Of a DNA stretch of 64,000 nucleotides, positions 1-64,000 are shown piece after piece. The DNA is from Promethearchaeota archaeon. Its GTDB lineage: Archaea > Asgardarchaeota > Lokiarchaeia > Sigyniarchaeales > SOKP01. Position numbers and translations under genes: made by a program. Below the pieces are notes generated by a model. The model was given only the letters and a program-made list of their open reading frames with translations. It did no database searches and was not told the origin of the DNA. Numbering within the stretch: the stretch's first letter is position 1; every line of letters starts with the position of its first letter. The stretch covers positions 32,001 through 96,000 of the forward strand of contig JAEOTR010000016.1 in the NCBI GenBank assembly GCA_016839705.1, written 5' to 3'.

Positions 1-211
1 TTAAAACTATTATTCTATAATCTATATCAGAAAGGAATTTTTTTTTATCAAGTGGTATTTGGCGGATGGTATGGGGATTGTCATTCAATGGTTTTAGATA
101 CTCATCCCATTTATTCTTAAAACGATAAGACTGTGTTTTTGCTATATTTGAGAGTTTATGAACTACATCCAAAAGTTTTATTAAGAATTCCTCTTCAGAT
201 ACTTCAGTCAT
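1..211 (-). CDS. Hypothetical protein, 5' part only (runs off the left edge)
   Basis: Hand translation from ATG at 211 gives MTEVSEEEFLIKLLDVVHKLSNIAKTQSYRF..., open to position 1. Absent from the ORF track because there is no stop in the window. Confidence 0.7.
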   Translation of the reverse strand, partial: MTEVSEEEFLIKLLDVVHKLSNIAKTQSYRFKNKWDEYLKPLNDNPHTIRQIPLDKKKFLSDIDYRIIVL

Positions 212-378
212 CCACTAAATACCTTAGCCTTTTAGCTTTATTTTTTTCTAACCTAATAATAATATTAAAATCTATTGATTTTTAAATTTTTAAATTAAAT
301 TGTGAAATTAAAAATAATAATTTCTTTTAATTATTATGTAACAAAAAAAAAGAGTAAAATAACTTATTACAAGGGTGT

Positions 379-771
379 ATTAAGGTTAAAATAGATCATA
401 TTGCAGTGGGATCCAATTCTGAAAAAGATGCTGACAAATTTTTTATCGAATTACTCGGATTACAAAAGACAAGATCGTTTACAGTCCCTTCAGATTTGAT
501 GGAAAAGTTTTTTGGTTTAAATTTAGATCAACCTGCTATACGATATGGAAATAATAATTTAAATTTTGAGGTATTCATAACGGAAAATATGGAGAAGGCA
601 AAGGATGTTTTTACACATACCTGCATAATAATAGATAACAGAGATGACTTTCTAAATAAAGCAATATCTTTGGGATTTCCTACAATAAAGGTTCCTAGAA
701 AAGCTAGTGATTCCTACTATCTTTTCGTTAAAGATTTATTCGAGAATTTATATGAGATAAAAGAGAAGTAG
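379..771 (+). CDS. VOC/glyoxalase-family protein
   Basis: Frame is open upstream of the track's GTG (406) and gives KIDHIAV, the typical VOC first strand. Also FFIELLGL, HTCI and DLFENLYEI. Start is uncertain (ATT 379 proposed). Confidence 0.75.
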   Translation: MKVKIDHIAVGSNSEKDADKFFIELLGLQKTRSFTVPSDLMEKFFGLNLDQPAIRYGNNNLNFEVFITENMEKAKDVFTHTCIIIDNRDDFLNKAISLGFPTIKVPRKASDSYYLFVKDLFENLYEIKEK

Positions 772-784
772 TATATGAAAAAAA

Positions 785-1213
785 CTATTCTAATTTATTT
801 AAAATTCCAGAACTTTTTATTATATCCAGATGATCAAACGCTAGCTTTAAGGAAGAGATTTTTGACAGTGGAAAAATTTCTAAGGCAGTAGCGTCATTTA
901 AAGCTTTTGGTTTCTCTTTCTCAGTTAAGGGTCCACATAGGAATGCTATAGATATATTATGTCCTCTAGGGTCGCGTTTAGGGTCAGAAAAAACTCCTAT
1001 CAATTTAATGATCTTTATATTAATATTTGTTTCTTCTTTTGCTTCCCGAATACATGCATCTTCCACAGTTTCACCAACATCAACAAATCCTCCGGGTAGT
1101 GCTAGATCTCCTTTAAAAGGAGGGTTTTTTCGGCGTATTAAGATAAGATCTTGTTTGTTATTCAACAAAATTACCGCATCCACAGCTAACAGTGGGGTTA
1201 CTGGTTTAGGCAT
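785..1213 (-). CDS. Nudix hydrolase (ADP-ribose pyrophosphatase-like)
   Basis: Nudix box GGFVDVGETVEDACIREAKEETN, plus RDPRG and LAFDH motifs. Confidence 0.92.
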   Translation of the reverse strand: MPKPVTPLLAVDAVILLNNKQDLILIRRKNPPFKGDLALPGGFVDVGETVEDACIREAKEETNINIKIIKLIGVFSDPKRDPRGHNISIAFLCGPLTEKEKPKALNDATALEIFPLSKISSLKLAFDHLDIIKSSGILNKLE

Positions 1214-1247
1214 ATTTTATACAGACTTTTTTTAATAATGGATATAT

Positions 1248-2069
1248 CTATTCATCCCACACCGATGACGCGAGAAGATGCTCTATCCTCGATTTCCGGG
1301 GTCTAAGAAATTTAATGTGGTTCTCTTTTTTTTCCAACAACAAACTTTTTTCAAGAGTATCTGATGTAATCATATATACTTCTAAATCTCCGCCATCAAG
1401 AAAAATCTGATTAAAACTAGGTGTATCATCTGAACGAACTTTTTTTGAAGTTGAAGTACCACAGTAAAGAAAAGTTGTACTTGAGGAATTTCTCCAAGCC
1501 ATTACGTAAGAATGTGCAACATGGCGATGGCCTGATAATACTAAATCCACTTCAAATACTTGGGTGAACTCTAGAATTTCTCCAGCATCTCGGACAGTTG
1601 TGAATTTTTGTCCAGACATTGGGGTAGGAATTAAATGATGATGAAGTGCTATTATTCGATTTTCTAGATTCTTGTTAAATTGGCGCCCTAACCAGTCTAA
1701 TTGTTCATCTCCAATTCTTCCTTCAGCCATATCATCTCTAGCTGAGCAAATTCCTACAAGTATTGTATCTTTATCTTCTAAAATCAATCTGGATCTCCTA
1801 GGTCCAATCAGTTTTTCGAAAAACACAATACCACTGTTTTTAGCATCATGGTTTCCCGGTACTGCGATGAAATTAGTAATTTTTTTTATACGTTCAAGAT
1901 AAGGAAGAACATTCCTAAACTGCACAACTCTTCCTTTATGAATTATATCTCCTGTACAAACTACTACATCTGGTTTTGTATCTTCTATAAAATAAATTAT
2001 ATTTTCCATATATTCGGGAACAAATTCACTTCCATAATGTAAATCAGAAATTTGTATGATTTCAACCAT
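1248..2069 (-). CDS. Calcineurin-like metallophosphoesterase
   Basis: DLH, GDI, GNHD, HHH and GHRH metal-binding motifs. Confidence 0.92.
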   Translation of the reverse strand: MVEIIQISDLHYGSEFVPEYMENIIYFIEDTKPDVVVCTGDIIHKGRVVQFRNVLPYLERIKKITNFIAVPGNHDAKNSGIVFFEKLIGPRRSRLILEDKDTILVGICSARDDMAEGRIGDEQLDWLGRQFNKNLENRIIALHHHLIPTPMSGQKFTTVRDAGEILEFTQVFEVDLVLSGHRHVAHSYVMAWRNSSSTTFLYCGTSTSKKVRSDDTPSFNQIFLDGGDLEVYMITSDTLEKSLLLEKKENHIKFLRPRKSRIEHLLASSVWDE

Positions 2070-2236
2070 CTTTTCAGCACCCTCTCACATTAGCGTTCTT
2101 ATAGAGACTTTCTAATTGTTATAGATTTAATAATAAGTATTTAATTTAAAATGTTATTACTAACAAAAATGCTTAAAATAAGAAAAAAATATCAAACTAC
2201 TAATTATATCAGCACAAACAGAGTCTCTGTTTAAAT

Positions 2237-2413
2237 TCAATTCTCAACATATAAAGAAATATGTGATCGATTATGGTTTTGCTGCTTGTTACGCTTCCTT
2301 GTTAATTCTTCGAGATTATTCTCATTTCTACAATCGAAACATATCCCATTAACATTAATATAGCGTATCTCCCCACATTGGGGGCACTTAAACTCGTTAT
2401 ATACTGGTTTCAT
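2237..2413 (-). CDS. Small CPxCG-type zinc-finger protein (58 aa), not in the ORF track
   Basis: MKPVYNEFKCPQCGEIRYINVNGICFDCRNENNLEELTRKRNKQQNHNRSHISLYVEN*, with two CxxC knuckles. Confidence 0.75.
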   Translation of the reverse strand: MKPVYNEFKCPQCGEIRYINVNGICFDCRNENNLEELTRKRNKQQNHNRSHISLYVEN

Positions 2414-2629
2414 ATTTTATTTTACTTGTATTTATTTATTTAATTTTTTATCTTTCTCTATTATTAAGAAAAAATATAGATTTTTAAACGCTCTCGCCAT
2501 AGTATATAAAGAGTTATATATTCTATATAGAAAGATAAGGTTTTCTCATAAAATTATAGTCTATTAGAGTTAATTTTAAATTTTTATAAAAGATTAGAAA
2601 TGTAATTTAATACATTTATGGTAAAGTAA

Positions 2630-3562
2630 TTGACATCAAATGGAACATCTTTTAAAGAAAAAGTAAGTTTAATTAAAGGTCCTATTGGACAATTCTTTCT
2701 ATTAGCACTAGGTATAACTTGGGTATTTTGGATCCCAACAATACTTATCGCGTCGGTGAATGATTACTTTTTACCAGGGGTATATACGGTATTTGATATA
2801 ACCAATAATGGTTTTAAAGACGGAGTTCATGTTGCTATTTTTATTTTAAATCAAATTGGGGTTTATGGTCCTTTTATTGCAGCCCTAATAGTTTTACAGA
2901 GATCTCAAGGAAGAAGTGAGATTAAGGCTCTTTTTAAGAGAATTACAGTATGGCGTGTGAATCTAAAATGGATTTTAATTATAATTCTTATCCCATTAAT
3001 CTTATCATTAGTATCCCTTGGTGCAAATATTCTCTATGGTGCTGATGCATCAGGAGCATTTAATCCCGGGATGTCTGTCTTCATCCTATTTTTAACTTTT
3101 GTTAACAATATTTTTACAAGTGGTCTTGAAGAGCCGGGATGGAGAGGATATGCTTTTTCAGAACTTAGAAATAAAGATGAGGCATATAGAGTGAGTCTTA
3201 TTATTGGAATTTTTTGGGCAATTTGGCATTATCCTTACATGATTTATCTGAATTATGAGACAGGAATTTTTCTAATGGCTATAGCGTTAATTGGGTTTAC
3301 CGTAACCATTATTGGGGGAAGTGTTATATTCAGTTGGATTTATGTTAACACTGAGAGTTTATTAATAATGGTTATATTTCATGCCTTTCAGAATGTCTTT
3401 CCTATCTTAATCATGGGGCAGGTTGTTGATATGGCAGGTGGTCTTGTTACAGGTCTTATTACATGGGTATTAGTATTTATAATACTGAAGTATTATGGGA
3501 AAGAAACTTTAATGGGACTTACAGAAACCGAGGTCAATGCTAAAAAGAAAAAGATTAAGTAG
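2630..3562 (+). CDS. CPBP/Abi (CAAX protease-like) intramembrane metalloprotease
   Basis: Multi-TM protein with EEPGWRG, WAIWH and HAFQN motifs. Confidence 0.9.
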   Translation: MTSNGTSFKEKVSLIKGPIGQFFLLALGITWVFWIPTILIASVNDYFLPGVYTVFDITNNGFKDGVHVAIFILNQIGVYGPFIAALIVLQRSQGRSEIKALFKRITVWRVNLKWILIIILIPLILSLVSLGANILYGADASGAFNPGMSVFILFLTFVNNIFTSGLEEPGWRGYAFSELRNKDEAYRVSLIIGIFWAIWHYPYMIYLNYETGIFLMAIALIGFTVTIIGGSVIFSWIYVNTESLLIMVIFHAFQNVFPILIMGQVVDMAGGLVTGLITWVLVFIILKYYGKETLMGLTETEVNAKKKKIK

Positions 3563-6518
3563 ATAATTTACTTAGAATATATGATTTGACTTCACTAACA
3601 CTTAAATCCTTATCTTCGATAAAACCCTGTCCATAATCCTTTTTCCCTCCCCCCTTTCCTCCGAATTTTTCAACGCACTCTCTCACAAAATCCCCAATGT
3701 TCAATGTTAACTCTTTGAGTGGCTTTTCTCCTTCCATGGCTAAAACATTAACGCCTTGATTGGTCTTATTGAGAAAAATGCTTATCACATTCTCATTATG
3801 ATTCATGATCCTTATGGAAAAATTCTTAAGATCATTCTGAGCCATTCCTTCGAATGTTTCAAGAATAAGTTTAGAGTTTTTATAATCTTGACTAGTTTTA
3901 ATTAACTCATCTATATAGTCCTCACTAAGAAGATTCTTCATTTGTTTAAATTTTTCTACTCCTTCAGCCCATTCTGAATAAAATTTTTGGATTTTGCTTG
4001 GAACATCATCTTTCTTAATGCTCAAAAATTGAGAAAGTTCTGAAAGCACATCTCCTTCAAAGATTTCAGAGGAGGTCAAGTGCATATCATTTTCATCAAT
4101 TTTGCCAGATTTGAGTGCTTTATTAATATTTTTCCACTTTTCGAATAATTCTGTTACACGACTTACTAATTGTTTGCGTTCTATATTTAAAATTCCCTTT
4201 AACTCTTCCAATATTGCTTTGTGCTTTTCTTTTAATTTATTGGTAGCTTTTCCTGCTGTGAATGTGAGTCTAACCGTCCCATCTTGAATCTTTTGAGATT
4301 TTGTAATGTGAATGTAACCCGTTTCTGAAGTATTATTCAAATGAGTACCACCACAAGCCTCAACATCAATTCCTGGAATCTCTACTATACGTAGATTTTT
4401 ACCTGGAACAGCTCCACCTTGGTATATTGTCATCCCATATTTTCGTTCCGCATCAGATCGAGGTATAAATGAGAGATTAAGATCAATAGCTTTATTAACA
4501 ATTTCGTTTGCTCTCTTCTCAATTTTCATTACTTTTTCTCTAGAAATTTGTTCATAATGAGTAATATCAAGATGAGAGTTCTTTAGAGTTTTCCTTGCAC
4601 CTGCTTGGTTAATGTGATTTCCCAAAATTTCTCGAGCAGCTGCATTAACAATGTGGGTTGCTGTGTGATGTTGGGACAGTTGGGTTCGCCAGGATTTGTC
4701 AACTTCTACCCTAACAGTATCTCCTACTTTGAATTTTGGTTTTTCATCTAACACATGAATAACGAAATTTCCTTGCTTGAAGGTATCATTGAATTTCTGA
4801 CCGTTAATATTCCCAATATCATGAACTTGTCCTCCAGATGTTGGATAGGCAACAGATTGGTCTAATATTACCATTTTACCAATTATTTTTAGTACTTTCG
4901 CTTCATTCGAAGTATCTGTGTAATCATAGTAATAAAGAGACTTTGTTTCGGGTAGCCCTTCTATATCTAGTTCAATTTCTTTGCCAGTAGCATGGATTTG
5001 TTCGGATTTTTCATGTTTTTCCACTACCAGGTTAAAAAAATTGTCAGGGATCTTAACTTTCACATCATGTTTCTTAGCTGCTTCTTTAACCATATCAGGA
5101 CTTATTCCATTTGAATCGTATAATTCTATAAGAGTGTTTACAGAAATTTCACCTTTTTTTAATTCTCTTTCTAAGATTTTCCCAGCTTTTTCCTTGGTAG
5201 CATAAAACTTCTCTTCTTCTACGTCAAGTATCTCTCTAATCTCGTCCAGATGTTCAGAGACTTCTGGAAAGATTCCTTTCAACTCTTCCGCATGCCATTT
5301 ACATACATCAGCCATATTAATAGGCCAGTTGAATTGATCAATGAAACTAATTGCTCTTCGAAAAATTACTCTCAGATTATATCCACCTCCTACATTTGAG
5401 GGGAGTTTTCCATCATTAATCGCAAATAATAAGCTTCGGGAGTGATCTGCAATTGAGTAAAGACCTGTCATTGGCATGATTTTATTTTTAAGCTCTTTTA
5501 CTTTAATCCCCAGTTCACTTGCTACCCGATCCCAGGCTTCATCGATATTATCAACCTCATCAATATTGAGATAAGCAGAAAATTGAGAAAATCGATTGTA
5601 TAAATCATGGTCTAATTCAATTTTGGTAATTTCTCTTAATTTCTTTAATACAAATGGAAAAGTGGCTTCATAAATATTAGGGGTTCCCTGTGAGAACCAA
5701 GCAATACGTTCTTGACCTAAACCCATATCAAGGACTTTAAGTTTCAGCTCTCGCGGACCTTCAGGAGTTTGATCAAACATTGTGTACACTTGGTTAAATA
5801 ATTCTATACCTCTACTGAAAAATTCAAGGCTACATCCAAATGAACCTCCTCCTACCCATGAATCCTCATGGATGGTTATTTCTTCTTTTGGTAGGCCAAC
5901 ACCTTTATGAAGAAAGTCGTGGATATCCATAAAAAGTTCATCCTGGTTCCATTCCTCAGGGGTTAAAAACACATGTTGTCCGATCATCACAAAACCCGTG
6001 TTGTGAGACCCTGTAATCCCAACATTTTCAATATCATTAAATCTTAAACAAAATTGTGGAATTATCAATTTTTTAGCAGGAGGTTCTACTTCTCCGGTAA
6101 TTACATATGGTTGAAACGCATATATCGAAGCTGCTGTAAATTCTGATGTTGGGTTCCATCTGGCAACACAAGGATAACGTTTGACGGGAGTGTATCCTCG
6201 TGGCTCCAAAATTTCTACCATTTTTTCCCAAACTTCAATGAAAGATAACTTGATTTTTGATGGATTATCAACTACTACTTGAAATCCACCCGAACAGACA
6301 GGCTCTCCGCAAACTTCTCTTTCTTTAAGCGTAGTCCAAAAGTAATTACCACAACACTCACAATGCTTTCTCATATAACCTAGATTTCTAAGCTCTTTTG
6401 TAGGGAAATATTTATCTGGATTTTTTGAGGCGATTTTCTTGAAAACAGTTTTTAATTGTTTATCCGTTTGAGCTTCGAAAAGTTCCTTCTGTTCTTTTTC
6501 TGAGAGCACTCTAATCAA
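3555..6518 (-). CDS. alaS: Alanine--tRNA ligase, archaeal type
   Basis: N-terminal CxxC..C..C Zn motif, DMGLGQER, editing-domain HTATH and CGGTH, C-terminal GGKGGG (DHHA1). Confidence 0.96.
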   Translation of the reverse strand: MIRVLSEKEQKELFEAQTDKQLKTVFKKIASKNPDKYFPTKELRNLGYMRKHCECCGNYFWTTLKEREVCGEPVCSGGFQVVVDNPSKIKLSFIEVWEKMVEILEPRGYTPVKRYPCVARWNPTSEFTAASIYAFQPYVITGEVEPPAKKLIIPQFCLRFNDIENVGITGSHNTGFVMIGQHVFLTPEEWNQDELFMDIHDFLHKGVGLPKEEITIHEDSWVGGGSFGCSLEFFSRGIELFNQVYTMFDQTPEGPRELKLKVLDMGLGQERIAWFSQGTPNIYEATFPFVLKKLREITKIELDHDLYNRFSQFSAYLNIDEVDNIDEAWDRVASELGIKVKELKNKIMPMTGLYSIADHSRSLLFAINDGKLPSNVGGGYNLRVIFRRAISFIDQFNWPINMADVCKWHAEELKGIFPEVSEHLDEIREILDVEEEKFYATKEKAGKILERELKKGEISVNTLIELYDSNGISPDMVKEAAKKHDVKVKIPDNFFNLVVEKHEKSEQIHATGKEIELDIEGLPETKSLYYYDYTDTSNEAKVLKIIGKMVILDQSVAYPTSGGQVHDIGNINGQKFNDTFKQGNFVIHVLDEKPKFKVGDTVRVEVDKSWRTQLSQHHTATHIVNAAAREILGNHINQAGARKTLKNSHLDITHYEQISREKVMKIEKRANEIVNKAIDLNLSFIPRSDAERKYGMTIYQGGAVPGKNLRIVEIPGIDVEACGGTHLNNTSETGYIHITKSQKIQDGTVRLTFTAGKATNKLKEKHKAILEELKGILNIERKQLVSRVTELFEKWKNINKALKSGKIDENDMHLTSSEIFEGDVLSELSQFLSIKKDDVPSKIQKFYSEWAEGVEKFKQMKNLLSEDYIDELIKTSQDYKNSKLILETFEGMAQNDLKNFSIRIMNHNENVISIFLNKTNQGVNVLAMEGEKPLKELTLNIGDFVRECVEKFGGKGGGKKDYGQGFIEDKDLSVSEVKSYILSKLST

Positions 6519-6716
6519 ATTCTAAATGTTCAAATTCTGGGTTATTAATATTTTAAAATAATAGTGGTCATCCCATAATTTTCTTTTAATTTTTTGTTGT
6601 TTAAACAATTTTGCTTTGCTTTTACTATATCAAAATTTTTATGCTAGATTTTCATAAAAACTTTTTAAATCAACTATAAAACTTTAGTTTACAAGTGAAA
6701 AATCACTACTTATTTA

Positions 6717-7637
6717 TTATCCAAGTTGAAACAAATTTCTCGCTTTTTCAACTGTTTCTGCATCAAATTTTCTAAATAAGGCGTAAGCAGTAATCGGTAC
6801 GATACACCCACAATTCTTACACAATTCTGGTGAATTTCCCATGACACAAAATTTCTGTGTTCCATCTGGATAGAAACTTTTTACTTGACCAGTTTTAAAT
6901 ATGCAATGTGGTACAAATTCTTTTGACATGTAAACTTCTAACATTTTTTTGGAATAAAAAATAAAATTTCCATATTCACGCATAACTTTTAAAATGTCTT
7001 TTATTGTCTTTCTTAATATGTTATCTTTTAATAAAAGTGGGCTGTCAGGATAATCGGTATATAATAGAAAGACTAATCCAGAAGCACCATTTGTATAAGC
7101 AATCTTGGCAATTTCTTCAATTTCCTTATAATTTAAAGTCATGATGGTTGATGAAACGACCGGATTGGTTTCACGAATATTTTGTATGACGGTATCAAAA
7201 ACCTTCGCACCTCTTATCTTATTATGAGTTTCCTTGCTACCATCTATACTTACCCAATATTTCGGTTGTTTATATCCATTAAATCGAGGTAATTTTATAA
7301 CTCCATTTGATACAACTTGAACGGAGGGAAAAGTTTTAATCGCTTCTTTAATAACGTCCATTCTTAAAGTAGGTTCCCCACCAGTTAAAATAGCTATTTT
7401 TGTTCCTAATTTTCTATGGTATTTAAAAAGATTAATCCATCCTTCTTTGGATAATTCTGTTCTTTTCTCTTTTAATTCCATTGTTGATGAAAAAAAATAA
7501 CAATGTTGACATTTTAAGTTACATTGCCAAGTTAAATCATAATTCACATAAAATGGAACCTTCCTTACTATTGATTTCAAAAATGATGGTCCCATGGAAA
7601 TAAAACTTGTTATATTTTTCACTTTAAATAATCCCAT
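6717..7637 (-). CDS. Radical SAM protein of unknown function
   Basis: CNLKCQHC cluster motif, TGGEP, SIDG..HNKIRG, C-terminal Cys cluster. Confidence 0.9.
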   Translation of the reverse strand: MGLFKVKNITSFISMGPSFLKSIVRKVPFYVNYDLTWQCNLKCQHCYFFSSTMELKEKRTELSKEGWINLFKYHRKLGTKIAILTGGEPTLRMDVIKEAIKTFPSVQVVSNGVIKLPRFNGYKQPKYWVSIDGSKETHNKIRGAKVFDTVIQNIRETNPVVSSTIMTLNYKEIEEIAKIAYTNGASGLVFLLYTDYPDSPLLLKDNILRKTIKDILKVMREYGNFIFYSKKMLEVYMSKEFVPHCIFKTGQVKSFYPDGTQKFCVMGNSPELCKNCGCIVPITAYALFRKFDAETVEKARNLFQLG

Positions 7638-7784
7638 TAGTATAAATATAAGATTTGATGCTTTAAAAAAAACGATCTTTATTTAGTGAAATAGATGCTT
7701 TAAAAAAATCGGGTGGATGTAACTCCCAAAGGTAATATAGTCTTGAAAATTAGTAATACTAAGGAGATAAAGGATAAAGTTAAA

Positions 7785-7988
7785 ATGAATGGAAAAAAGC
7801 GAGAATATATTAAAGCAGGCATGCGCGTTTTAATCGTATTAAAGAAAAACCAACGATCTGGTAAGTTAACCGAAGGTATTGTCAAAGATGTGCTTACAAA
7901 CTCTCCTAATCACCATTATGGGATTAAAGTTCGGTTGAGGAGTGGTGAAATTGGACGGGTAAAAGAAATAATTAGCTCCAAACAATAA
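7785..7988 (+). CDS. YwbE-family small protein
   Basis: LKKNQRSGKLTEGIVKDVLT...HHYGIKVRL..GEIGRV. ATG at 7785 preferred over the track's 7713. Confidence 0.85.
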   Translation: MNGKKREYIKAGMRVLIVLKKNQRSGKLTEGIVKDVLTNSPNHHYGIKVRLRSGEIGRVKEIISSKQ

Positions 7989-8055
7989 GTTAGTAAAATA
8001 TCCTTACTTTTTAAAATTATTAACTTTACAATTTCTGAATTACCTTTTATTTATA

Positions 8056-8077
8056 GTAGTAATGTTGCCATTGCTAC
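8056..8077. promoter_or_regulatory. Inverted repeat upstream of a BRE/TATA-like element
   Basis: GTAGTAATG-ttgc-CATTGCTAC (8/9 match), about 15 bp upstream of TTTTATA before the 8165 gene. Confidence 0.35.
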
Positions 8078-8164
8078 CCTATTGATAAAGCTTTTATACT
8101 ATTGTGTGTGTTTTTTACTTACAAAGAAATCTAATATTCAATAAATTATAGAGGTAGAGATCAA

Positions 8165-8467
8165 ATGGCTCATATTATGATTACAGGTTGGACTCCCCAA
8201 AGCAAAGGAAATGAAATGCTAAAAGTATCTACGTCAAAAGATAAACCCGCATACCCCGATTTTATAAAAAAAATACAGAATTGGATGGTTATCTCCCCAG
8301 ATGGAATGATTAAAACTTATGCAGTGTATGAATGCCCAGACGATAAAATATTAGAAGGGATGAAAGCCCTTGGTAAAAGATATACAATGTATACTCAAGT
8401 AGAAGGTTACAAATACTATCCTGAAGTCTTGTTTGATGCTCAAGAAGTTATTAATATGTTTCTTTAA
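8165..8467 (+). CDS. Hypothetical protein (small alpha/beta)
   Basis: Clean ATG ORF with GAGGT RBS-like sequence and T-rich 3' end. Confidence 0.75.
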   Translation: MAHIMITGWTPQSKGNEMLKVSTSKDKPAYPDFIKKIQNWMVISPDGMIKTYAVYECPDDKILEGMKALGKRYTMYTQVEGYKYYPEVLFDAQEVINMFL

Positions 8468-8524
8468 TTATAGTAAATTTCATTTTTTTTAATTATTTTT
8501 AAATCTCCTTTTATGGTGTATTGA

Positions 8525-9466
8525 TTGTATAAAGTAGAAGAACTTAAATATTCAGAGAAAAGATACAAAAACACTCTTAGTAATCTTAGAGAATCATTAA
8601 CACACTATTTCGTAGATACTCTGCAAGAGGATTTAAAAGAAGCTAAATTTTGGATTGACTGGATCGAAAATATTATTAAATCTGAAAGCGACGATCATAT
8701 AAATTTTCAAGTCAGAAGTGATGAAGATGCGCTAGGTTTCATAATAACTAGCTATATCAATGAAAGGTTTGCTTTAATTAGGCATTTTTTTATATTGGAT
8801 GTTATTAATAGGGAAGAAGTTGCCTATATTTTGTTGAAAGAAGCCATTGAAATATTGAAAAATGAATATGGGATAAATGAATTTAAAAATTTTGCTTTTA
8901 CTATTCCAGAAGATTATTTAGCAACCCCACTAAAAAGACTGGGATTTAGCACTCTATTAAGGCATAACCTGACTCTTAACTTAAATTCTTTTGAAAAAAA
9001 TTATGAATTACCCTCCAAATATTCCTTCGCTCCCATTAATAAGGAAAATTTGATCAATATTGCAGAACTTAGCGTTCAGATTTATAAAAATCATCCAGAT
9101 GCATCTTTTTGGGAAGAAGTGAATTCAGTTCCTCTTTATTTAGATTATTTAGAAAAGAGTTTAAAAACCTATATCCTAAAAGATTGTTCATTTGTTATAA
9201 AAGTTGAAAAACAGATTATTGGATTTTGTCTAACAGAAGAAGGAGATGAAGATGGTGAGCTTATTATTCAAAATATCGCTGTTAATAAAGTATATCAAAG
9301 AAAAGGTATTGGAAAAGCTCTACTTTCAGAAGTTTTAGAAGCCACTCGTCAAAAAGGTTATAAAAAAGCAATTCTTACAGTCACAGAAGGAAATCCCGCT
9401 CAAAAAATGTATGAAAATTTCGGATTTAAAAAATATACTTCATTTAATATAATAACAAACGCTTAG
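8525..9466 (+). CDS. Tandem GNAT acetyltransferase
   Basis: AVNKVYQRKGIGKALL acetyl-CoA motif and N.PAQKMYENFGF. Confidence 0.9.
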   Translation: MYKVEELKYSEKRYKNTLSNLRESLTHYFVDTLQEDLKEAKFWIDWIENIIKSESDDHINFQVRSDEDALGFIITSYINERFALIRHFFILDVINREEVAYILLKEAIEILKNEYGINEFKNFAFTIPEDYLATPLKRLGFSTLLRHNLTLNLNSFEKNYELPSKYSFAPINKENLINIAELSVQIYKNHPDASFWEEVNSVPLYLDYLEKSLKTYILKDCSFVIKVEKQIIGFCLTEEGDEDGELIIQNIAVNKVYQRKGIGKALLSEVLEATRQKGYKKAILTVTEGNPAQKMYENFGFKKYTSFNIITNA

Positions 9467-9550
9467 AAATGGGGTAAAAAGTGGTAAAAATATAAAAATT
9501 TTATCGAAAAGTTCAATTCAGTTTATGAAATCAAGGATAAAAATAAAATA

Positions 9551-9589
9551 TCATAAGTCCGAGGTTTGAAGGCGTGAATCTCCTTGTTT
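9551..9589 (-). repeat. Degenerate copy of the 3' end of the 10287..10733 gene
   Basis: 30/39 nt identical to 10287-10325, with a 13-nt exact core AGGTTTGAAGGCG. Translates KQGDSRLQTSDL* versus KKGYSRLQTLDL*. Confidence 0.7.
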
Positions 9590-10218
9590 TATTTCTTTTC
9601 TAATTTATTATTGCTTTTTTGAAAAATATAACATTTCCAATTCATTTCTATTAACTTTTTATCTAAATATCCTTTCCGATAAAAATAAAATGAAAATTGA
9701 CTTAAAATAAGTTTTAATTGTTTGAGAGTGAAGAAATATACTACTCTTTTAGTTTTCTCATTTTTAATTATACGTTTAATAATCTTTTGCCCTTCTCCTT
9801 TCTGAATAATTAATTCTAAAAATCCATTATTTTTTACTAAATGAGATAATATCTCAAATAATTGAGGTAGCTTTTCATGCGATATGTGTATTATTGATCC
9901 ACTTGAAAAAATACCATCGAATAAACCTATGCTTTCATTAAGTTCAAAATAATTCTTTACTATGAAAGTGCAATCAGGATTTCTTTTCCGAGCAATTTTA
10001 ATTGACTCTGAGCTAAAGTCTACTCCTACCACCTCAACACCTAAAGAATGTATTCTCATGCTTTCATGTCCTGGACCGCATCCCAAATCCAATATCCTCG
10101 GTTTAAACTTAAAATTAGATAAAAAATCTTTAATTGTTGGCATTAGGATTTCATTTGGATACCAATTCTTTGCTGTTTCTCCAGCTGTTAAATCGTAGTA
10201 TTTTCTAACTTGGTCCAT
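9589..10218 (-). CDS. Class I SAM-dependent methyltransferase
   Basis: ILDLGCGPG, GVDFS, FDGIF. Confidence 0.92.
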   Translation of the reverse strand: MDQVRKYYDLTAGETAKNWYPNEILMPTIKDFLSNFKFKPRILDLGCGPGHESMRIHSLGVEVVGVDFSSESIKIARKRNPDCTFIVKNYFELNESIGLFDGIFSSGSIIHISHEKLPQLFEILSHLVKNNGFLELIIQKGEGQKIIKRIIKNEKTKRVVYFFTLKQLKLILSQFSFYFYRKGYLDKKLIEMNWKCYIFQKSNNKLEKK

Positions 10219-10286
10219 TTGAATACCTTAACTATCAATTTTTTTGATAAAAGTGCTATCAAGAGCACTTATTACTAAATTTAGTC

Positions 10287-10733
10287 TTAAAGATCCAAGG
10301 TTTGAAGGCGCGAATATCCCTTTTTCGCGAAATCATAATCGAGTAATTCTATTTTTTCTGGAATTATCTTTAATAATAATTTCCTCTTCCCTCGTACAAT
10401 CTTCTGAGCTTCCTCGAATTCCTCATCTCCTTCTCTTAGAAAAATCAATCTTTCTCTCCCTGAAGCTGTAATTTGCATACCTTGAATTTTACCTTCAGAT
10501 AAAGGAGTGTAGATTCCTATGCTTATATTTGGATTTTCTTCCATATTTTTTACCTTTCTTCCGGGAGCAGGGCCAACATAGATATTAAAACTGTCTTGTT
10601 CTGTATAAAAATCCATTGGGGTTGCGCGAGGAATATTATTGGAGCATGTACATAAAACTAAAACTTTCCTTTTATCAAGATACTCTCGAATTTCTCGTTT
10701 TAGTTCCTCTACGGGCATTTTCTGATTGGTCAT
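10287..10733 (-). CDS. Pyridoxamine 5'-phosphate oxidase-like split-barrel (flavin/F420-binding) protein
   Basis: LCTCS.NIPRATPM and RKVKNMEENPNIS motifs. Confidence 0.8.
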   Translation of the reverse strand: MTNQKMPVEELKREIREYLDKRKVLVLCTCSNNIPRATPMDFYTEQDSFNIYVGPAPGRKVKNMEENPNISIGIYTPLSEGKIQGMQITASGRERLIFLREGDEEFEEAQKIVRGKRKLLLKIIPEKIELLDYDFAKKGYSRLQTLDL

Positions 10734-10830
10734 TTGAAATTACCTATATATTAAACTTTAGTTACAAAATAGAATCAGTAAACTCAGATAAATCTTGGAG
10801 AATTTGTATTAAAATAAGTAACTGGATAGA

Positions 10831-11976
10831 TTAAAATCCAAACATGTTAATTGGTGAGGATCCATTACCTGAGTCTACCGCAGCTTGTACATATGGAGAT
10901 ACGGGTCCATTTGCTAAAACCATAATTTTTACCTTGGAACCCATATCTGGTTTATTTTGAACACCAAATTTTAACTGAGCGCTCTCAGGAATTCCATTTG
11001 TAATAGTAGAGATAACACTATCAACTTTAGATAAAGTTAATGTATGATCACCTGTAACAGATACTATACATCTCTCAACTTTACTAGTATCTGGTTCGAG
11101 TAATGGATTATTTAATGCTAATTTTGCTTTCTCTATTAAATCTGATTCATTTCCCACTGATTCTGCGATGCCAACCAACCCAGAAGGATAATTATCTTTT
11201 TTAACAAAGATTCTTTTCACATCCGCAAAATCTATATTAACCAAACCGCAATTGTTAATTAAGTTAACAACTTCTCCAATATTTCGGATTAAGACTTCGT
11301 CCATAATTTTAAAGCCAGTTATCATGGGAATTTTTCCAACTATGCTCAAAAGATTGTCATTTGGAACGGTTATTAGAAAGTCAGAATATTCTGCTAGATT
11401 TTTAAGACCCTGAGTTGCTTTAACTGCTCTTTGAGCTCCTTCTGATTTAAAGGGAAGTGAACAAAAAGTAACGACTATAGCCTTATTCTTCTTCGCTTCT
11501 TCTGCAATAATTGGTGCTGCACCAGTCCCCGTTCCTCCACCTAGTCCGCAGGTTAAAAAAATAATATCCCCATTAAGAAGTTTACTTAATCTGTCGCGAT
11601 CTTCTTCAGCTGCTTCACCTCCTACTGAAGGATCATTACCCGATCCCATGCCTTGACAACGATCTTTACCGATTAAGACTTTATGTTTTGCATTTGAATA
11701 ATACAAATCGTGAGCATCAGTATTAATATTAACGGTCTCAGCATTACTTATGCCTAATTCCTCCAATCGTGAGACCGTATTATTTCCTGCACCCCCAACT
11801 CCAACTACCAATGATTTAATCTTCAAAACTTTCAGTAAATCTGCTAAATAGCTATCATCATCACAATTTGGATTTGTATTAGGATTTTGGTTCTGGTGAG
11901 CTATTTCATTAAACCTTTCTCTTATAGATGATCGGGATTTTGCTAGTTCGGCTAAATCAAAAATATCATCGCTCAT
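10831..11976 (-). CDS. ftsZ: Cell division GTPase FtsZ
   Basis: GVGGAGNN, NTD, GGGTGTG, PF..EG, NDNL, T7 loop NIDFADV. Confidence 0.95.
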   Translation of the reverse strand: MSDDIFDLAELAKSRSSIRERFNEIAHQNQNPNTNPNCDDDSYLADLLKVLKIKSLVVGVGGAGNNTVSRLEELGISNAETVNINTDAHDLYYSNAKHKVLIGKDRCQGMGSGNDPSVGGEAAEEDRDRLSKLLNGDIIFLTCGLGGGTGTGAAPIIAEEAKKNKAIVVTFCSLPFKSEGAQRAVKATQGLKNLAEYSDFLITVPNDNLLSIVGKIPMITGFKIMDEVLIRNIGEVVNLINNCGLVNIDFADVKRIFVKKDNYPSGLVGIAESVGNESDLIEKAKLALNNPLLEPDTSKVERCIVSVTGDHTLTLSKVDSVISTITNGIPESAQLKFGVQNKPDMGSKVKIMVLANGPVSPYVQAAVDSGNGSSPINMFGF

Positions 11977-12271
11977 AAATTTTCATCAATAGAATTTAGT
12001 TTTTTATAATATTCACATATTTTCCAAATAATATAACTAAGTAATATGAAGATAATACTAAAAAATTTGAAGATGGAAATGGGAAAAACGCTTTCACTCC
12101 AGTTGCGCACAATTCCAGTGGGTGGTGATAGTGATCATGATATTCGTAAAACCAATTTTGATTTTATAAAATAAATTTTATATCTATTTTTCCATCTGAA
12201 ATAATCGACAAATTGCCTTAGGAAAGATTTATAAGCCCAAATTTCCATGAATATCAAGTAGGAGTGAAAAA

Positions 12272-12511
12272 ATGGAAATCAACAACACTAAAAATGGCAG
12301 CGGAAAGTCGTTAGATGGCTCAGCGGACGGCGAGTTAATAAAAGTTAGGGCTATCATTTCTTGTCCAAATGGAGATTACAAAAAGAAGTTCACAAATCAA
12401 TTTTTAAGAAAGGAAATAGAAATGATGATTGTCAGCTTTAAGGTTTTCGATTGGCTAACCTGTAATAAATGTGGGGAACTATTAAAGTTAGATCTAGAGT
12501 TTAATATTTAA
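12272..12511 (+). CDS. Small putative zinc-ribbon protein
   Basis: CPNGD...CNKCG; upstream TTTATAA and AGGAGTGA RBS. Confidence 0.7.
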   Translation: MEINNTKNGSGKSLDGSADGELIKVRAIISCPNGDYKKKFTNQFLRKEIEMMIVSFKVFDWLTCNKCGELLKLDLEFNI

Positions 12512-12590
12512 TATATTAAAAAAATTTATTCGCTCCTTTTATCTATACTTATTTTTGGTTAGGGAATTTACTTTTCTGATTTAGCTTTAA

Positions 12591-13901
12591 TCAGATTTCA
12601 AGATTAATTTGTCCATATGTACCACCGCCACCTGGAATGTATTGAATTTCATTATTTCTAAGGGCATTTATAACGGAGGCAGTTGTAGAATCAAATTTTT
12701 CAATTTTACTCATTGGTATATCAATTAAAATTTCGAATTCTTTTCCAAGCTCTTGAATTATTTCGTTATAAGTATTTAAAACCGTCTTACTAGTAGAACT
12801 TTTTATTCCTTTTACGGATCGGATAATATCTATAAGTGGTATCGCATCAATATATTTTGGTCTATGATCTGGGTGTTTTGGTATATCAGATGTAGAAATT
12901 TTTTCAATTCTTTCACTCACTCCTAATTTAACCTTGAAATTTTGATTTTTTTCTTCCTTACATGCAGGGCAAACCATTTTATTTTTAGCAACCTGATCTA
13001 TATATTGTTTTCTTGCCATATCAGGATCGTCAGAATAGTATATAATAAAATTTTCTGACTTGGAATATTGGCTAAAAATAGAAATCCCCGTTTTTTTAGA
13101 TTTCTTGAACATAACTCTTCTACGACATTTATTACAAAACATATTATAATACTTACCAAGTTTAGGATTTAAACCAACATTTAATATTATTTTTCTGTTA
13201 TCTTTTCTCATTAGAGCTAATAAGAGTTCCTCAAAGGAGGGATTATCAAGATCTAGCTTATTGAATTCACGCCCTAAAGAGCGTGGATCTTGCGAATGCG
13301 CATCGCTGTTACTTAAAAAAGTCACATTTTTTAAGCTTCCCAATCTATCCGCTAGATCAGTATTAGCTGAAAGTCCTAATTCCAAAAAGTACACCTTGTT
13401 TGTTGCGTCTTGATAACATTCCTTAATTGTTTCAAATTTCCCCTGACGAAAGATTGCTTTAAAGGGAGTGAAAGCATGTGCAGGACCAACTATGCCACCT
13501 AAATCTGAAATTATATCAACTAAGGCAGGAGGTGAGAGATTAACTCGAGGTCTTCCTCCCCATTCATCTAATATATTTTTTGAATATGATTTTAATTTGG
13601 TTTGAATTTCTTTAACAGAAGCAAAATCAGGGAATAATATAACATGATGTATGCTCTCCATATCTTCTATTTCAGTCTGAAGGATAAAAAAAACATCTTT
13701 ATACGAAAAAGATCCATCTTTTTCCTTTTTTAACCTACGTTCCATGTATTTAAACCATTCTGGTTGTAAAATATCACCGGTACCAAGGATATTTAGACCC
13801 TTCTTTTTACAAGTCTCCAACATCGTATCTAAATTTAATGATTTTGATACTGCGATTGAATGAGGACTATGGATGTGGAGATCAGCGTTAAAAATATCCA
13901 T
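12591..13901 (-). CDS. PHP-domain endonuclease Q family protein
   Basis: DLHIHS, GTGD, AHAFTP, ELGLSA, NSDAHS, LGRE, GKY..C..C, GGGTYG. Confidence 0.88.
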   Translation of the reverse strand: MDIFNADLHIHSPHSIAVSKSLNLDTMLETCKKKGLNILGTGDILQPEWFKYMERRLKKEKDGSFSYKDVFFILQTEIEDMESIHHVILFPDFASVKEIQTKLKSYSKNILDEWGGRPRVNLSPPALVDIISDLGGIVGPAHAFTPFKAIFRQGKFETIKECYQDATNKVYFLELGLSANTDLADRLGSLKNVTFLSNSDAHSQDPRSLGREFNKLDLDNPSFEELLLALMRKDNRKIILNVGLNPKLGKYYNMFCNKCRRRVMFKKSKKTGISIFSQYSKSENFIIYYSDDPDMARKQYIDQVAKNKMVCPACKEEKNQNFKVKLGVSERIEKISTSDIPKHPDHRPKYIDAIPLIDIIRSVKGIKSSTSKTVLNTYNEIIQELGKEFEILIDIPMSKIEKFDSTTASVINALRNNEIQYIPGGGGTYGQINLEI

Positions 13902-13960
13902 CAGTTATTAAAAACCTTACTTCAATAAAAAGATTTTAATAATGCGTTAATTATTTCTGT

Positions 13961-15010
13961 TCAATTTACGATGAGCATTTTGTCTTTTGTTTGATCAGTC
14001 AATAAAATTCGATAATATTCTAATTCATTCTTGAAAAAAACTTTTTCTAATTTTCCTTCTACTAGGACGGTTTCTCCTTCCTGAGCATGCTCACAAAAAC
14101 GCGCTCGAAAAGAATTTATTTCTAAAATTTCTTTAAGGCTGACTTTTTTCAAGATTGACTCTTTATCTAGGATTTTTAGAGCATTAATTTTATAAGAGCA
14201 AGGAGTAAATATTGAATCCTTAGAGTCAGTTATTAAAACTTTAGCTTTAATTCTTCCATAATTTTTATATTGATAATCATAAAATGTTCCGTTCCAATCA
14301 TTAGGGCTCTTAATGTACCTTATAAAAAAATTGATGTTATGGAATTTACCTTGATGCAGCTTTCTTTGTTCACTTCTCATAAACTCTTTAAACGATATGT
14401 CTGATCCTCCAACCCTCCAGACATAATGAGATTTATAGTCTTCTAGATTATACATTCTAAATTGATTAGATTCGGTGAAAATGTCTTTTAACGTTCCTTG
14501 AAATATATGGGATGTTTCTGTGCCATATACAATTATATCAATATCTGAAACTTCTTTATTTAAACCGACCATAACTGAGCCAGTAATTCCTATTGAATCT
14601 CTGGAAATATTTCCTTTATATATAAACAATTCACATAAATTTTTGGAACACTTTTCAATGGTAGAAAGATTTTCCTTTTCAAATAATTCTATCAAACAAC
14701 CCCGGGGTGTGTAAACTTTTTTAATATCATTATTAAAAACACTTTGTATTTCCATATCAAGCTCCTTTGAATAAAAGAGATAATTAGGATAGAATCTTCT
14801 TAATAATGAATAGCGCTCATCTAAATTGTAAACTTTTTTATACATAACGCCATTTTTTATTCGATCTCCCTCGGGATGTGGATAAAACCTTAAAAAACAG
14901 ATTTTTCTATCAATTGGGTGGAGTAACCCTTTAACATCAAATATTAAATTAGTTTTTTTAGTTTCAATATAATCTCCTTCAATTCCTTTGGTGTATTCCA
15001 TGAATATCAC
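13961..15010 (-). CDS. Archaeal predicted nucleotidyltransferase (pol-beta fold)
   Basis: GITGS...SDIDIIVYG; N-terminal VKG..HP; C-terminal OB-like VEGKLE. Confidence 0.8.
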   Translation of the reverse strand: MIFMEYTKGIEGDYIETKKTNLIFDVKGLLHPIDRKICFLRFYPHPEGDRIKNGVMYKKVYNLDERYSLLRRFYPNYLFYSKELDMEIQSVFNNDIKKVYTPRGCLIELFEKENLSTIEKCSKNLCELFIYKGNISRDSIGITGSVMVGLNKEVSDIDIIVYGTETSHIFQGTLKDIFTESNQFRMYNLEDYKSHYVWRVGGSDISFKEFMRSEQRKLHQGKFHNINFFIRYIKSPNDWNGTFYDYQYKNYGRIKAKVLITDSKDSIFTPCSYKINALKILDKESILKKVSLKEILEINSFRARFCEHAQEGETVLVEGKLEKVFFKNELEYYRILLTDQTKDKMLIVN

Positions 15011-15029
15011 AGTAAAAATAATTTGATTT

Positions 15030-16166
15030 TTAATATTTTGAAGGAGTTTTAGATTTTATTTTTTGTTTTGGGATGCCCTTTAACTTTCTTAACTCTTTTT
15101 CAAAATTTCTTTTTTCATTAAGAAATCTCTGTTTGTCTTTCTCTAATTTTTCCCTTTCCCGTTTTATTGTACTTTTATCGTTAGATAAGTCTAATTTCTC
15201 TCTTTCTAAACGTCTGAGGTCAATATTTAACCTTTTGAATTTTTCTTCTAATGGGGGTATTTTTTCAGATATGGAGTAGAATTTATTTTCAGATTTAGGA
15301 ATCTTACTTTCTAATTCTTTCATTCTTACCTCTTGTTGTCTTTTTCTGCTTTCAAGACTTTTTACATCATTTTCCACTTTATTCCTATATTTTCTTAGAT
15401 CTTCCTTTTTCTTATCAATCTCTCGGCCTTTCAGGTTTAGTTCATCTTTTTGATAACGTAATTTCTCTCGATTTTCTTTTAGCTTACTTTTTTCATCAGA
15501 AATCCTGTTTTTTTCATCAACTAACTCCCTCTTTAAGTTATTCACTTCTCGATTGAGGGTATCTCTTTCTTTAGTTAAATATTTAATTTCATTTCTTAAA
15601 TCTTCTAATTTATGCTCTAGATCTTCGTTAGTCTTCTCAAGCGCACTCTTTCTTCTTTCCATCCCAGGTATCTTCGTTTTTATATCCTTAAATTGGTTTT
15701 CAATCCTCTGTTTTTCTTGGTCTATTGAATCTTTTTCATTTCCTAACTCATCTCTAAGCTTATCTAACCTTTTCTGAAATCCCTCTAATTGAGCTTTCCT
15801 TTGATTTAATCTATCGTTTTCTTCTCTTTTTTTATCTTTAAATTGTTGTTCTCTTGCATCTAACTCAATTTTTTGTTTTTCTAAGTCATTTTTTGTTTTT
15901 TTAAGACTGTTCTGAATGATATCCCTTTTTTCACGAAGATTTTTTAGTTCAATTTCTTCCGTTTTCCGCTTTTTTTCAAGATCTTCTATATTTTCTCTGT
16001 AATTCTCAATTTGGGTAATGAAATTTTCCCATTCACCCTTTTCTTTATTAAGTTTTATTCTTTCCTTCTTAATCTTTTTTAACAAATTTTTATCAGCAAT
16101 CATGTCACCCTCGTCGTCGGGAGTTTTTTCTCGAATTTGATGTTTGGGAATAGGTTTATCATTCAT
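15030..16166 (-). CDS. Long K/E-rich coiled-coil protein
   Basis: About 330 aa of heptad-like K/E/R/L composition with no globular domain. Confidence 0.8.
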   Translation of the reverse strand: MNDKPIPKHQIREKTPDDEGDMIADKNLLKKIKKERIKLNKEKGEWENFITQIENYRENIEDLEKKRKTEEIELKNLREKRDIIQNSLKKTKNDLEKQKIELDAREQQFKDKKREENDRLNQRKAQLEGFQKRLDKLRDELGNEKDSIDQEKQRIENQFKDIKTKIPGMERRKSALEKTNEDLEHKLEDLRNEIKYLTKERDTLNREVNNLKRELVDEKNRISDEKSKLKENREKLRYQKDELNLKGREIDKKKEDLRKYRNKVENDVKSLESRKRQQEVRMKELESKIPKSENKFYSISEKIPPLEEKFKRLNIDLRRLEREKLDLSNDKSTIKREREKLEKDKQRFLNEKRNFEKELRKLKGIPKQKIKSKTPSKY

Positions 16167-16376
16167 ATTTTTTCGATCATCATCTTATTTTACTAATAAA
16201 TCCATATTAATTCTAATTCTAAAGTGTTTGCCAAAATTTTATAAATTTAGAGTAATTCTTTTCTTTCCTAATTCTATTTAAATATTCTAATTTCCTTTAT
16301 GTATATATATTTATAATAAAAGAGTTATACAGATCATACGTTAATTTAGCTTATTTGACAAGGTTGTGTATTTATA

Positions 16377-16769
16377 ATGGGATTTGACAATGAATATGAG
16401 GAGGGTTTAGAATTTGATGAAGATTTGGAAGAAGATTTAGATGATAAGTTGGATGAAATCCCCTCAGAAATTCCTAGCAAAGATATTAATTCTAAAACCC
16501 CCATCCCAAGGGCTACTTCTGAAGGAAAAAAAATTTCTGTTTACTTTATTTCAACCATCGGACCCGAGAAAAAGCAAAAATTGCTTATTAATAGTGGAAA
16601 TCTTGTTGGAGATATTAAGCAGACAGTAGCAAACTTATTCGCTTTAGATCCAGCTGACTTCTATTTGTCAGCACTAGGGATCACCATGGATGAACAAAAT
16701 CCTTTGAAAGAATATGAAGTAGATGATGGAGACGACATACTTTTAATCCCGGCTAGTATTGCAGGATAA
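16377..16769 (+). CDS. Ubiquitin-like modifier paralogue A (acidic N-tail, ends ...IPASIAG)
   Basis: Beta-grasp pattern (VGDIKQTV...LSALGITM...LKEYEVDDGDDILLIP), close paralogue of 19347..19688, terminal Gly. Confidence 0.85.
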   Translation: MGFDNEYEEGLEFDEDLEEDLDDKLDEIPSEIPSKDINSKTPIPRATSEGKKISVYFISTIGPEKKQKLLINSGNLVGDIKQTVANLFALDPADFYLSALGITMDEQNPLKEYEVDDGDDILLIPASIAG

Positions 16770-16787
16770 TCTCAATTTTATTTTTCT

Positions 16788-17582
16788 TTAATTATTCCTT
16801 TTTCTCGATGGAATCAGAGCAATTTCATCATCATCATCAATATCATAGTTTTGGATTTGCTTATCTTCAGATAGTAAAATTCCCCCTGAAGATAGAAGAA
16901 ATCCCTCCAATTCATAATTAAATAGTACTCCCACTCTTTTTTTAACTGTACTAATTAATTCAGTTGTATCAACAATGATCAACTTAGTAATCTCGCCTGG
17001 TTCAACTAGGGATCTAATGTACACACGGATCTGATCCTTGAGATTAATTTTATTTTTAGGTGGTATATAAAATATTTCCTCATCAGTTTGATCTCGATTC
17101 TTAAGCATATTATCGATTAATGCTTTTCGTTCATCCACATCAAAATAGAGCATTTCTCTAATAAAAAGGATTTTGTCAAGCTTTGATAATCCAAGGTTGT
17201 TTATTTTTCCTAATTCTTCCTTACTAAAAACTGAAAAAATATATTTGCTGATTATTGGAGAATCCTCATAAGATTCATTTGAATCAAGATATTCTTCAAT
17301 TGAAGGCAAAACCTCAAGATATTCATCGATAACATTCTCATCTATCCTATTGAAAGACTTAGTTTTCGGTGAAATTTTCTTATCTCTTATTTTATCATGT
17401 TGATGACCTGTCGATTGGATAACGGTATAGATTGTGCTAGTAGAGAGAACTGCAACACTCCCAATTGTTAGAATAAGAAATAATGGGGTGTTGTTTACCC
17501 CAAACAGGAAATAACTTACGTAAATCAACACAAAAATAGTATAAAGGGTTATAACGCTTAATGTTCTATATTTTTTCTTCAT
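16788..17582 (-). CDS. Membrane protein (2 N-terminal TM) with C-terminal ubiquitin-like domain
   Basis: Two hydrophobic segments, then a C-terminal domain that aligns with both Ubl paralogues (PGE, LSSGG, YDIDDDDEIALIP) but ends SRKRNN with no Gly. Confidence 0.8.
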   Translation of the reverse strand: MKKKYRTLSVITLYTIFVLIYVSYFLFGVNNTPLFLILTIGSVAVLSTSTIYTVIQSTGHQHDKIRDKKISPKTKSFNRIDENVIDEYLEVLPSIEEYLDSNESYEDSPIISKYIFSVFSKEELGKINNLGLSKLDKILFIREMLYFDVDERKALIDNMLKNRDQTDEEIFYIPPKNKINLKDQIRVYIRSLVEPGEITKLIIVDTTELISTVKKRVGVLFNYELEGFLLSSGGILLSEDKQIQNYDIDDDDEIALIPSRKRNN

Positions 17583-17667
17583 AATTTTTTAATAAATTTG
17601 TTGGTCTAATTTTCAAATAAATAACTTAAAATATAAATTCCATTGGAATAAAATTGGAGTTTTTTTT

Positions 17668-18339
17668 TCAATCACCTTGAATTAACTTCCTAACCTTATT
17701 ATACTTCTTAATATCTAATTTGAATAATATTCGATTTTTATCTTTCTCAGTTTCTAATAATTTTAGATTTTCTAGAATATTGACATATTTTTTTATAGTG
17801 TTGTGATTTTTTTTCATACCATTTGCTATTTCAGTGATTTTAAATGGCTTATCTTCATTGGTTAGGAATTCTATTAATTTTAGAACAATATCTTTATTCA
17901 AATAATAATAAAACTTATCCAACTTTGGATTTGAATCATATTCAAAGAAAATCCGATGGTTATTGAGTTTTTCTGACCTGACAAATTTAAATTTTTCTAG
18001 ACAAGAAAGGTGCCATAGTGCTTGATTACTTCCGATCTTAAGAGTTTTCATTATTTCATTAATATTAGACGGATTTTTTTTTATGTAATTATAAATCTCA
18101 TTCCTTTTTGGATGTTCAATGATATTATTCTTCATTAACCGAGTTCCAGGGATGATTATTTTCTTTTTTATCAATGATTTTATTATTAACTCAATTTTAT
18201 TTCGGTTTAAATTAGGATTTAACCTTACCCTGTTACTTATAAATTCTATTATATCAGTGATCGAAAAGAATGTTTTTTTTGTTAGATATTCTTTTACTAA
18301 GCCAAGAACAATAGATTCTAAATTATCCAAGGAACTCAT
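17668..18339 (-). CDS. Multi winged-helix (ArsR-like) DNA-binding protein
   Basis: RNEIYNYIKKNP..INEI...WHLSCLEK and ITEIA....HNTIKKYVNILEN wHTH repeats. Confidence 0.8.
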   Translation of the reverse strand: MSSLDNLESIVLGLVKEYLTKKTFFSITDIIEFISNRVRLNPNLNRNKIELIIKSLIKKKIIIPGTRLMKNNIIEHPKRNEIYNYIKKNPSNINEIMKTLKIGSNQALWHLSCLEKFKFVRSEKLNNHRIFFEYDSNPKLDKFYYYLNKDIVLKLIEFLTNEDKPFKITEIANGMKKNHNTIKKYVNILENLKLLETEKDKNRILFKLDIKKYNKVRKLIQGD

Positions 18340-18602
18340 AAGCCACTTTTAGTTTTTCGTTTCAATATCTTGTTAATACAGTGTAATACTCTCTCTATAA
18401 CAATAGTAAATATATAATATATATTAATAGGCATTCATACAATTTATAATATCATTTCTTTCACCCCCTATCGTATTTTTTTGCAACTATAAAGCTATTG
18501 ATCGCATTTCCTGCTTTACTTTTGCTTTATGAAAAAAGTTTAAATATATATTCAGTAATGTAGTAAAATAATCAATATTTAATCTGTAAAAAGTAATGAA
18601 TT

Positions 18603-19120
18603 ATGGCGAATGGGAAAGGTTTAACCTATTTAGGATTGATTTTAAGATTAATCGGTGCGGGTTTGGGCGGATATGTATTTTTTGATTATATTTAGCTCCA
18701 CTATTAGGATTTGGAGACCCTCCTGCAGAAGGTTCTGAAATAAATTCATACTACGTAGAAACCTACCAAGCAACCCTCACCCTACCTGATACATATGAAT
18801 CCCTTGATGGAATGATAATTTCATTTAATACAACCAAAACAGTTAACTTACACGTATTATATACTGGTTATGTAAGGATTATGACAACCCTTGGATTATA
18901 TGCTCAAATAAAAATCCTTCTTAATAGTACCATATTAACAACTAATCAATATTATGTAGAGGAGATTGGTTTTGTCGTTCAAGAACGATTTGCTGTTAAC
19001 ATGTAAAATTATATCTCTGCGCTACCTCCAGGAAATTATAATGTAACAGTATTAGGGATGTCCGATGATACTTCAACAAGTTTTTTTCAGAACTCACTCT
19101 ATATACAAATTCATACTTAA
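18603..19120 (+). pseudogene. Pseudogene of a signal-anchored beta-rich protein
   Basis: ATG 18603 MANGKGLTYLGLILRLIGAGLGGYVFFDYI, then a -1 frameshift near 18692. Continues LAPLLGFGDP... through the track ORF 18812..19006, past an internal TAA (19004), to ...NSLYIQIHT* at 19120. Confidence 0.75.
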
Positions 19121-19346
19121 ATAATTAATTAATTCAAATTCCTCATTTTTTTTACCTCTATTAATAGTTCTTTATACTTTCCTGAAGATTTATTATCTTC
19201 TTTCTCATATGGGATCATGATACTTTTTTTTTAAATGAAAGAAAAACTACAATTTTATGCCAATTGATTTTATAATACCATTTTAACTCAATTTTATTAG
19301 GTTTTTAATAAAAAAATAAAAAAATAAAAAATTGGAAGTGATGTGT

Positions 19347-19688
19347 ATGAGTTTTGAAGATGAGTTTGATGAGGATTTAGGTGGGGAGAGACCTGTAAAT
19401 TCTAAGACCCCTTCATCTAAAACCCCTTCAGCAGGAAGAAAATTGACATTGTATTTTATGTCAACCATAGGCCCTGGCGAGAAGAAAGAAAAATTAACAG
19501 TGAATGACGGAAATTGCGTTGAGGATATAAAGCAGACATTAGGAAATTTATATGGACTTGATCCTAATGATTTTCATTTATCTTCTGGCGGAGTTACGAT
19601 GGATGAAAATAGCTCATTAAAGGATTACCATGTGAGCGATGGAGACGACATTCTTATGATTCCCGCGAGCACTGCCGGGAAAGCTTAA
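19347..19688 (+). CDS. Ubiquitin-like modifier paralogue B, precursor form (...IPASTAG-KA)
   Basis: Beta-grasp pattern; first gene of the Ubl-E1-E2-JAMM-RING run; ATG 19347 (or 19341) preferred over TTG 19332. Confidence 0.88.
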   Translation: MSFEDEFDEDLGGERPVNSKTPSSKTPSAGRKLTLYFMSTIGPGEKKEKLTVNDGNCVEDIKQTLGNLYGLDPNDFHLSSGGVTMDENSSLKDYHVSDGDDILMIPASTAGKA

Positions 19689-19714
19689 ATATTTTTCTTA
19701 ATATATTATAATAT

Positions 19715-19749
19715 AAGGGCGTTAAGCCCTTCAACTTTTTTTATTTTTT
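19715..19749 (+). terminator. Hairpin plus T-tract between Ubl-B and E1
   Basis: AAGGGC-gttaa-GCCCTT perfect 6-bp stem followed by caac and a long T-rich run. Confidence 0.5.
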
Positions 19750-19761
19750 AAATAAATAATA

Positions 19762-20997
19762 ATGGTAATACTTATGGATAAGAATTCAGAATTTTTCGGA
19801 AAAGAGTTATCAGTGGAAGAGAGAAGTTTGTATGACCGTCAATTTCGTCTCGAGGGATGGTCTCAGAAATTGGTAAAAAATTCGAGGATATTAATTGCAG
19901 GCGTCGGTGGTTTAGGGTGTGAAATTGCTAAAAATCTATCGATGCTTGGTATCGGTCACTTAGATCTCGTTGATTTGGATATTATTGAACATTCTAATTT
20001 AAACCGTCAAATTCTTTTTGCGGGGGCAAAGATCGGAGAACCTAAAGCGGTTGTTGCAGCAAGAAAACTTAAGGACATTAATCCTAATATAGCAGTTAAA
20101 GGTTATCACACCTCTTTAGAGCGATTAAATCCCGCAATCTATCAAGCCGCTGATGTAATAATTGGAGGTCTTGATTCGATGAATACCCGTCTAAACTTGA
20201 ATGCTCAATGTATTAGGTTTAAAATCCCTCTTGTCGATGGAGGTGTATCTGGATATCACGGTCATGTATACACAATCTTTCCTTATCAAAATGCCTGTTA
20301 TGAGTGCAATCCCTTACCCGTCGTAGAGGGTGATGACATGGCGGCTTGTACAGTAGTAGGAATTCCTCGAAAAAGAATCCATTGTGTCTTTAAAGGAGAC
20401 ATGGCATTTAAAGAAAAACTTGATAGAGGTCCCAATCCTAAAAATGTAAATGATATCAAATTCATTCAAAAGGTTGCAAATGAATTAGTAAATAAACATA
20501 ATTTCTTACCTGAATATACGGTAGATGATATTGTAAGAATAATTGATAGACATGATCCGGGAATAATTACGATTAATGCGGTTATTTCCGCCTTACAATC
20601 CCATGAAGCCGTGAAAATTCTCCATTGGAAAAAGGGTCATAAAGGGCTTGGAGAACCAATTCAAAATTATGTGGTCTATAATGGAATAACTATGAAATTT
20701 TATCATATTGAAAAAAAAAGAAATCCAGAATGTTCTCAGTGTGGAAAGCACGTTAGAAGAGTATCAATAAAATTGAACCCTCATTCACCATGCGAGAACA
20801 TAATCAAAATATTAACTAAAAATGGGTTTAAACCTGATCCAGATTCAGAACCAATTCTTACTTTACAAGATTTTAATGATATTAAGATGGTTGATTTAGA
20901 ACAGAATCCAATTGAAAATGGTTTAAGAAATTATGAATTTATAACCGCAGCAGGCTTCAAAGATGGGGAAATTTTTGTAACCTTAAAATTGAAATAA
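19762..20997 (+). CDS. Ubiquitin-activating enzyme E1 (ThiF adenylation domain with catalytic-Cys insert, UBA2/UBA3-like)
   Basis: YDRQFRL, GVGGLG, DLDIIEHSNLNRQ, Zn pairs CYEC/CSQC, catalytic-type ACTVVGIPRKRIHC. Confidence 0.93.
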   Translation: MVILMDKNSEFFGKELSVEERSLYDRQFRLEGWSQKLVKNSRILIAGVGGLGCEIAKNLSMLGIGHLDLVDLDIIEHSNLNRQILFAGAKIGEPKAVVAARKLKDINPNIAVKGYHTSLERLNPAIYQAADVIIGGLDSMNTRLNLNAQCIRFKIPLVDGGVSGYHGHVYTIFPYQNACYECNPLPVVEGDDMAACTVVGIPRKRIHCVFKGDMAFKEKLDRGPNPKNVNDIKFIQKVANELVNKHNFLPEYTVDDIVRIIDRHDPGIITINAVISALQSHEAVKILHWKKGHKGLGEPIQNYVVYNGITMKFYHIEKKRNPECSQCGKHVRRVSIKLNPHSPCENIIKILTKNGFKPDPDSEPILTLQDFNDIKMVDLEQNPIENGLRNYEFITAAGFKDGEIFVTLKLK

Positions 20998-21078
20998 TAA
21001 TTTAACCAAAAAAACCAAATAATTAAAAAAAATAGAGAATAAAAATTATAAATAAAAATAATAAAAAGGTTTGATAAG

Positions 21079-21606
21079 ATGAGTATAAGAAGTAGTCGTA
21101 TTTCCCAAGATTTTGCAGGATTAAAAAAACTGTTAAAGACGGGTACTATAATTCAATTAAAACCATTTAATCCTAAAAAGAAGAGTATAGATCATTTAGC
21201 TATAACTATTAAAGGGCCAAAAGGCACTGTATATGCGGGAGGTGTGTTTAAATTAGAAATGAAATTCCCTTCCCAGTATCCTAGCCAACCCCCTTTCGTT
21301 AGAATGCATACTCCAATTTGGCATCCAAATTTTTGGCCAAAACCGACTGAATATAAGGGACAAAGAAATATATGTCTAGCTTTGGTAGATCCCTCTTTGG
21401 CGGGTAAAAAGGGTGGATGGAGTCCATCAAAAACAGCAGTGACAATTGTTCAAGCAATAATTGCAATGCTAAACACCCGTGGTAAATTTGTTAACCCAAC
21501 TGATGTTTTTAATAAAAAGGCAGCAATTGAAATGATGAAAAATCCTAAATTTTTCGAGAAAAAGGTTAAAAACTTAGTTAAAAAATATGCAAATACGAAA
21601 TGGTGA
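21079..21606 (+). CDS. Ubiquitin-conjugating enzyme E2 (UBC fold)
   Basis: GPKGTVYAGGVF, FPSQYPSQPP, WHPN, catalytic ICL, WSPS. Confidence 0.95.
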   Translation: MSIRSSRISQDFAGLKKLLKTGTIIQLKPFNPKKKSIDHLAITIKGPKGTVYAGGVFKLEMKFPSQYPSQPPFVRMHTPIWHPNFWPKPTEYKGQRNICLALVDPSLAGKKGGWSPSKTAVTIVQAIIAMLNTRGKFVNPTDVFNKKAAIEMMKNPKFFEKKVKNLVKKYANTKW

Positions 21607-22442
21607 TTTCGCTAATGGAAGAAAAAGAATCAGCTAACAGTTCAATTAAAGACGTAATAAAGCAGAAAATAAAAGAAAAAATAAAAAAGGAATTATTAGA
21701 TGAAATACGTGAAGAGCTTCAATTAGAAGAAGAAGAATTAACTGAAGAAATTATTTCAATGCTTACACAAAGAGTTTCTAACGGTCTAAATATAAAACAT
21801 TCGAAGGCGCCCATCGTTAATATTTTAGAAAAAAAAGTCATAGAACCTCAATTAGAGCAAGAAGCCCAAAAGGAAACCTACATTACAATAAAGGCAACTC
21901 TTAAAATAGCAAGTCACGCTATAAAATATGCTAATCCTAATATACCTAAATCAAACTGGATTGAAGTTATAGGTATTCTCGCTGGAAAAATAGATAAAAA
22001 GACTGGTTTACTAATAATTGAAGATGCATATCCTGTTGGACATGGCAATGCAATCCATGCAAAAATGGATGATAAGAGAAATCGTAGAACGGGTTTTATA
22101 AAAGCTTTTGAAATAATCAAGAAAAATAAATTAGATATTTGTGGGTGGTATCATTCTCATCCTTGCTATGGATGTTTTATGTCACCCGAAGATTTTGATA
22201 CTCAAGCGAGATATCAGAAATTATGGGATAAAGCCGTTGCACTTGTTATCGATCCGTGCCTTATTGATGGAACTTCAACAGGTTTTGAGATTTATCAGGC
22301 AGATTTGAAATCAAAAACTTTCTATCCTCTATTATATGGAATTAAAGGATCGTTAGATATCCGTATGCTACCCGACATTTTAGAATTTATGAATCCAATT
22401 ATTCAAGGGAAAGCGGCTTATTTAGAATATGATAAAGATTAA
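21600..22442 (+). CDS. JAMM/MPN+ isopeptidase (Rpn11/CSN5-like) with N-terminal charged helical extension
   Basis: EVIGILAG...GWYHSHPCYGCFMSPEDFDTQ...ALVIDP; overlaps the E2 stop. Confidence 0.93.
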   Translation: MVISLMEEKESANSSIKDVIKQKIKEKIKKELLDEIREELQLEEEELTEEIISMLTQRVSNGLNIKHSKAPIVNILEKKVIEPQLEQEAQKETYITIKATLKIASHAIKYANPNIPKSNWIEVIGILAGKIDKKTGLLIIEDAYPVGHGNAIHAKMDDKRNRRTGFIKAFEIIKKNKLDICGWYHSHPCYGCFMSPEDFDTQARYQKLWDKAVALVIDPCLIDGTSTGFEIYQADLKSKTFYPLLYGIKGSLDIRMLPDILEFMNPIIQGKAAYLEYDKD

Positions 22443-22471
22443 ATTATATTATTGATGGTGGTTATTAAACC

Positions 22472-23677
22472 GTGGCTAAAACTAAGGTAATAATTTTACT
22501 GCTGATTGCATTTGCAATTATCGGCATAATACACGGTGCCATTCTAAATTCAGTTAATGTATTTGTAAGTTGGTTTTTAATAGGGATATGGTTAGTATTT
22601 ACATTTAAAGTTATAAAGAATATAAAGCAACATCGTGAATATCGTAGTCCACACAATACAGCATTTTTTACTATTGGTCCTGTTTTGATTGGAATTTTTT
22701 ATTCAATTTGGGGAAATTTTACAGGATTATTAGGAGAAAATCTCTTAATAAGCACAGATTTATATTTAAGTTGGTGGAGTATACTATTTGGGTTTCCATA
22801 TGTGTTTTATAGTTCAATCTCATTATACCGTTGTTTTAAAAAATACCGAGTAATTTATTTTGGGACAAAATCTGTAAATGCCCGTAAATTTGGCTATTTA
22901 TTAGGCATATCGGTTATATTTTTCATATCTATCTATTGGATTAGTTTCTATTCATTGATCGATTTTTATGAATCTCTTATAATACCACTTCATTTTTTAC
23001 TAGATCTTAATCTTCTAATACTGCTTGTGAGCACTATTCTAATAATAATTATTGCAGGATTATTTGGGTCACAGACTCAATTACCCCAATTAACAAGAGA
23101 TTATATAGCACAGCGTAGGAATAGATTAAACCAACTAACATCACCTAGAAGAAATAGTACACCTAATAGATATAGGGAAAGTGTTCGCAATACCACAAGG
23201 TCAAATCCAACACCTTCAGCTAGCACGGTAACCCGTACATCAAGATCAGTGAACCATTCATCCCGATCTACACCAACCGCACGAAGACGTTCTACAACTA
23301 CAAGAACTAAAACAAGTTCTCGAACTGTGAGTAGAGGGCCAACAGGGACACAGGTAAGAAAGAAACAGAGTACTAAAAAAATAACTAACTTTAATATATA
23401 TAAACCTAAAGCCGCGCGTTTATCATCTGAGGACTTTAAGTGTATTTTTTGCTTTAAATTACCAAAAATTCCTGAGGATAACGGTAGAGGTATAATTTTA
23501 TGTCCAAATTGTAGATACCCTGCTCATGCAGATGAATTTAAGGATTGGTTACAAAGTTCCAACCTCTGTTCTCGATGCAGTGCTCCTATTCCTACAACCT
23601 ATAAGAGAAATCCAAGAATAATACCGATTAAAACTTATTTAGTAATTGTAAAACATTTTATTGGCAATAAGAGATAA
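22472..23677 (+). CDS. Multi-pass membrane protein with C-terminal variant RING finger (putative E3 ligase)
   Basis: About 6 TM segments, an S/T/R-rich linker, then C-x2-C-x16-C-x2-C-x4-H-x2-E-x3-W-x6-C-x2-C. Confidence 0.8.
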   Translation: MAKTKVIILLLIAFAIIGIIHGAILNSVNVFVSWFLIGIWLVFTFKVIKNIKQHREYRSPHNTAFFTIGPVLIGIFYSIWGNFTGLLGENLLISTDLYLSWWSILFGFPYVFYSSISLYRCFKKYRVIYFGTKSVNARKFGYLLGISVIFFISIYWISFYSLIDFYESLIIPLHFLLDLNLLILLVSTILIIIIAGLFGSQTQLPQLTRDYIAQRRNRLNQLTSPRRNSTPNRYRESVRNTTRSNPTPSASTVTRTSRSVNHSSRSTPTARRRSTTTRTKTSSRTVSRGPTGTQVRKKQSTKKITNFNIYKPKAARLSSEDFKCIFCFKLPKIPEDNGRGIILCPNCRYPAHADEFKDWLQSSNLCSRCSAPIPTTYKRNPRIIPIKTYLVIVKHFIGNKR

Positions 23678-23700
23678 ATTGGTAATAAATATTTAAGAAT

Positions 23701-24645
23701 CTAATTTCCTGATTTTACCTTTTTTTTTAGTTCCCCTATTGTTGTTTTTAACTCAGCATACACATTATGAGGATGGATAGATTCAAAACTTTCAATTTTA
23801 AATTCTATTTTAAAATCCTCTTCTAGATTTGGGAACTCTCTTAAAATAAAATTTTTTGCCATTTCTCTAATGACATCCTCTGAAAACAAAGGTTTTAAAT
23901 GAGCGCTTCTTACTAGTTCGGCTTCTTCAGGGCGTTTCAGCACAGATTGTATTTTGCCGCTCATAGATTCTTCTATTACATCAATGATGTCTAAAACGTC
24001 AATTTTTTGGCCTGTCAAATCCTTTATCTGAACAATAATCGTACCATTTGACCTTTGATTATGTGAAGAGAAGGGAAAGATATTGATGAGTTTTTTAAGA
24101 TCTTCCTCAGAAACATGTATATCTTTTCTGGTTTTGACAACTTCGGTTGCATATTCTTGAGACATTTCTTTTGCGCAAGGACACACTGTCATTCCTACAG
24201 CAGTTGCCCCAATATAATAAGTGTATTCAATTTCTCCAGATGATTTTCTTTTAGCTTTAACAAAAGATAATATATCATATGATTTTTGGATATTTCTAGT
24301 ATTATTTTCCCGAACTTGAACTATAATCTTTCCTTCTAATTTAACTTCCGCTTTGGAAGTATAAGGGTGTCTTTCTAACAACTTTTTAATGATTCTATCG
24401 CCTACTAATTCTATTGTCGGGGTTGGCTTGTATATTACCTCATTTATGACTTCTTCAATAGTTTCGGAAGTCCGCGACATGTGAATACCTCGTTGCTGGG
24501 CAGGAAGAGCAATTAATGCGGAGATTTTTGGGTAAAACGAGTATTTTTTATTCTCTTGTACTATTTCTACTTTTTTCTCTAGCTCAACTATTCCAACCTT
24601 GTCAATAGCGATGTCTATTGCTGACCCAGAATCTTGTAAGTCCAT
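23701..24645 (-). CDS. mptA: GTP cyclohydrolase MptA/FolE2 family
   Basis: RGIHMSR, TVCPCA, HNQR, LKRPEE, FSED..RE, ESIHPH. Confidence 0.92.
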   Translation of the reverse strand: MDLQDSGSAIDIAIDKVGIVELEKKVEIVQENKKYSFYPKISALIALPAQQRGIHMSRTSETIEEVINEVIYKPTPTIELVGDRIIKKLLERHPYTSKAEVKLEGKIIVQVRENNTRNIQKSYDILSFVKAKRKSSGEIEYTYYIGATAVGMTVCPCAKEMSQEYATEVVKTRKDIHVSEEDLKKLINIFPFSSHNQRSNGTIIVQIKDLTGQKIDVLDIIDVIEESMSGKIQSVLKRPEEAELVRSAHLKPLFSEDVIREMAKNFILREFPNLEEDFKIEFKIESFESIHPHNVYAELKTTIGELKKKVKSGN

Positions 24646-24764
24646 TTTGAATTTAGGAATTTTGTATCACCAGTAACAAAAAATATTTTATTTAGTTCTA
24701 ATCTTAAAAAAGATTAGATATAATATAAAATAATTTCAAAAAAATTGAATATCTTAAGAATTCG

Positions 24765-25934
24765 ATGCCATTAAAAAGCATTTTTAGCGAGTATGCATTA
24801 ATTGGAGAGGATTTAGAACTTAAACAAGATGTTTCAATAGAAATTGATGAAAATGGAATCATTTCAAAAATAACGTATACAAATCCAGAGGATTCCTTAA
24901 TAAGTTTTGAAAGAAATCATTGCTATTTACTAATACCGGGTTTTATTAATTCTCATACTCATATTGGAGATAATTTTGCGAAAGAACTAGGTTTTAATAA
25001 AGAATTAACGGACATAGTAGCTCCACCATTTGGTCTTAAACATAAACTACTTAGACAAACACCAAGAGATGTTATTATTAAAGGGATTAAAAATGCTGCT
25101 TCAGAAATGCTCTCTAACGGGATTACTTGCTTTATTGATTTTAGAGAAGGTGGAGTCGAAGGTGTAAATCTTATTAAAGAGGCTTTAGAAATCTCTCCAA
25201 TAAATTGTTTAATCTTTGGTAGGTTTATGGATGAAAGCGAAATAGAATTAATTTTTAATCTAGCTGATGGAGTGGGATTATCTAGTTATAAGTTCATATC
25301 TGATTCAACTAAGACCTTTGTAGAGGAATCAAAACAAAATTATAAAAAATTAATTGCTTGCCATTGTGCTGAGAAAAATCGTTTTCCTGAATTAATCAAT
25401 AGAGTACTTACTGACAATTTAGTTGATATCATCATTCATGGTACGAAATTTACTAAAGAAGATTTAGGGAGGATTCAAAGAGCGATGAAATCACTTGTTT
25501 TATGCCCCCGATGTAATGGATATTTTGGAGTAGGATTTCCTCCAATTATAGAGATACTAAAACTTGGAATTCCTATATCTTTAGGTACAGACAATTCGAT
25601 GGTAAATAGTTCAGATTTATTTGAAGAAATGCGTTATCTATATAGAATTTCTAGAATACTTGGTAATTATGATAAAACAATACAATTAACATCAAAAGAA
25701 CTCTTAAAAATGGTGACAGTGAATGCTGCAAAAAATTTTCGTTTAGGGATTGAACGTGGTTCAATTTCGGAAGGCAAATTCGCAGATTTTTTTGCAGTTG
25801 ATTTAAAAGAACCAAATTTTTATACACTCGACTTAAATGAAAGCAATGTTTTTGATGTGATTGTACAAAGAACAGGAACAGGGAATATTAAAAGAACTTA
25901 TATAAGAGGAGAAGTAGTTTTTGAAAGAAACTGA
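24765..25934 (+). CDS. Metal-dependent amidohydrolase (deaminase-like)
   Basis: PGFINSHTHIGD, HCAE, HGT, LGTDN, GKFADF. Confidence 0.88.
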   Translation: MPLKSIFSEYALIGEDLELKQDVSIEIDENGIISKITYTNPEDSLISFERNHCYLLIPGFINSHTHIGDNFAKELGFNKELTDIVAPPFGLKHKLLRQTPRDVIIKGIKNAASEMLSNGITCFIDFREGGVEGVNLIKEALEISPINCLIFGRFMDESEIELIFNLADGVGLSSYKFISDSTKTFVEESKQNYKKLIACHCAEKNRFPELINRVLTDNLVDIIIHGTKFTKEDLGRIQRAMKSLVLCPRCNGYFGVGFPPIIEILKLGIPISLGTDNSMVNSSDLFEEMRYLYRISRILGNYDKTIQLTSKELLKMVTVNAAKNFRLGIERGSISEGKFADFFAVDLKEPNFYTLDLNESNVFDVIVQRTGTGNIKRTYIRGEVVFERN

Positions 25935-26592
25935 AAAACCTTATATCATCTTAAGCTGTGCAATGACTATAGATGGGAAGATTGCCTCAAAATCAGGAGA
26001 TCCGGGCATTTCGGATGATGATGACTGGAAGGAAGTTCATAAACTTCGTACGGAAGTAGATGGGATCATGGTAGGAAAGGGTACAATATTGAAAGATAAT
26101 CCCAAATTACATATTAAATATTATTATCATCAAGGATATCTAAGAATTGTTGTAGATAGTAATTTAACCATTCCAATTGATTCCAATGTCATTTCATTTC
26201 AACCAGAAACCTACCCTACTATTATTTGTACGACTGAAAATGTACCAATTAACCAAATCAAAAAATATGAAGAAAAAAATGTTAAAATCATACAAGCAGG
26301 GAAAGGCGACCGAGTAGATTTAATAAAGCTTATGCCACTTCTAAAGAAATTGGGATTAAATTCTGTACTTTTAGAAGGCGGGGGAACTTTGAATTGGAGT
26401 TTCATAGAAAAGGATTTAATTGATGAAATCCGCTTAACTATAGCACCTTGGATTATAGGTGGGAAGGATGCTACAAGTCTGGTAGATGGTATTGGTTTTA
26501 GTATAATGAGTGAAGCCCCGAAATTTGAGTTACTCGAAGAAAGATCTAGAAATAATTATGTCATTTTAAGATATAAAAGGAAAACAAAATGA
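25921..26592 (+). CDS. arfC: 2,5-diamino-6-(ribosylamino)-4(3H)-pyrimidinone 5'-phosphate reductase (stand-alone RibD C-domain)
   Basis: AMTIDGKIA, VHKLR, DNPKL, LLEGGGTLN, APWIIGG. Confidence 0.88.
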   Translation: MKETEKPYIILSCAMTIDGKIASKSGDPGISDDDDWKEVHKLRTEVDGIMVGKGTILKDNPKLHIKYYYHQGYLRIVVDSNLTIPIDSNVISFQPETYPTIICTTENVPINQIKKYEEKNVKIIQAGKGDRVDLIKLMPLLKKLGLNSVLLEGGGTLNWSFIEKDLIDEIRLTIAPWIIGGKDATSLVDGIGFSIMSEAPKFELLEERSRNNYVILRYKRKTK

Positions 26593-27689
26593 GTCAAGAA
26601 GAGATCGGGGATTTAAATCTCCTAACAATAGAAGAAATAAAGAGAAAAGTAAAGGAGATAAGGACTCACTTACCGAGAGATGAGCGTTTTTTCATTACCT
26701 ATTCAAAAAATTTTACCCTTTCATTATCAAATTATTGTCAGAATTTTTGCGGGTATTGTTTTTACAATCATAGAATCCCTAAGCCGAATGGACAAGAAAA
26801 TGCAATCTTACTTGAAAATGAGCAAATGCAAACTGCAATTCAAAGAGGTATTAGTCATGATTGCAAAGAAGCATTACTTATGTCTGGAGAAAGGCCTGAC
26901 AGTTTTAAAGAAGTAAAGGATGAATTAGAAAAGCGGGGTTGTAAAGATTTTATAGAATTTGTGAAGGAGATTTCTAAATATTTATTGGACTTCAAAATAT
27001 TACCCCATACAAATTTAGGTATTCTTACCTATAATGAATTAAAAATACTAAAAGGCTATAATGCTAGTATGGGGTTGATGTTAGAGAGTTCCAACCCGGA
27101 ATTATTAAAGACTGGTGGAGTCCATGAAGAATCTCCAGGAAAAATTCCAGATATACGTATAGAACACATAAATAACGCAGGAAAATTAAAGATCCCATTT
27201 ACCACTGGGCTGTTAATAGGAATAGGTGAATCTTTTGAAGATAGAATAAAGGATTTGTATTTAATTAAGAAAATTCATAAAAAATATGGTCATATTCAAG
27301 AGATTATAATTCAAAACTTTGTGGAGAAACCAGGAATTCCTTACAAACCGGGGGAAGTAATTATGATTAAAGATTTATTAAGAATCTCAGGAATTGCAAA
27401 AATAATCTTAGGTAATGAGATTGCCATCCAAGTTCCACCAAATCTGATTTCAGGTCATGAAAAGGAGTTTATTGAGATGGGTGTAAATGATTTCGGTGGG
27501 ATCTCACCCTTTACTATTGATTATATAAATCCAAGAAAACTATGGCCTCAAATTGATGAATTAAAAAAGATTTGTGAGATGCAAGGGTATCACCTCAAAG
27601 AAAGGTTGCCCATTTATGATAAATATATTCAAAGAAAAGATTTCTGCTCAGAAAATATTAAAAAAACCATTGATAATATTATTTATTAA
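26589..27689 (+). CDS. cofG: FO synthase subunit CofG
   Basis: ITYSKN, CQNFCGYC, PHTNLG, SMGLMLE, FTTGLLIGIGE, QVPPNL, DFGGISP. Confidence 0.93.
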   Translation: MSQEEIGDLNLLTIEEIKRKVKEIRTHLPRDERFFITYSKNFTLSLSNYCQNFCGYCFYNHRIPKPNGQENAILLENEQMQTAIQRGISHDCKEALLMSGERPDSFKEVKDELEKRGCKDFIEFVKEISKYLLDFKILPHTNLGILTYNELKILKGYNASMGLMLESSNPELLKTGGVHEESPGKIPDIRIEHINNAGKLKIPFTTGLLIGIGESFEDRIKDLYLIKKIHKKYGHIQEIIIQNFVEKPGIPYKPGEVIMIKDLLRISGIAKIILGNEIAIQVPPNLISGHEKEFIEMGVNDFGGISPFTIDYINPRKLWPQIDELKKICEMQGYHLKERLPIYDKYIQRKDFCSENIKKTIDNIIY

Positions 27690-27703
27690 AACCCACCACT
27701 AAC

Positions 27704-28819
27704 ATGCTTAATCAGATAGACCCAGAAATTAAAAAAATTTTAAAAAAATCGTTAGACAATGAAGATTTGACTTCTAAGGAAGCTTTAAAATTGTTAAAAG
27801 TTCATGGTAAGGAATTTATTGCTTTACAAAATGTAGCAAATGAAATTTGTTTTAAAAAAAAAGAAGATATTGTGACATTTGTTATTAATCGAAATATAAA
27901 TTTCACAAATGTGTGTTTTCAAGGATGTAAATTTTGTTCATTTAGTCTACCTCCTACTCATGAAGATGCTTTCCTACTTACATTAGAAGAAATTAAAGCT
28001 AAAGTCATTGAAGCGAAAGAATCAAATTGTTCAGAAGTGTGTATTCAAGGGGGAATAAACCCTGAGTTAAATTTTGATTTTTATTTAAATATTCTCAGAG
28101 CTGTCAAAGAAGTTGATAAAGGTATGCATTCTCATGCCTTTTCTCCTCAAGAAATTTATTATATGTCAAAATTATACCATAATTCAGTAGAGAATACTTT
28201 AAAGGAATTAAAAAAAGCCGGATTAGATTCAATCCCAGGTACCGCAGCTGAGATTTTGGTTGATAATGTTCGGAAGGTTGTATGCCCAAATAAGGTTACT
28301 ACTCAACAATGGATTGAGATAATAACAACTGCTCATAATTTAGGAATTCCAACGACTTCAACTATCATGTATGGGCATATTGAGTCACTTAAAGATAGAA
28401 TTCAACATTTAGAGGTGTTAAGAAATATTCAAAAAGAAACAAATGGTTTTTCAGAGTTTGTACCTTTACCCTTTGTAAAGGAAAATCCTGTTCTATCTAA
28501 GTTGGAAGAATATCCATTAGTGCCCAGTTATGGGATGGCTGATTTAAAATTATTTTGTGTGTCTCGAATATATTTGAATAATTATATTGATAATATACAA
28601 TGTTCATGGCCAAAATTAGGCCCCAAATTTTCACAAGTCTCTTTAAATTATGGTGTAAATGATTTTGGTGGTACATTGTTTGAAGAAAACATTTCTAGAA
28701 GTGCTGGAGCAGAGTTTGGTCAATTTTTATCTTCAGAAGAAATTGTTACAATAATAAAAACGGCGGGTAAACACCCTGCTCTGAGAGATACTTTATATAA
28801 TATAAAAAAATACTTTTAA
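27704..28819 (+). CDS. cofH: FO synthase subunit CofH
   Basis: VTFVINRNINFTNVCFQGCKFC, PGTAAEIL, STIMYGH, EFVPLPF, NDFGGTLFEE; adjacent to cofG. Confidence 0.93.
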   Translation: MLNQIDPEIKKILKKSLDNEDLTSKEALKLLKVHGKEFIALQNVANEICFKKKEDIVTFVINRNINFTNVCFQGCKFCSFSLPPTHEDAFLLTLEEIKAKVIEAKESNCSEVCIQGGINPELNFDFYLNILRAVKEVDKGMHSHAFSPQEIYYMSKLYHNSVENTLKELKKAGLDSIPGTAAEILVDNVRKVVCPNKVTTQQWIEIITTAHNLGIPTTSTIMYGHIESLKDRIQHLEVLRNIQKETNGFSEFVPLPFVKENPVLSKLEEYPLVPSYGMADLKLFCVSRIYLNNYIDNIQCSWPKLGPKFSQVSLNYGVNDFGGTLFEENISRSAGAEFGQFLSSEEIVTIIKTAGKHPALRDTLYNIKKYF

Positions 28820-28822
28820 AAA

Positions 28823-30679
28823 CTAAAGTGCTTGTAGATATTCTAGAATATAGCGTTGGGTTATTAGATCCGAATTAACCATACCCAACACTTTTCCTTC
28901 TTGAACAACTGGCATCGCAGAAATCTGATACTGCTCAAGTTCTCTTACAATATCTAACAAAGAGAAATCTGGTGATGCTGTAATAACTTCCTTCGTCATT
29001 ATTTTTTCAAGGTTGACAACTCCCACTCCCTCAGCAGTAGCTTTAGTTATATCCCAGTCTGTTACAACACCTACTAATCTATCGCTAGAAAGAACAGCAA
29101 CTATTCCGCTATTATTTTCAATCATCAAAGTCGCAGCATCTTGAATACTCCTGTTAACATCAATTGTTGGTATTGGAATCATGATATCTTCTGCTTTACG
29201 CTCACTTTCCTTTGCAGTCAAACGTTGGATACTGATACGTTCAGCTGCTGTGCTTGGGAGCATATCAGGATTTGTTGCTAATAAATTAACCAATTCTATC
29301 ATATTATGATGAATCACGTCTTCGCGATATTCTTCTCCAGCTCTTAACCTTTGCTTTGAAAGTTCTACGAACTCATCAGAATGATTATTTAACCATTTTT
29401 CTACTTTTTTGCGATCTCCTAACATTCTTTCTGGTATTTGTAAATGATCTGGAGATTTGACGATGTGTTCTTGTGCAGCAAAAATCACACCTCCAGAATT
29501 GACTAAGTAATCATTAGCAATCATAACTCCCTTTTCTCTATATACAATTTGTTCCATTCTAGTTCGGGCTGCTTTTCTATTTGGATCAGGGCTATACGTG
29601 TTCGCTCCTTCCACGATTAACGACCACTTCCCCATACGATCAACCGTAGTCGAAGGGGATTCGGAAAGCCTTACTCCTAAATAATTGAATACAGGGGCTG
29701 CAGGAATTAAACAAAAGGCATTCTCAAGAAGTAAATTATTTCGATTCGTTGAAAATTTAGTTGGATGTTTATATCCTTCAGATATGATATTTTTCTGGAA
29801 ATATTTATTAGTTACGAGACGATTTTCTTGCCATAACCTAAAAAGATCATCTGTTGGCAAACCAGATTCATTGTATAAATAACCTTCTAAATCACTAATA
29901 CCAATAACTTTAGATTCAGAAATTCTTTCTTTCAGAATTCGTGCTACGTGAGCCCCAACAGCTCCAAATCCTTGAATCAAAATTTTCAAATCACTGATCT
30001 CGGGAATTTCTAAATTAGCGAATTGAGAGAGTACTCTCAATCTAGGCATGATTTCTAATAATGTTTGTAATGCAATTACAACACCCCCCGCAGCGGCGCC
30101 AAGTTCATCAATTCGATTTCCACCCATGTCAGCTGGTTTTGATACAGCACTATCTAAACCATTTTCTATTGCTATAGTCTTCATATCAGCATCATTTGTT
30201 CCTACATCTGGCCCGGGTACATAAATATCCTTGTATCTATTAATCAATCGGGCAAACCCACGGATTACTTCATCATGATCCTCCGGCGAGAGATCTCGGT
30301 CAGCAACTATCCCCGCCTTCCCGCCACCATATGGTAAATTAGCCGCTGCGTTTTTTAGAGTCATTCCACGAGCCAAATTATGAATATCTGAGGGTAATAT
30401 ATCAGGTAGCATTCTAATTCCCCCCATACTCGGTTTTCCCATACTTAAATTATCAACAACTAAATATCCACCAATTTCCAATAGGGATTCTTCATCCCAT
30501 ATACAAGCGACTAGATGTGGGCCTAATTTATCAACAACTATCCGAAGTCGAGACAATAGATGCTCATCTACATTACTAAACTCTAAATAACACCTCCCCT
30601 TATCCTTTTTAAGCCGAGTTTTAAGAGTAGCTTCTGGTAATCGCTCTTTTAAAAAAGTTTCCATTTCCTTTGGGATCAT
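28823..30679 (-). CDS. Glu/Leu/Phe/Val dehydrogenase family protein fused to a C-terminal CBS pair
   Basis: GGIR, MTLK, GGGK, GPDVGT, QGFGAVG, EGAN, NSGGV; CBS motifs LVGVVTDWDI and ISAMPVV. Confidence 0.9.
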   Translation of the reverse strand: MIPKEMETFLKERLPEATLKTRLKKDKGRCYLEFSNVDEHLLSRLRIVVDKLGPHLVACIWDEESLLEIGGYLVVDNLSMGKPSMGGIRMLPDILPSDIHNLARGMTLKNAAANLPYGGGKAGIVADRDLSPEDHDEVIRGFARLINRYKDIYVPGPDVGTNDADMKTIAIENGLDSAVSKPADMGGNRIDELGAAAGGVVIALQTLLEIMPRLRVLSQFANLEIPEISDLKILIQGFGAVGAHVARILKERISESKVIGISDLEGYLYNESGLPTDDLFRLWQENRLVTNKYFQKNIISEGYKHPTKFSTNRNNLLLENAFCLIPAAPVFNYLGVRLSESPSTTVDRMGKWSLIVEGANTYSPDPNRKAARTRMEQIVYREKGVMIANDYLVNSGGVIFAAQEHIVKSPDHLQIPERMLGDRKKVEKWLNNHSDEFVELSKQRLRAGEEYREDVIHHNMIELVNLLATNPDMLPSTAAERISIQRLTAKESERKAEDIMIPIPTIDVNRSIQDAATLMIENNSGIVAVLSSDRLVGVVTDWDITKATAEGVGVVNLEKIMTKEVITASPDFSLLDIVRELEQYQISAMPVVQEGKVLGMVNSDLITQRYILEYLQAL

Positions 30680-30836
30680 AAACTCTCTCCTTTGAGATAT
30701 TATATCTTAGCAATTTCTTTAAGATTTTATAATTAAATATTTTTTCACTTTTGTTACTTTTACAATATGATAAATCTAATTTTTTTTATAGGTAAAACCA
30801 TTTAAATAAGTAATTTATTTAAATCGAAAATTTGAA

Positions 30837-31169
30837 ATGGTGTTATTTATGGCAATAATAACTATCGCAATTCTTAACGTTAAAGAAGGTAAGATGGAAG
30901 AAGCTAAGGAAGCCTTAAGGAAACTCGTCCCGAAAGTTAAAGAATCAGAACCAGGAACATTAGAATATATCCCTCATACATTTAAATATAATCCTAATTC
31001 TATTATTTTTTATGAAGTGTATGAAGATGAAGACGCAGCCAAGGCCCATTCAGCTAACTTACCGAAAAATATGGTAGAATTCGGGCCTTTGTTGGATAGA
31101 GGTATGGTGCTTCTTAATATAGTTAATGATAAATTAGTTTCCGTAAGAAACATAGAAAAAATAATATAA
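30837..31169 (+). CDS. ABM/putative quinol monooxygenase family protein
   Basis: EPGTLEY, FYEVYEDEDAAKAH. Confidence 0.85.
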   Translation: MVLFMAIITIAILNVKEGKMEEAKEALRKLVPKVKESEPGTLEYIPHTFKYNPNSIIFYEVYEDEDAAKAHSANLPKNMVEFGPLLDRGMVLLNIVNDKLVSVRNIEKII

Positions 31170-31183
31170 ACATTTTTTTTTAT

Positions 31184-32740
31184 TTATTCATCTTGAATAT
31201 AAGGTTTTCCAAGAAGTAAAGATATTTCAGCTTTTTTAAGTTCTCTTCCCAAATAATTTAAATGATACATATCCCTTGTTAAATTTTGCTTAATTACTTC
31301 TTTACTAAGAGCTTCAGCATTTTCCCCCATAAAGGTATAGAGCAATTTTTCTTTATTTGAATAAAATAGAACAAAAATTTTTCTCGTAAATTTATTTACA
31401 TAGATTCTAAAATAACCTTTATCATCGGGAACATAATCTTGCGTTAATTTATCTACAAGAATCGCATTATCGTCTTTAATTTGAGGTATTTTTTGATCTG
31501 TTTTACCTTTAGCTTTAAATAAAGATAATCCTTGATTTATTGGAGGTGTTTTTTTGTATTTTGCTAAATAGTTAAGCTTTATGCTATCTTTCAATTCTCT
31601 TACCCCACCAAATAGTTTAGGGCTATGTTCAACAGTAAATAATACACCCATATCTAATTCAACGGCAATACTTGCAAGTAGACCGTTGATTCCCACAGAA
31701 TCTACGTCCATTAATTCAACCACGTTTGAAATTCCAAAAAAGAGAGGTAACTGTTCGTTCAGGGGAAGTTTATTGTATAGAAAATAGCCCTCGAATGAAT
31801 TACAAATACCGGGAGATATTGGGGTTTCTAGTAAAGGGTCAGCAATCAATTTAGTAAATCCATGATTTTTCAATTTTTTTGTTAAAATCTGTAATTTTTC
31901 AACTCGAGTTCCAGGATCCCTAGGAAAATTTCCCTCCTTAATATTTGTTGGGAGAATGACAATTGGGATATTTTTAGGGATATCGACAAAATCTTTATAA
32001 TTTCCAATATCCAGGCTAAGGATCATATCAATATTCACATCTACAGCTGCTAATATTTCAGAAGGATCCATAGAATCTATGCTAAGTAAAATCTTAAAAT
32101 TACTCCTTAAAATTTGGATAATTTCTTTAACTTTTAGGGGATTTGGCTTATTTGACACGCACCCAATATCAATTATATCGGCTCCTGAATCAATATAATG
32201 TTTAGCCTTCTTGATAATACTTTTATCACTTTTATCCGTACAGTTTACTATTTCGGCTATAATCGGTGGTGGGAGGTCTCTTCCTATTATTAATTCGGAT
32301 TTTTCCTCATTAATATAAAAGGTTTGTAGTCCTAGATCTTTCTTTGCTGTATCATATCGCTCTTTTACTATTTGGTTATAGAGATCTTCACCGGAGAATT
32401 CGATTATTTTATTAGCGGGGATAACATTAGATAAATCTACATTTTCAATTTTTTTTAATAAGGCGGGGAGTTCTGAGGCGAATTCAGGTCCTTTCCGTAT
32501 CCTAACAGAGAATTTTTCTTCCAAGGAGGTTGAGTCCCATTGTACAAAACCGGGTAGTAAAACAAGATCATAATTTAAAATTGATTTAGTATTAAGAATT
32601 TCTTCCGTTAAGGATTCATCTAAAAATGCCGATACCGAAATTGGAGCTTCTTCAATTTCTATTGTGTGAATTTTAACTGAATTTATGATTTTTTTTATAA
32701 TTGGATAACTTTGTGTACCTGTAATGATAAGTATTTTAAT
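31184..32740 (-). CDS. Dihydropteroate synthase-like protein (methanopterin-pathway type)
   Basis: IIAEI, GADIIDIG, SIDS, IADP, NVVELMDVDS.G.N, C-terminal D.KGYF and YLGREL.KAE. Frame extends 72 codons beyond the track start to IKILIITG (ATT at 32740). Confidence 0.85.
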   Translation of the reverse strand: MKILIITGTQSYPIIKKIINSVKIHTIEIEEAPISVSAFLDESLTEEILNTKSILNYDLVLLPGFVQWDSTSLEEKFSVRIRKGPEFASELPALLKKIENVDLSNVIPANKIIEFSGEDLYNQIVKERYDTAKKDLGLQTFYINEEKSELIIGRDLPPPIIAEIVNCTDKSDKSIIKKAKHYIDSGADIIDIGCVSNKPNPLKVKEIIQILRSNFKILLSIDSMDPSEILAAVDVNIDMILSLDIGNYKDFVDIPKNIPIVILPTNIKEGNFPRDPGTRVEKLQILTKKLKNHGFTKLIADPLLETPISPGICNSFEGYFLYNKLPLNEQLPLFFGISNVVELMDVDSVGINGLLASIAVELDMGVLFTVEHSPKLFGGVRELKDSIKLNYLAKYKKTPPINQGLSLFKAKGKTDQKIPQIKDDNAILVDKLTQDYVPDDKGYFRIYVNKFTRKIFVLFYSNKEKLLYTFMGENAEALSKEVIKQNLTRDMYHLNYLGRELKKAEISLLLGKPYIQDE

Positions 32741-33887
32741 CTAAATCACTCATCAATTTATCTTTATCAAATGGAATAAAAATATTATCTAAAATTGAAC
32801 CTGACGCTTGTTTTATTTTTAGATTATTAATTATATGCTTAAATCTTCCCCCTAAAAGCCCGTTTGCTATAAAAGTTGCACCTTGAGCAGCACGCTTAGC
32901 TATTTGACTATACGTTTTCATTATTCTCACAGGCGCTACATCACTCAATCCTTTTACAATCCTATCATTTAAATATCTAAGATCTGCACCTCTTCCTGCT
33001 AACAATATCTCCTTAATTTTTTCTTTTTTTGAAAAAGAAGAAGAAATTCCAAAAACTGCCTTTTTAACACTTGATATGTAAGCCTTTAGAGCAATTTTTA
33101 CTTGTTCGTCATTCTCTGCTAATAAAGTGATTTCCTTGAGACTTAAATCAGAAAAACCTGCAATCGAAGCAACTCCTCCTTTATAGATGTTTTCTTTATG
33201 TATTTTTTTAATTAAATATGCTAATTCACCGTCAAGGCTTCCACAAGCCCTAAAACCCATAATGTTGGAGCCTCCAATTCCATCAATTATTTGCCCATTT
33301 TCAATTGCTAAAACAGCGGTAAAACCATATCCAATTTCAACCATTATGAAATTTGTATCCTCTGGTTTACATTGATATGTTTCTATCTGATCTCTGATCC
33401 CCACAACAGCAGTGCACAATTTATCCGCAGTTCCCATATCAATCTTGTTAATTTTACGATAATTAGGAACAGTGGGAAGGTGTTTAACACCGGGGACAAT
33501 TACAGCTTTAGTCTTTTCTGCTTTAATAAGCCTTAGAATTTCACCGAGTCCTAGAAGTTTTTTTTGATCTTCTCTTTCAAATTTTAGTAAGGTAAAAAAA
33601 ATGTCTTTCTCAGTTATATCCTTGACATCTTTTAATGGAAGGCCAAAACCACTTGGGGCAACCATTAAATCAAGATTTTCAAGAGATCTAATCAGGTTTA
33701 TAACTTTTTGAGGTTCTTGAACTATTTCCTTAGTAGGAACTGAAGTATCCAAAATTATTTCATTTCCTTTTAAAGCAAAGAAGTCCCACGACTTCGAACC
33801 AGGATCCACACCTAAGGCAGATAATTCTCGCAGAGTCACTTTATTCATGTTTTTAAATAAATCTATGATTTTAGAAAATTTAATCAA
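32736..33887 (-). CDS. DUF1464-like ASKHA/kinase-fold protein
   Basis: GVDPGSKSWD, PSGFG, KIDMGTADK, EIGYGF, DGIGG, DGE. Confidence 0.8.
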   Translation of the reverse strand: MIKFSKIIDLFKNMNKVTLRELSALGVDPGSKSWDFFALKGNEIILDTSVPTKEIVQEPQKVINLIRSLENLDLMVAPSGFGLPLKDVKDITEKDIFFTLLKFEREDQKKLLGLGEILRLIKAEKTKAVIVPGVKHLPTVPNYRKINKIDMGTADKLCTAVVGIRDQIETYQCKPEDTNFIMVEIGYGFTAVLAIENGQIIDGIGGSNIMGFRACGSLDGELAYLIKKIHKENIYKGGVASIAGFSDLSLKEITLLAENDEQVKIALKAYISSVKKAVFGISSSFSKKEKIKEILLAGRGADLRYLNDRIVKGLSDVAPVRIMKTYSQIAKRAAQGATFIANGLLGGRFKHIINNLKIKQASGSILDNIFIPFDKDKLMSDLD

Positions 33888-33942
33888 TAATAAGGATATT
33901 CATTCTACTTTTAGATTTTAAGTTAAAATTATTTATATTTGG

Positions 33943-33958
33943 ATGACTTTCTAGTCAT
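33943..33958. promoter_or_regulatory. Palindrome upstream of rubrerythrin
   Basis: ATGACT-ttct-AGTCAT just downstream of TTTATA. Confidence 0.35.
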
Positions 33959-34019
33959 AATTCAATTATACAAATAAAATGAATGAAGTAAATTCAATTT
34001 AAAATTGGGAGTAAAAATT

Positions 34020-34553
34020 ATGGCAGTTACAGTTTGGGTATGTAAAATATGTGGAGAAGCCTATATTACTACTACGGATAAACCTGCAAGATGCCCTTTT
34101 TGTGGAGCTTATGAGAAATATCTCATAGATTCAAAAGATTATGATGACACTGGAGATTGGGATGTTGAATTAAATGAAACTGATAAAGCTAACGCTGAAA
34201 AGGCTATAGGGGTAGAAATTTCTAATGCACTTTTTTATAAATGTTCTGCAAAAAAAGTTAAGGAAATCGATGGTATAAAGCTATTTAAGATACTAGCTAA
34301 GGTTGAGAGTGAACATGCAGCTGTATGGAAGAAAATCTTAAAATTAGATAAGATTAAATGGGAACCCGCAGAGAATTGTGAAATAGACTACAAAGCAGAC
34401 TTAAAAGATTCTCATGCTAGAGAGGAGAGAGCCATAAAGTTTTATGGTGAAGCTGCTGCCGCTGCAGAGAATCCTCGAGTAAAAGAAATTTTCCAGGCTT
34501 TTGTTGAGGTTGAAACAGATCATTTAAAATTATCTGAAGAAAGGCTTAAATAA
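34020..34553 (+). CDS. Rubredoxin-ferritin-like (reverse rubrerythrin) protein
   Basis: WVCKICG...CPFCG, then ExxH motifs (ESEH, ETDH). Confidence 0.88.
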   Translation: MAVTVWVCKICGEAYITTTDKPARCPFCGAYEKYLIDSKDYDDTGDWDVELNETDKANAEKAIGVEISNALFYKCSAKKVKEIDGIKLFKILAKVESEHAAVWKKILKLDKIKWEPAENCEIDYKADLKDSHAREERAIKFYGEAAAAAENPRVKEIFQAFVEVETDHLKLSEERLK

Positions 34554-34599
34554 TTAGTATTAGTTTATATTTTTTTTTCTATTTTATTTATTTAGGAAC

Positions 34600-35589
34600 A
34601 TGGTTGAAACAGAAGAAGGATTTATCTTTAATATTCAACGGTTTTCGACCGAAGATGGACCTGGCATTCGGACTACTGTGTTCTTTAAACAATGTCCATT
34701 AAAATGTATTTGGTGTCATAATCCTGAGTCAATTTTAAAGGATAGACAACTTGAATGGTTAAAACATAAATGTATTGGATGTAATAGCTGTATTGAAATA
34801 TGCAAACATAAGGCACTTTTCTTCAACGAAAGTGGATTAATAATTGATAGAGATATATGTACAAGTTGTGGGGAGTGTTCGGATGAGTGTCCTAGTACTG
34901 CTCTACATATGTGGGGTGAATATTGGAATTCAAATGATTTATTTAAAGAAATTCAAAAAGATAAGGTGTATTATACTCAATCGAAGGGAGGGGTTACTGT
35001 TTCTGGAGGTGAGCCTACAATTCAATCAGATTTTATCCTAAAATTTCTGAAAATGTGTAAGGAGGACGGCATTAACACTGCTCTTGATACGTGTGGATAT
35101 GCCCCAGAACATATTTACCGAAAACTATTACCCTATGTTGATCTTGTGTTATTTGATATCAAGGAAATTGATATGGAGAAGCATAAACAATTCACGAGTA
35201 TACCAAATGATTTAATCTTACGGAACGCTATTTGGCTTGCTGATTACATACGAAATAATAACAAACAGTTATGGGTAAGAACTCCTATAATTCCAAATTA
35301 TACCGCAACTGAAGAAAATATTAGAGCTATTGGAGAATTTATAGTGCATAAGTTGGGTAACACCCCCGAACGTTGGGATCTACTGGCTTTTAATAACTTA
35401 TGTTCTGCAAAATATGAACGTTTAAATCTTGAATGGCCCCTTAAAGATGAGCATTTAATGTTGAAAGCCCAAATGGAACACTTTTTAGAAATCGCAACAG
35501 GTACAGGAGTTAGAAATCCAAAATGGTCAGGTTTAGTTAAAAAACTAGAAGATAAAGAAGAAAATAAAAAAAGTATGGGAGTATTATAG
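34600..35589 (+). CDS. Glycyl-radical enzyme activating protein with ferredoxin insert
   Basis: IQRFSTEDGPGIRT, CPLKCIWCHNPE, 2x CxxCxxCxxxC, SGGEP, DTCG. Confidence 0.92.
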   Translation: MVETEEGFIFNIQRFSTEDGPGIRTTVFFKQCPLKCIWCHNPESILKDRQLEWLKHKCIGCNSCIEICKHKALFFNESGLIIDRDICTSCGECSDECPSTALHMWGEYWNSNDLFKEIQKDKVYYTQSKGGVTVSGGEPTIQSDFILKFLKMCKEDGINTALDTCGYAPEHIYRKLLPYVDLVLFDIKEIDMEKHKQFTSIPNDLILRNAIWLADYIRNNNKQLWVRTPIIPNYTATEENIRAIGEFIVHKLGNTPERWDLLAFNNLCSAKYERLNLEWPLKDEHLMLKAQMEHFLEIATGTGVRNPKWSGLVKKLEDKEENKKSMGVL

Positions 35590-35594
35590 TTCCT

Positions 35595-36296
35595 ATGAGT
35601 TTTGATCCATTAGATTTTGGATTAAAGAAAGATTATTTGTATGAAATAATCGCCACTTCATATTCGATCACTAACGATGGTACCACAATCAAGCCAAATG
35701 CTTCCTGCATGGGCATTAGATTGGTAGAAAACAATATAATACAGATAAAACCATTTTACACGACATCCACTTATCAAAATTTAAAAAATAATAGTATTAT
35801 TACTCTAAATTTTATTGATGATGTGTATTTATATGCTATTGCTGCATTAAAAGATCCTAATTCTCCAATAGGGTTAGTTGAATTTCCCATTAAATATTAT
35901 GAATTTAAACATCTAGAATCTCTTAGCATGGATATACCATATATTAAAAGTGCTTGGGGCATTTTAACCTGTAAAGTTTATAAAGAATTTCAGGAAATTA
36001 AAAAAAACGATTTAGGAGAAACAATTGTACCAATTTTTCGTTTAGAAGTCATTTCAAGTGATTTATTTGAAGTATCCCATAAACTGTTTAATCGAGCAGA
36101 AAATTTAGCTTTAGAGGTAATAATATTAGCGACACGTTTAAAAATCGCTATAAAAAACAAGGATGAGCCCTTAATCTCAAAAATTTTTAATAAAATTAAG
36201 GAAAACTTCAATGATGTTAAAAGATTCGGTAAAAATGAAAAAGCTATAAAGACAATCGAATTAGTGGATAATTATATTAGTAAGTTAATGCAGTAA
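35595..36296 (+). CDS. DUF447-family protein
   Basis: YEIIAT...PNASCMGI, TYQNL, NRAEN..LE..I.ATR. Confidence 0.8.
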   Translation: MSFDPLDFGLKKDYLYEIIATSYSITNDGTTIKPNASCMGIRLVENNIIQIKPFYTTSTYQNLKNNSIITLNFIDDVYLYAIAALKDPNSPIGLVEFPIKYYEFKHLESLSMDIPYIKSAWGILTCKVYKEFQEIKKNDLGETIVPIFRLEVISSDLFEVSHKLFNRAENLALEVIILATRLKIAIKNKDEPLISKIFNKIKENFNDVKRFGKNEKAIKTIELVDNYISKLMQ

Positions 36297-36316
36297 TCTT
36301 ATATATAAAAAAACAA

Positions 36317-36712
36317 TTATTCAAATTTACTTATTTTTTCAATAAACATGAGAGGATATTGTAATTCTTCAATCCAATCCACCTTTGCTAGAACTTCAAT
36401 ATCTTCATACCTAAGAATTAGTTCGGCACGAATAATTTTTCCTGTAATCTCATCATAATTAAAAGGTGTATTTTTATTTGCGACGATTTTCTCTTTGTCT
36501 AGAATAATCATTACTGACTCCACAAAGGGTTGACAAGAGATTGCGGCTTCAATTCCTTTTTCAATTGAATTAATTATTTTGTCATCAGAACTTACAGGAA
36601 TCCCACTCATTATATGATAAAGCGCACCGAGTTTTATACCTGTTTCAAAACAGGCTCTTTCTCTATTAGTTAAATCTGGTGAAAAATATATTTTTTCAAT
36701 ATTATCGGGCAT
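36317..36712 (-). CDS. mptD: Archaeal dihydroneopterin aldolase
   Basis: RERACFETGIKLGALYH, AISCQPFV, YPLM. Confidence 0.88.
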   Translation of the reverse strand: MPDNIEKIYFSPDLTNRERACFETGIKLGALYHIMSGIPVSSDDKIINSIEKGIEAAISCQPFVESVMIILDKEKIVANKNTPFNYDEITGKIIRAELILRYEDIEVLAKVDWIEELQYPLMFIEKISKFE

Positions 36713-36718
36713 CGAAAA

Positions 36719-37738
36719 TCAATCAATATATTCTATTCTTGCTCCAGAATTATTTGGTTTACAAATATAAATATGACCCCCACCATTTTTCTGATTCTTT
36801 TGAACTGTTTTCAAGAGTTCTTCTGCTTCTGAATCTGATTCTACAATTCCCACTACACTAGGGCCAAAGGAAGACATCCCATAAGCTTTTAAACCATACT
36901 CTTCGAAGAATTTTAGCAAATCCTTTACTATTTGATGTTGTAGGTTAATTTCTATTTTTTTAAATCCAATAGATTGTATCCGTTTTAAACCATCCCCAAA
37001 ACACTTTAAATCATTCTTAATAATTCCGGGAATGATCTTCATTATTATTTGATGAGAAACCTCGTTTACTTCTCTTTGAGGAATTGGGGCATAATTTTGA
37101 AAAACTCTGATTTCTTCATCTCCGTAAGCTCCTTTCTTAACATTTGGGATCACTAAAACAAATCGCCAATTATCAGGTATATTATGTCTAGAAAGTGTTA
37201 TCGCGGGATTGGACGAAGATGAGGCAGATGATGGTAAAAAACTTTCCTTCTCTTTTCCTTTCCCATAATCATGTCCACCGTCTAAAATGAAACCTCCCGT
37301 TTCAAAACCCCTCCAGCCTATTCCAGAAGTTCCCCCTCGCTCAACGAGTTGAGTCAATTCTTTAATCGAAAGCTTGTTATACTTCTTTAACTTAGTTATT
37401 GCAGTAATGATTGCTAAAGACAATTGAGTTTTTGAACCCAACCCTACATGTGAAGGAAAGTATCTTTTAAGATTGAAGTGGAAATTTTTGTTACTGATAT
37501 TAAAGGTTTTAAAAACTTTTGAAGCAATCTCATTTATTACTTCTATTGATTCTCTATAGTATTTATGAGCTTCAATTGAAAATTCTTCAGCACTGTTTGA
37601 GGCTTCAAACACGACGTTAGGGCGATCTAACATAAGACCTATACCGCCATCAACTCGACCGGTGTACCCATTCTCGTCTATTAAGGAAAGGTGTATACGA
37701 CATGGGGTTGTTATTCTTAAGGAAGTCATATTGTTCAA
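36719..37738 (-). CDS. mptG: Beta-ribofuranosylaminobenzene 5'-phosphate synthase (GHMP fold)
   Basis: TPCRIHLSLID, RVDGGIG, HVGLGSKTQ, RGGTSGIG, GGFILDGG, MSSFGP. Confidence 0.9.
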   Translation of the reverse strand: MNNMTSLRITTPCRIHLSLIDENGYTGRVDGGIGLMLDRPNVVFEASNSAEEFSIEAHKYYRESIEVINEIASKVFKTFNISNKNFHFNLKRYFPSHVGLGSKTQLSLAIITAITKLKKYNKLSIKELTQLVERGGTSGIGWRGFETGGFILDGGHDYGKGKEKESFLPSSASSSSNPAITLSRHNIPDNWRFVLVIPNVKKGAYGDEEIRVFQNYAPIPQREVNEVSHQIIMKIIPGIIKNDLKCFGDGLKRIQSIGFKKIEINLQHQIVKDLLKFFEEYGLKAYGMSSFGPSVVGIVESDSEAEELLKTVQKNQKNGGGHIYICKPNNSGARIEYID

Positions 37739-37941
37739 TTTAGAAGTACACTTTCAACTATGGTTTAGAATTTTTATAATAATATAAATATATTTTAAAG
37801 CAGAATTTTAAAATTGAAGGCTTTTTAACATAAATTTCCCTATCACCCAGAGATAGGCTCTTTATTAACAATCAAAGAATTTTTCTATTAGATTTTGCTA
37901 TAAAGTTTATTACTTAAATTCATAATTTTTAGGTTATATTA

Positions 37942-39336
37942 TTGAGTGATCTAGAAGGATTAACAAGAAATTTATTAAAAAAAGGGTATACGGACCAGCA
38001 AATCATTCAAAGACTAGTCAAGGAATATCATGACTTTAAAGAAATTGAGGATGCCTCAGCTATAAAACTTGCGACAGCCATCTTAGATGAATGTCAAAAA
38101 AGCGACAAAAATCAAATAAAGGACTCTTTTATTAAAGAATTATTAGACATAAATAAAGCCGAAGTTACAGTAGGCGAGCAAGGTGTGGGATGTAGAGGTG
38201 CAGGAGATTTTTTTGTTCATAAAATAATCGCTGAATTATCAGAAACAGGATCCAAAGCTTTTTTAGCACCCACCTCCCTAGATGATGCAGGAGCAGTCAA
38301 GTTGCAAGATATTAAAGATAGTAACAATTTTTTAGTCTCTGGAGAAAATTTGTTTATTGTAACAAAAATGGAAGGGATTCATTCTCGTTTAAGCGATTTT
38401 CCATTTATCTGTGGATTTCATGTCACTCGAGCGTGTTTAAGGGATTTACTTGTTAAAGGAGCCAAACCTATTTCTATAATGGTTGATGTTCACTTAGGTG
38501 ATGATGCAGATGTAAGTAAACTTTTTGATTTTATGGCAGGAGTCTCTTCAATTTCAGAATTAGCAAAAGTTCCAATTACTGCAGGTTCAACATTGAGAAT
38601 AGGCGGTGATATGGTAATTGGTGATCGATTAGTCGGAGGTGTAAGTGCTGTTGGCATATGTAATAATTTATTAGCCAGAAGAAATATTTCAATTGGTGAT
38701 AAAATATTAATGACTGAGGGTGCTGGTGGAGGCACAATAACTACAACCGCAATCTATTCTGGTAATCATAATGTTGCAAAAGAAACCATAAATATCAAAT
38801 TTCTTGAAGCTTGTGAATTACTATTAAATTCTGATTATCTAAAAGATATTAGGGCTATGTGTGATGTTACTAATGGGGGTCTTCGAGGGGATCTCTATGA
38901 AATAAACTATGAGGCTAATTGTGGGGTGACAATTTATGAAAAAGAGGTTAAAAAACTTGTGAATCAGAACGTGTTAAATCTTTTAGAGAAAGTGCAAATA
39001 GATTACTTGGGTGTATCTCTAGATGCACTCCTAATTTATTGCTCAGAATCTATTTCAAAAAAGATCATTTCAGATTTAAAGAGTATAAATATTGAATGTG
39101 CTGAAATTGGTTTCGTCGATGGTTCTAGGGAAGTATCCATGATCTATTCCGATGAATTGAAAAAGAAAATCTTGCCACGATTTAGAGAGTCAGCATATAC
39201 AAAGGTGAAACAAGTGATTGGTGAAGAAACTCCAGAATTAATAGGAGAAATGGAAAAGAAAATTGAAGTAGCAGCCAACGCTGCTTTAGAAAAGCGGGAG
39301 AAGATTATCAAATATATTAAAAATATTCATTCTTAA
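37942..39336 (+). CDS. AIR synthase/PurM-fold protein (archaeal, function unknown)
   Basis: GVGCRGAGDF, DDAG, GIHSRLS, AGSTLRIGGD, DVTNGG. Confidence 0.85.
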   Translation: MSDLEGLTRNLLKKGYTDQQIIQRLVKEYHDFKEIEDASAIKLATAILDECQKSDKNQIKDSFIKELLDINKAEVTVGEQGVGCRGAGDFFVHKIIAELSETGSKAFLAPTSLDDAGAVKLQDIKDSNNFLVSGENLFIVTKMEGIHSRLSDFPFICGFHVTRACLRDLLVKGAKPISIMVDVHLGDDADVSKLFDFMAGVSSISELAKVPITAGSTLRIGGDMVIGDRLVGGVSAVGICNNLLARRNISIGDKILMTEGAGGGTITTTAIYSGNHNVAKETINIKFLEACELLLNSDYLKDIRAMCDVTNGGLRGDLYEINYEANCGVTIYEKEVKKLVNQNVLNLLEKVQIDYLGVSLDALLIYCSESISKKIISDLKSINIECAEIGFVDGSREVSMIYSDELKKKILPRFRESAYTKVKQVIGEETPELIGEMEKKIEVAANAALEKREKIIKYIKNIHS

Positions 39337-40157
39337 TTGAGTGTAAGAACTTCATTCATCGAACCAGAGCGAAACCCTTCTAAGTCAAAAGTGACGTAAC
39401 TAAAACCTAATTCCTTAAATTTTTCTTTAATTAAACTGATGTTTTCAGGTGTTAGAACTTTCTGAAAATCTTCTTGTAATAATTCAATTCGAGCTAAAGA
39501 ATTTTCATGGTGTCTAACTCTTAATTGTTTCAGATTAAAAGTGTTTTTCAAAAATTTCTCTCCTTCCCTTATCCGATTTAATTTTTCCTCATTTATCTCC
39601 TGTCCATATGGAACTCTTGAGGAAAAGCAAGCCATAGACGGTTTTGACTGAACAGATAAGTTAAAAAACTTGCTAAGTTCCCGAATTTCTTGTTTGTTTA
39701 TATTATATTCAATATATGGGGTAAAAATGTTTAACTCCTTCAATGCTTGCATTCCTGGACGATAATCTAAGAGATCATCTGCATTTGATCCATCCAAGAT
39801 GGTATCAAATTTTTTTTCTATTCTCACATTAATAATATCTTCATAAAGACCAGTTTTACATAGATAGCATCTATTTTCTGGATTACATTGGAAATCTTTA
39901 TCTTTTAACGGATCTCGTTCAATTATTCTATGAGGGATATTATGTGAATTAGCAAAGTGACTTGCTTCATCAATTTCCTCATCAGGATATAGGATGGTTT
40001 TTTCAGTTATAAGCAAAGTTTCTTTAGCATACCTACTTGAGAGATAGGCTAAGAGTGAGCTATCCACGCCTCCAGAAAAAGCCACAATTACTTTTTTTCC
40101 CTTTAGATATGAAATAATATTTTCTAACTTCTTTTCTATGTTATTTGGGAGTTCCAT
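39333..40157 (-). CDS. larE: LarE-family ATP-dependent sulfur transferase
   Basis: PP-loop AFSGGVDS, RCYLCK, DGSNADD..DYRPG, PSMACFSSR, FRSGSMN. Confidence 0.88.
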   Translation of the reverse strand: MELPNNIEKKLENIISYLKGKKVIVAFSGGVDSSLLAYLSSRYAKETLLITEKTILYPDEEIDEASHFANSHNIPHRIIERDPLKDKDFQCNPENRCYLCKTGLYEDIINVRIEKKFDTILDGSNADDLLDYRPGMQALKELNIFTPYIEYNINKQEIRELSKFFNLSVQSKPSMACFSSRVPYGQEINEEKLNRIREGEKFLKNTFNLKQLRVRHHENSLARIELLQEDFQKVLTPENISLIKEKFKELGFSYVTFDLEGFRSGSMNEVLTLN

Positions 40158-40268
40158 AATACAGTTTTAAAATCATTTGATAGAAAATGTATAGTATTGT
40201 ACAAAATAAAAATTTCGATTATAGGTTAAAAATTATAAAATCGAAAAAAAATGTAAAAATGAGGATAT

Positions 40269-41072
40269 TTACCATTTAAAGTTAGGATTAAAAAACAGTA
40301 TAGAGTTAAGCTTCTGTAACGTGATGAAAACTATTACATAATACCAGGTTAAAGCACTAAAAAGCATTATCCATTCCAGAAATTGTCTTGTTAATGGTTC
40401 TGGGGCAATCATAAATACTATCGAAGCAGTTGATGGACCCAATATCATAAAATAGCCAACTGCTTTTGGAAATAATCTTCTTTTTAATACAATCGCGAGG
40501 CCTGTGAAAAATGCACCAAAGGCGAAACCTCCAAAGGCTAATGAAGAAAAGTAAAAATGGGCATCCAATGGGGAACGATCTAAGCTAAACACACCAACAA
40601 AGAACATACCAAATATCCCCACAAAAAGACATACAACACCCATATATCCAAAAATTCTTCTAAATTTGATTACATTCCGAGAACGTTTTGTGTTATCTAT
40701 ATCTTCAATCATATGTGAACTATAGAGCCTACTAAGATTTAAAATTAAGGGAACAATGAAAATTGCAGATATAGTACATGTTAAATCAAGAATATACGGT
40801 GCGGGAGTATATTTAATTGAACCTAAATCACTAATCCAATTCAACCATAAGTTATAAGGAATTGGACCATAAGTTAGTGCAATAATCAGACCAAGGATTA
40901 TACCTGGTAAAAAGGTTGCTAAACTAATATAAATTGAAATTTTCACAATTTTCGGTTCAGTTACCTTTTCATAAAACTTCTTACTATTTCGCTTAATTCT
41001 CATGAACTTCGGATTTACAAAATCCACACAAAATTTATTAAATCGTTCCAAATAAGTTTCTTTTTCGCTCAT
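40269..41072 (-). CDS. DUF998-like multi-pass membrane protein
   Basis: YN...NWISDLG motif, about 6 TM segments, H and EW residues within TMs. Confidence 0.75.
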   Translation of the reverse strand: MSEKETYLERFNKFCVDFVNPKFMRIKRNSKKFYEKVTEPKIVKISIYISLATFLPGIILGLIIALTYGPIPYNLWLNWISDLGSIKYTPAPYILDLTCTISAIFIVPLILNLSRLYSSHMIEDIDNTKRSRNVIKFRRIFGYMGVVCLFVGIFGMFFVGVFSLDRSPLDAHFYFSSLAFGGFAFGAFFTGLAIVLKRRLFPKAVGYFMILGPSTASIVFMIAPEPLTRQFLEWIMLFSALTWYYVIVFITLQKLNSILFFNPNFKW

Positions 41073-41249
41073 TTTATTTCTCTATAATAGTTTCATTAAT
41101 TTATCATCGATAATAAAGTTTCTCTAACTCCAAAATTGATTTCAGAGTAAAATTAACCCGTTTTTCTTATTTATGTTATAGATTTTATCTATTTATTTCT
41201 ACCTTTTTCATCAAATTCTTTTTAAATTAAAAAAAAATACGAAGATTTA

Positions 41250-41272
41250 AATACTGTGTTTAATATAGTATT
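41250..41272. promoter_or_regulatory. Candidate PadR operator
   Basis: AATACT-N11-AGTATT inverted repeat upstream of the padR-like gene. Confidence 0.4.
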
Positions 41273-41330
41273 CATAAGATAATATAGAATAAATACTATA
41301 TAAATTAAAAATAAAACAAATAAAAAGGAG

Positions 41331-41882
41331 TTGATAGCTATTATTAAACGCGTAAAGGAATTAGGGTCTAATGCGTTAATCGCTTCAAGAGAATTTCGAG
41401 ATTACGTTGAAAAACAAGAAACGGAGATTAATCGAGGAATAAGCTCTCTTTGTATATTATCAATTCTAATGCAAACAGAGGAAAAAGAACTCCATGGATA
41501 TAAAATTTTAAAAGATCTCACAAAGAAGACAAATGAGATGTTAATTATCGAAGAGGGAACACTTTACCCAATACTAAGAAAACTAGAAGAAGATAACATC
41601 ATTAGTTCAAGAAAAGAAGAAACTGGAAGAAAAAAGAAATTCTATTGCATGACTGAATATGGAAAACAAGTCTTTAATCACCTCGCAGGATTTTATTCAA
41701 AACTAACTGAAGCGATCGCACCTTTATTTGATGTAAAGGTTGATTTACAACAAGAAAAATACTTTTATTGTCCAATGTGTGCCAATAAAATTGATCTTTC
41801 GAATAAAGAACTAAAATTTTGTACAATTTGTGGTTATAATATTGAACAAGAATTAATTGAAAGAGGTTTAAGAAATGAGTGA
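41331..41882 (+). CDS. PadR-family regulator with C-terminal zinc ribbon
   Basis: HGYKI, EGTLYPILRKLE, RKKKFY.MT..G; CPMC...CTICG. Confidence 0.92.
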   Translation: MIAIIKRVKELGSNALIASREFRDYVEKQETEINRGISSLCILSILMQTEEKELHGYKILKDLTKKTNEMLIIEEGTLYPILRKLEEDNIISSRKEETGRKKKFYCMTEYGKQVFNHLAGFYSKLTEAIAPLFDVKVDLQQEKYFYCPMCANKIDLSNKELKFCTICGYNIEQELIERGLRNE

Positions 41883-42891
41883 AATTGAAATGAAAAATTT
41901 GATTAAGGAATATTTGAAGGAAGTTAAGGCAAAATTACCCGAATGGTTAAAGGATAAAAAAGAGCATAAGGAAATTTTAGCTGAACTTGAAGAACATATT
42001 TGGAGTAAGGCAGAAGAATTATCGAAAACAGGTCAACCCACTATAAATTCGGTTCGCGAGGCAATTGATCATATGGGAACACCAGAGAGCATCGCCAAAG
42101 AATATAAACGTCGAGGAACTCCAAAAGTTTACATAACTGAGGAAATGTGGCCTTTATACAAAAAGGTTATAGGTTTTGTGTTCTCGTTAATAATCGTCAT
42201 CGCCGTTATAGTACAAGTGATAAATTTAGTTTTTGGAAATTATCATAACTTTTGGGAGGGATTCACGGGCATTCAAATTGGATTACTTATTGCGTTTGCC
42301 GTTATAACAATAATTTTTGTTCTTCTCTCTATGGAAGGATATTTTCCAGAAGATTTCATGTCTGAAAAAGAGCTAAAAAAGAGGAAAGAAGAACCTGGTA
42401 TAGAAGATGAAAGGGAAAAACCGTTAAAACCCTTTATAAAACCGGTAGGAGAAATAATTGGGGGCTCATTAGGATTAATATTTGGAGTGTTTTTGATTGT
42501 ACAACCACTCCCATTCATTTTTAGTCTTATTGACAGTGAGTTTCTTTTATTCCTTCAATTTGCGGGTATTTTCATGATTGCTGAGGGTACTTTAGATATG
42601 ATTAGAGGTTTAATCGGGAATCGACAACCATTAGCCCATCAAGTCGTTCATGCCATTACTGTAGGTGTAAAGCTAGCTTCTATTTCAGTAGTAGTTTTGA
42701 TGATGAATAGACCAGAAATATTCCCTATATTAATTGTTCAGGACCCGTCAGGTCCCCTGATAAATATCGGTATTGCCCCAGAGTTTTATAATCTTTTTAG
42801 AATAATTGCAGGAATCATTATTGCTGTGGTTGCTTTAAGTACTTTAGAAAACTTCTATAAGATTTACAAACTCGAAAGTTATAAAAAATAG
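41875..42891 (+). CDS. HAAS-domain membrane protein (PadR partner)
   Basis: YLKEVK...EILAELEEHI...MGTPESIAKEY followed by TM helices; overlaps the padR-like gene. Confidence 0.82.
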   Translation: MSEIEMKNLIKEYLKEVKAKLPEWLKDKKEHKEILAELEEHIWSKAEELSKTGQPTINSVREAIDHMGTPESIAKEYKRRGTPKVYITEEMWPLYKKVIGFVFSLIIVIAVIVQVINLVFGNYHNFWEGFTGIQIGLLIAFAVITIIFVLLSMEGYFPEDFMSEKELKKRKEEPGIEDEREKPLKPFIKPVGEIIGGSLGLIFGVFLIVQPLPFIFSLIDSEFLLFLQFAGIFMIAEGTLDMIRGLIGNRQPLAHQVVHAITVGVKLASISVVVLMMNRPEIFPILIVQDPSGPLINIGIAPEFYNLFRIIAGIIIAVVALSTLENFYKIYKLESYKK

Positions 42892-42971
42892 GAATAAAAA
42901 AATTTTTTTTTTTTTGCTTTTTTTTTTATTAAGTCTTTTTTCTTTTTGATTTTAGTACATATAGAAAAAAA

Positions 42972-45224
42972 TTAGTATGAAGTGTGAGTACTACTCATGT
43001 TAACTAATCTTGGTAAAACTATGCAAGAAGGATAATCTGGACCTACAAGTAGTGTATTATTAGCGATATTGTAGTTTAAATAGCTATAAGCTAATGGTGC
43101 CCCTGTATTTGGATTTGCTGCGAAACGAGGATAATTAGAACTCGAGATTGCAATTCTTATCTTATGACCTTGTGCAAAAACATAGGCTGTGGACCATAAA
43201 TCAACAAATAATTCATAGACATCGGTTTGATTCCCTGACATAAATCCTTCAGAGGTATAATTATTTCTTGAACGAACTGTTAAAGAACCATCTGTTATTA
43301 ACATCGAACGTCCATCTGGATAAACATCAGTAAGTTTTACTGTAAAATCTGTATCCGTACAATTGGAAGTAACAAATAAATTCCCAAAAATTCTTCCTAC
43401 GGTCTCCACTGATTCTGGTAATGCTGTGCTTTCAAAGATTAGAACATCAGGTCTACTCTCGGTAGACCTCTGATCCATTGGGCCTGCTAAGTCGAAAGGT
43501 TGGTTTTGTCCCCCTAAATTTGGAACAGGATCTCTTGGATCGTATAAGTAAGAGAAATTCTTATTTATAGAAGGAAGAGTACTATTAATTAAACCGCTAG
43601 TTGACGTGAAATACCACTTATCATCCACATGATCAAGAGGCCAATCATAAGCATATCTCCAGTAATTCCAATCATCAGAAGGAGTATCTACATCGCCCAT
43701 TAGATAATAGGCGACCCTTTCTCTGTTCCAATTTGTAGACTTCCCTAAAAGAGCATAATCAAAAACAGCCATTTCCCAATTCAAAGCAAGATTAAAGCCA
43801 ATTGAGTTCTTTGGATAACTTAATTCTCCTTGTTTTACTGAATCAAACAAGTTGACATGAGTCCATGGTCCCATTATTAATCTTTGTTTACCTTGAGCGC
43901 TAAGGGCACCATAATCATCATATCCAATGTATCCATCGATAGTACCTTGTAAAAAATGGTCATACCAGCCACCCACATGTATTCCCGCAACAGAAACGTT
44001 CGAATAGACTGGTCCAATTGGTATTGATAACGATGTTGAATTGTATAGTGTTTCATCTTTAGGATTTGAAAACGATAAAAGAGTTTCGATTTGATATTTC
44101 CAATTGTTTGGAGCATTATCTTGAATCCATGTCTCAACGGAGGATTTATGGTAAGAGCCTTGATAGATTGCATGATCGTATAATTCTGGAGTTCCAAACC
44201 ATAGTTGTTGGGCGACTAATCCCTCAGGAGCCATTCCTGCATAGAAATATTGATTGATACAGAGTGCGGAAGGTCCAGCGCTCGCAATTTTGCCATTACA
44301 CCAACTTTGGTCTAATATCCAATTGATAGTGTCAACGCCATCTAAATAGGAATCTTTAAAGAGTAAGAATTGACTTCCTCCTTCAGAATCATGAGTTCCC
44401 CTTAAATCTTGTACTACTGCATGGTATTCTTGAGTTGTATAATACTGTAAAGCCAAATCAGCAGCCCAACCTGATTTACCATAAGGAGTTCTTACCATAA
44501 CAACTGGTTTTGGGGTTCCAAAAGAACCCGGAGAAAAATATAAATCAGTAGCTAATTTGACACCATCCCTCATCTCAACCATATATGTCTTTTTTGTGGT
44601 AGGAGCGTATACTAGAGTAATTGTAAGAATAGTGGAAGGGATTGCTATTAAAAGTATTAAACTTGCAGCTTTAACTGGTCTTGGAAATTTATTCAACCAT
44701 CTTTTATCATATTTAGTGATCAACTTTGAAAGCGAGAGATTAGAAATTTTTAACCCATAATGGAAGTAGGCTAGTAGACTTATCCCGACTGCGGCTATCG
44801 AGTAATAATTCACTTCAATAAACAGAAACCAAATTATTCCTCCCAAAGGTATAAGTATATTGAATAGTTTTGCTATTTTATCTATATACTTAAATCTTAT
44901 ATTTTTGCTGATGTGTTTAAGATAATTGGTTGTCATCAATAATGAATAAAAAGAGATGAATACCGCAATAGGGGATAATACAATTCCAATTAAAATTATT
45001 GAAACCTGTTTTAAGGTAAAGTTAATAATTTCATTTTTAGTAAATAACTTCTTCCCTTCTTCCAACTCTTTATTAAAATCTTTGTAATAATTGAAGTAAT
45101 ACGCACCTATGTATAATCCGCGGCAGATTAGTAGCATTAGTAAATTAGTGGTAAAGATTTGTTCGAAGTTTAAGTACCCTAAACTATATAGCTGAAAAAA
45201 TATCATTATAATCCAATTAATCAT
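42972..45224 (-). CDS. CocE/NonD-family serine hydrolase with N-terminal multi-TM domain
   Basis: MRDGVKLATD, RTPY, QDLRG..DSEG, GPSA, GGWYD, GPWTH, SSSNYPRF. Confidence 0.9.
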   Translation of the reverse strand: MINWIIMIFFQLYSLGYLNFEQIFTTNLLMLLICRGLYIGAYYFNYYKDFNKELEEGKKLFTKNEIINFTLKQVSIILIGIVLSPIAVFISFYSLLMTTNYLKHISKNIRFKYIDKIAKLFNILIPLGGIIWFLFIEVNYYSIAAVGISLLAYFHYGLKISNLSLSKLITKYDKRWLNKFPRPVKAASLILLIAIPSTILTITLVYAPTTKKTYMVEMRDGVKLATDLYFSPGSFGTPKPVVMVRTPYGKSGWAADLALQYYTTQEYHAVVQDLRGTHDSEGGSQFLLFKDSYLDGVDTINWILDQSWCNGKIASAGPSALCINQYFYAGMAPEGLVAQQLWFGTPELYDHAIYQGSYHKSSVETWIQDNAPNNWKYQIETLLSFSNPKDETLYNSTSLSIPIGPVYSNVSVAGIHVGGWYDHFLQGTIDGYIGYDDYGALSAQGKQRLIMGPWTHVNLFDSVKQGELSYPKNSIGFNLALNWEMAVFDYALLGKSTNWNRERVAYYLMGDVDTPSDDWNYWRYAYDWPLDHVDDKWYFTSTSGLINSTLPSINKNFSYLYDPRDPVPNLGGQNQPFDLAGPMDQRSTESRPDVLIFESTALPESVETVGRIFGNLFVTSNCTDTDFTVKLTDVYPDGRSMLITDGSLTVRSRNNYTSEGFMSGNQTDVYELFVDLWSTAYVFAQGHKIRIAISSSNYPRFAANPNTGAPLAYSYLNYNIANNTLLVGPDYPSCIVLPRLVNMSSTHTSY

Positions 45225-45291
45225 AAACTATATTGAGATTAGCTTACTAATAAAAGTATTTGATTGTTTAATCAACCAAATTTCTTTATAA

Positions 45292-46719
45292 TTGATGAGA
45301 AATACAATAGAATCTTCAGAGGAAAATCTTCATCGAAGGTCTTATGGTGTTCATCTAACCTCAAGCGATATTTTCTTGAAGTTTATTTTCCCTGAAATAA
45401 AGGAAAAAATATGGGGATATAAATGGGTTGATTTATATGCTGGAGAAGGTAATCTAATATTGCCTATATTGAAATCAATCCCCCCCGCGGATAGGATAAA
45501 TTTTTTTAAAAATCATATTTATTTATCCGATATACAGGAAGAAATGTTAGAAAAATGCATTAAGAGAGCTTCGGATTATGGTATTCCTCCTGAAGTGGCT
45601 TCACGCAATGTAGAACTTAGGGATAATCTAGAACAATCACCTGATTTTTTAAAGGATAATCGAAAATCGATATTCCATATTACTAATCCACCATACCTTT
45701 ATTTAGGATATATTAGAAAAAATGAAGAAACTCAGAAATATCTAAAGTTATTTGAAGGGAAAAATGATGGTTATCAGGATTTATACCAAATTGCGATGCT
45801 AAATGATTTAAGGAATCAATTGGACAATCTTATCTACATTATCCCTTCTAATTTTTTATTTGGAGCCTCTGTCTCTAATAAATTTCGAAATGATTTCTTA
45901 CAATTTTATAAAATTAAGAAAATGATAATATTTGAGACGAGGATATTCGAGTTTACGGGAACCAACATCTGTATTGGTTTTTTTGAGAGAAAAAAAGTCC
46001 CTAAATCAGAGAATGTTGAATTTATGGGCGTTAAATTTAAACAACACAATAAAGAAATTAAAAAAAAATATTTGCTTAAACCAGAATACAAATACCGAGC
46101 CGGTTATGAATTTGATGATTTTTTAGATAAAAATCGAATAAAAATTCCTCTGACTACTAATTATTATTTATTAAAAAAGGAAGTAAAAAACAATATAGGA
46201 ATTAACAAGTTAAGTGTTATAGACGCTAATAATTATAAAAATAATCATTATATTAAACTCGATCTTAAGGTAAATGATAATTTAAAAAACAAAGTCGAAT
46301 CCAATATATTATATGTTCGAACTGTTGATACTGGATCAATAGATGGCAGAGTTGGATTAGGAATAATTGCAGAAGATTTTAATGTTGATGGAATATATGT
46401 ATCTGGGAATACTTACAGAACTCATCCAATCCAACTATTTTTTGAACCAAATTTATCGCAACATGAGCAATTTTTATTAAAAGATTATTTTAATTTTATT
46501 TTGGAATATTTTAGAGAGAAATTAGATAGTGAATTTCTCACTACCTATAAATATTCTAACGCTGATTATACAAGAAAATATTTAGGCTTAACTCAAGTCA
46601 GAAAATTAATTCAAACTTTCCCTTACATGATGATGAACGAAAAATTCAACCAGAAGTTGGCATCTTTAATTGAAAAAAAAGATTTGGATGATATTTTAGA
46701 TTTATTTGATGCTTGCTAA
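45292..46719 (+). CDS. N6-adenine DNA methyltransferase (gamma-type motif order), no cognate nuclease nearby
   Basis: DLYAGEG motif I, TNPPY motif IV, DLY, IIPSNFL. Confidence 0.82.
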   Translation: MMRNTIESSEENLHRRSYGVHLTSSDIFLKFIFPEIKEKIWGYKWVDLYAGEGNLILPILKSIPPADRINFFKNHIYLSDIQEEMLEKCIKRASDYGIPPEVASRNVELRDNLEQSPDFLKDNRKSIFHITNPPYLYLGYIRKNEETQKYLKLFEGKNDGYQDLYQIAMLNDLRNQLDNLIYIIPSNFLFGASVSNKFRNDFLQFYKIKKMIIFETRIFEFTGTNICIGFFERKKVPKSENVEFMGVKFKQHNKEIKKKYLLKPEYKYRAGYEFDDFLDKNRIKIPLTTNYYLLKKEVKNNIGINKLSVIDANNYKNNHYIKLDLKVNDNLKNKVESNILYVRTVDTGSIDGRVGLGIIAEDFNVDGIYVSGNTYRTHPIQLFFEPNLSQHEQFLLKDYFNFILEYFREKLDSEFLTTYKYSNADYTRKYLGLTQVRKLIQTFPYMMMNEKFNQKLASLIEKKDLDDILDLFDAC

Positions 46720-47577
46720 AAGAAAAGCTATTAAACCTAGATATGCCCCTATCTTCAAAACTAAGCTAATTTTTTTAAAATTCTCTCTCATTAAATTACC
46801 TTTAGCCATTAAAATAACAGCAAACAAAACTACAATAAAACCAAAAGCCATAGAAATTAAGAAGAGTAATGGATTTAGAATATTAGTAAAATAAGGTAAT
46901 ATGTAAAAGACCATTGCGAAAATTGCAAATACCATAGCAATATAGGTTGATTTTTTTGTTCCAATCCTAATAGCTAAAGTTTTCACGCCTTCTATTTTAT
47001 CTCCTTCAATATCTTCACACCCTTTAATAATTTCTCGAGAGAGCAGAGCGAAGAATGCCGCTGAAAAGAAGAAATATATATAAAAAGGCACATTCGAATT
47101 ATTTAAAATTGCCCCATAGATAAGTCCGATAGAAAATGATGCACTGACAATAATATTACCGATAAATCCACTCTTCTTACCCCAAGCAGCGTATAACCAT
47201 CCAATAAAAACCATTAAAACCACTATAATAATATTTATAAAAAATATTTGAAATAGAAAACTATGAATTATTGCTATAACTATACCAATAAGGGCGGTGG
47301 TTATCCATAAAGTCTTTGCTTGCTTTAAAGATATTGCTCCTCTAGGAATGGGCCTATCTGGACGATTTATTTTATCTATTTCTATATCATAATAGTCGTT
47401 TATGATGTTTCCTGCACCTGCCAAAAAAAAGTATGTAAGAACACCTAATATTATATTAAAAATCAAAGTTACTGCATTGACCCCAATCCTAGTATTTAAA
47501 ATTCCTATGATTACACTTAAACTACCCATTATATCGTTAAGTGGTCTGAGTATTTCAATAATATCTTTAAACTTCAT
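46702..47577 (-). CDS. Digeranylgeranylglyceryl phosphate synthase (UbiA family)
   Basis: NDYYDIEIDKINRPDRPIPRG, REIIKGCEDIEGD; adjacent to GGGPS. Confidence 0.92.
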   Translation of the reverse strand: MKFKDIIEILRPLNDIMGSLSVIIGILNTRIGVNAVTLIFNIILGVLTYFFLAGAGNIINDYYDIEIDKINRPDRPIPRGAISLKQAKTLWITTALIGIVIAIIHSFLFQIFFINIIIVVLMVFIGWLYAAWGKKSGFIGNIIVSASFSIGLIYGAILNNSNVPFYIYFFFSAAFFALLSREIIKGCEDIEGDKIEGVKTLAIRIGTKKSTYIAMVFAIFAMVFYILPYFTNILNPLLFLISMAFGFIVVLFAVILMAKGNLMRENFKKISLVLKIGAYLGLIAFLLASIK

Positions 47578-47601
47578 GATTTAATTCTTAATAATATTCT
47601 A

Positions 47602-48426
47602 TTAAGTAGAAAAATTCTTCTTCTGAGCTTTTCCTGCTTCTTTAATTTCTTTAATAATTAATTTTAGAGAATTTCCATTATCTTTAAGTACATGATTTTC
47701 GAGATACGTTCCCATAACGATGATATCTGCTCCTGCTTCAACAAATGCTCTTGCGTCTTCTTTATTTTGAACGCCACCTCCAGCTATTATTGGAATATTT
47801 AGGATTTGTGAACATGTAGTTATATGGTCTATAGGAATCTTTTCACTACCTGATCCTGCTTCCAAATAGACCATTTTAAATCCATACATTTCAGCAGCTA
47901 ATGCATAAGCAGTCGTTAATTTAGGTTTGTGTCTAGGCAATAGTTTTGCATTTCCTATCCACCCTGCACTACCACCGGGTTCTATTATTAAATATGCCAT
48001 TGATATATATTCTAAATTTGCACTTTTAATTGTAAAAGATGCAAGAGCTTGTTGCCCAACAATAAAATAAGGATCTGAGGAATTTAATAATGACATAAAC
48101 AAAATAGCATCAGCATGGTGAGAGATATTGCTAATCCCTCCCGGAAAAATAATTACTGGCACATTAGCTTCACTTTTCACAGCAAGTACAGTTTTATCTA
48201 CAAATCCTTGATTAAAAATAGTACTTCCGCCAATTAATATAGCATCTGTTCCCGCCTCTTGAGCAATTTTAGCCATCTTTGCGGCTTTGTTTGGATTTTG
48301 CCTCATTGGATCCGGATCGATTAGAGAAAAATGCAAGGCACCCTCACTATTTAGTTTTTTTATGATATATTCATAAGTACTTTTTTCAATATACTCATCT
48401 ATTACAATATCAACCATATTATTCAC
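47602..48426 (-). CDS. Geranylgeranylglyceryl phosphate synthase (group II-like)
   Basis: LIDPD, IGGST, FMSLLNS, YLEAGSG, GGG, MGT. Confidence 0.93.
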   Translation of the reverse strand: MNNMVDIVIDEYIEKSTYEYIIKKLNSEGALHFSLIDPDPMRQNPNKAAKMAKIAQEAGTDAILIGGSTIFNQGFVDKTVLAVKSEANVPVIIFPGGISNISHHADAILFMSLLNSSDPYFIVGQQALASFTIKSANLEYISMAYLIIEPGGSAGWIGNAKLLPRHKPKLTTAYALAAEMYGFKMVYLEAGSGSEKIPIDHITTCSQILNIPIIAGGGVQNKEDARAFVEAGADIIVMGTYLENHVLKDNGNSLKLIIKEIKEAGKAQKKNFST

Positions 48427-48439
48427 TCCTTAATCCTTA

Positions 48440-49831
48440 TTACTTTTTTTTAGTTTTCACTATCATTTTCTTAATTTTATCATAAACACTAATTACCCTC
48501 TCTTTCCATTCAGGAAACTTATCTAATCCCTTTGGAAAGCTTTTATAGAGTTTGTTTATTTCATTCATTTTAATTCTGAGAAAATTCAGATCTAACAATA
48601 GTTTTGGTCGAGAAATTCCTTTAATGGTTTTTGCAGCCAAACTAATTATTGATAAATTTAATCCTCCTTTCGAAGAAATTTGTAGGATTTCCTCTCCAGT
48701 TAATATATCACGTTCTAATCCAAAATTTAAATCATCATTCGAAAGAGTTTGAAGCACAATCCGTAATAAGTCTAATGCAGCGAATTCTGCTCCAAAACTA
48801 GTCATAATTCGATGATTATATTCCCATAATGCATTGATTGAATAATCATTTTTTTCGATAGCATGTGTTGCTGAATTAGCAGCATAATATCCAGCTCTCA
48901 TGGAAGGGTCAATCCCTCCACCATGGAGAGGATTAACTTGGCAAGCCGAATCCCCAATGAGTATGATCCCATTATCAGCACAAGACCATAATGGCCTACG
49001 TACAGGAACTACGCCCCCACCTGTGGAAATTATATTGTATTTCGAAGTTTTAATATATTCTTGAAAGACATTTTTATGGTAAAGGTCCTTTACTTTTCCT
49101 TTATAGTCCATAAAAGCTCCTAACCCAATATTTACAGAAGATTCATTTTTTGGGAAATACCAGATATACCCCCCTGGGGCTTTTTCTTGATCAAGGATAA
49201 TTGAGATATACTCAGGATCTTGTACTTCTAAATCTTTAGGGGAAAATTCTACAATCTCCCGATAACATAAGATGCTATCCTCTCTTGGGAGATTTTTTTC
49301 GATTAATGAACTTTTTACAAGTTTCCGTAAAGGAGAATAGAATCCACTAGCATCAATTACAATCTTAGACTTAAAATTAGTTTTTTCTCCATTATTTAAT
49401 TTTACTTTCAGTCCTGACACAGTGTTATTTTCGTAAATTAAATCTAGAGCCATAGTTTTATCTAAAAACTGATTTACTCCCGCATCGACAGCTTCATTCA
49501 ATAAACGTTGTCCAAATTCTAATCTGTTTACGATATAACCAGCTTGCTTTGGATCGACTAAAGTAAGGCATTTCTTTAGACTTGGGGAGTATAGTTTTGC
49601 TCCTTTAATATGACAGGATAATTCCTCACCTTTAGGGTGATTGATATTCAATAACCCGAAGATTTCGTTTCCTACAGCATCTCCACAAATTTTGTTCCCA
49701 ATTTGATCTCTTGGTTTACTGTCAATTAAACACACGTTTAAACCATTTTTTGCTGCAAATCTCGCAGCAATGGCACCGCCAGTACCTGCTCCAACCACTA
49801 TAACATCAAAAGAGTGTTGTATGTTTTCCAT
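48440..49831 (-). CDS. Geranylgeranyl reductase family (DGGGPL reductase)
   Basis: GAGTGG, KICGDA, PGGYIWYFPK, GDSACQVNPLHGGGI. Confidence 0.92.
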   Translation of the reverse strand: MENIQHSFDVIVVGAGTGGAIAARFAAKNGLNVCLIDSKPRDQIGNKICGDAVGNEIFGLLNINHPKGEELSCHIKGAKLYSPSLKKCLTLVDPKQAGYIVNRLEFGQRLLNEAVDAGVNQFLDKTMALDLIYENNTVSGLKVKLNNGEKTNFKSKIVIDASGFYSPLRKLVKSSLIEKNLPREDSILCYREIVEFSPKDLEVQDPEYISIILDQEKAPGGYIWYFPKNESSVNIGLGAFMDYKGKVKDLYHKNVFQEYIKTSKYNIISTGGGVVPVRRPLWSCADNGIILIGDSACQVNPLHGGGIDPSMRAGYYAANSATHAIEKNDYSINALWEYNHRIMTSFGAEFAALDLLRIVLQTLSNDDLNFGLERDILTGEEILQISSKGGLNLSIISLAAKTIKGISRPKLLLDLNFLRIKMNEINKLYKSFPKGLDKFPEWKERVISVYDKIKKMIVKTKKK

Positions 49832-49899
49832 GGCAACTGGGTATTATAATCTACTAAATTTGATATTTAATTTGATTCTGATTAAAAAATTGATATTGA

Positions 49900-50646
49900 T
49901 TATATTAAAGCTAATAGATATATTATAATCGTACTACCTAATGGAACTGTTAAATCATCATACGTACTTGGAGATATTAACTCTATTATAGTTGCAATTC
50001 CACTAGTAATTAATGAATAGATTAAAATTGTGATTAGAGATAAGGGTTCTTGAACAGGTATGAGTAATCCAAATAGGAAAAAAGAGAGAAAACACAATAT
50101 CAAAGCAGTTATGAAAAAGGTAGAAGACCCCTCTAAGGTTCTTTTCGAATTTGTCCAAGGCAAACTGATATTGATCTTTCCCCAACGTTTGCCTATGACT
50201 GAAGCTAATGTGTCTGAAATAATCATAATTAAAATTCCCGCAATAGGAAAATAAAAATTCTCAGGAGCAACAAGCCCAAAAATAAAAACTAATGTTGTAA
50301 TTGAAAGGCAATAGTAAAAAGGACCCTGAAGAAAGGCTCTTTTTAATCCTTCTTCCTGTTCTTCTGATATAGCATCATAGAGATCTTTAAATTGTTTTAC
50401 CTTTGAATCTTTAGAACTAAAAAATACGAATAATGTAAGTGTTCCTGCAATAATAGTTGGCCAAAATGGCCAAAAGTAGAAAGGGGAGCTTAAAATGGCT
50501 AATCCCGCAGAAAAATGAACAGTCTTTCGTGCGGAAAATTTAGAAATCTTATTTTTTTTATATAATATCAAAGGGATAAAAATTGTCAGCAATACATAAA
50601 AGTAAGTAATTCCGACAATTCCAAGGTCAGAGATAAATCTATTCAT
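49900..50646 (-). CDS. CTP-dependent polyprenol/diacylglycerol kinase family (SEC59/DGK1/VTE5-like)
   Basis: RKTVH, GPFYY, DTLASVIGKRWG, KRTLEGS, DDLTVP. Confidence 0.88.
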   Translation of the reverse strand: MNRFISDLGIVGITYFYVLLTIFIPLILYKKNKISKFSARKTVHFSAGLAILSSPFYFWPFWPTIIAGTLTLFVFFSSKDSKVKQFKDLYDAISEEQEEGLKRAFLQGPFYYCLSITTLVFIFGLVAPENFYFPIAGILIMIISDTLASVIGKRWGKINISLPWTNSKRTLEGSSTFFITALILCFLSFFLFGLLIPVQEPLSLITILIYSLITSGIATIIELISPSTYDDLTVPLGSTIIIYLLALI

Positions 50647-50761
50647 TTTGGTATGTAATCTATTATCTATTAAACCAAAGAAGTATTCTTGCTTTATAGA
50701 TTTTTTTCATATTCCTTTGTATGATTATTACGAATAATATGATCAAGAGTATGAATATTCC

Positions 50762-52015
50762 TTATGGAGGTAAAGGGGGAACTTCGTTATTTTTCCATTG
50801 ATTCACAATCGGAAAAGTCCACCAATGTTCAGGAACATTAGAATAAACGCTATATTTTTCTAAACCCTTAGTAAAAGCATTAACGTTTGATTCTGGGGCT
50901 TGAATATGATCTGTTTGAGGATAGAAATATGCTCCAAATCCTCCTTTTCGAGTTCCCAGATTACGAACCATGTGCCAAACTTCTCGTTCACATTCTTCGG
51001 GTGTCCCTTGTGTATAAATCGATTGAATATTGATACATCCCCACATCATTATCTTTCCACGAAATTGACTCAATTCCTTGTAACCAGTCATCCGAGGACT
51101 ATCAAGTTCCAAGGCATCTAATCCCCAATCAATTAACAATGGCATGATTGGATCAATTTTACCACAGCAGTGCAGATGAAAATCACACCCTAAATCATGT
51201 GCAGTATCAATTAGTTGTTTATAAACTGGTTCATAAAATTCCTCGAAGATCTTGGGGTTGAAAAATGGCCCTTTTTGTTCGCCTAAATCGTCATATAATA
51301 CAAAACCGTGGGGATTCGCCCCATGTTTAACCCACATTTTTTCTTGTTCAATAAAAATATTAGTAATAATCTCTAAAAGTTGTTTAAGCTCTCTTTTATT
51401 TTTATAATGATCTACTAAAAAGGTATTAAATCCTCGCATAGAACTTGCAACATAAAACGGTCCAAGACCGAGACTATACATACGATATTTATTTTTTGCT
51501 CTTTCCTTACTTCTCTCAATAACATAAGAGTATCGATCCTCTTCATCCATGTTTGGTGTATATTTCTTGAAATATTCCTCTAATTTACTGTAATCGGTCA
51601 ATGAAGGTCTTCCAGGGTGTCCCATAGTATTAATACCACCTATAATCCATATAGTCCCAAATTCGTCAATTTCTTCTCTTGGTAAATTCAACCAATCCTT
51701 ATATTTCGGATCTTTAGCCCATTCAGGTTTATCCCATTCCCATAATTTATAGTTTATTAAATAATCAGGTACATGAGGAAATAAGCCTTTTTCATTTTCA
51801 TAATGTCCGGGTTGCCAAGATTTAGAAGGTAAAGAAGCAAGGGTATAAACATCGCTTCCTCGACTGAATTTCCAAATTGGAACTTTATCTGGTCCTTGAA
51901 AATTGAGAGCAGCTTTTACACGTTCGATTGAGTTTAAGTTTTCCACCTTGAAAAAAAAAGTTATAATTGAATGTATAAAATTAAAATTTTTATTAAAACT
52001 TTTATTGAATATCAA
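50762..52015 (-). CDS. Uroporphyrinogen decarboxylase/MtaA-like family protein
   Basis: ERVKAALNF..PDKVP, RGF..FL.D, DDLG.Q, HCCG, GTPEE. True start is probably the GTG of VENLNS downstream of the track start. Confidence 0.85.
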   Translation of the reverse strand: MIFNKSFNKNFNFIHSIITFFFKVENLNSIERVKAALNFQGPDKVPIWKFSRGSDVYTLASLPSKSWQPGHYENEKGLFPHVPDYLINYKLWEWDKPEWAKDPKYKDWLNLPREEIDEFGTIWIIGGINTMGHPGRPSLTDYSKLEEYFKKYTPNMDEEDRYSYVIERSKERAKNKYRMYSLGLGPFYVASSMRGFNTFLVDHYKNKRELKQLLEIITNIFIEQEKMWVKHGANPHGFVLYDDLGEQKGPFFNPKIFEEFYEPVYKQLIDTAHDLGCDFHLHCCGKIDPIMPLLIDWGLDALELDSPRMTGYKELSQFRGKIMMWGCINIQSIYTQGTPEECEREVWHMVRNLGTRKGGFGAYFYPQTDHIQAPESNVNAFTKGLEKYSVYSNVPEHWWTFPIVNQWKNNEVPPLPP

Positions 52016-52088
52016 ATTTCAATCCCAAAAGAAGTAGATCAATATTAAACATATAAGTAACTAAGAAAGTTAAGTATGTGAAAATAGA

Positions 52089-54770
52089 TTGACAAAAAAG
52101 GCTTTTGGTTCTGGGTATTTTGGTGAATGGATTGAAGATGAGTTTGGTTTGCCTGCCTATCGTTATAATTGTGATCAGCTAAAGGATCCCAAAGCAATAA
52201 CACCGATGAATGAAGCTTGGCGTTCAAAAACAGACCATATTCACCTAGTTGGAAATGACCGTTTAGCTGGAATTGCCTCTAATTATGGATATATACAAGT
52301 TCGTCAGGATGAAGGAAGTCCTAAATATCTTAATGAATATAATCCTGATCAAGGCCACTATGCTGGCGGGTTTGGTTACCTAACTGATGGTAAGGATTAT
52401 CTGAGCACATTCTATCCAGGAACTGGTGAGAATTTCGATAGAATTTTCGGGGTCGGTTACTACCAAAAAATTGTGACTGGATTCGACCTGTGTGCCGATC
52501 AAGTTATTTTTGCTCCATATGGAGATGATCCCATCTTAATATCTCGGATAAAGTTAACAAATAATAGAGATATGTCTGTTGATCTTCGTTGGGTTGAATA
52601 TTGGGGTTGTCAAATGTACCAATTTTCTCCGGATGCATATCTTATTGCGATGCGAGACAAGAATGTATCTCTTGCAAGAGATTATAGGCACCAATTTTGC
52701 AATAAATTTAATCATGAGTTTGAAATAATAAATGATGGTTCAGGTATAATTGAGACAAAATATTTTGAAAATCAAAAAGACGGAAAAAAATCTGCAATAC
52801 CTAAAATAACTATGAAAGATATGAATCCTCCTCGAACATTTCTCGTTTCGTTGGATGCTAAAGCCGATGGGATAAGCATGAGTGAAACCGATTTTTTTGG
52901 GAAAGGTGGTGTGTTAGCTCCTGATGGGCTTAGAAATCCATTGAAGTCAACTAATGATGAAAATAACGAGGAAAAAGCAATGCTCTTGGAGCGTAAAATC
53001 CATTTAGAACCTGGTGAGAGTCAAACAATTCATTTTCTATATGGTTACCTCCCTGAAGGCTTCGCATTTGAGGTTTTAGTTAGTAAATATATGACTGATT
53101 TACCAAAACTATGGGAAGTTTCGAGTAATAAATGGAAGGAAAATCGAATTAGTTTATTGATTCCAGACGAACCTTGGGTAAATCGTGAACTATTATGGCA
53201 TAATTATTATTTACGTGGAAGTATGACATATGATAATTACTTTAAGGAACATATTCTTTCCCAAGGTCAAGTATATCAGTATATTATTGGATTTCAAGGA
53301 GCTTTACGCGATCCAATGCAACACGTTATGCCTTTCATTTATAGTGAGCCAAATATAGTGAAAGAAATTATCAGATACGTCTTAAAAACCACCAATCCAG
53401 AGGGGGATATACCTTATGGGATAACAGGTAATGGTATGATATTACCTGCGGGTTATAAACCATCAGATCAACAAATGTGGTTGTTGTGGCTAATTAGTGA
53501 ATATATTTTTACTACAAGAGATATTGATTTTCTTAATGAAGAGGTGCCGATTTATCCGGTATATGGAAAAAATTTAACTACCAAACAGATAAAAGAAATA
53601 TTGTTAACATGTTATGACTACTTTACCAACACTTTGGGGTCGGGACCACATGGTCTTCAACGTATATCTAATGCGGATTGGAATGATGGCGTAATTTTAG
53701 GAAATATTTCAAGAGAAAAACACGATGAGATTGTTAAAAAAGGAGAGAGTGTACTAAACGCAGCAATGGCATCTTATGTACTTATGGTTTATGGAGAAAT
53801 GTTAAATTACACTGGAGATAAAGAGAAGTCTAGGGAAGTATTGAAATATGCAATGGATCAAAAGAAAGCCGTCCATGCTCAATGGAACGGAAAATGGTTC
53901 AAAAGAGCTTGGTTAACAGATGAAATTGGATGGATAGGAGAGGATCAGTTATGGTTAGAACCTCAACCTTGGGCAATTATTGGAGGCGCCTCTGATTTAA
54001 AGCAGACTAAAATTTTAGTAAAATCAATAAATAAATATCTAAGAAAATCAACAAAAATAGGAGCTAAACTAATGAGTAAGGGAGTAGCAACAATGCAACG
54101 TGAGTTAGGAATGAGAGTAAACGGCGGGGTCTGGCCTTCTATTAACGGAACATTAATCTGGGCTTTTTCAATTATTAATGAGGATTTAGCCTGGGATGAA
54201 TGGAAGAAAAATACCCTCGCATATCATAGTGATAATTATCCTGAAGTTTGGTATGGTATATGGAGTGGTCCAGATGTATATAATTCAGACTTATCTGAAT
54301 ATCCGGGTCAAACTCATTTTACAGAGGAATTGGTGAGTTGGAAAAGAGAGAAAGAAGCAAAAATTCATGACAATACCTTTGCTGTGAACTGGACGGATTT
54401 TCCGGTAATGGATCTACATCCTCATGCTTGGCCCTTATTTAATACCATTCATCTTATTGGAGCACAATTTACATCTGAAGGTTTAGAGCTTGCACCTATA
54501 TTACCACAAGATGTATATAGGTTCTCATCTCCAATTTTAGGTCTTGAAAAATCGAGTAATAATTATTCAGGTTGGTACAAGCCTCTGGCTAAAGGTACAT
54601 GGGAAATAAGATTGAAATTAAAAGGTGAAGAAATAAATAATATTGTCTCTTTAGAAGTGAATGGTAAAGAAGAGAATTTCCTCATTGAAGATAATACAGT
54701 TAAATTTAGCGGAAGAAGTGAGATTCATAATGCTTTAATGTGGAAAATTACTCTATCACAAAACATTTAA
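52089..54770 (+). CDS. GH94-like (alpha/alpha)6 glycoside phosphorylase/hydrolase
   Basis: LRD..Q, SDQ.MW, DWND catalytic motif, GES, WNGKWF.RA, W.EPQ.WA, NGG. Confidence 0.78.
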   Translation: MTKKAFGSGYFGEWIEDEFGLPAYRYNCDQLKDPKAITPMNEAWRSKTDHIHLVGNDRLAGIASNYGYIQVRQDEGSPKYLNEYNPDQGHYAGGFGYLTDGKDYLSTFYPGTGENFDRIFGVGYYQKIVTGFDLCADQVIFAPYGDDPILISRIKLTNNRDMSVDLRWVEYWGCQMYQFSPDAYLIAMRDKNVSLARDYRHQFCNKFNHEFEIINDGSGIIETKYFENQKDGKKSAIPKITMKDMNPPRTFLVSLDAKADGISMSETDFFGKGGVLAPDGLRNPLKSTNDENNEEKAMLLERKIHLEPGESQTIHFLYGYLPEGFAFEVLVSKYMTDLPKLWEVSSNKWKENRISLLIPDEPWVNRELLWHNYYLRGSMTYDNYFKEHILSQGQVYQYIIGFQGALRDPMQHVMPFIYSEPNIVKEIIRYVLKTTNPEGDIPYGITGNGMILPAGYKPSDQQMWLLWLISEYIFTTRDIDFLNEEVPIYPVYGKNLTTKQIKEILLTCYDYFTNTLGSGPHGLQRISNADWNDGVILGNISREKHDEIVKKGESVLNAAMASYVLMVYGEMLNYTGDKEKSREVLKYAMDQKKAVHAQWNGKWFKRAWLTDEIGWIGEDQLWLEPQPWAIIGGASDLKQTKILVKSINKYLRKSTKIGAKLMSKGVATMQRELGMRVNGGVWPSINGTLIWAFSIINEDLAWDEWKKNTLAYHSDNYPEVWYGIWSGPDVYNSDLSEYPGQTHFTEELVSWKREKEAKIHDNTFAVNWTDFPVMDLHPHAWPLFNTIHLIGAQFTSEGLELAPILPQDVYRFSSPILGLEKSSNNYSGWYKPLAKGTWEIRLKLKGEEINNIVSLEVNGKEENFLIEDNTVKFSGRSEIHNALMWKITLSQNI

Positions 54771-54788
54771 TTCGATGAGGAAATATTT

Positions 54789-56159
54789 ATGAAAAAAATA
54801 ACTTTCCCTATTGATTTTTTATGGGGTACTGCTACTGCTAGTTATCAGATAGAAGGAGCTTGGAATGAAGATTTGAAAGGTGAAAGTATTTGGGATATGG
54901 TTTCTCACACCCCGGGTAAAATAAGAAATGGAGACACTGGGGATATTACGTGTGATCATTATCATCGTTATAAAGAAGATATACAAATAATGAGACAACT
55001 TAATCTTAATGCTTATCGATTTTCAATATCCTGGCCTAGAATCTTTCCTTTGGGAAAAGGAAACATTAACAAAAAAGGTGTAGAATTTTATGATAATTTA
55101 ATTAACGAGTTAATATCTAACGATATTGAACCGGTCGTAACACTTTACCACTGGGACCTTCCTTTAGCACTTCAAGAGATTGGTAGTTGGGAAAATCGTG
55201 AGGTTGTTGACGCATATGTGGAATATGCAAAATTTATGTTTGACCATTATGGTGACCGTGTAAAAAAATGGATTACTTTCAATGAACCTGCTGTTTTTAC
55301 TGTGTCTTTTTATGGTGGTGGTGTGTTCACGGGTAATAGGGATCTTAGAGGAGGGTACATTGCTTCTACAAATGTTAATGTTGCTCATGCAAAGGCGGTG
55401 AAAGCTTATCGGAATTCTAAAAATCCAGATGGTGTTATTGGAATTACTCTAAACTTAACACATGTATATCCGAAAATTAAATCTTCCTTAAATTCAGAAG
55501 CTTCTTATTTTATAGATGGAATATCTAATAGATGGTACTTAGATCCCATTTTCAAAGGAGAATATCCTGAAGATATTCTAAATTTTCTAAAAACAAAGTT
55601 CAATTTTCCTGATATACCTCAAGGAGATTTAGAGTTATTGAAAGAAAATCCTATTGATTTTTTGGGTATAAATAATTATTCTTGCACATGGGTTGCGGCT
55701 GAAAAACCGGAGGACCTTACAAGAGTAAGCAAATTAATAAAAACTGAAAGGATTGAGGGACGGGAGTATTCAAAATATGGTTGGGAAGTATGTCCTGAAG
55801 GATTCTATGATCTCCTTGTGAGAATAGATAAAGATTACGATCATCCCGTAATTTATATTACAGAAAATGGATATGCCGATAAAGATGATAATATTGAAAA
55901 TGGGATTGTACAAGATGATGATCGTTTGAATTATCTTAGACGATATTTTAAGGCAGCCCATGATGGTATTAAGGAAGGTGTAAAGCTTAAGGGATATTTT
56001 ATTTGGTCATTACTAGATAATTTTGAATGGCTTCAAGGATATTCTATACGTTTTGGACTAATACGAGTAAATTTTGAAACACAAGAAAGAATATGGAAAA
56101 AAAGTGCCCAGTGGTATAGGGATTTGATTGCTCAAAATGGATTTGATCTAGATTTATAA
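54789..56159 (+). CDS. GH1 beta-glucosidase
   Basis: ATASYQIEG, YRFSISW, TFNEP (acid/base), ITENG (nucleophile), WSLLDNFEW. Confidence 0.96.
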   Translation: MKKITFPIDFLWGTATASYQIEGAWNEDLKGESIWDMVSHTPGKIRNGDTGDITCDHYHRYKEDIQIMRQLNLNAYRFSISWPRIFPLGKGNINKKGVEFYDNLINELISNDIEPVVTLYHWDLPLALQEIGSWENREVVDAYVEYAKFMFDHYGDRVKKWITFNEPAVFTVSFYGGGVFTGNRDLRGGYIASTNVNVAHAKAVKAYRNSKNPDGVIGITLNLTHVYPKIKSSLNSEASYFIDGISNRWYLDPIFKGEYPEDILNFLKTKFNFPDIPQGDLELLKENPIDFLGINNYSCTWVAAEKPEDLTRVSKLIKTERIEGREYSKYGWEVCPEGFYDLLVRIDKDYDHPVIYITENGYADKDDNIENGIVQDDDRLNYLRRYFKAAHDGIKEGVKLKGYFIWSLLDNFEWLQGYSIRFGLIRVNFETQERIWKKSAQWYRDLIAQNGFDLDL

Positions 56160-56162
56160 CTA

Positions 56163-56906
56163 TTATTCTTCTTTCTTCTTAGGATAAGGAATTTTCGGTG
56201 GTAAACCTATATATTTTTCCATCAGATTTAGATAGTTTTTAACTTTATCCCATAATGTATTATCGGAAAAGATTGGGTCAGGCAATGAGAATGAACGACT
56301 TGCTATTATCCCCATTAGTGCATTTCCTATTTGATTTACATGTAATCCATCTAACATCAGATTTCTATAGGTATTTGGATCTTTTTCATAAAATGGAGAA
56401 AAATACTTATATTGATCTATTAGAGGAATTTCCATCTCTCTTGACAAATTTCTATTTACTTCAACAATCTCAGGAAACCGTTGGAAAATTCTATCCATTC
56501 TATTATAGAGAAGGCAATAATATGTCTGAAGAACAGGCAGTGCTTTTATTTCCTTAATTTTTTCAACTGCCTGAGTAAGATAATTCTGGTATTCTTGAAT
56601 TGTCAACCCTTTCCATGCGTCGTTGCCTCCTATTGTTATAATAACGAGATCTGGATTAAAAGAGAGCACATCTCTATCAATTCTCTTTAAAAGATCTTTT
56701 GAAGTTTCTCCACCAATACCGGAATTGATTGTTGTAATATGTCTTCCAATCCATTCTCTCATGGCACTTGATAACCACGAGAACCAGTTAAAATACCCTA
56801 ATGAATGCCAATGAAGTTCAGTATTACTTGAACCAAAAGCGACAACACGAATAGGTTTCTGAGGATTAAGTTTCCATTTATTCCCTATACTTTCTAAATT
56901 CTGCAT
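56163..56906 (-). CDS. SGNH/GDSL hydrolase
   Basis: FGSSNT, NSGIGG, GGND, DGLH blocks. Confidence 0.9.
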   Translation of the reverse strand: MQNLESIGNKWKLNPQKPIRVVAFGSSNTELHWHSLGYFNWFSWLSSAMREWIGRHITTINSGIGGETSKDLLKRIDRDVLSFNPDLVIITIGGNDAWKGLTIQEYQNYLTQAVEKIKEIKALPVLQTYYCLLYNRMDRIFQRFPEIVEVNRNLSREMEIPLIDQYKYFSPFYEKDPNTYRNLMLDGLHVNQIGNALMGIIASRSFSLPDPIFSDNTLWDKVKNYLNLMEKYIGLPPKIPYPKKKEE

Positions 56907-57040
56907 AAAAATCTCAAGTATTTAAAATTTCCAAATCATAAAAGATTTTCTAAAGAACTTCCTTAACTTTAGGTTAATTAAAAATAGAACAAATTAAAAA
57001 AAAAGTAAATTATGGTATTTTTTTCGGTCGAGAAAATCAC

Positions 57041-57478
57041 TTATTCAAGAAGGTCTGCACCGAGTTCCATAGCGAGAGCAAGAATCTCTCCATATGCAAT
57101 AGCATCCTGCAAATTCCCTTCAATAACAAGATCCCCAGACATATATGCACTTGTAGAATCAATTTCGCCTGAACTCATTCCTGTCCAAGTAGTTTGTGAT
57201 GCTTTCATAGTAACACTTGCTTCATCACTTGCTCCTTCAGCATAATCAACAGATCCTTCTCCAAATTTTATCCAATATTTAAAGTCTTTATCAGTTACTT
57301 CTTGTTGGACAATTATTGTGTCAATATCCTCAAGTTCTTCTTTAAGTTCTTCATTTTCCTCTGCTAGCTGCTTAATGAATTCATACATTTTAAGAGCACC
57401 AGAAGGTTCGCCTGGACCCTTCTCTCTCATTTCTTTTAATTCTTTTATTAAGTTTGCGTCAACCATTTTGATTATCAA
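57041..57478 (-). CDS. SCP2 sterol/lipid-binding domain protein
   Basis: G..D.TSAYMSGDLVIEGN SCP2 signature. Confidence 0.88.
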   Translation of the reverse strand: MIIKMVDANLIKELKEMREKGPGEPSGALKMYEFIKQLAEENEELKEELEDIDTIIVQQEVTDKDFKYWIKFGEGSVDYAEGASDEASVTMKASQTTWTGMSSGEIDSTSAYMSGDLVIEGNLQDAIAYGEILALAMELGADLLE

Positions 57479-57609
57479 CCTTTTTTTTTAAAAACTAAAA
57501 AAAAACTTAGTTATAAAATGCAATGTCATTTACTTTTAAAGTTTTATTTTAAAACTGGCTTCTAGGTATAATAATCAATATTGATATTTGAGCAAATCTA
57601 TAGATTTCC

Positions 57610-58818
57610 TCATCTTAAACAACAATCTTTGTACTTGCTTCCGCTTCCACATGGGCAGAGTGCATTACGACTAATTTTTTTTACTTTAATTTGAAATGAT
57701 GAATTCAAATCGTTATTCTTTTTAATTTGATCTGCTAATATTTTAAATCGAGGTAGAGTATTAACATAAAATTTCTTCCATCCTTTACATAATGTACTTA
57801 AGGTTCTTGAAGAGTTTAAAATATTATATCGATGCTTTTGGCAGTCTCCATGACAAAAAGAAATAAATGGACAATTGTTACACCTACTATTGAATTCTGC
57901 TTTTTGATTACCAAAAGTGTGATAAGTTGCCGAATCTAAGAAATCATTCCAAGTATGTGTTTTTACATTACCTAACAAAAGGTCTTTACGAACAAAAAAA
58001 TCACATGGATAAACACCGCCATCATATTCTACCACGAAATATTGACAGCAATTATTACTCATATAGCAAACGCTATACGTTCCTGATACTAAGTAATTTA
58101 AAATCGAGTCAAATAGTCGAATAGAGACCTTATTGATATCTTCTTTTATCCATTGCTCAAATAAATCGCATAGAAAATCCCCCCAATCTTCTCCCGTTAT
58201 TGAAAATGGTTTGAGTTTACCTCGATCATCATATTCAACACAGGGGATATATTGGTGATAGAAAAAACCCTGATCTTTTAAATAGTGGTAAATCTCACTA
58301 GCTCTCCTTACCGTTTTATCATTAACTAAACTAAGGATATTAAATTCAACATTATGTTTTCTTAAGTGATTTATTCCGCGTAATACTTGGGAATGAGTTG
58401 GTTTAAGACTGATTGTTTTTCTATAAAAGTCGTGGAGATATTCCGGTCCATCAAGGCTTACACCAAGAAGAAACTTGTATTCTGCAAAAAATTTTGCTAT
58501 GTCATTGGTGATAAGAGTTCCATTTGTTTGCAATCCATTACTTATAACTGCATTAGGAGGTGCATATCTTGCCTGTAGTTCTACAACTTTTTTAAAGAAC
58601 TTCAGTCCCATCATGGTTGGTTCGCCACCCTGCCACCCAAAAGCATAGTTATTGTTTTGATCAGTCTGCATATAACCAGCTATCATACTTTCTAATATAT
58701 CTTCTGACATTCTTGGGTGATCTTTCCCAATTTCAAGGTGATCAATATAGAAACAATAATGACATCTAAGATTACAATCAGCAGAAGCAGGTTTGATCAG
58801 TAATGAGAATGGTTTCAT
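57610..58818 (-). CDS. Anaerobic sulfatase maturase (radical SAM/SPASM) with SEC-C tail
   Basis: KPASADCNLRCHYC, WQGGEP, QTNG, YPCD, CNNC...CHGDC, RNALCPCGSG.KYK.CC. Confidence 0.95.
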   Translation of the reverse strand: MKPFSLLIKPASADCNLRCHYCFYIDHLEIGKDHPRMSEDILESMIAGYMQTDQNNNYAFGWQGGEPTMMGLKFFKKVVELQARYAPPNAVISNGLQTNGTLITNDIAKFFAEYKFLLGVSLDGPEYLHDFYRKTISLKPTHSQVLRGINHLRKHNVEFNILSLVNDKTVRRASEIYHYLKDQGFFYHQYIPCVEYDDRGKLKPFSITGEDWGDFLCDLFEQWIKEDINKVSIRLFDSILNYLVSGTYSVCYMSNNCCQYFVVEYDGGVYPCDFFVRKDLLLGNVKTHTWNDFLDSATYHTFGNQKAEFNSRCNNCPFISFCHGDCQKHRYNILNSSRTLSTLCKGWKKFYVNTLPRFKILADQIKKNNDLNSSFQIKVKKISRNALCPCGSGSKYKDCCLR

Positions 58819-58849
58819 ATTTTTTATTTTATACGACTTCAGTTTTGAT

Positions 58850-60625
58850 TTATTTTCCCTTAGTTTTAACCAATTTAGTCATGTTTCTAATTAGTGGGAT
58901 ATAGTTTTTAGGAAGAATTTTTTCAAACATTTGTACTAGTAAATCTTCGTCGATTTCAAGGGTACCATTCTTTTTAATCTCTTGTTCTATTTGTAAACTA
59001 GTTTTTTTTTGGAACTGAGAGGGAACATATCCCACAATAAGAGAATACATGCTCTTTCCTTTTTTATTCCATACTATTTCAGTATCCCCAATCTTATCCT
59101 TCATTCCTGAGCGATTTTCAATTAAATCTAAATGATCTTTTGTAATTTCACCATCATAAGGAATTCCAAGGCGCTCGAATTGCTCAACTGGAGAATCATT
59201 TTCCTTCATTTCTTGGGCCAATGCCTTGATCATCCTTTTCTCGATTTCAACATTAATTAGTGGATTTTCTTGGTGTGGATCATCTTGAAGATCAAAAAGT
59301 AAACTGCCAAAAATGTAAGGATTTAGATATCTAAGTCTTGTTTCCGTTCTCATGGGTTTAATTCCCTTCGTAAAACTAAAGGGATCTGCTAATTCGATTG
59401 TTTTCAACTCATTTATTGAAAAAAATCCACGCATATGGGTGGGTAAAAGCGTATAATCATAAAGTGGTTTATTTAAAAGATTTGTAGGCCCTCTCATGTA
59501 AACGTATCGTCCATCTGTAATGTTTACATGAGCTCCATGGGTCCCAAATAATGCAAATTCCCGTATTTTTGCATCTGAAGCAATAGTTTCTTTTAAAACT
59601 TTACCCTGCATACTTTTTGTGCGTTTTATCTCAAAAAACTCAAGAATTGTAGGTACAATATCCGTAGTTTGTACAAGAGCTTCTCTTCTTTCATTTTTCT
59701 TACCTGATCTTGGATCCCATATAAATAAAGGTATTTGAGCGATTTCATTATATATAGGTTGCACTCCTTTCGCCCACCAATCTTTTTCCCCCAAGAGAAA
59801 ACCGTGATCCGTAGTAACAATTAGCATTGTATCTTTCCACATATCTCTTTCATCCATAAGGTCAAGAATCTTGCCAAGATAAGTATCACACATACTGATA
59901 GAAGCAGCATATTCTTTTCTAACATGTTGTACTTGCTCTTCAGTTTCAGTTACTATCCCATAATTTGGCCAATCGAAATGTGGACCGTTATATTCATGTT
60001 TATAGATATTTTTATATTTCTGTTGTGTAAAGAAAGGTTCATGGGGATCGAATGTTTCGATATGTAGAAACCAATTATTCTCCAGATAGTTTTTTTCAAT
60101 GAACTCCATGGCAAGTTTAAAAGTTACTGCCTGAGGCTGATCTTCCTCTCTTTGCATATATTTTCGATTTACCCAATCTTGACGCCAATGAGGCCAATTC
60201 TCTCGCATATTAGGGACGGTTTCAGGGATGTCAGGGTCTTTTACTTCTCCTTTCCAAGGATCACCTTCATGTCCTCGAATAATTTCCCATGAATTGTATC
60301 TATTATGGTACGTAGCACCTCCATCTTCCCAATAATGATAATGATCGCTTACAAGATGGGAGTATACATTATTTTTCTTTAATATTTCTGGCATTGAATC
60401 ATCAAACGGTTCTAATGGTCCCCAACTTCTATGTAAAAAGTTATGTCTTCCTGTATGAAGTTCTCTTCTAGCAGGGATACACATTAAACTCCCAGAATAA
60501 CAATTGTCAAAAATTACCGTTTTTTCTGCTAGTCTTTTAAAATTTGGTGTATGTACCCAATTATTCCCATAGGGAAGTAAAAAATGTTTATTTAGAGTAT
60601 CAAAAAGAATAAAGATTATTTTCAT
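58850..60625 (-). CDS. Cys-type formylglycine sulfatase
   Basis: DTL, CIPAR (CxPxR), LHTGR, DPHEP, TDHG; adjacent to its maturase. Confidence 0.93.
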   Translation of the reverse strand: MKIIFILFDTLNKHFLLPYGNNWVHTPNFKRLAEKTVIFDNCYSGSLMCIPARRELHTGRHNFLHRSWGPLEPFDDSMPEILKKNNVYSHLVSDHYHYWEDGGATYHNRYNSWEIIRGHEGDPWKGEVKDPDIPETVPNMRENWPHWRQDWVNRKYMQREEDQPQAVTFKLAMEFIEKNYLENNWFLHIETFDPHEPFFTQQKYKNIYKHEYNGPHFDWPNYGIVTETEEQVQHVRKEYAASISMCDTYLGKILDLMDERDMWKDTMLIVTTDHGFLLGEKDWWAKGVQPIYNEIAQIPLFIWDPRSGKKNERREALVQTTDIVPTILEFFEIKRTKSMQGKVLKETIASDAKIREFALFGTHGAHVNITDGRYVYMRGPTNLLNKPLYDYTLLPTHMRGFFSINELKTIELADPFSFTKGIKPMRTETRLRYLNPYIFGSLLFDLQDDPHQENPLINVEIEKRMIKALAQEMKENDSPVEQFERLGIPYDGEITKDHLDLIENRSGMKDKIGDTEIVWNKKGKSMYSLIVGYVPSQFQKKTSLQIEQEIKKNGTLEIDEDLLVQMFEKILPKNYIPLIRNMTKLVKTKGK

Positions 60626-60877
60626 ATTATTCTCCTAATAAAATTTGTAATCTAAATTGTTTAATTTATTTTAGTCTAATTGTTTACCATATATATAATT
60701 TGAATTAATGAAAATTTTTTCAATTTCCCTTTTCATGGTATTTCATAAAAATTTGTAAAATATTATCAATTAAAGATTGAATATTTTTTGATTTTTGAAA
60801 ATTTAGAAGTTTGACTCAAATTTTACTAATTATGTAGGATGACAAATTTCATTAATTAAATTAATTTATAGTTCTCA

Positions 60878-62545
60878 ATGTCAGCAAACCAAGATGAATT
60901 TAATTCAAGAAAGATTTATGAAAGAGCCTTGTATTATGGATGTGGTTATTCTTCTGATGACCTAAAGAAGCCTAAAATCGCTATAGTTAATTCATGGAAC
61001 GAAATTAACCCCGGGCATATCCACTTACGGAAGTTAGCTGAATTTGTTAAGCAAGGTGTTAAAGAGGCCGGTGGTACGCCTATGGAATTTAATACAATTG
61101 CTTCTTGCGATGGGATTGCGAATTCTGGGGATAATTCAAGATATATTCTACCTACTCGTGAGATCATCGCTGCATCTGTTGAATGCACTATTAAAGCGTA
61201 TAATTTTGATGGGATGGTAATGATTTGTACCTGTGATAAAATTATTCCTGGAATGCTATTAGCAGCAGCTAGATGCGATATTCCAACAATTTTTTTAACT
61301 GGGGGAATAATGCTTCCTAAAACTTTTCAAGAGGGACGACTTAAAGGAAAAACTTTTGTAACTTCTGACGTTAAAGAAGCAATGGGACAATTCAATGCAG
61401 GACTATTATCAGAAGAAGAACTTCTACTGATAGAGTCAGAAACCTGTTGTTCCCCTGGAGCATGTAATATGATGGGCACTGCAAATACCATGGCTTGTAT
61501 TGTTGAAGCGATGGGTCTTTCTTTGCCTGATTGTGCAACCTTAAGTGCTGTGAGCAAAGAACGCGAGATATTATGCATGAATACTGGCAAGAGAATAATA
61601 AACCTAGTTAACCAATCAATTAGTGCTCTTGATTTAATCACTCATGATTCTATTGAAAATGGTATAAAGATGGCTTTATCATTTGGGGGTTCTACTAACA
61701 TGATACTCCATATGTGCGCGTTATCGCATGAAATAGGTGGGAAATTGACCCATTTTGATTTTGATCGAATGAGTAAATCAGTACCGCTATTAGTAAAACT
61801 CAAACCTTCTTCGGAATATAATCTTACGGATTTTCATGAGGCTGGAAGTGTAAAAGTATTGCTGAAAAAATTATCAAAAATATTGAATTTATCAACTAGA
61901 TCTATTATGGGAGTAAGTTTGAAAGAATATCTTGATAATATTGATTTTGAAGATTACCAAATTATACGAAACTTTGAAGATCCAATTACTAGGCAGGGAG
62001 CAATTGCTGTATTAAAAGGATCTTTAGCACCAGAGGGTGCTATTGTGAAACAAAGCGCAATTAATCCCGCAATGAGATATCATAAGGGAAAAGCTAAAGT
62101 CTTTGAATGTGAAGAAGATTTAAAAGAAGCGATATTGTCAAATACTATAGATGAGGGTAATGTATTAGTTGTTCGTTATGAAGGTCCAAAAGGGTCTCCT
62201 GGAATGAGAGAGATGTCGATACCTGCTGCTATTTTAATGGGTATGGGATTAGGGGACTCTGTTGCTATAATTACAGACGGTCGTTATTCTGGTGCTACAA
62301 GAGGCCCCTTTATAGGACATGTATGTCCTGAGGCAATAGAAGGGGGTCCAATAGCAATTGTTAATGATGGTGATGTTATAGAGATAGATATTGATAACCG
62401 ACAACTGAATTTGCTTATTCCTGAACAGGAAATAAATTTAAGATTAGAAAATTGGATAAAACCAGAACCTAAAATTACAACAGGTTATTTAAATATTTAT
62501 AGGAAGGTTGTTAGTTCTGCTAAACTAGGAGCAATAGTTAAATAA
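60878..62545 (+). CDS. ilvD: IlvD/Edd family dehydratase (dihydroxy-acid or sugar-acid dehydratase)
   Basis: [45 protein letters not shown]. Confidence 0.88.
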
Positions 62546-62687
62546 TTAGTATTATCCAGATTAAAATGATTAACGAAAAACACATTTATAAGAGCTTAAA
62601 AAAATTTTCTTTTCCTAGGCAATCAGGAATGGAATTTGAAAAAAAAGGTTGTAATTTAGATAACCAAAAAATACGTGTTGATTAAGA

Positions 62688-64000
62688 ATAGAGCTGAATA
62701 GAAAGGATTACGGGACAGTTCTCACACCCCCTAAAACCGCAGAATATATTGTATCGAGATTAGGACCATTCAATGAAGAACAAAAGATTTTGGATCCGTG
62801 TGTGGGTCCTGGAATCTTTGTATCTAAATTATTAGAAGCAGGAATTAATAAAAATCAAATTCATACATTTGATGTGAATGTAAATTATAAACCTGAGATG
62901 GAAAAGTTAGGAGTTTCCTTTAAAAAGCAAGATACTCTTCTAACTTTATATCCTGATTCTTATTATGAATATGATATTATTCTAGGAAATCCTCCCTACT
63001 TAAATAAATCAAGCGTATATGTTAAACAAAATAAAAATACATTAAGAAAAATTTATGGAAAGGTAAATGCTCACGAAACTTATTCAATGTTCATATTAAA
63101 TAGTATTTGGAGATTAAAGGAAGGAGGAAAATTGGGTTTTATTACAAGTGACTCATTTTTAACCCTCAGTACTCATCAAAAGCTAAGAAGATTTATTCTA
63201 AATAACTGTGAAATTAATGAAATTCTTCTTGCCCCAAAGGATTTGTTTTCTAATCAAAATGTAAGTACTAGTCCAGTTATCATTATTTTAACGAAATGCA
63301 CTGGTCGAAAGAATAAAAGGATCAGAGAAAAAAATAAAATGAAGATTATCCCTCGAGTTAATAGTGAGGATGATTATCTATCATTGGGAATTGTAAATGA
63401 AATAGAGCAAGAGAAATACAATACTTTCCCATTTAATATATTTTATAATGATGTTGAAGAAGAAGTAATAGAACTGTTTGAAAAATCCCCTAAATTAGAA
63501 GAATACTTAAAAGGATTTATTGGAATGCATACACATAATAATAGAAACTATATTGGGGCAGTTGAGGGAACAGAATTAGCTGAGATCTTTACAAAACGAA
63601 ATAGAAGCATACTAGATCCTGATCAAGAATATAGAATCGTTTCAAGAAAGGATTTAGGGAGTGATCATTGGAAACCTTATTTGAAGAGGGGAGGTGCTGA
63701 ACAATATTACCGGCCAATAATAGAAGCCTTAAACTGGAGAAAAGAATCAAAAGAAGTATATGATATTCCAAAAAACGTCCCTTTTGAAGAAGAAGGATTA
63801 GTGATTAGTGGTGTGAGTTCCAGATTAGCTGCTCGATACATGCCAAGAGGTTGTTATTGGGATTCGAATAAAGCAATTGGTTTTATAATCAAGAATAAAT
63901 CTATTTCTATTCATTATATGTTGGGGTTGCTGAACAGTTCACTATATAACTACTTCGCGAAAGGGATTATTAACAACACTAATAGTATCCAAATTTCAGG
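62688..64000 (+). CDS. N6-adenine DNA methyltransferase with TaqI/Eco57I-like target-recognition region (partial, runs off the right edge)
   Basis: Hand translation: YGTVLTPP, ILDPCVGPG, GNPPY, LKEGGKLGFITSDSFL, WKPYLKRGG, YMLGLLNS; open to 64000; start uncertain. Confidence 0.88.
   Translation, partial: MELNRKDYGTVLTPPKTAEYIVSRLGPFNEEQKILDPCVGPGIFVSKLLEAGINKNQIHTFDVNVNYKPEMEKLGVSFKKQDTLLTLYPDSYYEYDIILGNPPYLNKSSVYVKQNKNTLRKIYGKVNAHETYSMFILNSIWRLKEGGKLGFITSDSFLTLSTHQKLRRFILNNCEINEILLAPKDLFSNQNVSTSPVIIILTKCTGRKNKRIREKNKMKIIPRVNSEDDYLSLGIVNEIEQEKYNTFPFNIFYNDVEEEVIELFEKSPKLEEYLKGFIGMHTHNNRNYIGAVEGTELAEIFTKRNRSILDPDQEYRIVSRKDLGSDHWKPYLKRGGAEQYYRPIIEALNWRKESKEVYDIPKNVPFEEEGLVISGVSSRLAARYMPRGCYWDSNKAIGFIIKNKSISIHYMLGLLNSSLYNYFAKGIINNTNSIQIS

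Follow-up and report, generated by a model that had tools for sequence, protein, structure and literature searches.

Five co-oriented genes on the plus strand (positions 19347-23677 of the window, meaning the whole 64,000-nucleotide stretch of DNA that was analysed, from the Loki-type Asgard archaeon Promethearchaeota archaeon) encode a ubiquitin-like modifier, an E1, an E2, a JAMM metalloprotease, and a 401-aa polytopic protein with a RING-type finger, termed TM-RING; with a probability of roughly 0.6, they constitute a working ubiquitin-like protein-conjugation cascade whose ligase resides in the cytoplasmic membrane. This reading draws on the genes present and their catalytic motifs, on fold class and topology logic, and on the observed conservation and synteny. 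Given intergenic gaps of 73, 81, -7, and 29 nt, the five genes fit a single operon, which is flanked by housekeeping genes (FtsZ, a FolE2-type cyclohydrolase, and RibD_C). Upstream of the five-gene set lie genes for a second modifier, Ubl2, and for TM-UBL, a membrane protein of two helices whose UBL is non-conjugatable. All seven open reading frames named in a preliminary description of the locus are present, and the complete Ubl/E1/E2/JAMM set with a polytopic RING-type protein that it proposed is borne out by domains, motifs, hydropathy, and the RING fold. The gene content of the locus includes no ESCRT neighbours of the operon and no Hrd3, Der1, or Cdc48 gene, and at the Loki loci no other RING gene lies inside the operon.

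The membrane RING-type protein

TM-RING (22472..23677, +) consists of approximately six hydrophobic helices, as judged by hydropathy and an AF2 model, followed by a linker of about 120 aa and a C-terminal RING-type zinc finger. Its membrane domain (residues 1-198; 22472..23065, +) comprises six helices and a cytoplasmic beta-hairpin (AF2 pLDDT 83.8). By hhalign it shares homology with Heimdall-type proteins, in their N-terminal domains (95%, E 2.4e-8); no known fold was matched to it by Foldseek or VIA, the VIA list being heterogeneous, with Z <= 7.8. The linker (23066..23425, +) is of low complexity, rich in Ser, Thr, Arg, and Lys (T19, R17, S17, and K8 per 100 residues), and differs in length among homologs. 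Because of the positive-inside residues and the even number of helices, the RING is placed in the cytoplasm.

The finger itself (23426..23596, +) was delimited by an alignment of homologs (alignment A1), sub-threshold Pfam matches, Foldseek, and VIA. The full protein has no Pfam match at E <= 0.1, and the finger fails every Pfam gathering score, the threshold of a curated RING model being reached by none of 14 members; below threshold, Pfam RING families are matched in most of these, namely Prok-RING_1 in 13, zf-RING_16 in 12, and zf-RING_2 in seven, with best scores of E 1.3e-3, 5e-4, and 3e-3, respectively. The modelled finger nevertheless appears to adopt a RING/U-box fold, a call that is supported at the fold level rather than by a Pfam score: all of the 50 best VIA matches are RING or U-box domains (Z 3.7-5.6), mostly from E2-bound active ligases, and the Foldseek list, likewise made up mainly of RING/U-box domains, is headed by IFT-A, GATOR2, U-box, and RING domains, although the model is only moderately confident (pLDDT 68.7) and neither program gives a high score in absolute terms (Z <= 5.6, Foldseek E >= 0.016). 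Of the candidate zinc ligands (C324, C327, C344, C347, H352, (E355), C366, and C369), seven are invariant in alignment A1, six of them Cys (positions 1-4, 7, and 8) and one His (position 5), while position 6 is Glu, or Ala in one homolog, giving a candidate ligand order of C4-H-(E)-C2. Ile325 and Trp359 occupy the usual E2-contact positions and are nearly invariant (I14) and invariant (W48) in the same alignment; in RING E3s, the Ile after ligand 1 and the Trp in the helix contact the E2. The linchpin Arg after the last Cys is absent, and Ser replaces the usual Pro of C-P-x-C.

The unusual ligand position and the missing linchpin Arg would suit an alternative in which the cascade is real but TM-RING is not its catalytic E3, its finger instead serving a structural or docking purpose by anchoring the E2, the JAMM, or the Ubl at the membrane, or the protein itself being the main substrate or receptor. 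The closest Foldseek and profile matches point the same way, namely to zinc fingers at the C-terminus of IFT144/WDR19 (E 0.016-0.06, TMq 0.55), of the sort found in IFT-A and GATOR2 subunits; the IFT-A fingers are structural, not catalytic. Moreover, Heimdall-type loci encode an additional canonical small RING protein (zf-RING_2, 32.5 bits) that could be the true E3. This alternative is nonetheless judged rather unlikely, given that the Loki operons offer no other RING gene, that the E2-contact Ile and Trp are conserved, and that the 50 best VIA matches are without exception RING or U-box domains. TM-RING is probably the ligase of the operon.

Modifiers and enzymes of the proposed cascade

The first gene encodes a modifier precursor, Ubl1 (19347..19688, +; 113 aa), in which an acidic N-tail with two SKTP motifs precedes a ubiquitin-family beta-grasp core (PF00240, 28.2 bits, above the cut-off of 25.4) and a tail that reads ...IPASTAG followed by Lys-Ala. 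Ubl2 (16377..16769, +; 130 aa) is 62% identical to Ubl1 (E 2e-43) and has an acidic N-tail with one SKTP motif; its tail, ...PASIAG, runs directly into the stop codon, and the protein is thus encoded in mature form, as is a third copy elsewhere in the same genome. An upstream Ubl copy is also found in relatives. In approximately 40 orthologs read, from all sampled families, ...STAG is invariant and is followed by zero to three residues; since about half of the orthologs terminate exactly at the Gly, this residue is taken as the mature end, and the single terminal Gly attributed earlier to both modifiers is confirmed by their ...STAG and ...SIAG tails. The last Lys/Arg lies 19 residues ahead of the terminal Gly, so trypsin would yield no Ala-Gly remnant peptide. 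On another contig, the same genome has a small cluster, separate from this one, whose Ubl reads ...VIGG(L).

The [ST]KTP motif is kept in the Ubl N-tails of all sampled families and at the C-terminus of a 378-aa coiled-coil protein (15030..16166, -) that ends ...KSKTPSKY; Loki-class loci from several families have this protein next to the Ubl, and without exception its end bears one to three [ST]KTP motifs. Four of the 31 occurrences of the motif in the genome fall in Ubl1, Ubl2, and the coiled-coil protein. Based on this sequence pattern, [ST]KTP is a candidate acceptor or docking site, and the coiled-coil protein, a conserved neighbour, is a possible partner or substrate.

The E1 (19762..20997, +; 411 aa; Pfam ThiF, 200 bits) contains a nucleotide loop (GVGGLG, residue 47), CxxC pairs (residues 179 and 324), and catalytic Cys196, which aligns with the catalytic Cys of UBA3, its best solved relative (E 2.8e-37); it is nearer to UBA3, UBA2, and UBA1 (132 bits) than to UBA5 (E 1.6e-14). 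The E2 (21079..21606, +; 175 aa; UQ_con, 93 bits) has HPN at residue 82 and Cys99, the latter aligned with the Cys of its best solved relatives, Ubc15 and UBE2R/G, and is 72-90% identical among Loki families. The Rpn11-like JAMM metalloprotease (21600..22442, +; 280 aa; JAB, 48 bits), whose reading frame shares its first 7 nt with the end of that of the E2, possesses Glu122 and an H-S-H-x7-S-x2-D motif from residue 185, with Caldiarchaeum CsRpn11 (6fjv, E 7e-15) as best solved relative. The enzymes accordingly display the features of an archaeal ubiquitin operon (an E1 adenylation domain with catalytic Cys, a UBC-type E2 with HPN and Cys, and the JAMM motif); features of such operons that were not found are a Gly-Gly end on the modifier (about 40 orthologs) and a small soluble RING protein as the E3 (27 of 27 loci).

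The same gene content (Ubl, E1, E2, and JAMM) occurs in bacterial Bil operons, and the E1 adenylation domain is weakly similar to Cap2 models (55 bits, partial), as would be expected of anti-virus defence of the Bil or CBASS-Cap2/Cap3 kind, wherein the Ubl would be conjugated to viral or signalling proteins. Such a function is improbable: the E1 is far closer to the eukaryotic UBA3, UBA2, and UBA1; PADLOC gave no match for the E2, the JAMM, the Ubl, or TM-RING; and the operon is present in one copy per genome, at a fixed place among housekeeping genes and conserved across classes, with an E2 whose identity within the order is that given above, a pattern that is not usual for defence islands. 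Attachment of the single-Gly Ubl to a membrane lipid head group, in the fashion of ATG8 and phosphatidylethanolamine and with the membrane protein as an E3-like platform, would be compatible with the single terminal Gly, the membrane-embedded E3 candidate, and the acidic, disordered Ubl N-tail, but it is highly improbable in view of an E1 that is UBA3-like rather than ATG7 (ATG7 model 39.9 bits versus a cut-off of 571), an E2 that is a canonical HPN-type UBC rather than ATG3/ATG10, and a modifier that scores as ubiquitin family. Lastly, a sulfur-carrier (MoaD/ThiS-like) pathway in place of protein tagging is scarcely credible despite the membership of the E1 in the ThiF/MoeB superfamily, as this enzyme falls far under every MoeB/ThiF equivalog cut-off and its catalytic-Cys insert aligns with UBA3, as an E2, a JAMM, and a RING-type protein are co-encoded, and as rhodanese domain and cofactor-synthesis genes are not in the operon.

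For the preferred reading, a conjugation cascade with its ligase in the membrane, we infer the biochemical steps, the substrates, and the physiological role. The Rpn11-like JAMM would trim the two-residue extension of Ubl1 to expose Gly111, Ubl2 and the third copy being already mature; the UBA3-like E1 would adenylate the terminal Gly, load the Ubl onto Cys196, and hand it on to Cys99 of the E2. TM-RING is predicted to begin on the inner side of the membrane and to cross it with six helices, the linker and the RING likewise facing the cytoplasm. Through Ile325 and Trp359 of the finger it would bind E2~Ubl and promote attachment of the Ubl to lysines of membrane-associated or nearby proteins, and the JAMM may also take the tag off. 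Were [ST]KTP used as an acceptor or docking site, Ubl chains and a modified coiled-coil protein could result.

Accessory genes and occurrence among Asgard archaea

TM-UBL (16788..17582, -; 264 aa) opens with two membrane helices that form an N-in hairpin; a helical region follows, and the UBL (PF00240, 24.3 bits, E 2.6e-5) is C-terminal. The UBL is 29% identical to Ubl1 (E 8e-14) and is a paralog, of recent origin, of the modifier that the operon itself encodes; the protein ends ...IPSRKRNN, without Gly. The two hydrophobic helices and the UBL match agree with its earlier designation as a membrane-anchored UBL, and the Gly-less end marks it as non-conjugatable. Upstream of TM-UBL, co-oriented with it and divergent from the Ubl1 operon, lies a gene for a double winged-helix (ArsR-like) protein (17668..18339, -; HTH_5, HrcA_DNA-bdg; NCBIfam ArsR/SdpR), a candidate regulator that always travels with TM-UBL. 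Full-length TM-UBL homologs were found only in a single Loki family (f1), where the gene lies beside the operon in 50 of the 53 close loci with full flank; judging from the distribution of these homologs, TM-UBL is a family-level addition outside the ancestral set. Both a winged-helix regulator and a membrane-tethered UBL that cannot be conjugated would have joined the operon in this family, and TM-UBL probably serves UBL-binding partners as an adaptor or acts on them as a decoy.

All 27 loci sampled from Loki-, Heimdall-type, and other Asgard families show the operon, the ...STAG tail, and the membrane-RING architecture, and TM-RING adjoins the JAMM, E2, and E1 in each of these distant loci (more than 10 families). 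Synteny, which the preliminary description had proposed as one means of refuting the arrangement, holds for both TM-RING and TM-UBL; its view of the operon as a special variant has to be abandoned, as the operon is widely conserved in Asgard archaea, Heimdall-type genomes included. Of the closed genomes from the same order, one has the operon and two were found to be without it, so it is dispensable there.

Comparison with known ubiquitin-type systems

The operon of Candidatus Caldiarchaeum subterraneum, which encodes Ub, E1-like, E2-like, srfp, and Rpn11 proteins, has been reconstituted in vitro (PMC5654768, PMC6043591). Both systems unite in one operon a precursor of a ubiquitin-family modifier, a catalytic-Cys E1, a UBC-type E2, an Rpn11-like JAMM, and a RING-type protein. 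Nevertheless, the ligase candidate here is a 401-aa six-helix membrane protein rather than a small soluble RING, the modifier ends in Ala-Gly rather than Gly-Gly and bears an acidic N-tail with [ST]KTP motifs, and the RING ligand order is C4-H-(E)-C2. Among Asgard archaea, an ESCRT-linked cascade of E1, E2, and RING E3 with a Gly-Gly pro-ubiquitin has been described from Helarchaeia (bioRxiv 10.1101/2023.07.25.550441; Hatano 2022, PMC9192718). It likewise is of ubiquitin type, with a processed precursor, a RING E3, and a link to membrane biology that is drawn by inference in both cases; however, it features an ESCRT gene cluster, a soluble RING E3, and a di-Gly ubiquitin, whereas the present operon is without ESCRT neighbours. 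In the literature found on Asgard ubiquitin-type operons, the tag ends in Gly-Gly and no ligase other than a small soluble RING protein is described; no published description of the membrane RING or of the Ala-Gly tail was found.

With Hrd1/gp78 and MARCH/RING-CH proteins, TM-RING shares a multi-helix membrane domain and a cytoplasmic RING-type finger. As in the TM-RING finger order, ligand 4 of RING-CH is Cys and ligand 5 is His, although the RING of MARCH proteins is N-terminal and that of TM-RING C-terminal. The likeness to Hrd1/gp78 that was suggested initially stands for the layout but not for the finger, whose C4-H-(E)-C2 order differs from RING-H2 (C3H2C3); for the membrane domain, Hrd1 chains appear in the Foldseek list only as a weak match (E 9.6, TMq 0.33-0.37). 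TM-UBL resembles HERP and TMUB1/2 in having a non-conjugatable UBL on a helical-hairpin tether and in being encoded with a membrane RING ligase, as those proteins act with one; it differs in its restriction to one Loki family and in its UBL being a paralog of the operon's modifier. The HERP/TMUB domain order is also the reverse of that of TM-UBL, which has the hairpin first and the UBL last.

The modifiers recall UFM1 in their single C-terminal Gly after a small residue and in the short extension removed by a protease. The proposed resemblance to UFMylation did not hold up, as the Ubl genes have no match to PF03671 (Pfam Ufm1) at E <= 1 and score as ubiquitin family, the E1 is closer to UBA3 than to UBA5 by the E-values above, and the E2 belongs to the canonical, HPN-bearing UBCs. 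Membership in the UFM1 system was accordingly rejected, the operon having neither a UBA5-type E1 nor a UFC1-type E2 nor a Ufm1-family modifier. Given that neither a Ufm1 match nor a UBA5- or UFC1-type enzyme occurs here, the Asgard Ufm1 homologues that have been reported (PMC12962969) are probably other proteins than these Ubls.

Nothing was found that ties the operon to ERAD or UFMylation; a role in membrane-protein quality control could be envisaged by analogy with ERAD. Ubiquitin-type tagging at the membrane is the logic of ERAD, receptor down-regulation, and ESCRT sorting, and the root of the eukaryotic ubiquitin system has been placed in Asgard operons of ubiquitin type. Because the operon's probable ligase is a six-helix membrane protein, tagging of this type at the membrane probably predates eukaryotes, and it would be older than eukaryotes if such a ligase indeed operates in the most widely conserved Asgard operon, Heimdall-type genomes included. 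More tentatively, the Loki/Heimdall-type operon might be a prokaryotic forerunner of membrane-embedded RING ligase pathways, in which a polytopic E3 would mark proteins in or close to the membrane with a ubiquitin relative ending in Ala-Gly, destining them for extraction, degradation, or sorting, and [ST]KTP would direct site choice much as the SUMO consensus lysine motif does. The parts of the operon are small and clearly delimited, which renders the question of a membrane ligase directly testable.

Operon layout and upstream module

The modifier Ubl1 (19347-19688), E1 (19762-20997), E2 (21079-21606), JAMM (21600-22442), and the 401-aa membrane protein TM-RING (22472-23677) are encoded by five co-oriented genes with intergenic gaps of 73, 81, -7, and 29 nt, upstream of which stand Ubl2 on the + strand (16377-16769) and, on the - strand, the membrane UBL protein TM-UBL (16788-17582) and a double winged-helix protein (17668-18339); every reading frame named in the preliminary description is present where it had been placed. 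The source genome (3.36 Mb, 31% G+C) is Asgard, and the neighbours of the locus are housekeeping genes (FtsZ, a FolE2-type cyclohydrolase, an amidohydrolase, and RibD_C), with no ESCRT, proteasome, or Cdc48 genes at the locus. Rfam and tRNA scans of 15000-25000 gave no match. The gap between the winged-helix gene and Ubl1, which is 1 kb in the window vs ~275 bp in relatives, holds a small-gene remnant (18603-19120) in which a hydrophobic anchor is followed by a shift to another frame and an in-frame stop; an RNA 5' of Ubl1 was considered and rejected, the gap being a broken small gene.

The pairing of TM-UBL with the operon, as first proposed from the sequence, is borne out by synteny: TM-UBL and the winged-helix gene stand directly 5' of Ubl1 in 50 of the 53 loci that have a full 7-kb flank (drawn from the 80 closest loci), usually with the second Ubl beyond the pair, and a few genomes carry the module well away from the operon. 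Full-length TM-UBL homologs are confined to one family (f1), where they occur in 35/35 genomes of the genus and in most of three other genera; outside this family, matches cover the UBL part only and are modifier genes. TM-UBL carries a UBL that shares 29% identity with Ubl1 and would not be conjugatable, because the terminal Gly is absent. At a locus from another genus of the same family (L060:8634-9302), a soluble 222-aa protein, paralogous to the RING protein but lacking membrane helices, directly follows a Ubl gene beside the winged-helix/TM-UBL pair; in that genus, therefore, the upstream module comes with a RING of its own.

The membrane RING-type protein

The full TM-RING protein has no Pfam match, and all of its homologs are annotated as hypothetical proteins. 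Hydropathy and an AlphaFold model (pLDDT 83.8) assign six helices plus one short beta-hairpin to residues 1-198, followed by a Ser/Thr/Arg-rich linker of ~120 aa and, as the best conserved part, the last 90 residues. Because the N-terminus and the stretch that follows helix 6 are positively charged and the number of helices is even, the linker and finger are predicted to lie on the cytoplasmic side, the same side as E2. Comparison of the membrane domain with solved folds (Foldseek, VIA) returned weak and heterogeneous helical matches, with Hrd1 appearing just at E 9.6, so no fold can be assigned to it; an ESM Atlas search with the domain likewise gave no usable match. The membrane domains of Loki-type proteins are nevertheless homologous to those of Heimdall-type proteins and of families f19 and f27 (profile comparison 95%, E 2.4e-8, 140 columns).

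In 14 sequences from four families, C324, C327, C344, C347, H352, E355, W359, C366, and C369 are invariant, and the finger alone matches Prok-RING_1 in 13/14, zf-RING_16 in 12/14, and zf-RING_2 in 7/14 members, all below threshold. For the predicted finger model (pLDDT 68.7), the Foldseek results are headed by zinc fingers at the C-termini of IFT-A subunits (E 0.016, TMq 0.55), with GATOR2/SEA RINGs, U-boxes, EL5, Rad18, RING1B, Arkadia, and the Hrd1 RING next; RING/U-box domains alone make up the top 50 of an all-against-representatives alignment (Z 3.7-5.6). From the Pfam, Foldseek, and all-against-representatives results, a RING/U-box-type fold is therefore accepted for the modelled finger, at modest absolute scores. 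The eighth ligand of the finger is neither Cys nor His. Glu355 as an essential zinc ligand was dropped, as one homolog has Ala at that position.

An unlikely alternative is that the finger is a structural element or docking site rather than a catalytic one, to which both the IFT-A fingers among its structural neighbours and an extra canonical small RING at Heimdall-type loci lend some weight. The latter is a 197-aa protein (L048:9401-9994) with a zf-RING_2 domain above threshold (32.5 bits), encoded two genes 3' of TM-RING; Heimdall-type loci therefore have both kinds of RING protein.

Modifiers, enzymes, and the proposed cascade

E1 (ThiF, 200 bits), E2 (UQ_con, 93 bits), and JAMM (JAB, 48 bits) are identified by Pfam. 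E1 is nearest to the eukaryotic canonical E1s, in their catalytic subunits, with UBA3 first (2.8e-37) and UBA2 and UBA1 after it; MoeB-type and UBA5-type enzymes are much more distant than UBA3, and the catalytic Cys of UBA3 aligns with Cys196. In E2, HPN stands at residue 82, and Cys99 aligns to the active Cys of Ubc15 and UBE2R. The JAMM protein carries the Glu and the H-x-H-x7-S-x2-D motif, and among solved structures it is closest to the Caldiarchaeum Rpn11 homologue (6fjv, 7e-15), an enzyme that processes pro-ubiquitin (PMC6043591).

The core of Ubl1 passes the Pfam ubiquitin threshold (28.2 bits), the Ubl genes have no match to Pfam Ufm1, and Ubl1 and Ubl2 share 62% identity. The tail of Ubl1 reads ...IPASTAG followed by Lys-Ala, and that of Ubl2 ...IPASIAG followed at once by the stop codon. 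All of ~40 orthologs from more than 10 families end in [LI][IV]P-x-STAG plus 0-3 residues, and none in Gly-Gly; since about half stop exactly at the Gly, this residue is probably the mature end of the modifier. In the most likely reading, JAMM would mature the modifier, which would pass to E1 and then to E2, and the membrane-anchored RING-type E3 would target proteins on the cytoplasmic side of the membrane; we put the probability of a functional cascade of this order at about 0.6. The preliminary description had read the genes as a membrane-directed system recalling ER-membrane systems (Hrd1/gp78 and UFMylation), which is supported in part: the resemblance to ERAD and to UFMylation is one of layout, not of membership.

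Anti-virus defence of the Bil or CBASS kind is improbable, given that PADLOC made no defence assignment, that nothing beyond weak E1 similarity was found, and that the gene is a fixed single copy amid housekeeping genes. Lipid conjugation of the ATG8 kind is still less probable, and sulfur transfer can practically be set aside.

Additional Ubl genes occur within and beyond the source genome. A third ...PASTAG modifier copy of 78 aa, without the acidic or SKTP N-tail, lies away from the operon on contig C43 (L064:1465-1701), and a second, separate cluster on contig C30 (L003:1119-3140) encodes a JAMM protein, a ThiF-type E1 (294 aa), a UBC-like E2 (192 aa), and a Ubl (85 aa) with the terminal sequence VIGGL; contig C13 has a paralogous Ubl that ends in VIGG. 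In other Asgard families, genes for a HerA-like ATPase and a VWA-domain protein with a C-terminal copy of the operon Ubl (L054:14072-15814, L024:9691-11448) adjoin the operon, the copies ending in ...SSRAG and in ...PASTAG plus a tail.

Two archaeal systems offer a comparison. In the reconstituted Caldiarchaeum operon, the RING is small and soluble and the ubiquitin ends in Gly-Gly (PMC5654768), whereas the operon described here has a membrane RING-type protein and an Ala-Gly tail. The Helarchaeial cascade, in which the RING E3 is soluble and the pro-ubiquitin has a di-Gly, is ESCRT-linked (bioRxiv 10.1101/2023.07.25.550441), unlike this locus, which is without ESCRT genes. The surveys and reviews consulted make no mention of a membrane RING ligase or Ala-Gly tail, although an earlier depiction (Spang 2015; Zaremba-Niedzwiedzka 2017) is possible; no RING is mentioned in the preprint of Liu et al.

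Distribution, probable losses, and a shared motif

The operon had been taken for a variant, but the source genome is not peculiar in this respect, as the operon is widespread in the Asgard families sampled. The RING-domain profile matches one copy in 134/161 genomes of the class and is found in 197/301 genomes sampled from the phylum, with none in the 76 genomes of one large family. At 27 loci fetched from families f1-f5, f7, f10, f15, f19, f21, f27, and f33, TM-RING adjoins JAMM as supposed: the profile match always (27/27) falls within an ORF of 350-430 aa that has four to six hydrophobic helices and lies immediately 3' of JAMM. E2, E1, and the ...STAG Ubl are clustered with it, the two loci without E2 being truncated by contig ends, and the gene order in family f10, named Heimdallarchaeota in one protein search, is E2-JAMM-TMRING ... 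Ubl-E1. NCBI labels of close relatives are inconsistent (Thor-, Hod-, Odin-, and Hermod- on near-identical Loki-type proteins), and relatives are labelled Promethearchaeota, some as Loki bins. Against 1.84 billion representative proteins, the profile matched just 121, nearly all with the domain C-terminal in a 350-450-aa protein; the TM-RING family is narrow and its architecture fixed. The gene directly 3' of TM-RING encodes, in one of the families within the class, a small GTPase of the Ras family (168 bits; L057:7298-7885).

Within the order, the operon is present in a closed 6.0-Mb genome and was not found in two closed and two further genomes; all that these retain is an E2 paralog at 40% identity, accompanied in one of them by a broken remnant of the RING. 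In one closed genome of the order (4.36 Mb), the RING domain is reduced to a 41-residue remnant containing a stop codon (L029:10199-10321), and a search of that genome for an orthologous E2 found none, which together suggest that the operon was recently lost.

In every operon Ubl, whether Loki-type, Heimdall-type, or of other families, an acidic N-terminal tail precedes one or two [ST]KTP copies. A coiled-coil protein (15030-16166), syntenic in several Loki-class families, carries one to three copies at its C-terminus in every Loki-class locus examined (the window, L021, L022, L054, L057, and L061). The motif may be a recognition or acceptor site for the Ubl system. Its 31 occurrences in 1.17 million ORF residues of the source genome are near chance level, four of them falling in Ubl1, Ubl2, and the coiled-coil protein; a genome-wide search revealed no further protein with more than one copy and so yields no substrate list. 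The motif also occurs in two unrelated operon neighbours in other families (L053:6614-7363 and L056:3699-4643).

Follow-up and report, generated by a model that had tools for sequence, protein, structure and literature searches.

Ubiquitin-fold paralogues ending in Ala-Gly in an Asgard archaeal protein-tagging cluster, with residues beyond the glycine that look like stop-codon drift

The window analyzed here is a 64,000-nucleotide stretch of a Promethearchaeota (Lokiarchaeia) genome (GCA_016839705.1, contig JAEOTR010000016.1, positions 32,001 to 96,000). It carries a cluster of a type already known from Caldiarchaeum and from Asgard archaea, in which the Ala-Gly end of the encoded tags is a departure from the Gly-Gly rule. 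The genes lie in the following order:

15030..16166, minus strand: coiled-coil protein, 378 aa, in divergent orientation to A, Lys-Thr-Pro (KTP) near both ends (residues 14 and 373)
16377..16769, plus strand: Ubl-A (A), 130 aa
Within A, about residues 1-50: acidic/disordered N-arm with one KTP motif
Within A, residues 51-130: ubiquitin-fold domain with Ala-Gly-stop at its end
16788..17582, minus strand: membrane-anchored Ubl paralogue, 264 aa, converges on A
17668..18339, minus strand: winged-helix protein, 223 aa, divergent from B, kept in the cluster
19347..19688, plus strand: Ubl-B (B), 113 aa, counted from the ATG that matches its orthologues
19762..20997, plus strand: E1, 411 aa, GxGxxG and two CxxC pairs
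21079..21606, plus strand: E2, 175 aa, HPN motif and downstream Cys
21600..22442, plus strand: JAMM/Rpn11-like metalloprotease, 280 aa, intact HxH-x7-S-x2-D motif
22472..23677, plus strand: multi-pass membrane protein with a C-terminal Cys-rich RING-like domain, candidate E3

The E1, E2 and Rpn11-like JAMM linked to A and B have intact catalytic motifs. The nearest solved relatives of the E1 are UBA3 and then UBA2 (E = 3e-37 for UBA3 versus 2e-14 for UBA5), and its catalytic Cys196 aligns with that of UBA3. The E2 is nearest to ordinary HPN-type E2s, and the best PDB match of the JAMM protein is Caldiarchaeum Rpn11 (CsRpn11, E = 7e-15). The RING-like domain gave a weak Pfam match only (zf-RING_16, E = 0.12), as did a distant orthologue (zf-RING_2). 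The membrane-anchored paralogue has a hydrophobic N-terminus and a C-terminal Ubl domain 36% identical to A; it ends in basic residues without a Gly and therefore cannot be activated. The coiled-coil protein is a candidate substrate or scaffold. A promoter scan with a bacterial consensus returned chance-level counts (19 versus 22.5). About 3 kb from the cluster lies an FtsZ/tubulin-family ORF with a GGGTGTG motif (window 10831-11976, minus strand).

A closes with GCA GGA TAA, so that it stops exactly at the Gly, as a sequence-only reading of this DNA had stated. Contigs from three sequencing runs of a single study, one of them possibly the source sample, showed no difference at this stop. The same reading had taken A for a close paralogue of B, and BLASTP agrees (52% identity over 121 columns against the frame 19332-19688, E = 6e-44), with the quoted motifs present in both. 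In this alignment the last Gly of A pairs with the Gly of B that precedes Lys-Ala.

Residues 49-130 of A were modeled as a ubiquitin-type beta-grasp domain (pLDDT 90.5). Its best Foldseek match is the Caldiarchaeum ubiquitin (CsUb, TM 0.85), followed by ISG15, Hub1, ubiquitin, SUMO and NEDD8, and matches in the ESM Atlas were ubiquitin-like or unnamed clusters only, at 0.88-0.91. Superposition with VIA-align on ISG15 and ubiquitin gave Z values of 13-14.6 with an rmsd of 1.3-2.6 Å over 72-79 residues (Z 14.6, rmsd 1.7 Å and 78 aligned residues for ISG15). The ubiquitin Pfam model matches at the A/B locus. The SUMO-like model PF11976 scored 15.7 bits with B, under its cut-off of 23.8, and did not match A; there was no NCBIfam model and no ThiS/MoaD family match for either protein. 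In the profile alignment, to which CsUb aligned to its end, position 75 corresponds to ubiquitin Leu69 and hence position 82 to Gly76, which places Gly130 of A on Gly76 and Ala129 on Gly75. We conclude that A is a real ubiquitin-fold paralogue in an Asgard protein-tagging cluster.

Homologues of A carry the label Promethearchaeota as well as other Asgard names. All 120 homologous proteins keep the Ala-Gly, and 92 of them stop right there; every locus of the family that was read likewise has Ala-Gly in place of Gly-Gly. The Ala-Gly is unchanged also in Helarchaeal and Hodarchaeal members sited before E1-E2-JAMM. Invariant and aligned with ubiquitin Gly76, this Gly is likely the reactive end of the A/B family. 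This agrees with the earlier suggestion that A marks the Gly as the processing site in B.

The order of the cluster is retained in most of about 30 same-genus loci that were read. Other families have a single Ubl between the coiled-coil gene and the E1, and in Helarchaeal, Hodarchaeal and two further loci one or two family members stand immediately 5' of E1-E2-JAMM. By profile search, the family is present in 78 of 201 sampled genomes of the phylum, including Hodarchaeales. Further tandem duplications of the tag before the E1 were seen in one Hodarchaeal and two other loci (L157, L158, L162), and an extra B copy in a same-genus locus (L041); the tails of these copies vary (none, LL, S, K, VG, ARSF, YLV). 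In three genomes of the genus (L045, L048, L060) the cluster is broken up, with an E1 fragment after B or with A apart from B and the E1.

In other genomes, a domain of the A/B type, often with its Ala-Gly intact, caps the C-terminus of larger proteins (P0128, P0133, P0152, P0192, P0121; L040:1332-2156, L066:9691-11448). Among them are a HerA-like ATPase, a CDC48_N-vWA protein, a zinc-finger-like protein and a three-domain tandem. Such proteins could be large modifiers that attach themselves.

A and B are, to judge from their comparison across loci, old and distinct paralogues. Their domains are on average 83% identical among A copies, 88% among B copies and 72% from A to B, and about a dozen diagnostic columns separate them. 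Ahead of Ala-Gly stands an invariable Thr in B; in A the position is filled by Ile, Thr or Val. In a quick tree of 81 columns, B and a third copy form one clade (support 99). A retains the ancestral gene position and is closer than B to the single copies of other families (68% versus 63%). The arms of A are longer (median 52 versus 29 residues) and more acidic; both arms are acidic and rich in Pro, Ser and Lys, disorder being judged from this composition. Lys-Thr-Pro occurs in 47 of 49 A arms and in all 51 B arms, and 43 of 46 coiled-coil orthologues carry it close to the C-terminus, against a background of 0.17 per 1000 residues in the ORFs of the genome. Its presence at the coiled-coil N-terminus (46/46) is partly circular given how the orthologues were picked.

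The third free copy lies elsewhere in the genome (contig C43:25283-25519, locus L074). It ends at the Gly, is 82% identical to B and measures 78 aa, without the acidic N-arm that its orthologues (110 aa) possess, and it may be decaying. In one other genome, B and its unlinked third copy (L035, L100) are grouped by the tree with weak support, a hint of possible gene conversion between the copies.

Gly-Gly tags also exist in this genome. On contig C30 (35030-37303) a JAMM gene, an E1 and a probable E2 converge on a Ubl ending in Gly-Gly-Leu, contig C13 (41591-41845) has a lone Gly-Gly Ubl, and contig C53 (21913-29618) carries an E1 and E2 with no Ubl adjoining. The position of ubiquitin Arg72 is Arg or Lys in these Gly-Gly Ubls and Ala in A and B.

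We modeled the A domain together with ATP and a dimer of the E1. The complex scored 0.66, the best control 0.00; 58 of 80 solved complexes attain the mark applied to such models, as do 2 of 110 mismatched pairs. Runs agreed in at least 87% of contacts, the partner pLDDT was at least 84, and the terminal Gly was placed in the adenylation pocket against the GxGxxG loop. Since a Ubl and an E1 are a textbook pair, the model shows likeness to solved complexes, not binding. The modeled E1-contact residues are identical between A and B at 19 of 24 positions, as compared with 34 of 58 elsewhere, which is as expected for paralogues with a common E1 and different partners. Tyr170 of the E1 is invariant and occupies the site at which UBA3 has its Arg selectivity gate; opposite it, A and B have an Ala, as does NEDD8. 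This Tyr is not one of the model's confident contacts, and more distant tags carry other residues facing that gate.

The Ala-Gly proteins might alternatively not be attached to substrates at all but be non-covalent adaptors resembling Hub1, or ligands of the E1, with the E1 and E2 serving a Gly-Gly Ubl encoded elsewhere. The missing di-Gly, the appearance of Hub1 among the fold and profile matches, the Gly-Gly Ubls on C13 and C30 and a clearly non-conjugatable paralogue inside the cluster would all fit such a role. However, the Gly has been held invariant and in register in the free tags and was lost in the membrane paralogue, a tag gene lies directly 5' of the E1 in Loki-, Hel- and Hodarchaeal loci, and the Gly-Gly Ubl on C30 adjoins E1, E2-like and JAMM genes of its own. 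UFM1 and ATG8 are modifiers with a single Gly. We therefore regard a non-covalent role as unlikely and favor conjugation through the terminal Ala-Gly.

In the window, B differs from A in its shorter arm with two KTP motifs and in its C-terminus, Ala-Gly-Lys-Ala; the ORF finder places its start at TTG 19332. The Lys-Ala tail goes back to a TAA>AAA change at 19680-19682, the closest relative reading GGG TAA ACT TAA where B of the window reads GGG AAA GCT TAA. B lies in a clade (SH-aLRT 94; quick search, 81 columns) whose other eight members end at the Gly. With this nesting and the stop codon of the relative, the tail is best read as a derived and private change. It was matched without difference only by a contig of the possible source run (Logan). 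The tail is thus not the artefact of one assembler, but the exact match comes from no independent sample; an assembly error was considered as its origin and is unsupported, the Logan contig having identical letters.

An inserted, broken gene (18603-19121, plus strand) separates the winged-helix gene from B. Its N-terminus is hydrophobic, its frame shifts near 18690, and a stop codon follows at 19004-19006. Its letters are identical in contigs of two runs, and a search of the genome and of related loci yielded no second copy.

The tail could be mildly harmful and inactivate B, the JAMM protease leaving it in place, so that A is the sole active tag. Decay of this kind might be read into the broken gene upstream of B, the shortened third copy and slightly more private changes close to the end of B. 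Yet B retains an intact domain with about 85% identity to its orthologues, and tails occur also on single-copy genes of other families. In two loci both copies are tailed, which would leave these loci with no active tag unless trimming occurs. We consider an inactive B very unlikely.

The sequence-only reading had gone further and proposed that A is constitutively protease-independent and B JAMM-gated, giving two evolved inputs to one E1/E2. This holds for the sequences of the window taken alone, in which, judging from Caldiarchaeum, B would have to be trimmed before it can be activated. Among 52 paired loci, both copies end at the Gly in 38, B alone is tailed in seven including the window, A alone in five, and both in two. 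Comparing loci with a tail on B alone and on A alone gives an exact McNemar P of 0.77 (kin are not independent). Neither terminus shows a pattern of mature A and tailed B when followed across orthologues: 47 of 58 in-family B orthologues end at the Gly and 11 have tails, as do 7 of 60 A orthologues and 1 of 26 third copies. Another contig of this very genome holds a B-type copy that stops at the Gly, though shortened at its N-terminus, and B of the window is itself nested among Gly-ending relatives. A two-input design would require conserved ends, and since the ends are not conserved this reading fails; as a conserved design it is largely refuted, and we hold it to be highly improbable as an account of the locus.

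What the tails look like instead is stop-codon drift, putatively tolerated through trimming by the Rpn11-like JAMM. The 28 tailed homologues (of 120) carry 16 different tail strings with no sequence common to them, and the tails Arg-Leu-Ile and Lys-Leu-Ile arose by loss of one base within the stretch that gave B of the window its tail. In other families, seven of the eight single-copy genes beside the E1 have a one-residue tail, which means that the tag, if used, has to be processed after Ala-Gly there. In Caldiarchaeum, Rpn11 both trims the ubiquitin precursor and removes conjugates, and the uncleaved precursor is not activated (PMC5654768, PMC6043591). Given this behavior of an archaeal precursor (PMC5654768), constitutive trimming after Ala-Gly is the simplest reading, and under such trimming the stop codon would drift in either paralogue. 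That most copies stop exactly at the Gly points to tails being weakly selected against and not entirely neutral.

An Asgard precursor of UFM1, marked by one terminal Gly behind an Ile-Pro motif, is a reading to which the single Gly and the UFM1 homologues reported from nine Asgard clades (PMC12962969) might point; it can be practically dismissed on account of the UBA3-like E1 and the HPN motif of the E2. A search for UFM1 itself with PF03671 gave no match at the locus up to E = 10, where the ubiquitin model does match. UFM1 was likewise absent from the best 50 rows of three fold searches, which were filled by ubiquitin-type domains, an absence that alone is not excluding.

We propose that A, by its position, represents the ancestral copy in an Asgard family of modifiers with a ubiquitin fold and Ala-Gly as the reactive end. 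An early duplication in this Loki family would have placed A next to the coiled-coil gene and B next to the E1; the third copy would derive from B. Both A and B would normally be encoded ending at the Gly, the two-residue tail of the window's B being a chance state of this genome. For activation, trimming and substrates we infer the course from Caldiarchaeum: the UBA3-like E1 would adenylate the terminal Gly and form a thioester, the tag would be handed to the E2, and the membrane RING-like protein may direct it to lysines of membrane-associated substrates. The JAMM protein would strip tags and trim residues beyond Ala-Gly. The distinction between A and B would then reside in the N-arm and surface residues and not in processing. 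We assign this explanation as a whole, with Ala-Gly modifiers, an E1-E2-RING cascade, constitutive JAMM trimming and drifting stops, a probability of roughly 0.75.

A tentative extension, which we think possible but would not bet on, is a separate Asgard pathway of Ala-Gly conjugation apart from the Gly-Gly ubiquitins, with A and B specialized via their arms and the Lys of KTP as acceptor for arm chains and for tagging of the coiled-coil protein at the membrane. If true, this would be a SUMO-like consensus-site system with paralogue specialization, archaeal in origin.

The claim of a processing switch should accordingly be dropped as an accident of one genome. Tails past the putative reactive Gly appear to drift freely, and a single genome gives no basis for reading regulation into them. 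The remaining value of the locus lies in a widespread Asgard tag family off the Gly-Gly rule that has retained diverged paralogues, with a short lysine motif common to the tags and a neighboring protein. It is a small, fully encoded system for asking how an E1 and a JAMM protease accept Ala-Gly. The family is found in Hodarchaeales, close relatives of eukaryotes, and bears on whether the diversification of ubiquitin-like tags predates eukaryotes. Our literature search yielded no paper on tags ending in Ala-Gly; it covered few subscription papers, and "undescribed" is accordingly provisional.

A discrete ubiquitylation gene region in Lokiarchaeota has been described by Hatano et al. 2022 (PMC9192718). 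The E2 of Lokiarchaeum GC14_75 in their source data is, judged by eye, almost like the E2 of the window, whereas the Loki ubiquitin they tested, Lokiarch_37670, belongs to another family with Gly-Gly plus a tail; we found no mention of glycine termini or paralogues in their text (PMC9192718). A motif search, a weak test in a genome 93% complete, did not find a ubiquitin of the Lokiarch_37670 type here.

The SAMP/MoaD/Urm1 proteins differ from A and B, which have no Gly-Gly, no ThiS match and an E2 in their cluster. UFM1 and ATG8 share with A and B one terminal Gly after a non-Gly residue; however, there is no sequence match to UFM1, and the E1 and E2 are not of the UBA5/UFC1 or ATG7 types. The likeness to NEDD8/UBA3 consists in the E1, with its invariant Tyr170 in place of the Arg gate of UBA3, and in an Ala of A at the position of NEDD8 Ala72. 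An APPBP1 partner and a cullin context are lacking here, and distant family members have other residues at this site.

The SUMO analogy drawn in the sequence-only reading holds for several diverged tags with disordered N-arms on a common E1/E2, to which lysine motifs in the arms can be added. It does not hold for processing. SUMOs end in Gly-Gly, and each of them is synthesized as a precursor that cysteine proteases cleave, whereas A and B end in Ala-Gly and match the SUMO-like Pfam model below cut-off or not at all.

The closest characterized parallel is the operon of Caldiarchaeum subterraneum, which encodes the same gene set of ubiquitin, E1, E2, small RING and Rpn11 (PMC5654768, PMC6043591). 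Its JAMM protein removes a precursor tail, and CsUb and CsRpn11 are the top matches of A and of the JAMM protein. That characterized archaeal system uses Gly-Gly, with one tag made as a 9-residue precursor, unlike the two to three free and usually tailless Ala-Gly paralogues described here. Its RING protein is small and soluble; here a membrane RING-like protein is found, together with acidic N-arms and a membrane-anchored dead copy that Caldiarchaeum does not have.

Follow-up and report, generated by a model that had tools for sequence, protein, structure and literature searches.

A ubiquitin-like membrane protein that lacks a conjugatable end and is encoded next to a winged-helix regulator at a Lokiarchaeia tagging operon

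The window analysed here, a whole stretch of 64,000 nucleotides of Lokiarchaeia DNA, holds an operon for a ubiquitin-like modifier, E1, E2, a JAMM protease and a RING-like protein. Beside it lies a gene for a membrane protein with a C-terminal ubiquitin-like (UBL) domain, here named TM-UBL. A sequence-only reading had proposed a membrane adaptor, receptor or decoy that recruits enzymes or the proteasome. Gene pairing, co-folding and a common promoter element argue for another best-supported function, in which the middle domain of TM-UBL would link it to the winged-helix regulator encoded next to it. Contacts of the UBL with E1, E2, JAMM or an AAA ATPase may still occur, as the input of the regulatory switch, and an adaptor role would be secondary. 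All evidence on this module is genomic or modelled; the architecture, topology, lack of a terminal Gly, gene pairing and common promoter element are read from the sequence itself.

Architecture and locus of the membrane protein

16788–17582, minus strand: TM-UBL gene, intact 264-aa ORF ending IPSRKRNN (transmembrane hairpin, predicted regulator-binding helical domain, non-conjugatable UBL)
17505–17561, minus strand: transmembrane helix TM1, residues 8–26 (hydropathy, AF2 model, conservation 0.67)
17415–17486, minus strand: transmembrane helix TM2, residues 33–56 (conservation 0.89)
17088–17339, minus strand: cytoplasmic helical docking domain, residues 82–165 (separate fold model; C-terminal in Lokiarchaeia surface proteins too)
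16791–17036, minus strand: ubiquitin-fold domain, residues 183–264, with a basic tail replacing Ala-Gly (Pfam, alignment, structure model)

A total of 392 homologues of the TM-UBL protein were retrieved. The two N-terminal membrane helices first read from the sequence agree with hydropathy maxima at residues 7–26 and 33–56 and with a helical hairpin (residues 2–26 and 32–57) in the AF2 model, where the outer loop is short, at only about six residues. Over 113 homologues, Lys and Arg averaged 3.6 before TM1, 0.5 in the loop and 8.6 after TM2. By this positive-inside charge pattern both the N-terminus and the UBL are predicted to be cytoplasmic and not extracellular. TM2 is the most conserved of the domain-sized segments; its inner half is rich in Ser, Thr and Gly and resembles the transmembrane helix of related surface proteins. 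TM1 is probably the descendant of the N-terminal signal or anchor helix of an ancestral surface protein.

The C-terminal domain was modelled with the strands and helix of a beta-grasp at residues 184–258, the fold that had been expected of it. Caldiarchaeum ubiquitin was its best PDB match (6fno, rmsd 1.8 Å), ubiquitin, ISG15 and NEDD8 were the top Foldseek matches (rmsd about 1.8 Å), and the Pfam ubiquitin family was matched as well (PF00240, E 2.6e-5). Residues 184–259 align with the two soluble modifiers of the locus at 36% (E 8e-12) and 29% (E 1e-13), a homology that places TM-UBL in the Lokiarchaeia Ala-Gly UBL family, as the sequence-only reading had it. In ubiquitin numbering, the terminal Ala-Gly of the modifiers falls where ubiquitin has Gly-Gly. 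In TM-UBL no Gly lies beyond the last UBL strand, and a conserved Ser-Arg-Lys is found at that place. Only one of 120 homologues ends in Gly; the commonest C-terminus is LIPSRK with zero to three further residues. Judged from these ends TM-UBL is not open to activation in the way of an ordinary tag and falls outside the conjugatable (type I) class, which bears out the earlier claim. A relationship to UFM1 was rejected, with no PF03671 match at the TM-UBL locus and none above the cut-off in the genome.

In a UBL tree the TM-UBL domains form a long-branched clade of their own (support 100/100), although the few columns and the missing outgroup leave the tree unable to tell which modifier gave rise to the domain. 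The long branch from the modifiers and the confinement to a single family would suit a decaying modifier duplicate, fused by accident to a membrane protein. Such decay is extremely improbable and largely refuted by conservation: the gene has its own conserved promoter, the orthologue-level match recurs across most genomes of the family (counts below), and UBL conservation is 0.81, on par with the docking domain, with many invariant columns. Because of the separate clade and the strong conservation, the UBL is judged to be a specialised domain rather than a decaying copy. Its loop and strand residues differ from those of the near-invariant modifiers. TM-UBL would represent the conversion of a prokaryotic modifier to an integral (type II) UBL domain.

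Proteins of the MUB/UBL3 type bring a ubiquitin fold without Gly-Gly to the membrane, where it regulates conjugation rather than tagging; they inhibit E2 directly, by binding to its backside and so blocking E1, and are anchored by C-terminal CaaX prenylation (PMC4996978). The earlier comparison with MUBs is sound for the fold, the membrane location and the absent Gly-Gly. It breaks down at the anchor, as TM-UBL has N-terminal transmembrane helices, a predicted regulator-binding domain and a basic C-terminus without Cys or CaaX. In Herp-type proteins (Herp, TMUB1, Dsc3) the UBL is N-terminal and the transmembrane helices are C-terminal, so the domain order of TM-UBL is the reverse of that in Herp/TMUB.

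The neighbouring genes in the window are as follows.

15030–16166, minus strand: coiled-coil gene, already divergent from the modifier in the ancestral locus (locus comparison)
16377–16769, plus strand: UBL1, second modifier, ending Ala-Gly, convergent with TM-UBL and without an upstream operator (sequence, matrix scan)
17668–18339, minus strand: triple winged-helix regulator, predicted partner, with N-domain 1–66, HTH1 67–135 and HTH2 136–215 (profile matches, gene pairing, co-fold)
19347–19688, plus strand: UBL2, soluble modifier (Ala-Gly plus Lys-Ala here), first operon gene (sequence, Pfam)
19762–20997, plus strand: E1, ThiF family (domain match)
21079–21606, plus strand: E2, UQ_con (domain match)
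21600–22442, plus strand: JAMM protease (domain match)
22472–23677, plus strand: multi-pass membrane protein with a RING-like C-terminus (weak zf-RING match, E 0.12)

Of 127 genomes sampled from the host's Lokiarchaeia family, 86 gave an orthologue-level TM-UBL match, spread over four genera; 24 genomes of other Lokiarchaeia families gave none. The longer loci mostly consist of the coiled-coil gene, UBL1, TM-UBL and the winged-helix gene, followed by the divergent UBL2-E1-E2-JAMM-RING genes. Relatives without TM-UBL mostly show the coiled-coil gene, a modifier and E1, and 13 loci of other genera and families have a modifier-E1 operon without TM-UBL. The simplest history would be one insertion of the regulator and the membrane gene, with duplication of the modifier.

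Ubiquitin-E1-E2-RING-Rpn11 operons of Caldiarchaeum and Asgards contain the same enzyme classes, as far as the passages on them go; here, the modifiers end in Ala-Gly and the RING-like protein is multi-pass. Those passages mention neither a regulator nor TM-UBL (PMC6043591, PMC9192718, bioRxiv 2023.07.25.550441). The wider literature search, the Asgard ubiquitin passages included, gave no description of TM-UBL, no published account of the control of an archaeal ubiquitin-type operon and no mention of the term COG3398.

Between the regulator and UBL2, the plus strand of the window carries what is left of a small-protein gene broken by frameshifts (18603–19120; pieces 18600–18695, 18686–19006 and 19007–19120), whose product begins with a hydrophobic helix. 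This remnant widens the gap to about 1 kb, compared to about 275 bp in relatives. In one further locus a 222-aa RING-only gene lies directly 3' of UBL2, with E1, E2 and JAMM not nearby (L083:10634-11302).

The docking domain and its predicted partner

Between the hairpin and the UBL, the sequence-only reading had seen an acidic helical linker. This part is no spacer: residues 82–165 form a conserved domain that folds alone with a pLDDT of 86. The domain is also C-terminal in dozens of single-pass Lokiarchaeia surface proteins of about 400–2500 aa, where it follows the last transmembrane helix, sometimes in two copies, while the outer domains vary (a beta-propeller, for example). This position independently supports the cytoplasmic assignment of the docking domain. 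The likeness suggests that TM-UBL is such a receptor minus its outer domain, plus an added UBL. No consistent Pfam family, PDB sequence match or Atlas cluster match (TM at most 0.41) was found for the domain, and VIA structure comparison gave generic three-helix bundles only (Z at most 5.1), blanks which do not amount to a new fold. A query with residues 30–170 had found no longer proteins; genome and profile searches did, so this first blank reflects low sensitivity.

Stand-alone genes of 82–96 aa that encode the docking domain alone were seen at seven loci (L079, L138–L143) and are possible soluble anti-regulators. Weak matches to the domain (E about 1e-6) were present in surface proteins of 1350–1556 aa from another Asgard class, in three genomes of 1.3–1.4 Mb (L128–L130). 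No regulator adjoined these weak matches and they were left out of the counts.

The regulator gave profile matches of the ArsR/HTH_5/HVO_0163 type and a match to the SdpR model that stays below threshold (36 bits, cut-off 100; E 4.5e-9). Tandem winged helices also make up the ESCRT-II subunits, and a linkage of ubiquitin with ESCRT genes exists in Asgards (PMC9192718). On these grounds the winged-helix protein could be pictured as an ESCRT-II-like membrane scaffold, linked by TM-UBL to UBL-tagged cargo. This is very improbable, given that ESCRT families are absent from the profile matches, that no ESCRT gene occurs in the region examined around TM-UBL, and that a promoter element travels with the module, as described below.

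The pairing of the two genes is regular. A same-strand winged-helix homologue was located within 500 bp at all 43 distinct TM-UBL loci, always directly upstream of TM-UBL, and at 45 of 61 UBL-free tail loci; in nine of the 16 UBL-free misses the locus is cut by a contig end. The host genome encodes only about six regulators of the triple winged-helix type. Its only other tail match, a weak one, is directly followed by a winged-helix homologue. Two other winged-helix homologues of the host are fused to transmembrane helices and are without the N-domain, direct fusions that we read as a Rosetta-stone pattern. At several loci, genes with the N-domain and HTH1 only adjoin those of surface proteins. 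Tail and regulator gave mirror-tree correlations of 0.6–0.7 in UBL-free pairs; they were not used as evidence, because co-duplication explains them. The coupling of many Lokiarchaeia surface proteins to transcription factors appears to run through this domain, which has no Pfam family, and the pairs may constitute a transmembrane signalling route in archaeal relatives of eukaryotes.

The second tail of the host belongs to a six-TM protein (G000:C82:22740-21163), with the winged-helix homologue at 21161-20268, a polytopic version of the module. This type of pair recurs at L132–L134, L136 and L137. At L071, L073, L076, L089, L092 and L098 the regulator is split, and an N-domain-HTH1 gene lies directly 5' of a large surface protein gene, and in some loci of this set a separate HTH-bearing gene was seen past the surface protein gene.

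When the tail of TM-UBL and the regulator were co-folded, an ipSAE of 0.77 was obtained, with 0.00 for the best control; in a benchmark 58 of 80 solved pairs scored this high, as did two of 110 mismatched ones, a rough guide here because the alignments were our own. At least 94% of the contacts are common to the runs, and the pLDDT of the partners is at least 86. The closest modelled contacts are those of tail residues 115–118 with regulator residues 24–26 and 62–65. On the regulator the modelled interface comprises the N-domain and HTH1 residues 104–117, and the invariant F140 of the tail packs on the invariant W109. Residues 104–117 form the HTH1 recognition helix, whose face we take to be the one that contacts DNA in ArsR-type proteins. 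The model supports a tail that binds the regulator N-domain and covers the recognition helix, and because of this occlusion the regulator would be inhibited when bound. The exposed face of the HTH1 helix is hydrophobic (L108, W109), however, and may be a dedicated docking surface instead of a DNA reader, in which case binding of the tail need not inhibit the regulator.

A hydrophobic face of this kind looks suited to protein binding and would fit a Notch-like release, in which TM2 is cut in the membrane, the freed tail together with the regulator is the active form, and the UBL sets the lifetime of the complex. Substrates of intramembrane proteases have small polar residues in the inner half of the transmembrane helix. 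Such residues are conserved in TM2 and in the helices of the related surface proteins, and M50 and rhomboid proteases are encoded in the host genome. Against this, the face of HTH1 that canonically contacts DNA is buried in the model, presenilin/SPP family genes were not found in the 93% complete host genome, and TM-UBL has no ectodomain to shed. We consider a co-activator of this type quite unlikely and prefer an inhibitory capture of the regulator.

A putative operator at two promoters

17631–17663, minus strand: putative operator and TATA box of the TM-UBL gene (top genome match, score 42; cross-validation)
19243–19275, plus strand: putative operator and TATA box of the modifier-E1-E2-JAMM-RING operon (second genome match, score 32)

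When the divergent promoters of 34 genomes were aligned, a conserved block stood out directly before the UBL2 TATA box, and the block is found about 80 bp before the start of TM-UBL. It is a direct repeat, (C/T)T(C/T)CAA ... TTCCAA, with a spacing of about 11 bp, and this distance of one helical turn suits a tandem-HTH protein. A general repeat search in the local intergenic DNA was uninformative, as this DNA is AT-rich. The two sites were the best in a scan of the genome, where no shuffled control exceeded 21. A matrix built from the UBL2 promoters only exceeded the 99th percentile of the shuffles at 41 of 43 TM-UBL promoters, versus two of 37 UBL1 promoters.

The operator was also seen upstream of E2 in two loci with a broken operon, of the coiled-coil gene in two loci of a single genus, and of several receptor/regulator modules that have no UBL. 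It was absent at all 13 modifier-E1 operons without the module. Since it recurs with the module and is missing without it, the element travels with the regulator and not with the UBL genes, and it is ascribed to the winged-helix protein, as a putative operator, by this co-occurrence. The 43 loci and the presence or absence of the operator are not independent events, because the module probably entered the operon once. Genome-wide, the two sites and one degenerate site were the only convincing targets; the remaining matches were at control level and included no PAN, Cdc48 or proteasome regulon. The degenerate site (score 18) precedes a third copy of the modifier, N-terminally truncated and ending in Ala-Gly (G000:C43:25283-25519).

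The operator is conserved immediately upstream of BRE/TATA, as in TFB-RF1-like systems, and this position suggests an activator by analogy. TFB-RF1 (PF1089 system) of Pyrococcus furiosus has a binding site that directly precedes a weak BRE and a TATA box; its operon includes a membrane protein, and it activates this operon and a second one (PMC5937170). It differs in its palindromic site, in PF1089 with four transmembrane helices and in an ABC transporter target, and sequestration is not reported (PMC5937170). The likeness to the winged-helix regulator is one of site position and operon layout.

The common operator also bears on the recruitment proposed in the sequence-only reading. Here TM-UBL would mainly use its UBL to gather E2, JAMM, the membrane RING protein or an AAA ATPase/proteasome at the membrane, like a MUB, Herp or an ERAD adaptor, with regulator binding incidental or vestigial. 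The UBL matches the docking domain in conservation, is predicted to be cytoplasmic and would be co-regulated with an operon that holds a multi-pass RING-like protein, and non-conjugatable membrane UBLs (MUBs) can bind E2 (PMC4996978). Recruitment does not explain, however, why the regulator gene is present at every TM-UBL locus, why the interface residues are conserved and why the operator is common to both promoters, and the 13 operons without TM-UBL indicate that it is not a core subunit. As the main function it is thus unlikely, and control through the regulator remains the preferred reading.

A proposed feedback control of the tagging operon

Bacterial membrane anti-sigma factors such as RseA (sigma-E) and RsgI (sigma-I) hold an adjacently encoded factor by a cytoplasmic domain. 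Related proteins have interchangeable outer domains, release is proteolytic, and the factor drives its own inhibitor. TM-UBL likewise is a membrane protein that adjoins the gene of its predicted partner factor, and its surface-protein relatives vary in their outer domains. It differs in that its predicted partner is not a sigma factor but a triple winged-helix protein of archaea, the tail belongs to no known family, no outer domain is present, and the probable input is the cytoplasmic UBL. In Bacillus subtilis the membrane protein SdpI, with six transmembrane helices, sequesters the adjacent helix-turn-helix regulator SdpR, an autorepressor captured on ligand binding (PMC2910880). SdpI lacks the tail and the UBL of TM-UBL, and the site position here suggests an activator. 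By analogy TM-UBL may work like a membrane anti-factor of this kind (RseA, RsgI, SdpI), while being a member of none of those families.

We consider it likely that TM-UBL is a membrane anti-activator in a negative feedback control of the Ala-Gly ubiquitin-like operon. A two-gene module of a helical-tail membrane protein and a triple winged-helix factor would have been inserted into the operon in one Lokiarchaeia family, its membrane half having no outer sensor domain and carrying a copy of the operon's own modifier fold. The free regulator would be an activator of the TFB-recruiting type, acting on the promoters of the tagging operon and of TM-UBL. TM-UBL would capture it at the membrane, mask HTH1 and keep it inactive; as its own gene would be activated by the regulator, the negative loop would be closed.

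The UBL would be the input of this switch. In the least certain and speculative step, to which we give somewhat less than an even chance, it would act as a built-in uncleavable tag that competes with the real modifiers for a UBL reader. Candidate readers are PAN or Cdc48 with the proteasome (PAN and four Cdc48 are encoded in the host genome), JAMM and E1/E2. When modifiers are scarce, the reader would engage TM-UBL and bring about its removal; release of the activator would raise the output of tagging machinery, so that scarcity of the modifier would induce the operon. The UBL may not compete for the modifiers' reader at all, because of its divergent loop and strand residues. The whole can be described, with somewhat more doubt than confidence, as an archaeal 'ubiquitin-level thermostat'. 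A surface-receptor/regulator module would have been turned inward, its outer sensor swapped for an uncleavable modifier copy, and the load on the reader would set the lifetime of the anti-activator and the transcription of the tagging operon.

In the eukaryotic Spt23/Mga2, Nrf1, Rpn4 and SREBP systems, genes are controlled by feedback from the load on ubiquitin or the proteasome, the membrane serves as a holding site, and the factor itself is tethered or degraded. The resemblance of TM-UBL to these systems is one of proposed logic. As the fusion is confined to one Lokiarchaeia family, it would be a parallel invention, and it illustrates what Asgard cells can evolve rather than a eukaryotic inheritance. 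If true, the thermostat would be an independently invented prokaryotic counterpart of the Rpn4/Nrf1-type feedback, built on undescribed Lokiarchaeia transmembrane signalling pairs. The locus offers a candidate regulator, operator and inhibitor, all small and easy to express, which makes the proposal testable in vitro.

Other derivatives of the UBL family were encountered. Soluble proteins of 273–278 aa (L026:5621-6454 and L027–L031, P0123) have a roadblock/longin-like N-domain, assigned by eye, fused to a UBL; they gave no NCBIfam match, and most of their UBLs end in Ala-Gly, possibly a conjugatable domain fusion. A 365-aa protein (L193:1495-2592) is similar to these at its N-terminus and has a C-terminal UBL without Gly, which marks it as a second non-conjugatable derivative of the Ala-Gly family. 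Right after the RING-like gene, two tandem proteins with a CxxC-containing N-domain and an Ala-Gly UBL with a short extension were found (L192:931-1824, L194:1024-1791). In the host genome a separate 84-aa ubiquitin-like gene, located outside the TM-UBL locus, ends in Gly-Gly (L151:1471-1725; G000:C13).

Follow-up and report, generated by a model that had tools for sequence, protein, structure and literature searches.

The gene at positions 22472 to 23677 on the forward strand of the window, by which we mean the whole 64,000-nucleotide stretch of DNA that was analyzed, encodes a RING-bearing polytopic membrane protein of a Lokiarchaeia genome that resembles Hrd1 in layout only. We consider it highly probable that this protein is the E3 of the operon in which it lies, together with a ubiquitin-like modifier that ends in Ala-Gly. 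With rather less assurance, the explanation that we favor as a whole is that it would serve an Asgard ubiquitin-like pathway of its own as a RING E3 anchored in the membrane. As judged from sequence, the putative membrane ligase offers a real lead on how membranes may have been tagged before eukaryotes, the glutamate at its sixth zinc-ligand position is apparently a tolerated Asgard variant, and a link to Hrd1 is unsupported. If true, a polytopic RING encoded with E1, E2, modifier, and protease in two Asgard classes would mean that membrane ubiquitin-type tagging existed before eukaryotes, and so compact an operon system could be rebuilt in vitro. The characterized archaeal E3s in the papers searched are small RING proteins (PMC5654768; bioRxiv 10.1101/2023.07.25.550441), and no paper describing the present protein was found in a search outside which most subscription journals lie.

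Domain layout and the operon

The open reading frame begins with GTG and runs uninterrupted for 401 aa. The features of the gene and of its neighborhood in the window are as follows.

22472..23677 (+): probable operon E3 of 401 aa, six membrane helices and a RING at the C-terminus
22487..23065 (+): membrane domain, six helices, both termini predicted to be cytoplasmic
23084..23386 (+): linker, basic, Ser/Thr/Arg-rich, and disordered, aa 205-305 (model and composition)
23414..23674 (+): RING domain with flanking helices, aa 315-401 (model, profile, and conservation)
23534..23536 (+): Glu355 codon GAA, sixth ligand position (codon read and homologue alignment)
16377..16769 (+): further ubiquitin-like modifier ending in Ala-Gly, its acidic tail longer (Pfam and sequence)
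16788..17582 (-): protein with a hydrophobic N-terminus that ends in a ubiquitin-like domain devoid of the terminal Gly; retained close to the operon in the window's family
19347..19688 (+): modifier of the ubiquitin family, acidic tail at the N-terminus, Ala-Gly at the mature end and Lys-Ala after it here
19762..20997 (+): E1-like activating enzyme, ThiF family (E 3e-59)
21079..21606 (+): E2 conjugating enzyme (UQ_con, E 2e-26), HPN motif and catalytic Cys
21600..22442 (+): JAB/JAMM metalloprotease, intact E...HxH-x7-S-x2-D motif

The architecture described in an earlier note on this DNA (about six transmembrane segments, a basic Ser/Thr/Arg linker, and a C4-H-E-C2 finger) is present as claimed, and so is its motif of C324, C327, C344, C347, H352, E355, W359, C366, and C369. 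The spacing, C324-x2-C327-x16-C344-x2-C347-x4-H352-x2-E355-x3-W359-x6-C366-x2-C369, did not arise once in 200,000 shuffles of the 401-aa protein. A structure model built on an alignment of 102 diverse sequences has a mean pLDDT of 84.7 (an earlier model from a narrow alignment, with a pLDDT of 53, was set aside). It places six helices within residues 2-197, with pLDDT mostly >90 over residues 11-200, low pLDDT in the linker (205-305), disorder at about 228-291, and a well-folded C-terminal domain.

The genes for Ubl, E1, E2, and JAMM form a co-oriented run upstream of the RING gene, which is the final gene of the run since a convergent folE2 ends 23 bases downstream of it. A JAMM/JAB gene lies upstream of the RING gene in 100/100 testable loci of Loki- and Heimdallarchaeia and an E2 in 96/96 loci with enough DNA, and the entire Ubl-E1-E2-JAB run is found in 81/84 loci, two exceptions having Ubl and E1 just downstream; all of these counts come from related genomes and are not independent. 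The gene order extends from the genus of the window as far as Helarchaeales and Heimdallarchaeia, Hodarchaeales among them, and this fixed place behind E1, E2, and JAMM supports the suggestion of the earlier note that the protein is an archaeal membrane E3. Named relatives of the RING protein are mostly Promethearchaeota, that is, Lokiarchaeia, and several Asgard families gave no match or weak RING matches only. Neither G135, a near-complete genome of the same order in one 4.36-Mb contig, nor the near-complete genomes of genus g2 (0/5) gave a full-length match, so that some Lokiarchaeia appear to have lost the system. A promoter and terminator scan of the locus gave signals at chance level.

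The modifier ends in Ala-Gly in 163/163 of the ends captured by a pattern that permits AG or GG, and Pfam ubiquitin was matched by 39/39 modifiers and Ufm1 by none. A UFM1 identity, prompted by a resemblance and by PMC12962969, fails at the sequence level; PF03671 had no match at the locus. A third copy of the Ala-Gly modifier lies on contig C43 of the same genome, and proteins of 300-590 aa with an Ala-Gly ubiquitin-like domain at their end are encoded close to the operon in three loci (L128:7195-8955, L123:8752-9657, and L115:10075-11499). The gene at 16788-17582 (-) is accompanied near the operon by a winged-helix gene (17668-18339) and a coiled-coil gene (15030-16166), both kept in the window's family. 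The operon E2 (21079-21606) belongs to a clade of its own; it has WSPS at loop 7 and two insertions, which lie before and after the catalytic Cys. The loop-4 Phe position is taken by a polar residue in Lokiarchaeia.

The RING finger and its sixth ligand position

That the finger is a RING, as the earlier note has it, and not a PHD finger is supported by a structural search with aa 315-401, in which the best 50 rows are all RING or U-box proteins or RING-bearing complexes. Its eight ligand positions are in cross-brace spacing, and the profile aligns it with RNF24 and other RINGs such that H352 and E355 fall at ligands 5 and 6. A PHD or other non-RING zinc finger with no role in conjugation would share the C4-H-x order, which is common to PHD fingers, and could draw on the weakness of the protein's own direct Pfam match (E 0.12). 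We regard it as extremely improbable, given that the Trp stands at ligand 6 +4 as in RINGs while the residue two before ligand 7 is N364, in a variable column, that members of the family match Prok-RING_1 (PF14446, the commonest Pfam match, 26/102 members), zf-RING_16, and zf-RING_2, that RING and U-box chains lead the fold rows, and that the position in the operon is fixed. With Glu at ligand 6, the ligands are not all Cys or His. We infer that C324, C327, H352, and E355 form zinc site 1 and that C344, C347, C366, and C369 form site 2. The seven Cys/His ligands are invariant in the family (C324, C327, and H352 each in 72/72 distant members), which makes the retention of zinc very likely.

Glu355, like the Trp, is present in 119/119 complete close homologues, and its GAA codon is at least two base changes from every His or Cys codon, which together rule out a sequencing error as its source. 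The earlier note had called the zinc site atypical and named conservation among homologues as a check; Glu occupies ligand 6 in 97/98 family representatives, down to about 17-20% identity, and by this alignment it is an ancient residue. It is less special than the note implied. Among the matches listed, ligand 6 in 85 other distinct Asgard RING domains, which come from the window's genome, loci collected before, and 15 further Asgard genomes, is His in 58, Glu in 11, Cys in 11, Asp in 3, and Leu in 2. These shares are rough, for the sample is biased by a search profile in which Glu and His rows were abundant. The nearest soluble RINGs have His, and Ala replaces Glu in two members of the family that are 50% identical to each other. 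These natural Glu-to-Ala variants are L114:4860-6149 (-), with codon GCA and an intact operon, and P0169. Asp-type ligand variants are known in RINGs. A FastTree of 55 columns places the family on one side of a branch with support 97; it has six changes at ligand 6, one alone forced by strong branches, and the number of Glu origins is not settled by the tree. Elsewhere, a Glu-type RING is N-terminal in long proteins at L147:423-2180, which has a helicase-like P-loop and a DEAH-like motif, and at L248:1-1716. In two Heimdallarchaeia loci, a RING-less copy of the membrane domain is followed by another RING-like gene (L181:2172-2780 and L187:2069-2761), which has Asp at ligand 6. The glutamate is a modest point: it broadens the RING ligand set and hints that Asgard archaea can exchange His, Cys, Glu, and Asp for one another at ligand 6.

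We think it probable that Glu355 ligates zinc in a Cys-Cys-His-Glu site, because the residues at ligand 6 in Asgard RINGs are mostly able to bind metal (83/85 of the other RINGs among the matches listed have a metal-capable side chain there) and C324, C327, and H352 are invariant. Rather unlikely, in our estimate, is an E3 in which Glu355 does not bind zinc. Site 1 would then be degenerate, or its zinc would be labile with three ligands, and the Glu would take part in a network of hydrogen bonds or salt bridges of the kind found in U-box and SP-RING domains, with R368 as one possible partner. U-box chains are indeed among the tied best fold matches of aa 315-401, two members have Ala in place of the Glu, and R368 both co-occurs with the Glu and is family-specific (Arg at this position in 53/53 family loci versus 2/85 other Asgard RINGs). 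On the other hand, the invariance of the three remaining site-1 ligands is unlike U-box and SP-RING domains, where the zinc ligands of site 1 are not invariant in this way, the Glu or Asp at ligand 6 of other Asgard RINGs mostly comes without that Arg, and the two residues part company within the family, Glu being kept where R368 is Tyr and R368 where Glu is Ala. Structural zinc sites use carboxylates only now and then (PMC7614390), which counts against Glu as a ligand, and no Glu-liganded RING was described in the papers searched, most subscription journals lying outside the search.

A feature absent from the earlier note is loop 2, which reads C-S-R-C-S in this protein, with S367 and R368 between the last two Cys ligands, and is without the usual Pro and basic linchpin. 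Across the genome loci, the family has C-S/A-R-C-N/D, with Pro in 2/53, Arg before Cys8 in 53/53, and Asn or Asp after Cys8 in 47/53 and never Arg or Lys. Of the other Asgard RINGs, 83/85 have the loop-2 Pro, and in 44/85 Cys8 is followed by Arg or Lys. By these counts, loop 2 is apparently a more family-specific trait than the Glu, and R368 may be a replacement linchpin. The loss of the Pro and linchpin, with the polar loop-4 position and the insertions of the operon E2, could be taken to mean that the RING has no catalytic part, the protein being a scaffold or sensor at the membrane for recruitment of the E2, or else the chief substrate, while the insertions of the E2 drive transfer. This we hold to be improbable, in that the E2-contact positions are conserved across two classes (position 325, the loop-1 hydrophobic, is Ile, Met, or Leu in 70/72 distant members, and the helix Trp, W359, is present in 72/72), Rbx1 is active with an Asn linchpin, and the gene is the sole ligase-like gene of the operon in the loci examined. 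We infer instead that the RING, the E2, and the modifier are a co-adapted set. In the model, the helices that flank the RING, with the near-invariant Y389, would resemble the helices through which Bmi1/Ring1b and TRIM RINGs dimerize.

The membrane domain and the linker

The six helices lie at about aa 6-25, 29-48, 64-82, 99-119, 140-161, and 179-198. The Lys plus Arg content alternates as 2/0/4/0/7/0, with a basic N-terminus and basic loops 2 and 4 and none in loops 1, 3, and 5, and because of this alternation the positive-inside rule places both termini in the cytoplasm (N-in, C-in). Conserved residues of the domain are in the cytoplasmic loops and in helices 3-4 (R55, F66, P109, Y125, and K133).

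The order of transmembrane domain and then RING, which the earlier note likened to that of Hrd1 and gp78, is the same here, and no tie beyond this order is supported. Descent shared with Hrd1/gp78 or Doa10, the protein being a homologue or ancestor of retrotranslocating ERAD-type ligases, would account for the common succession of membrane domain, disordered linker, and RING; it is also consistent with the occurrence of the protein in Hodarchaeales, with a RING-less partner gene that recalls paired membrane subunits and, weakly, with the best PDB sequence matches of the operon E2 (E 4e-16, with little discrimination), which are Ubc15/Cdc34-type loop-insertion E2s, the group that includes the ERAD E2 Ubc7. 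It is nevertheless very improbable. No Pfam family, and specifically no ERAD-ligase family, matched the membrane domain, and three membrane-domain profiles run against PDB sequences gave no match of meaningful E-value and no ERAD ligase at E<=10, although Hrd1 and synoviolin chains were present in the library (they matched weakly, through their RINGs). In addition, the ligands are C4-H-E-C2 and not C3H2C3, and the domain has six helices with short outer loops, whereas Hrd1 has eight membrane helices. Hrd1, gp78, and Doa10 are absent among the matches listed for a fold search with the whole-protein model. An Atlas shape search returned an archaeal cluster, probably of the same family (TM 0.40), and weak eukaryotic RING proteins (TM <0.3 by query). 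We conclude with good confidence, on the sequence comparisons, that the membrane domain is probably not homologous to that of Hrd1.

In the window's genome the membrane domain has no paralogue. Four Heimdallarchaeia-type families have, as the gene next to the RING gene, a stand-alone copy of the domain of about 195 aa without a RING (HHalign 97.8%, E 1e-12), which adjoins the RING gene in most of the loci examined and is found in 54/67 genomes of those families and in 0/134 of the window's family.

L170:1498-2085 (-), and L171-L199: RING-less twin directly downstream of the RING gene, Heimdallarchaeia

The twin suggests a dimeric membrane unit. A complex prediction for a Hodarchaeales-type membrane domain with its twin scored 0.03 against a mark of 0.32, which weighs neither for nor against such a unit. 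Atlas feature searches with the membrane domain and with the twin gave nothing usable.

The linker (205-305) has 21 Thr, 20 Arg, 16 Ser, and 2 acidic residues. In 99/99 homologues it is 60-169 aa long with a net charge of +8 to +34 and a variable sequence, net positive charge being its only conserved trait. No tandem repeat was found in it, and a repeat origin was rejected. One genus has a duplicate, behind a second modifier gene, that has lost the membrane domain and keeps the linker and the Glu-RING, and from this the linker travels with the RING.

L124:5622-6299, L125:2715-3413, and L126:4450-5121: duplicate of about 225 aa that lacks the membrane domain and starts with a short basic segment, possibly amphipathic

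The basic linker may capture the acidic N-terminal tail of the modifier electrostatically; anionic lipid, RNA, and phosphorylation are possible alternatives for its role, the earlier note having proposed phosphoregulation or the binding of nucleic acid or ribosomes.

Proposed mechanism and comparison with known systems

In the mechanism that we put forward, the JAMM protease would trim the modifier to Ala-Gly, the E1 would activate it, and the E2 would carry it. The six-helix domain would anchor the ligase in the cytoplasmic membrane and probably select or sense the target. It may do so as a dimer, paired with a second copy of itself in Lokiarchaeia and with the RING-less twin in Heimdallarchaeia. 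The RING, which the long basic linker would allow to reach nearby cytoplasmic lysines, would bind the operon E2 through I325 and W359, with zinc site 1 as a Cys-Cys-His-Glu site in which a carboxylate takes the place of the His of most Asgard RINGs, and with R368 possibly standing in for the missing linchpin. A broader reading, tentative and unlikely to hold in full, is a dedicated tagging of membrane proteins in Asgard archaea, Hodarchaeales included, by an undescribed dimeric six-helix fold (a homodimer in Lokiarchaeia, a heterodimer of RING and RING-less chains in Heimdallarchaeia) with Cys2-His-Glu zinc and a shifted linchpin matched to the Ala-Gly modifier, that is, an independent or ancestral membrane-protein quality control older than the ER. 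A 2026 review holds that ERAD likely arose with the ER (PMC13328587).

Hrd1/synoviolin and gp78/AMFR likewise have a polytopic membrane domain, a disordered linker, and a cytoplasmic RING, whereas the present protein lacks the RING-H2 order, has its six helices, and shows no CUE or G2BR-like parts. The C4HC3 RINGs (RING-CH of MARCH/Doa10, Nse1, FANCL, listerin, and Prok-RING_1) also have four Cys and then His, and listerin and FANCL are weak profile matches of the finger, but their ligand 6 is Cys and not Glu. In MARCH/Doa10 the RING precedes the membrane domain, while here it is C-terminal to it. U-box and SP-RING domains, in which acidic or polar residues are known at ligand positions, have the same fold but have lost the site-1 zinc ligands that are kept here.

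The closest known systems are srfp, of the Ub/E1/E2/srfp/Rpn11 operon of Ca. Caldiarchaeum subterraneum (PMC5654768), and the E1/E2/RING cascade of Helarchaeia (bioRxiv 10.1101/2023.07.25.550441). The RING of these systems is likewise encoded with the modifier, E1, E2, and JAMM, and shares the two-residue spacing of ligands 3-4, the loop-1 Ile, and the helix Trp. In contrast to srfp, a small soluble RING-H2 protein, the present protein has 401 aa with a six-helix membrane domain, a basic linker, and Glu at ligand 6, and it differs from the srfp-type systems in its loop 2 (C-S/A-R-C-N/D) and in a modifier that ends in Ala-Gly and not Gly-Gly. One Helarchaeales-type genome carries both systems separately (L153 and L165). 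To judge from its sequence and these likenesses, the protein is a variant of the archaeal operon-encoded RING ligases.
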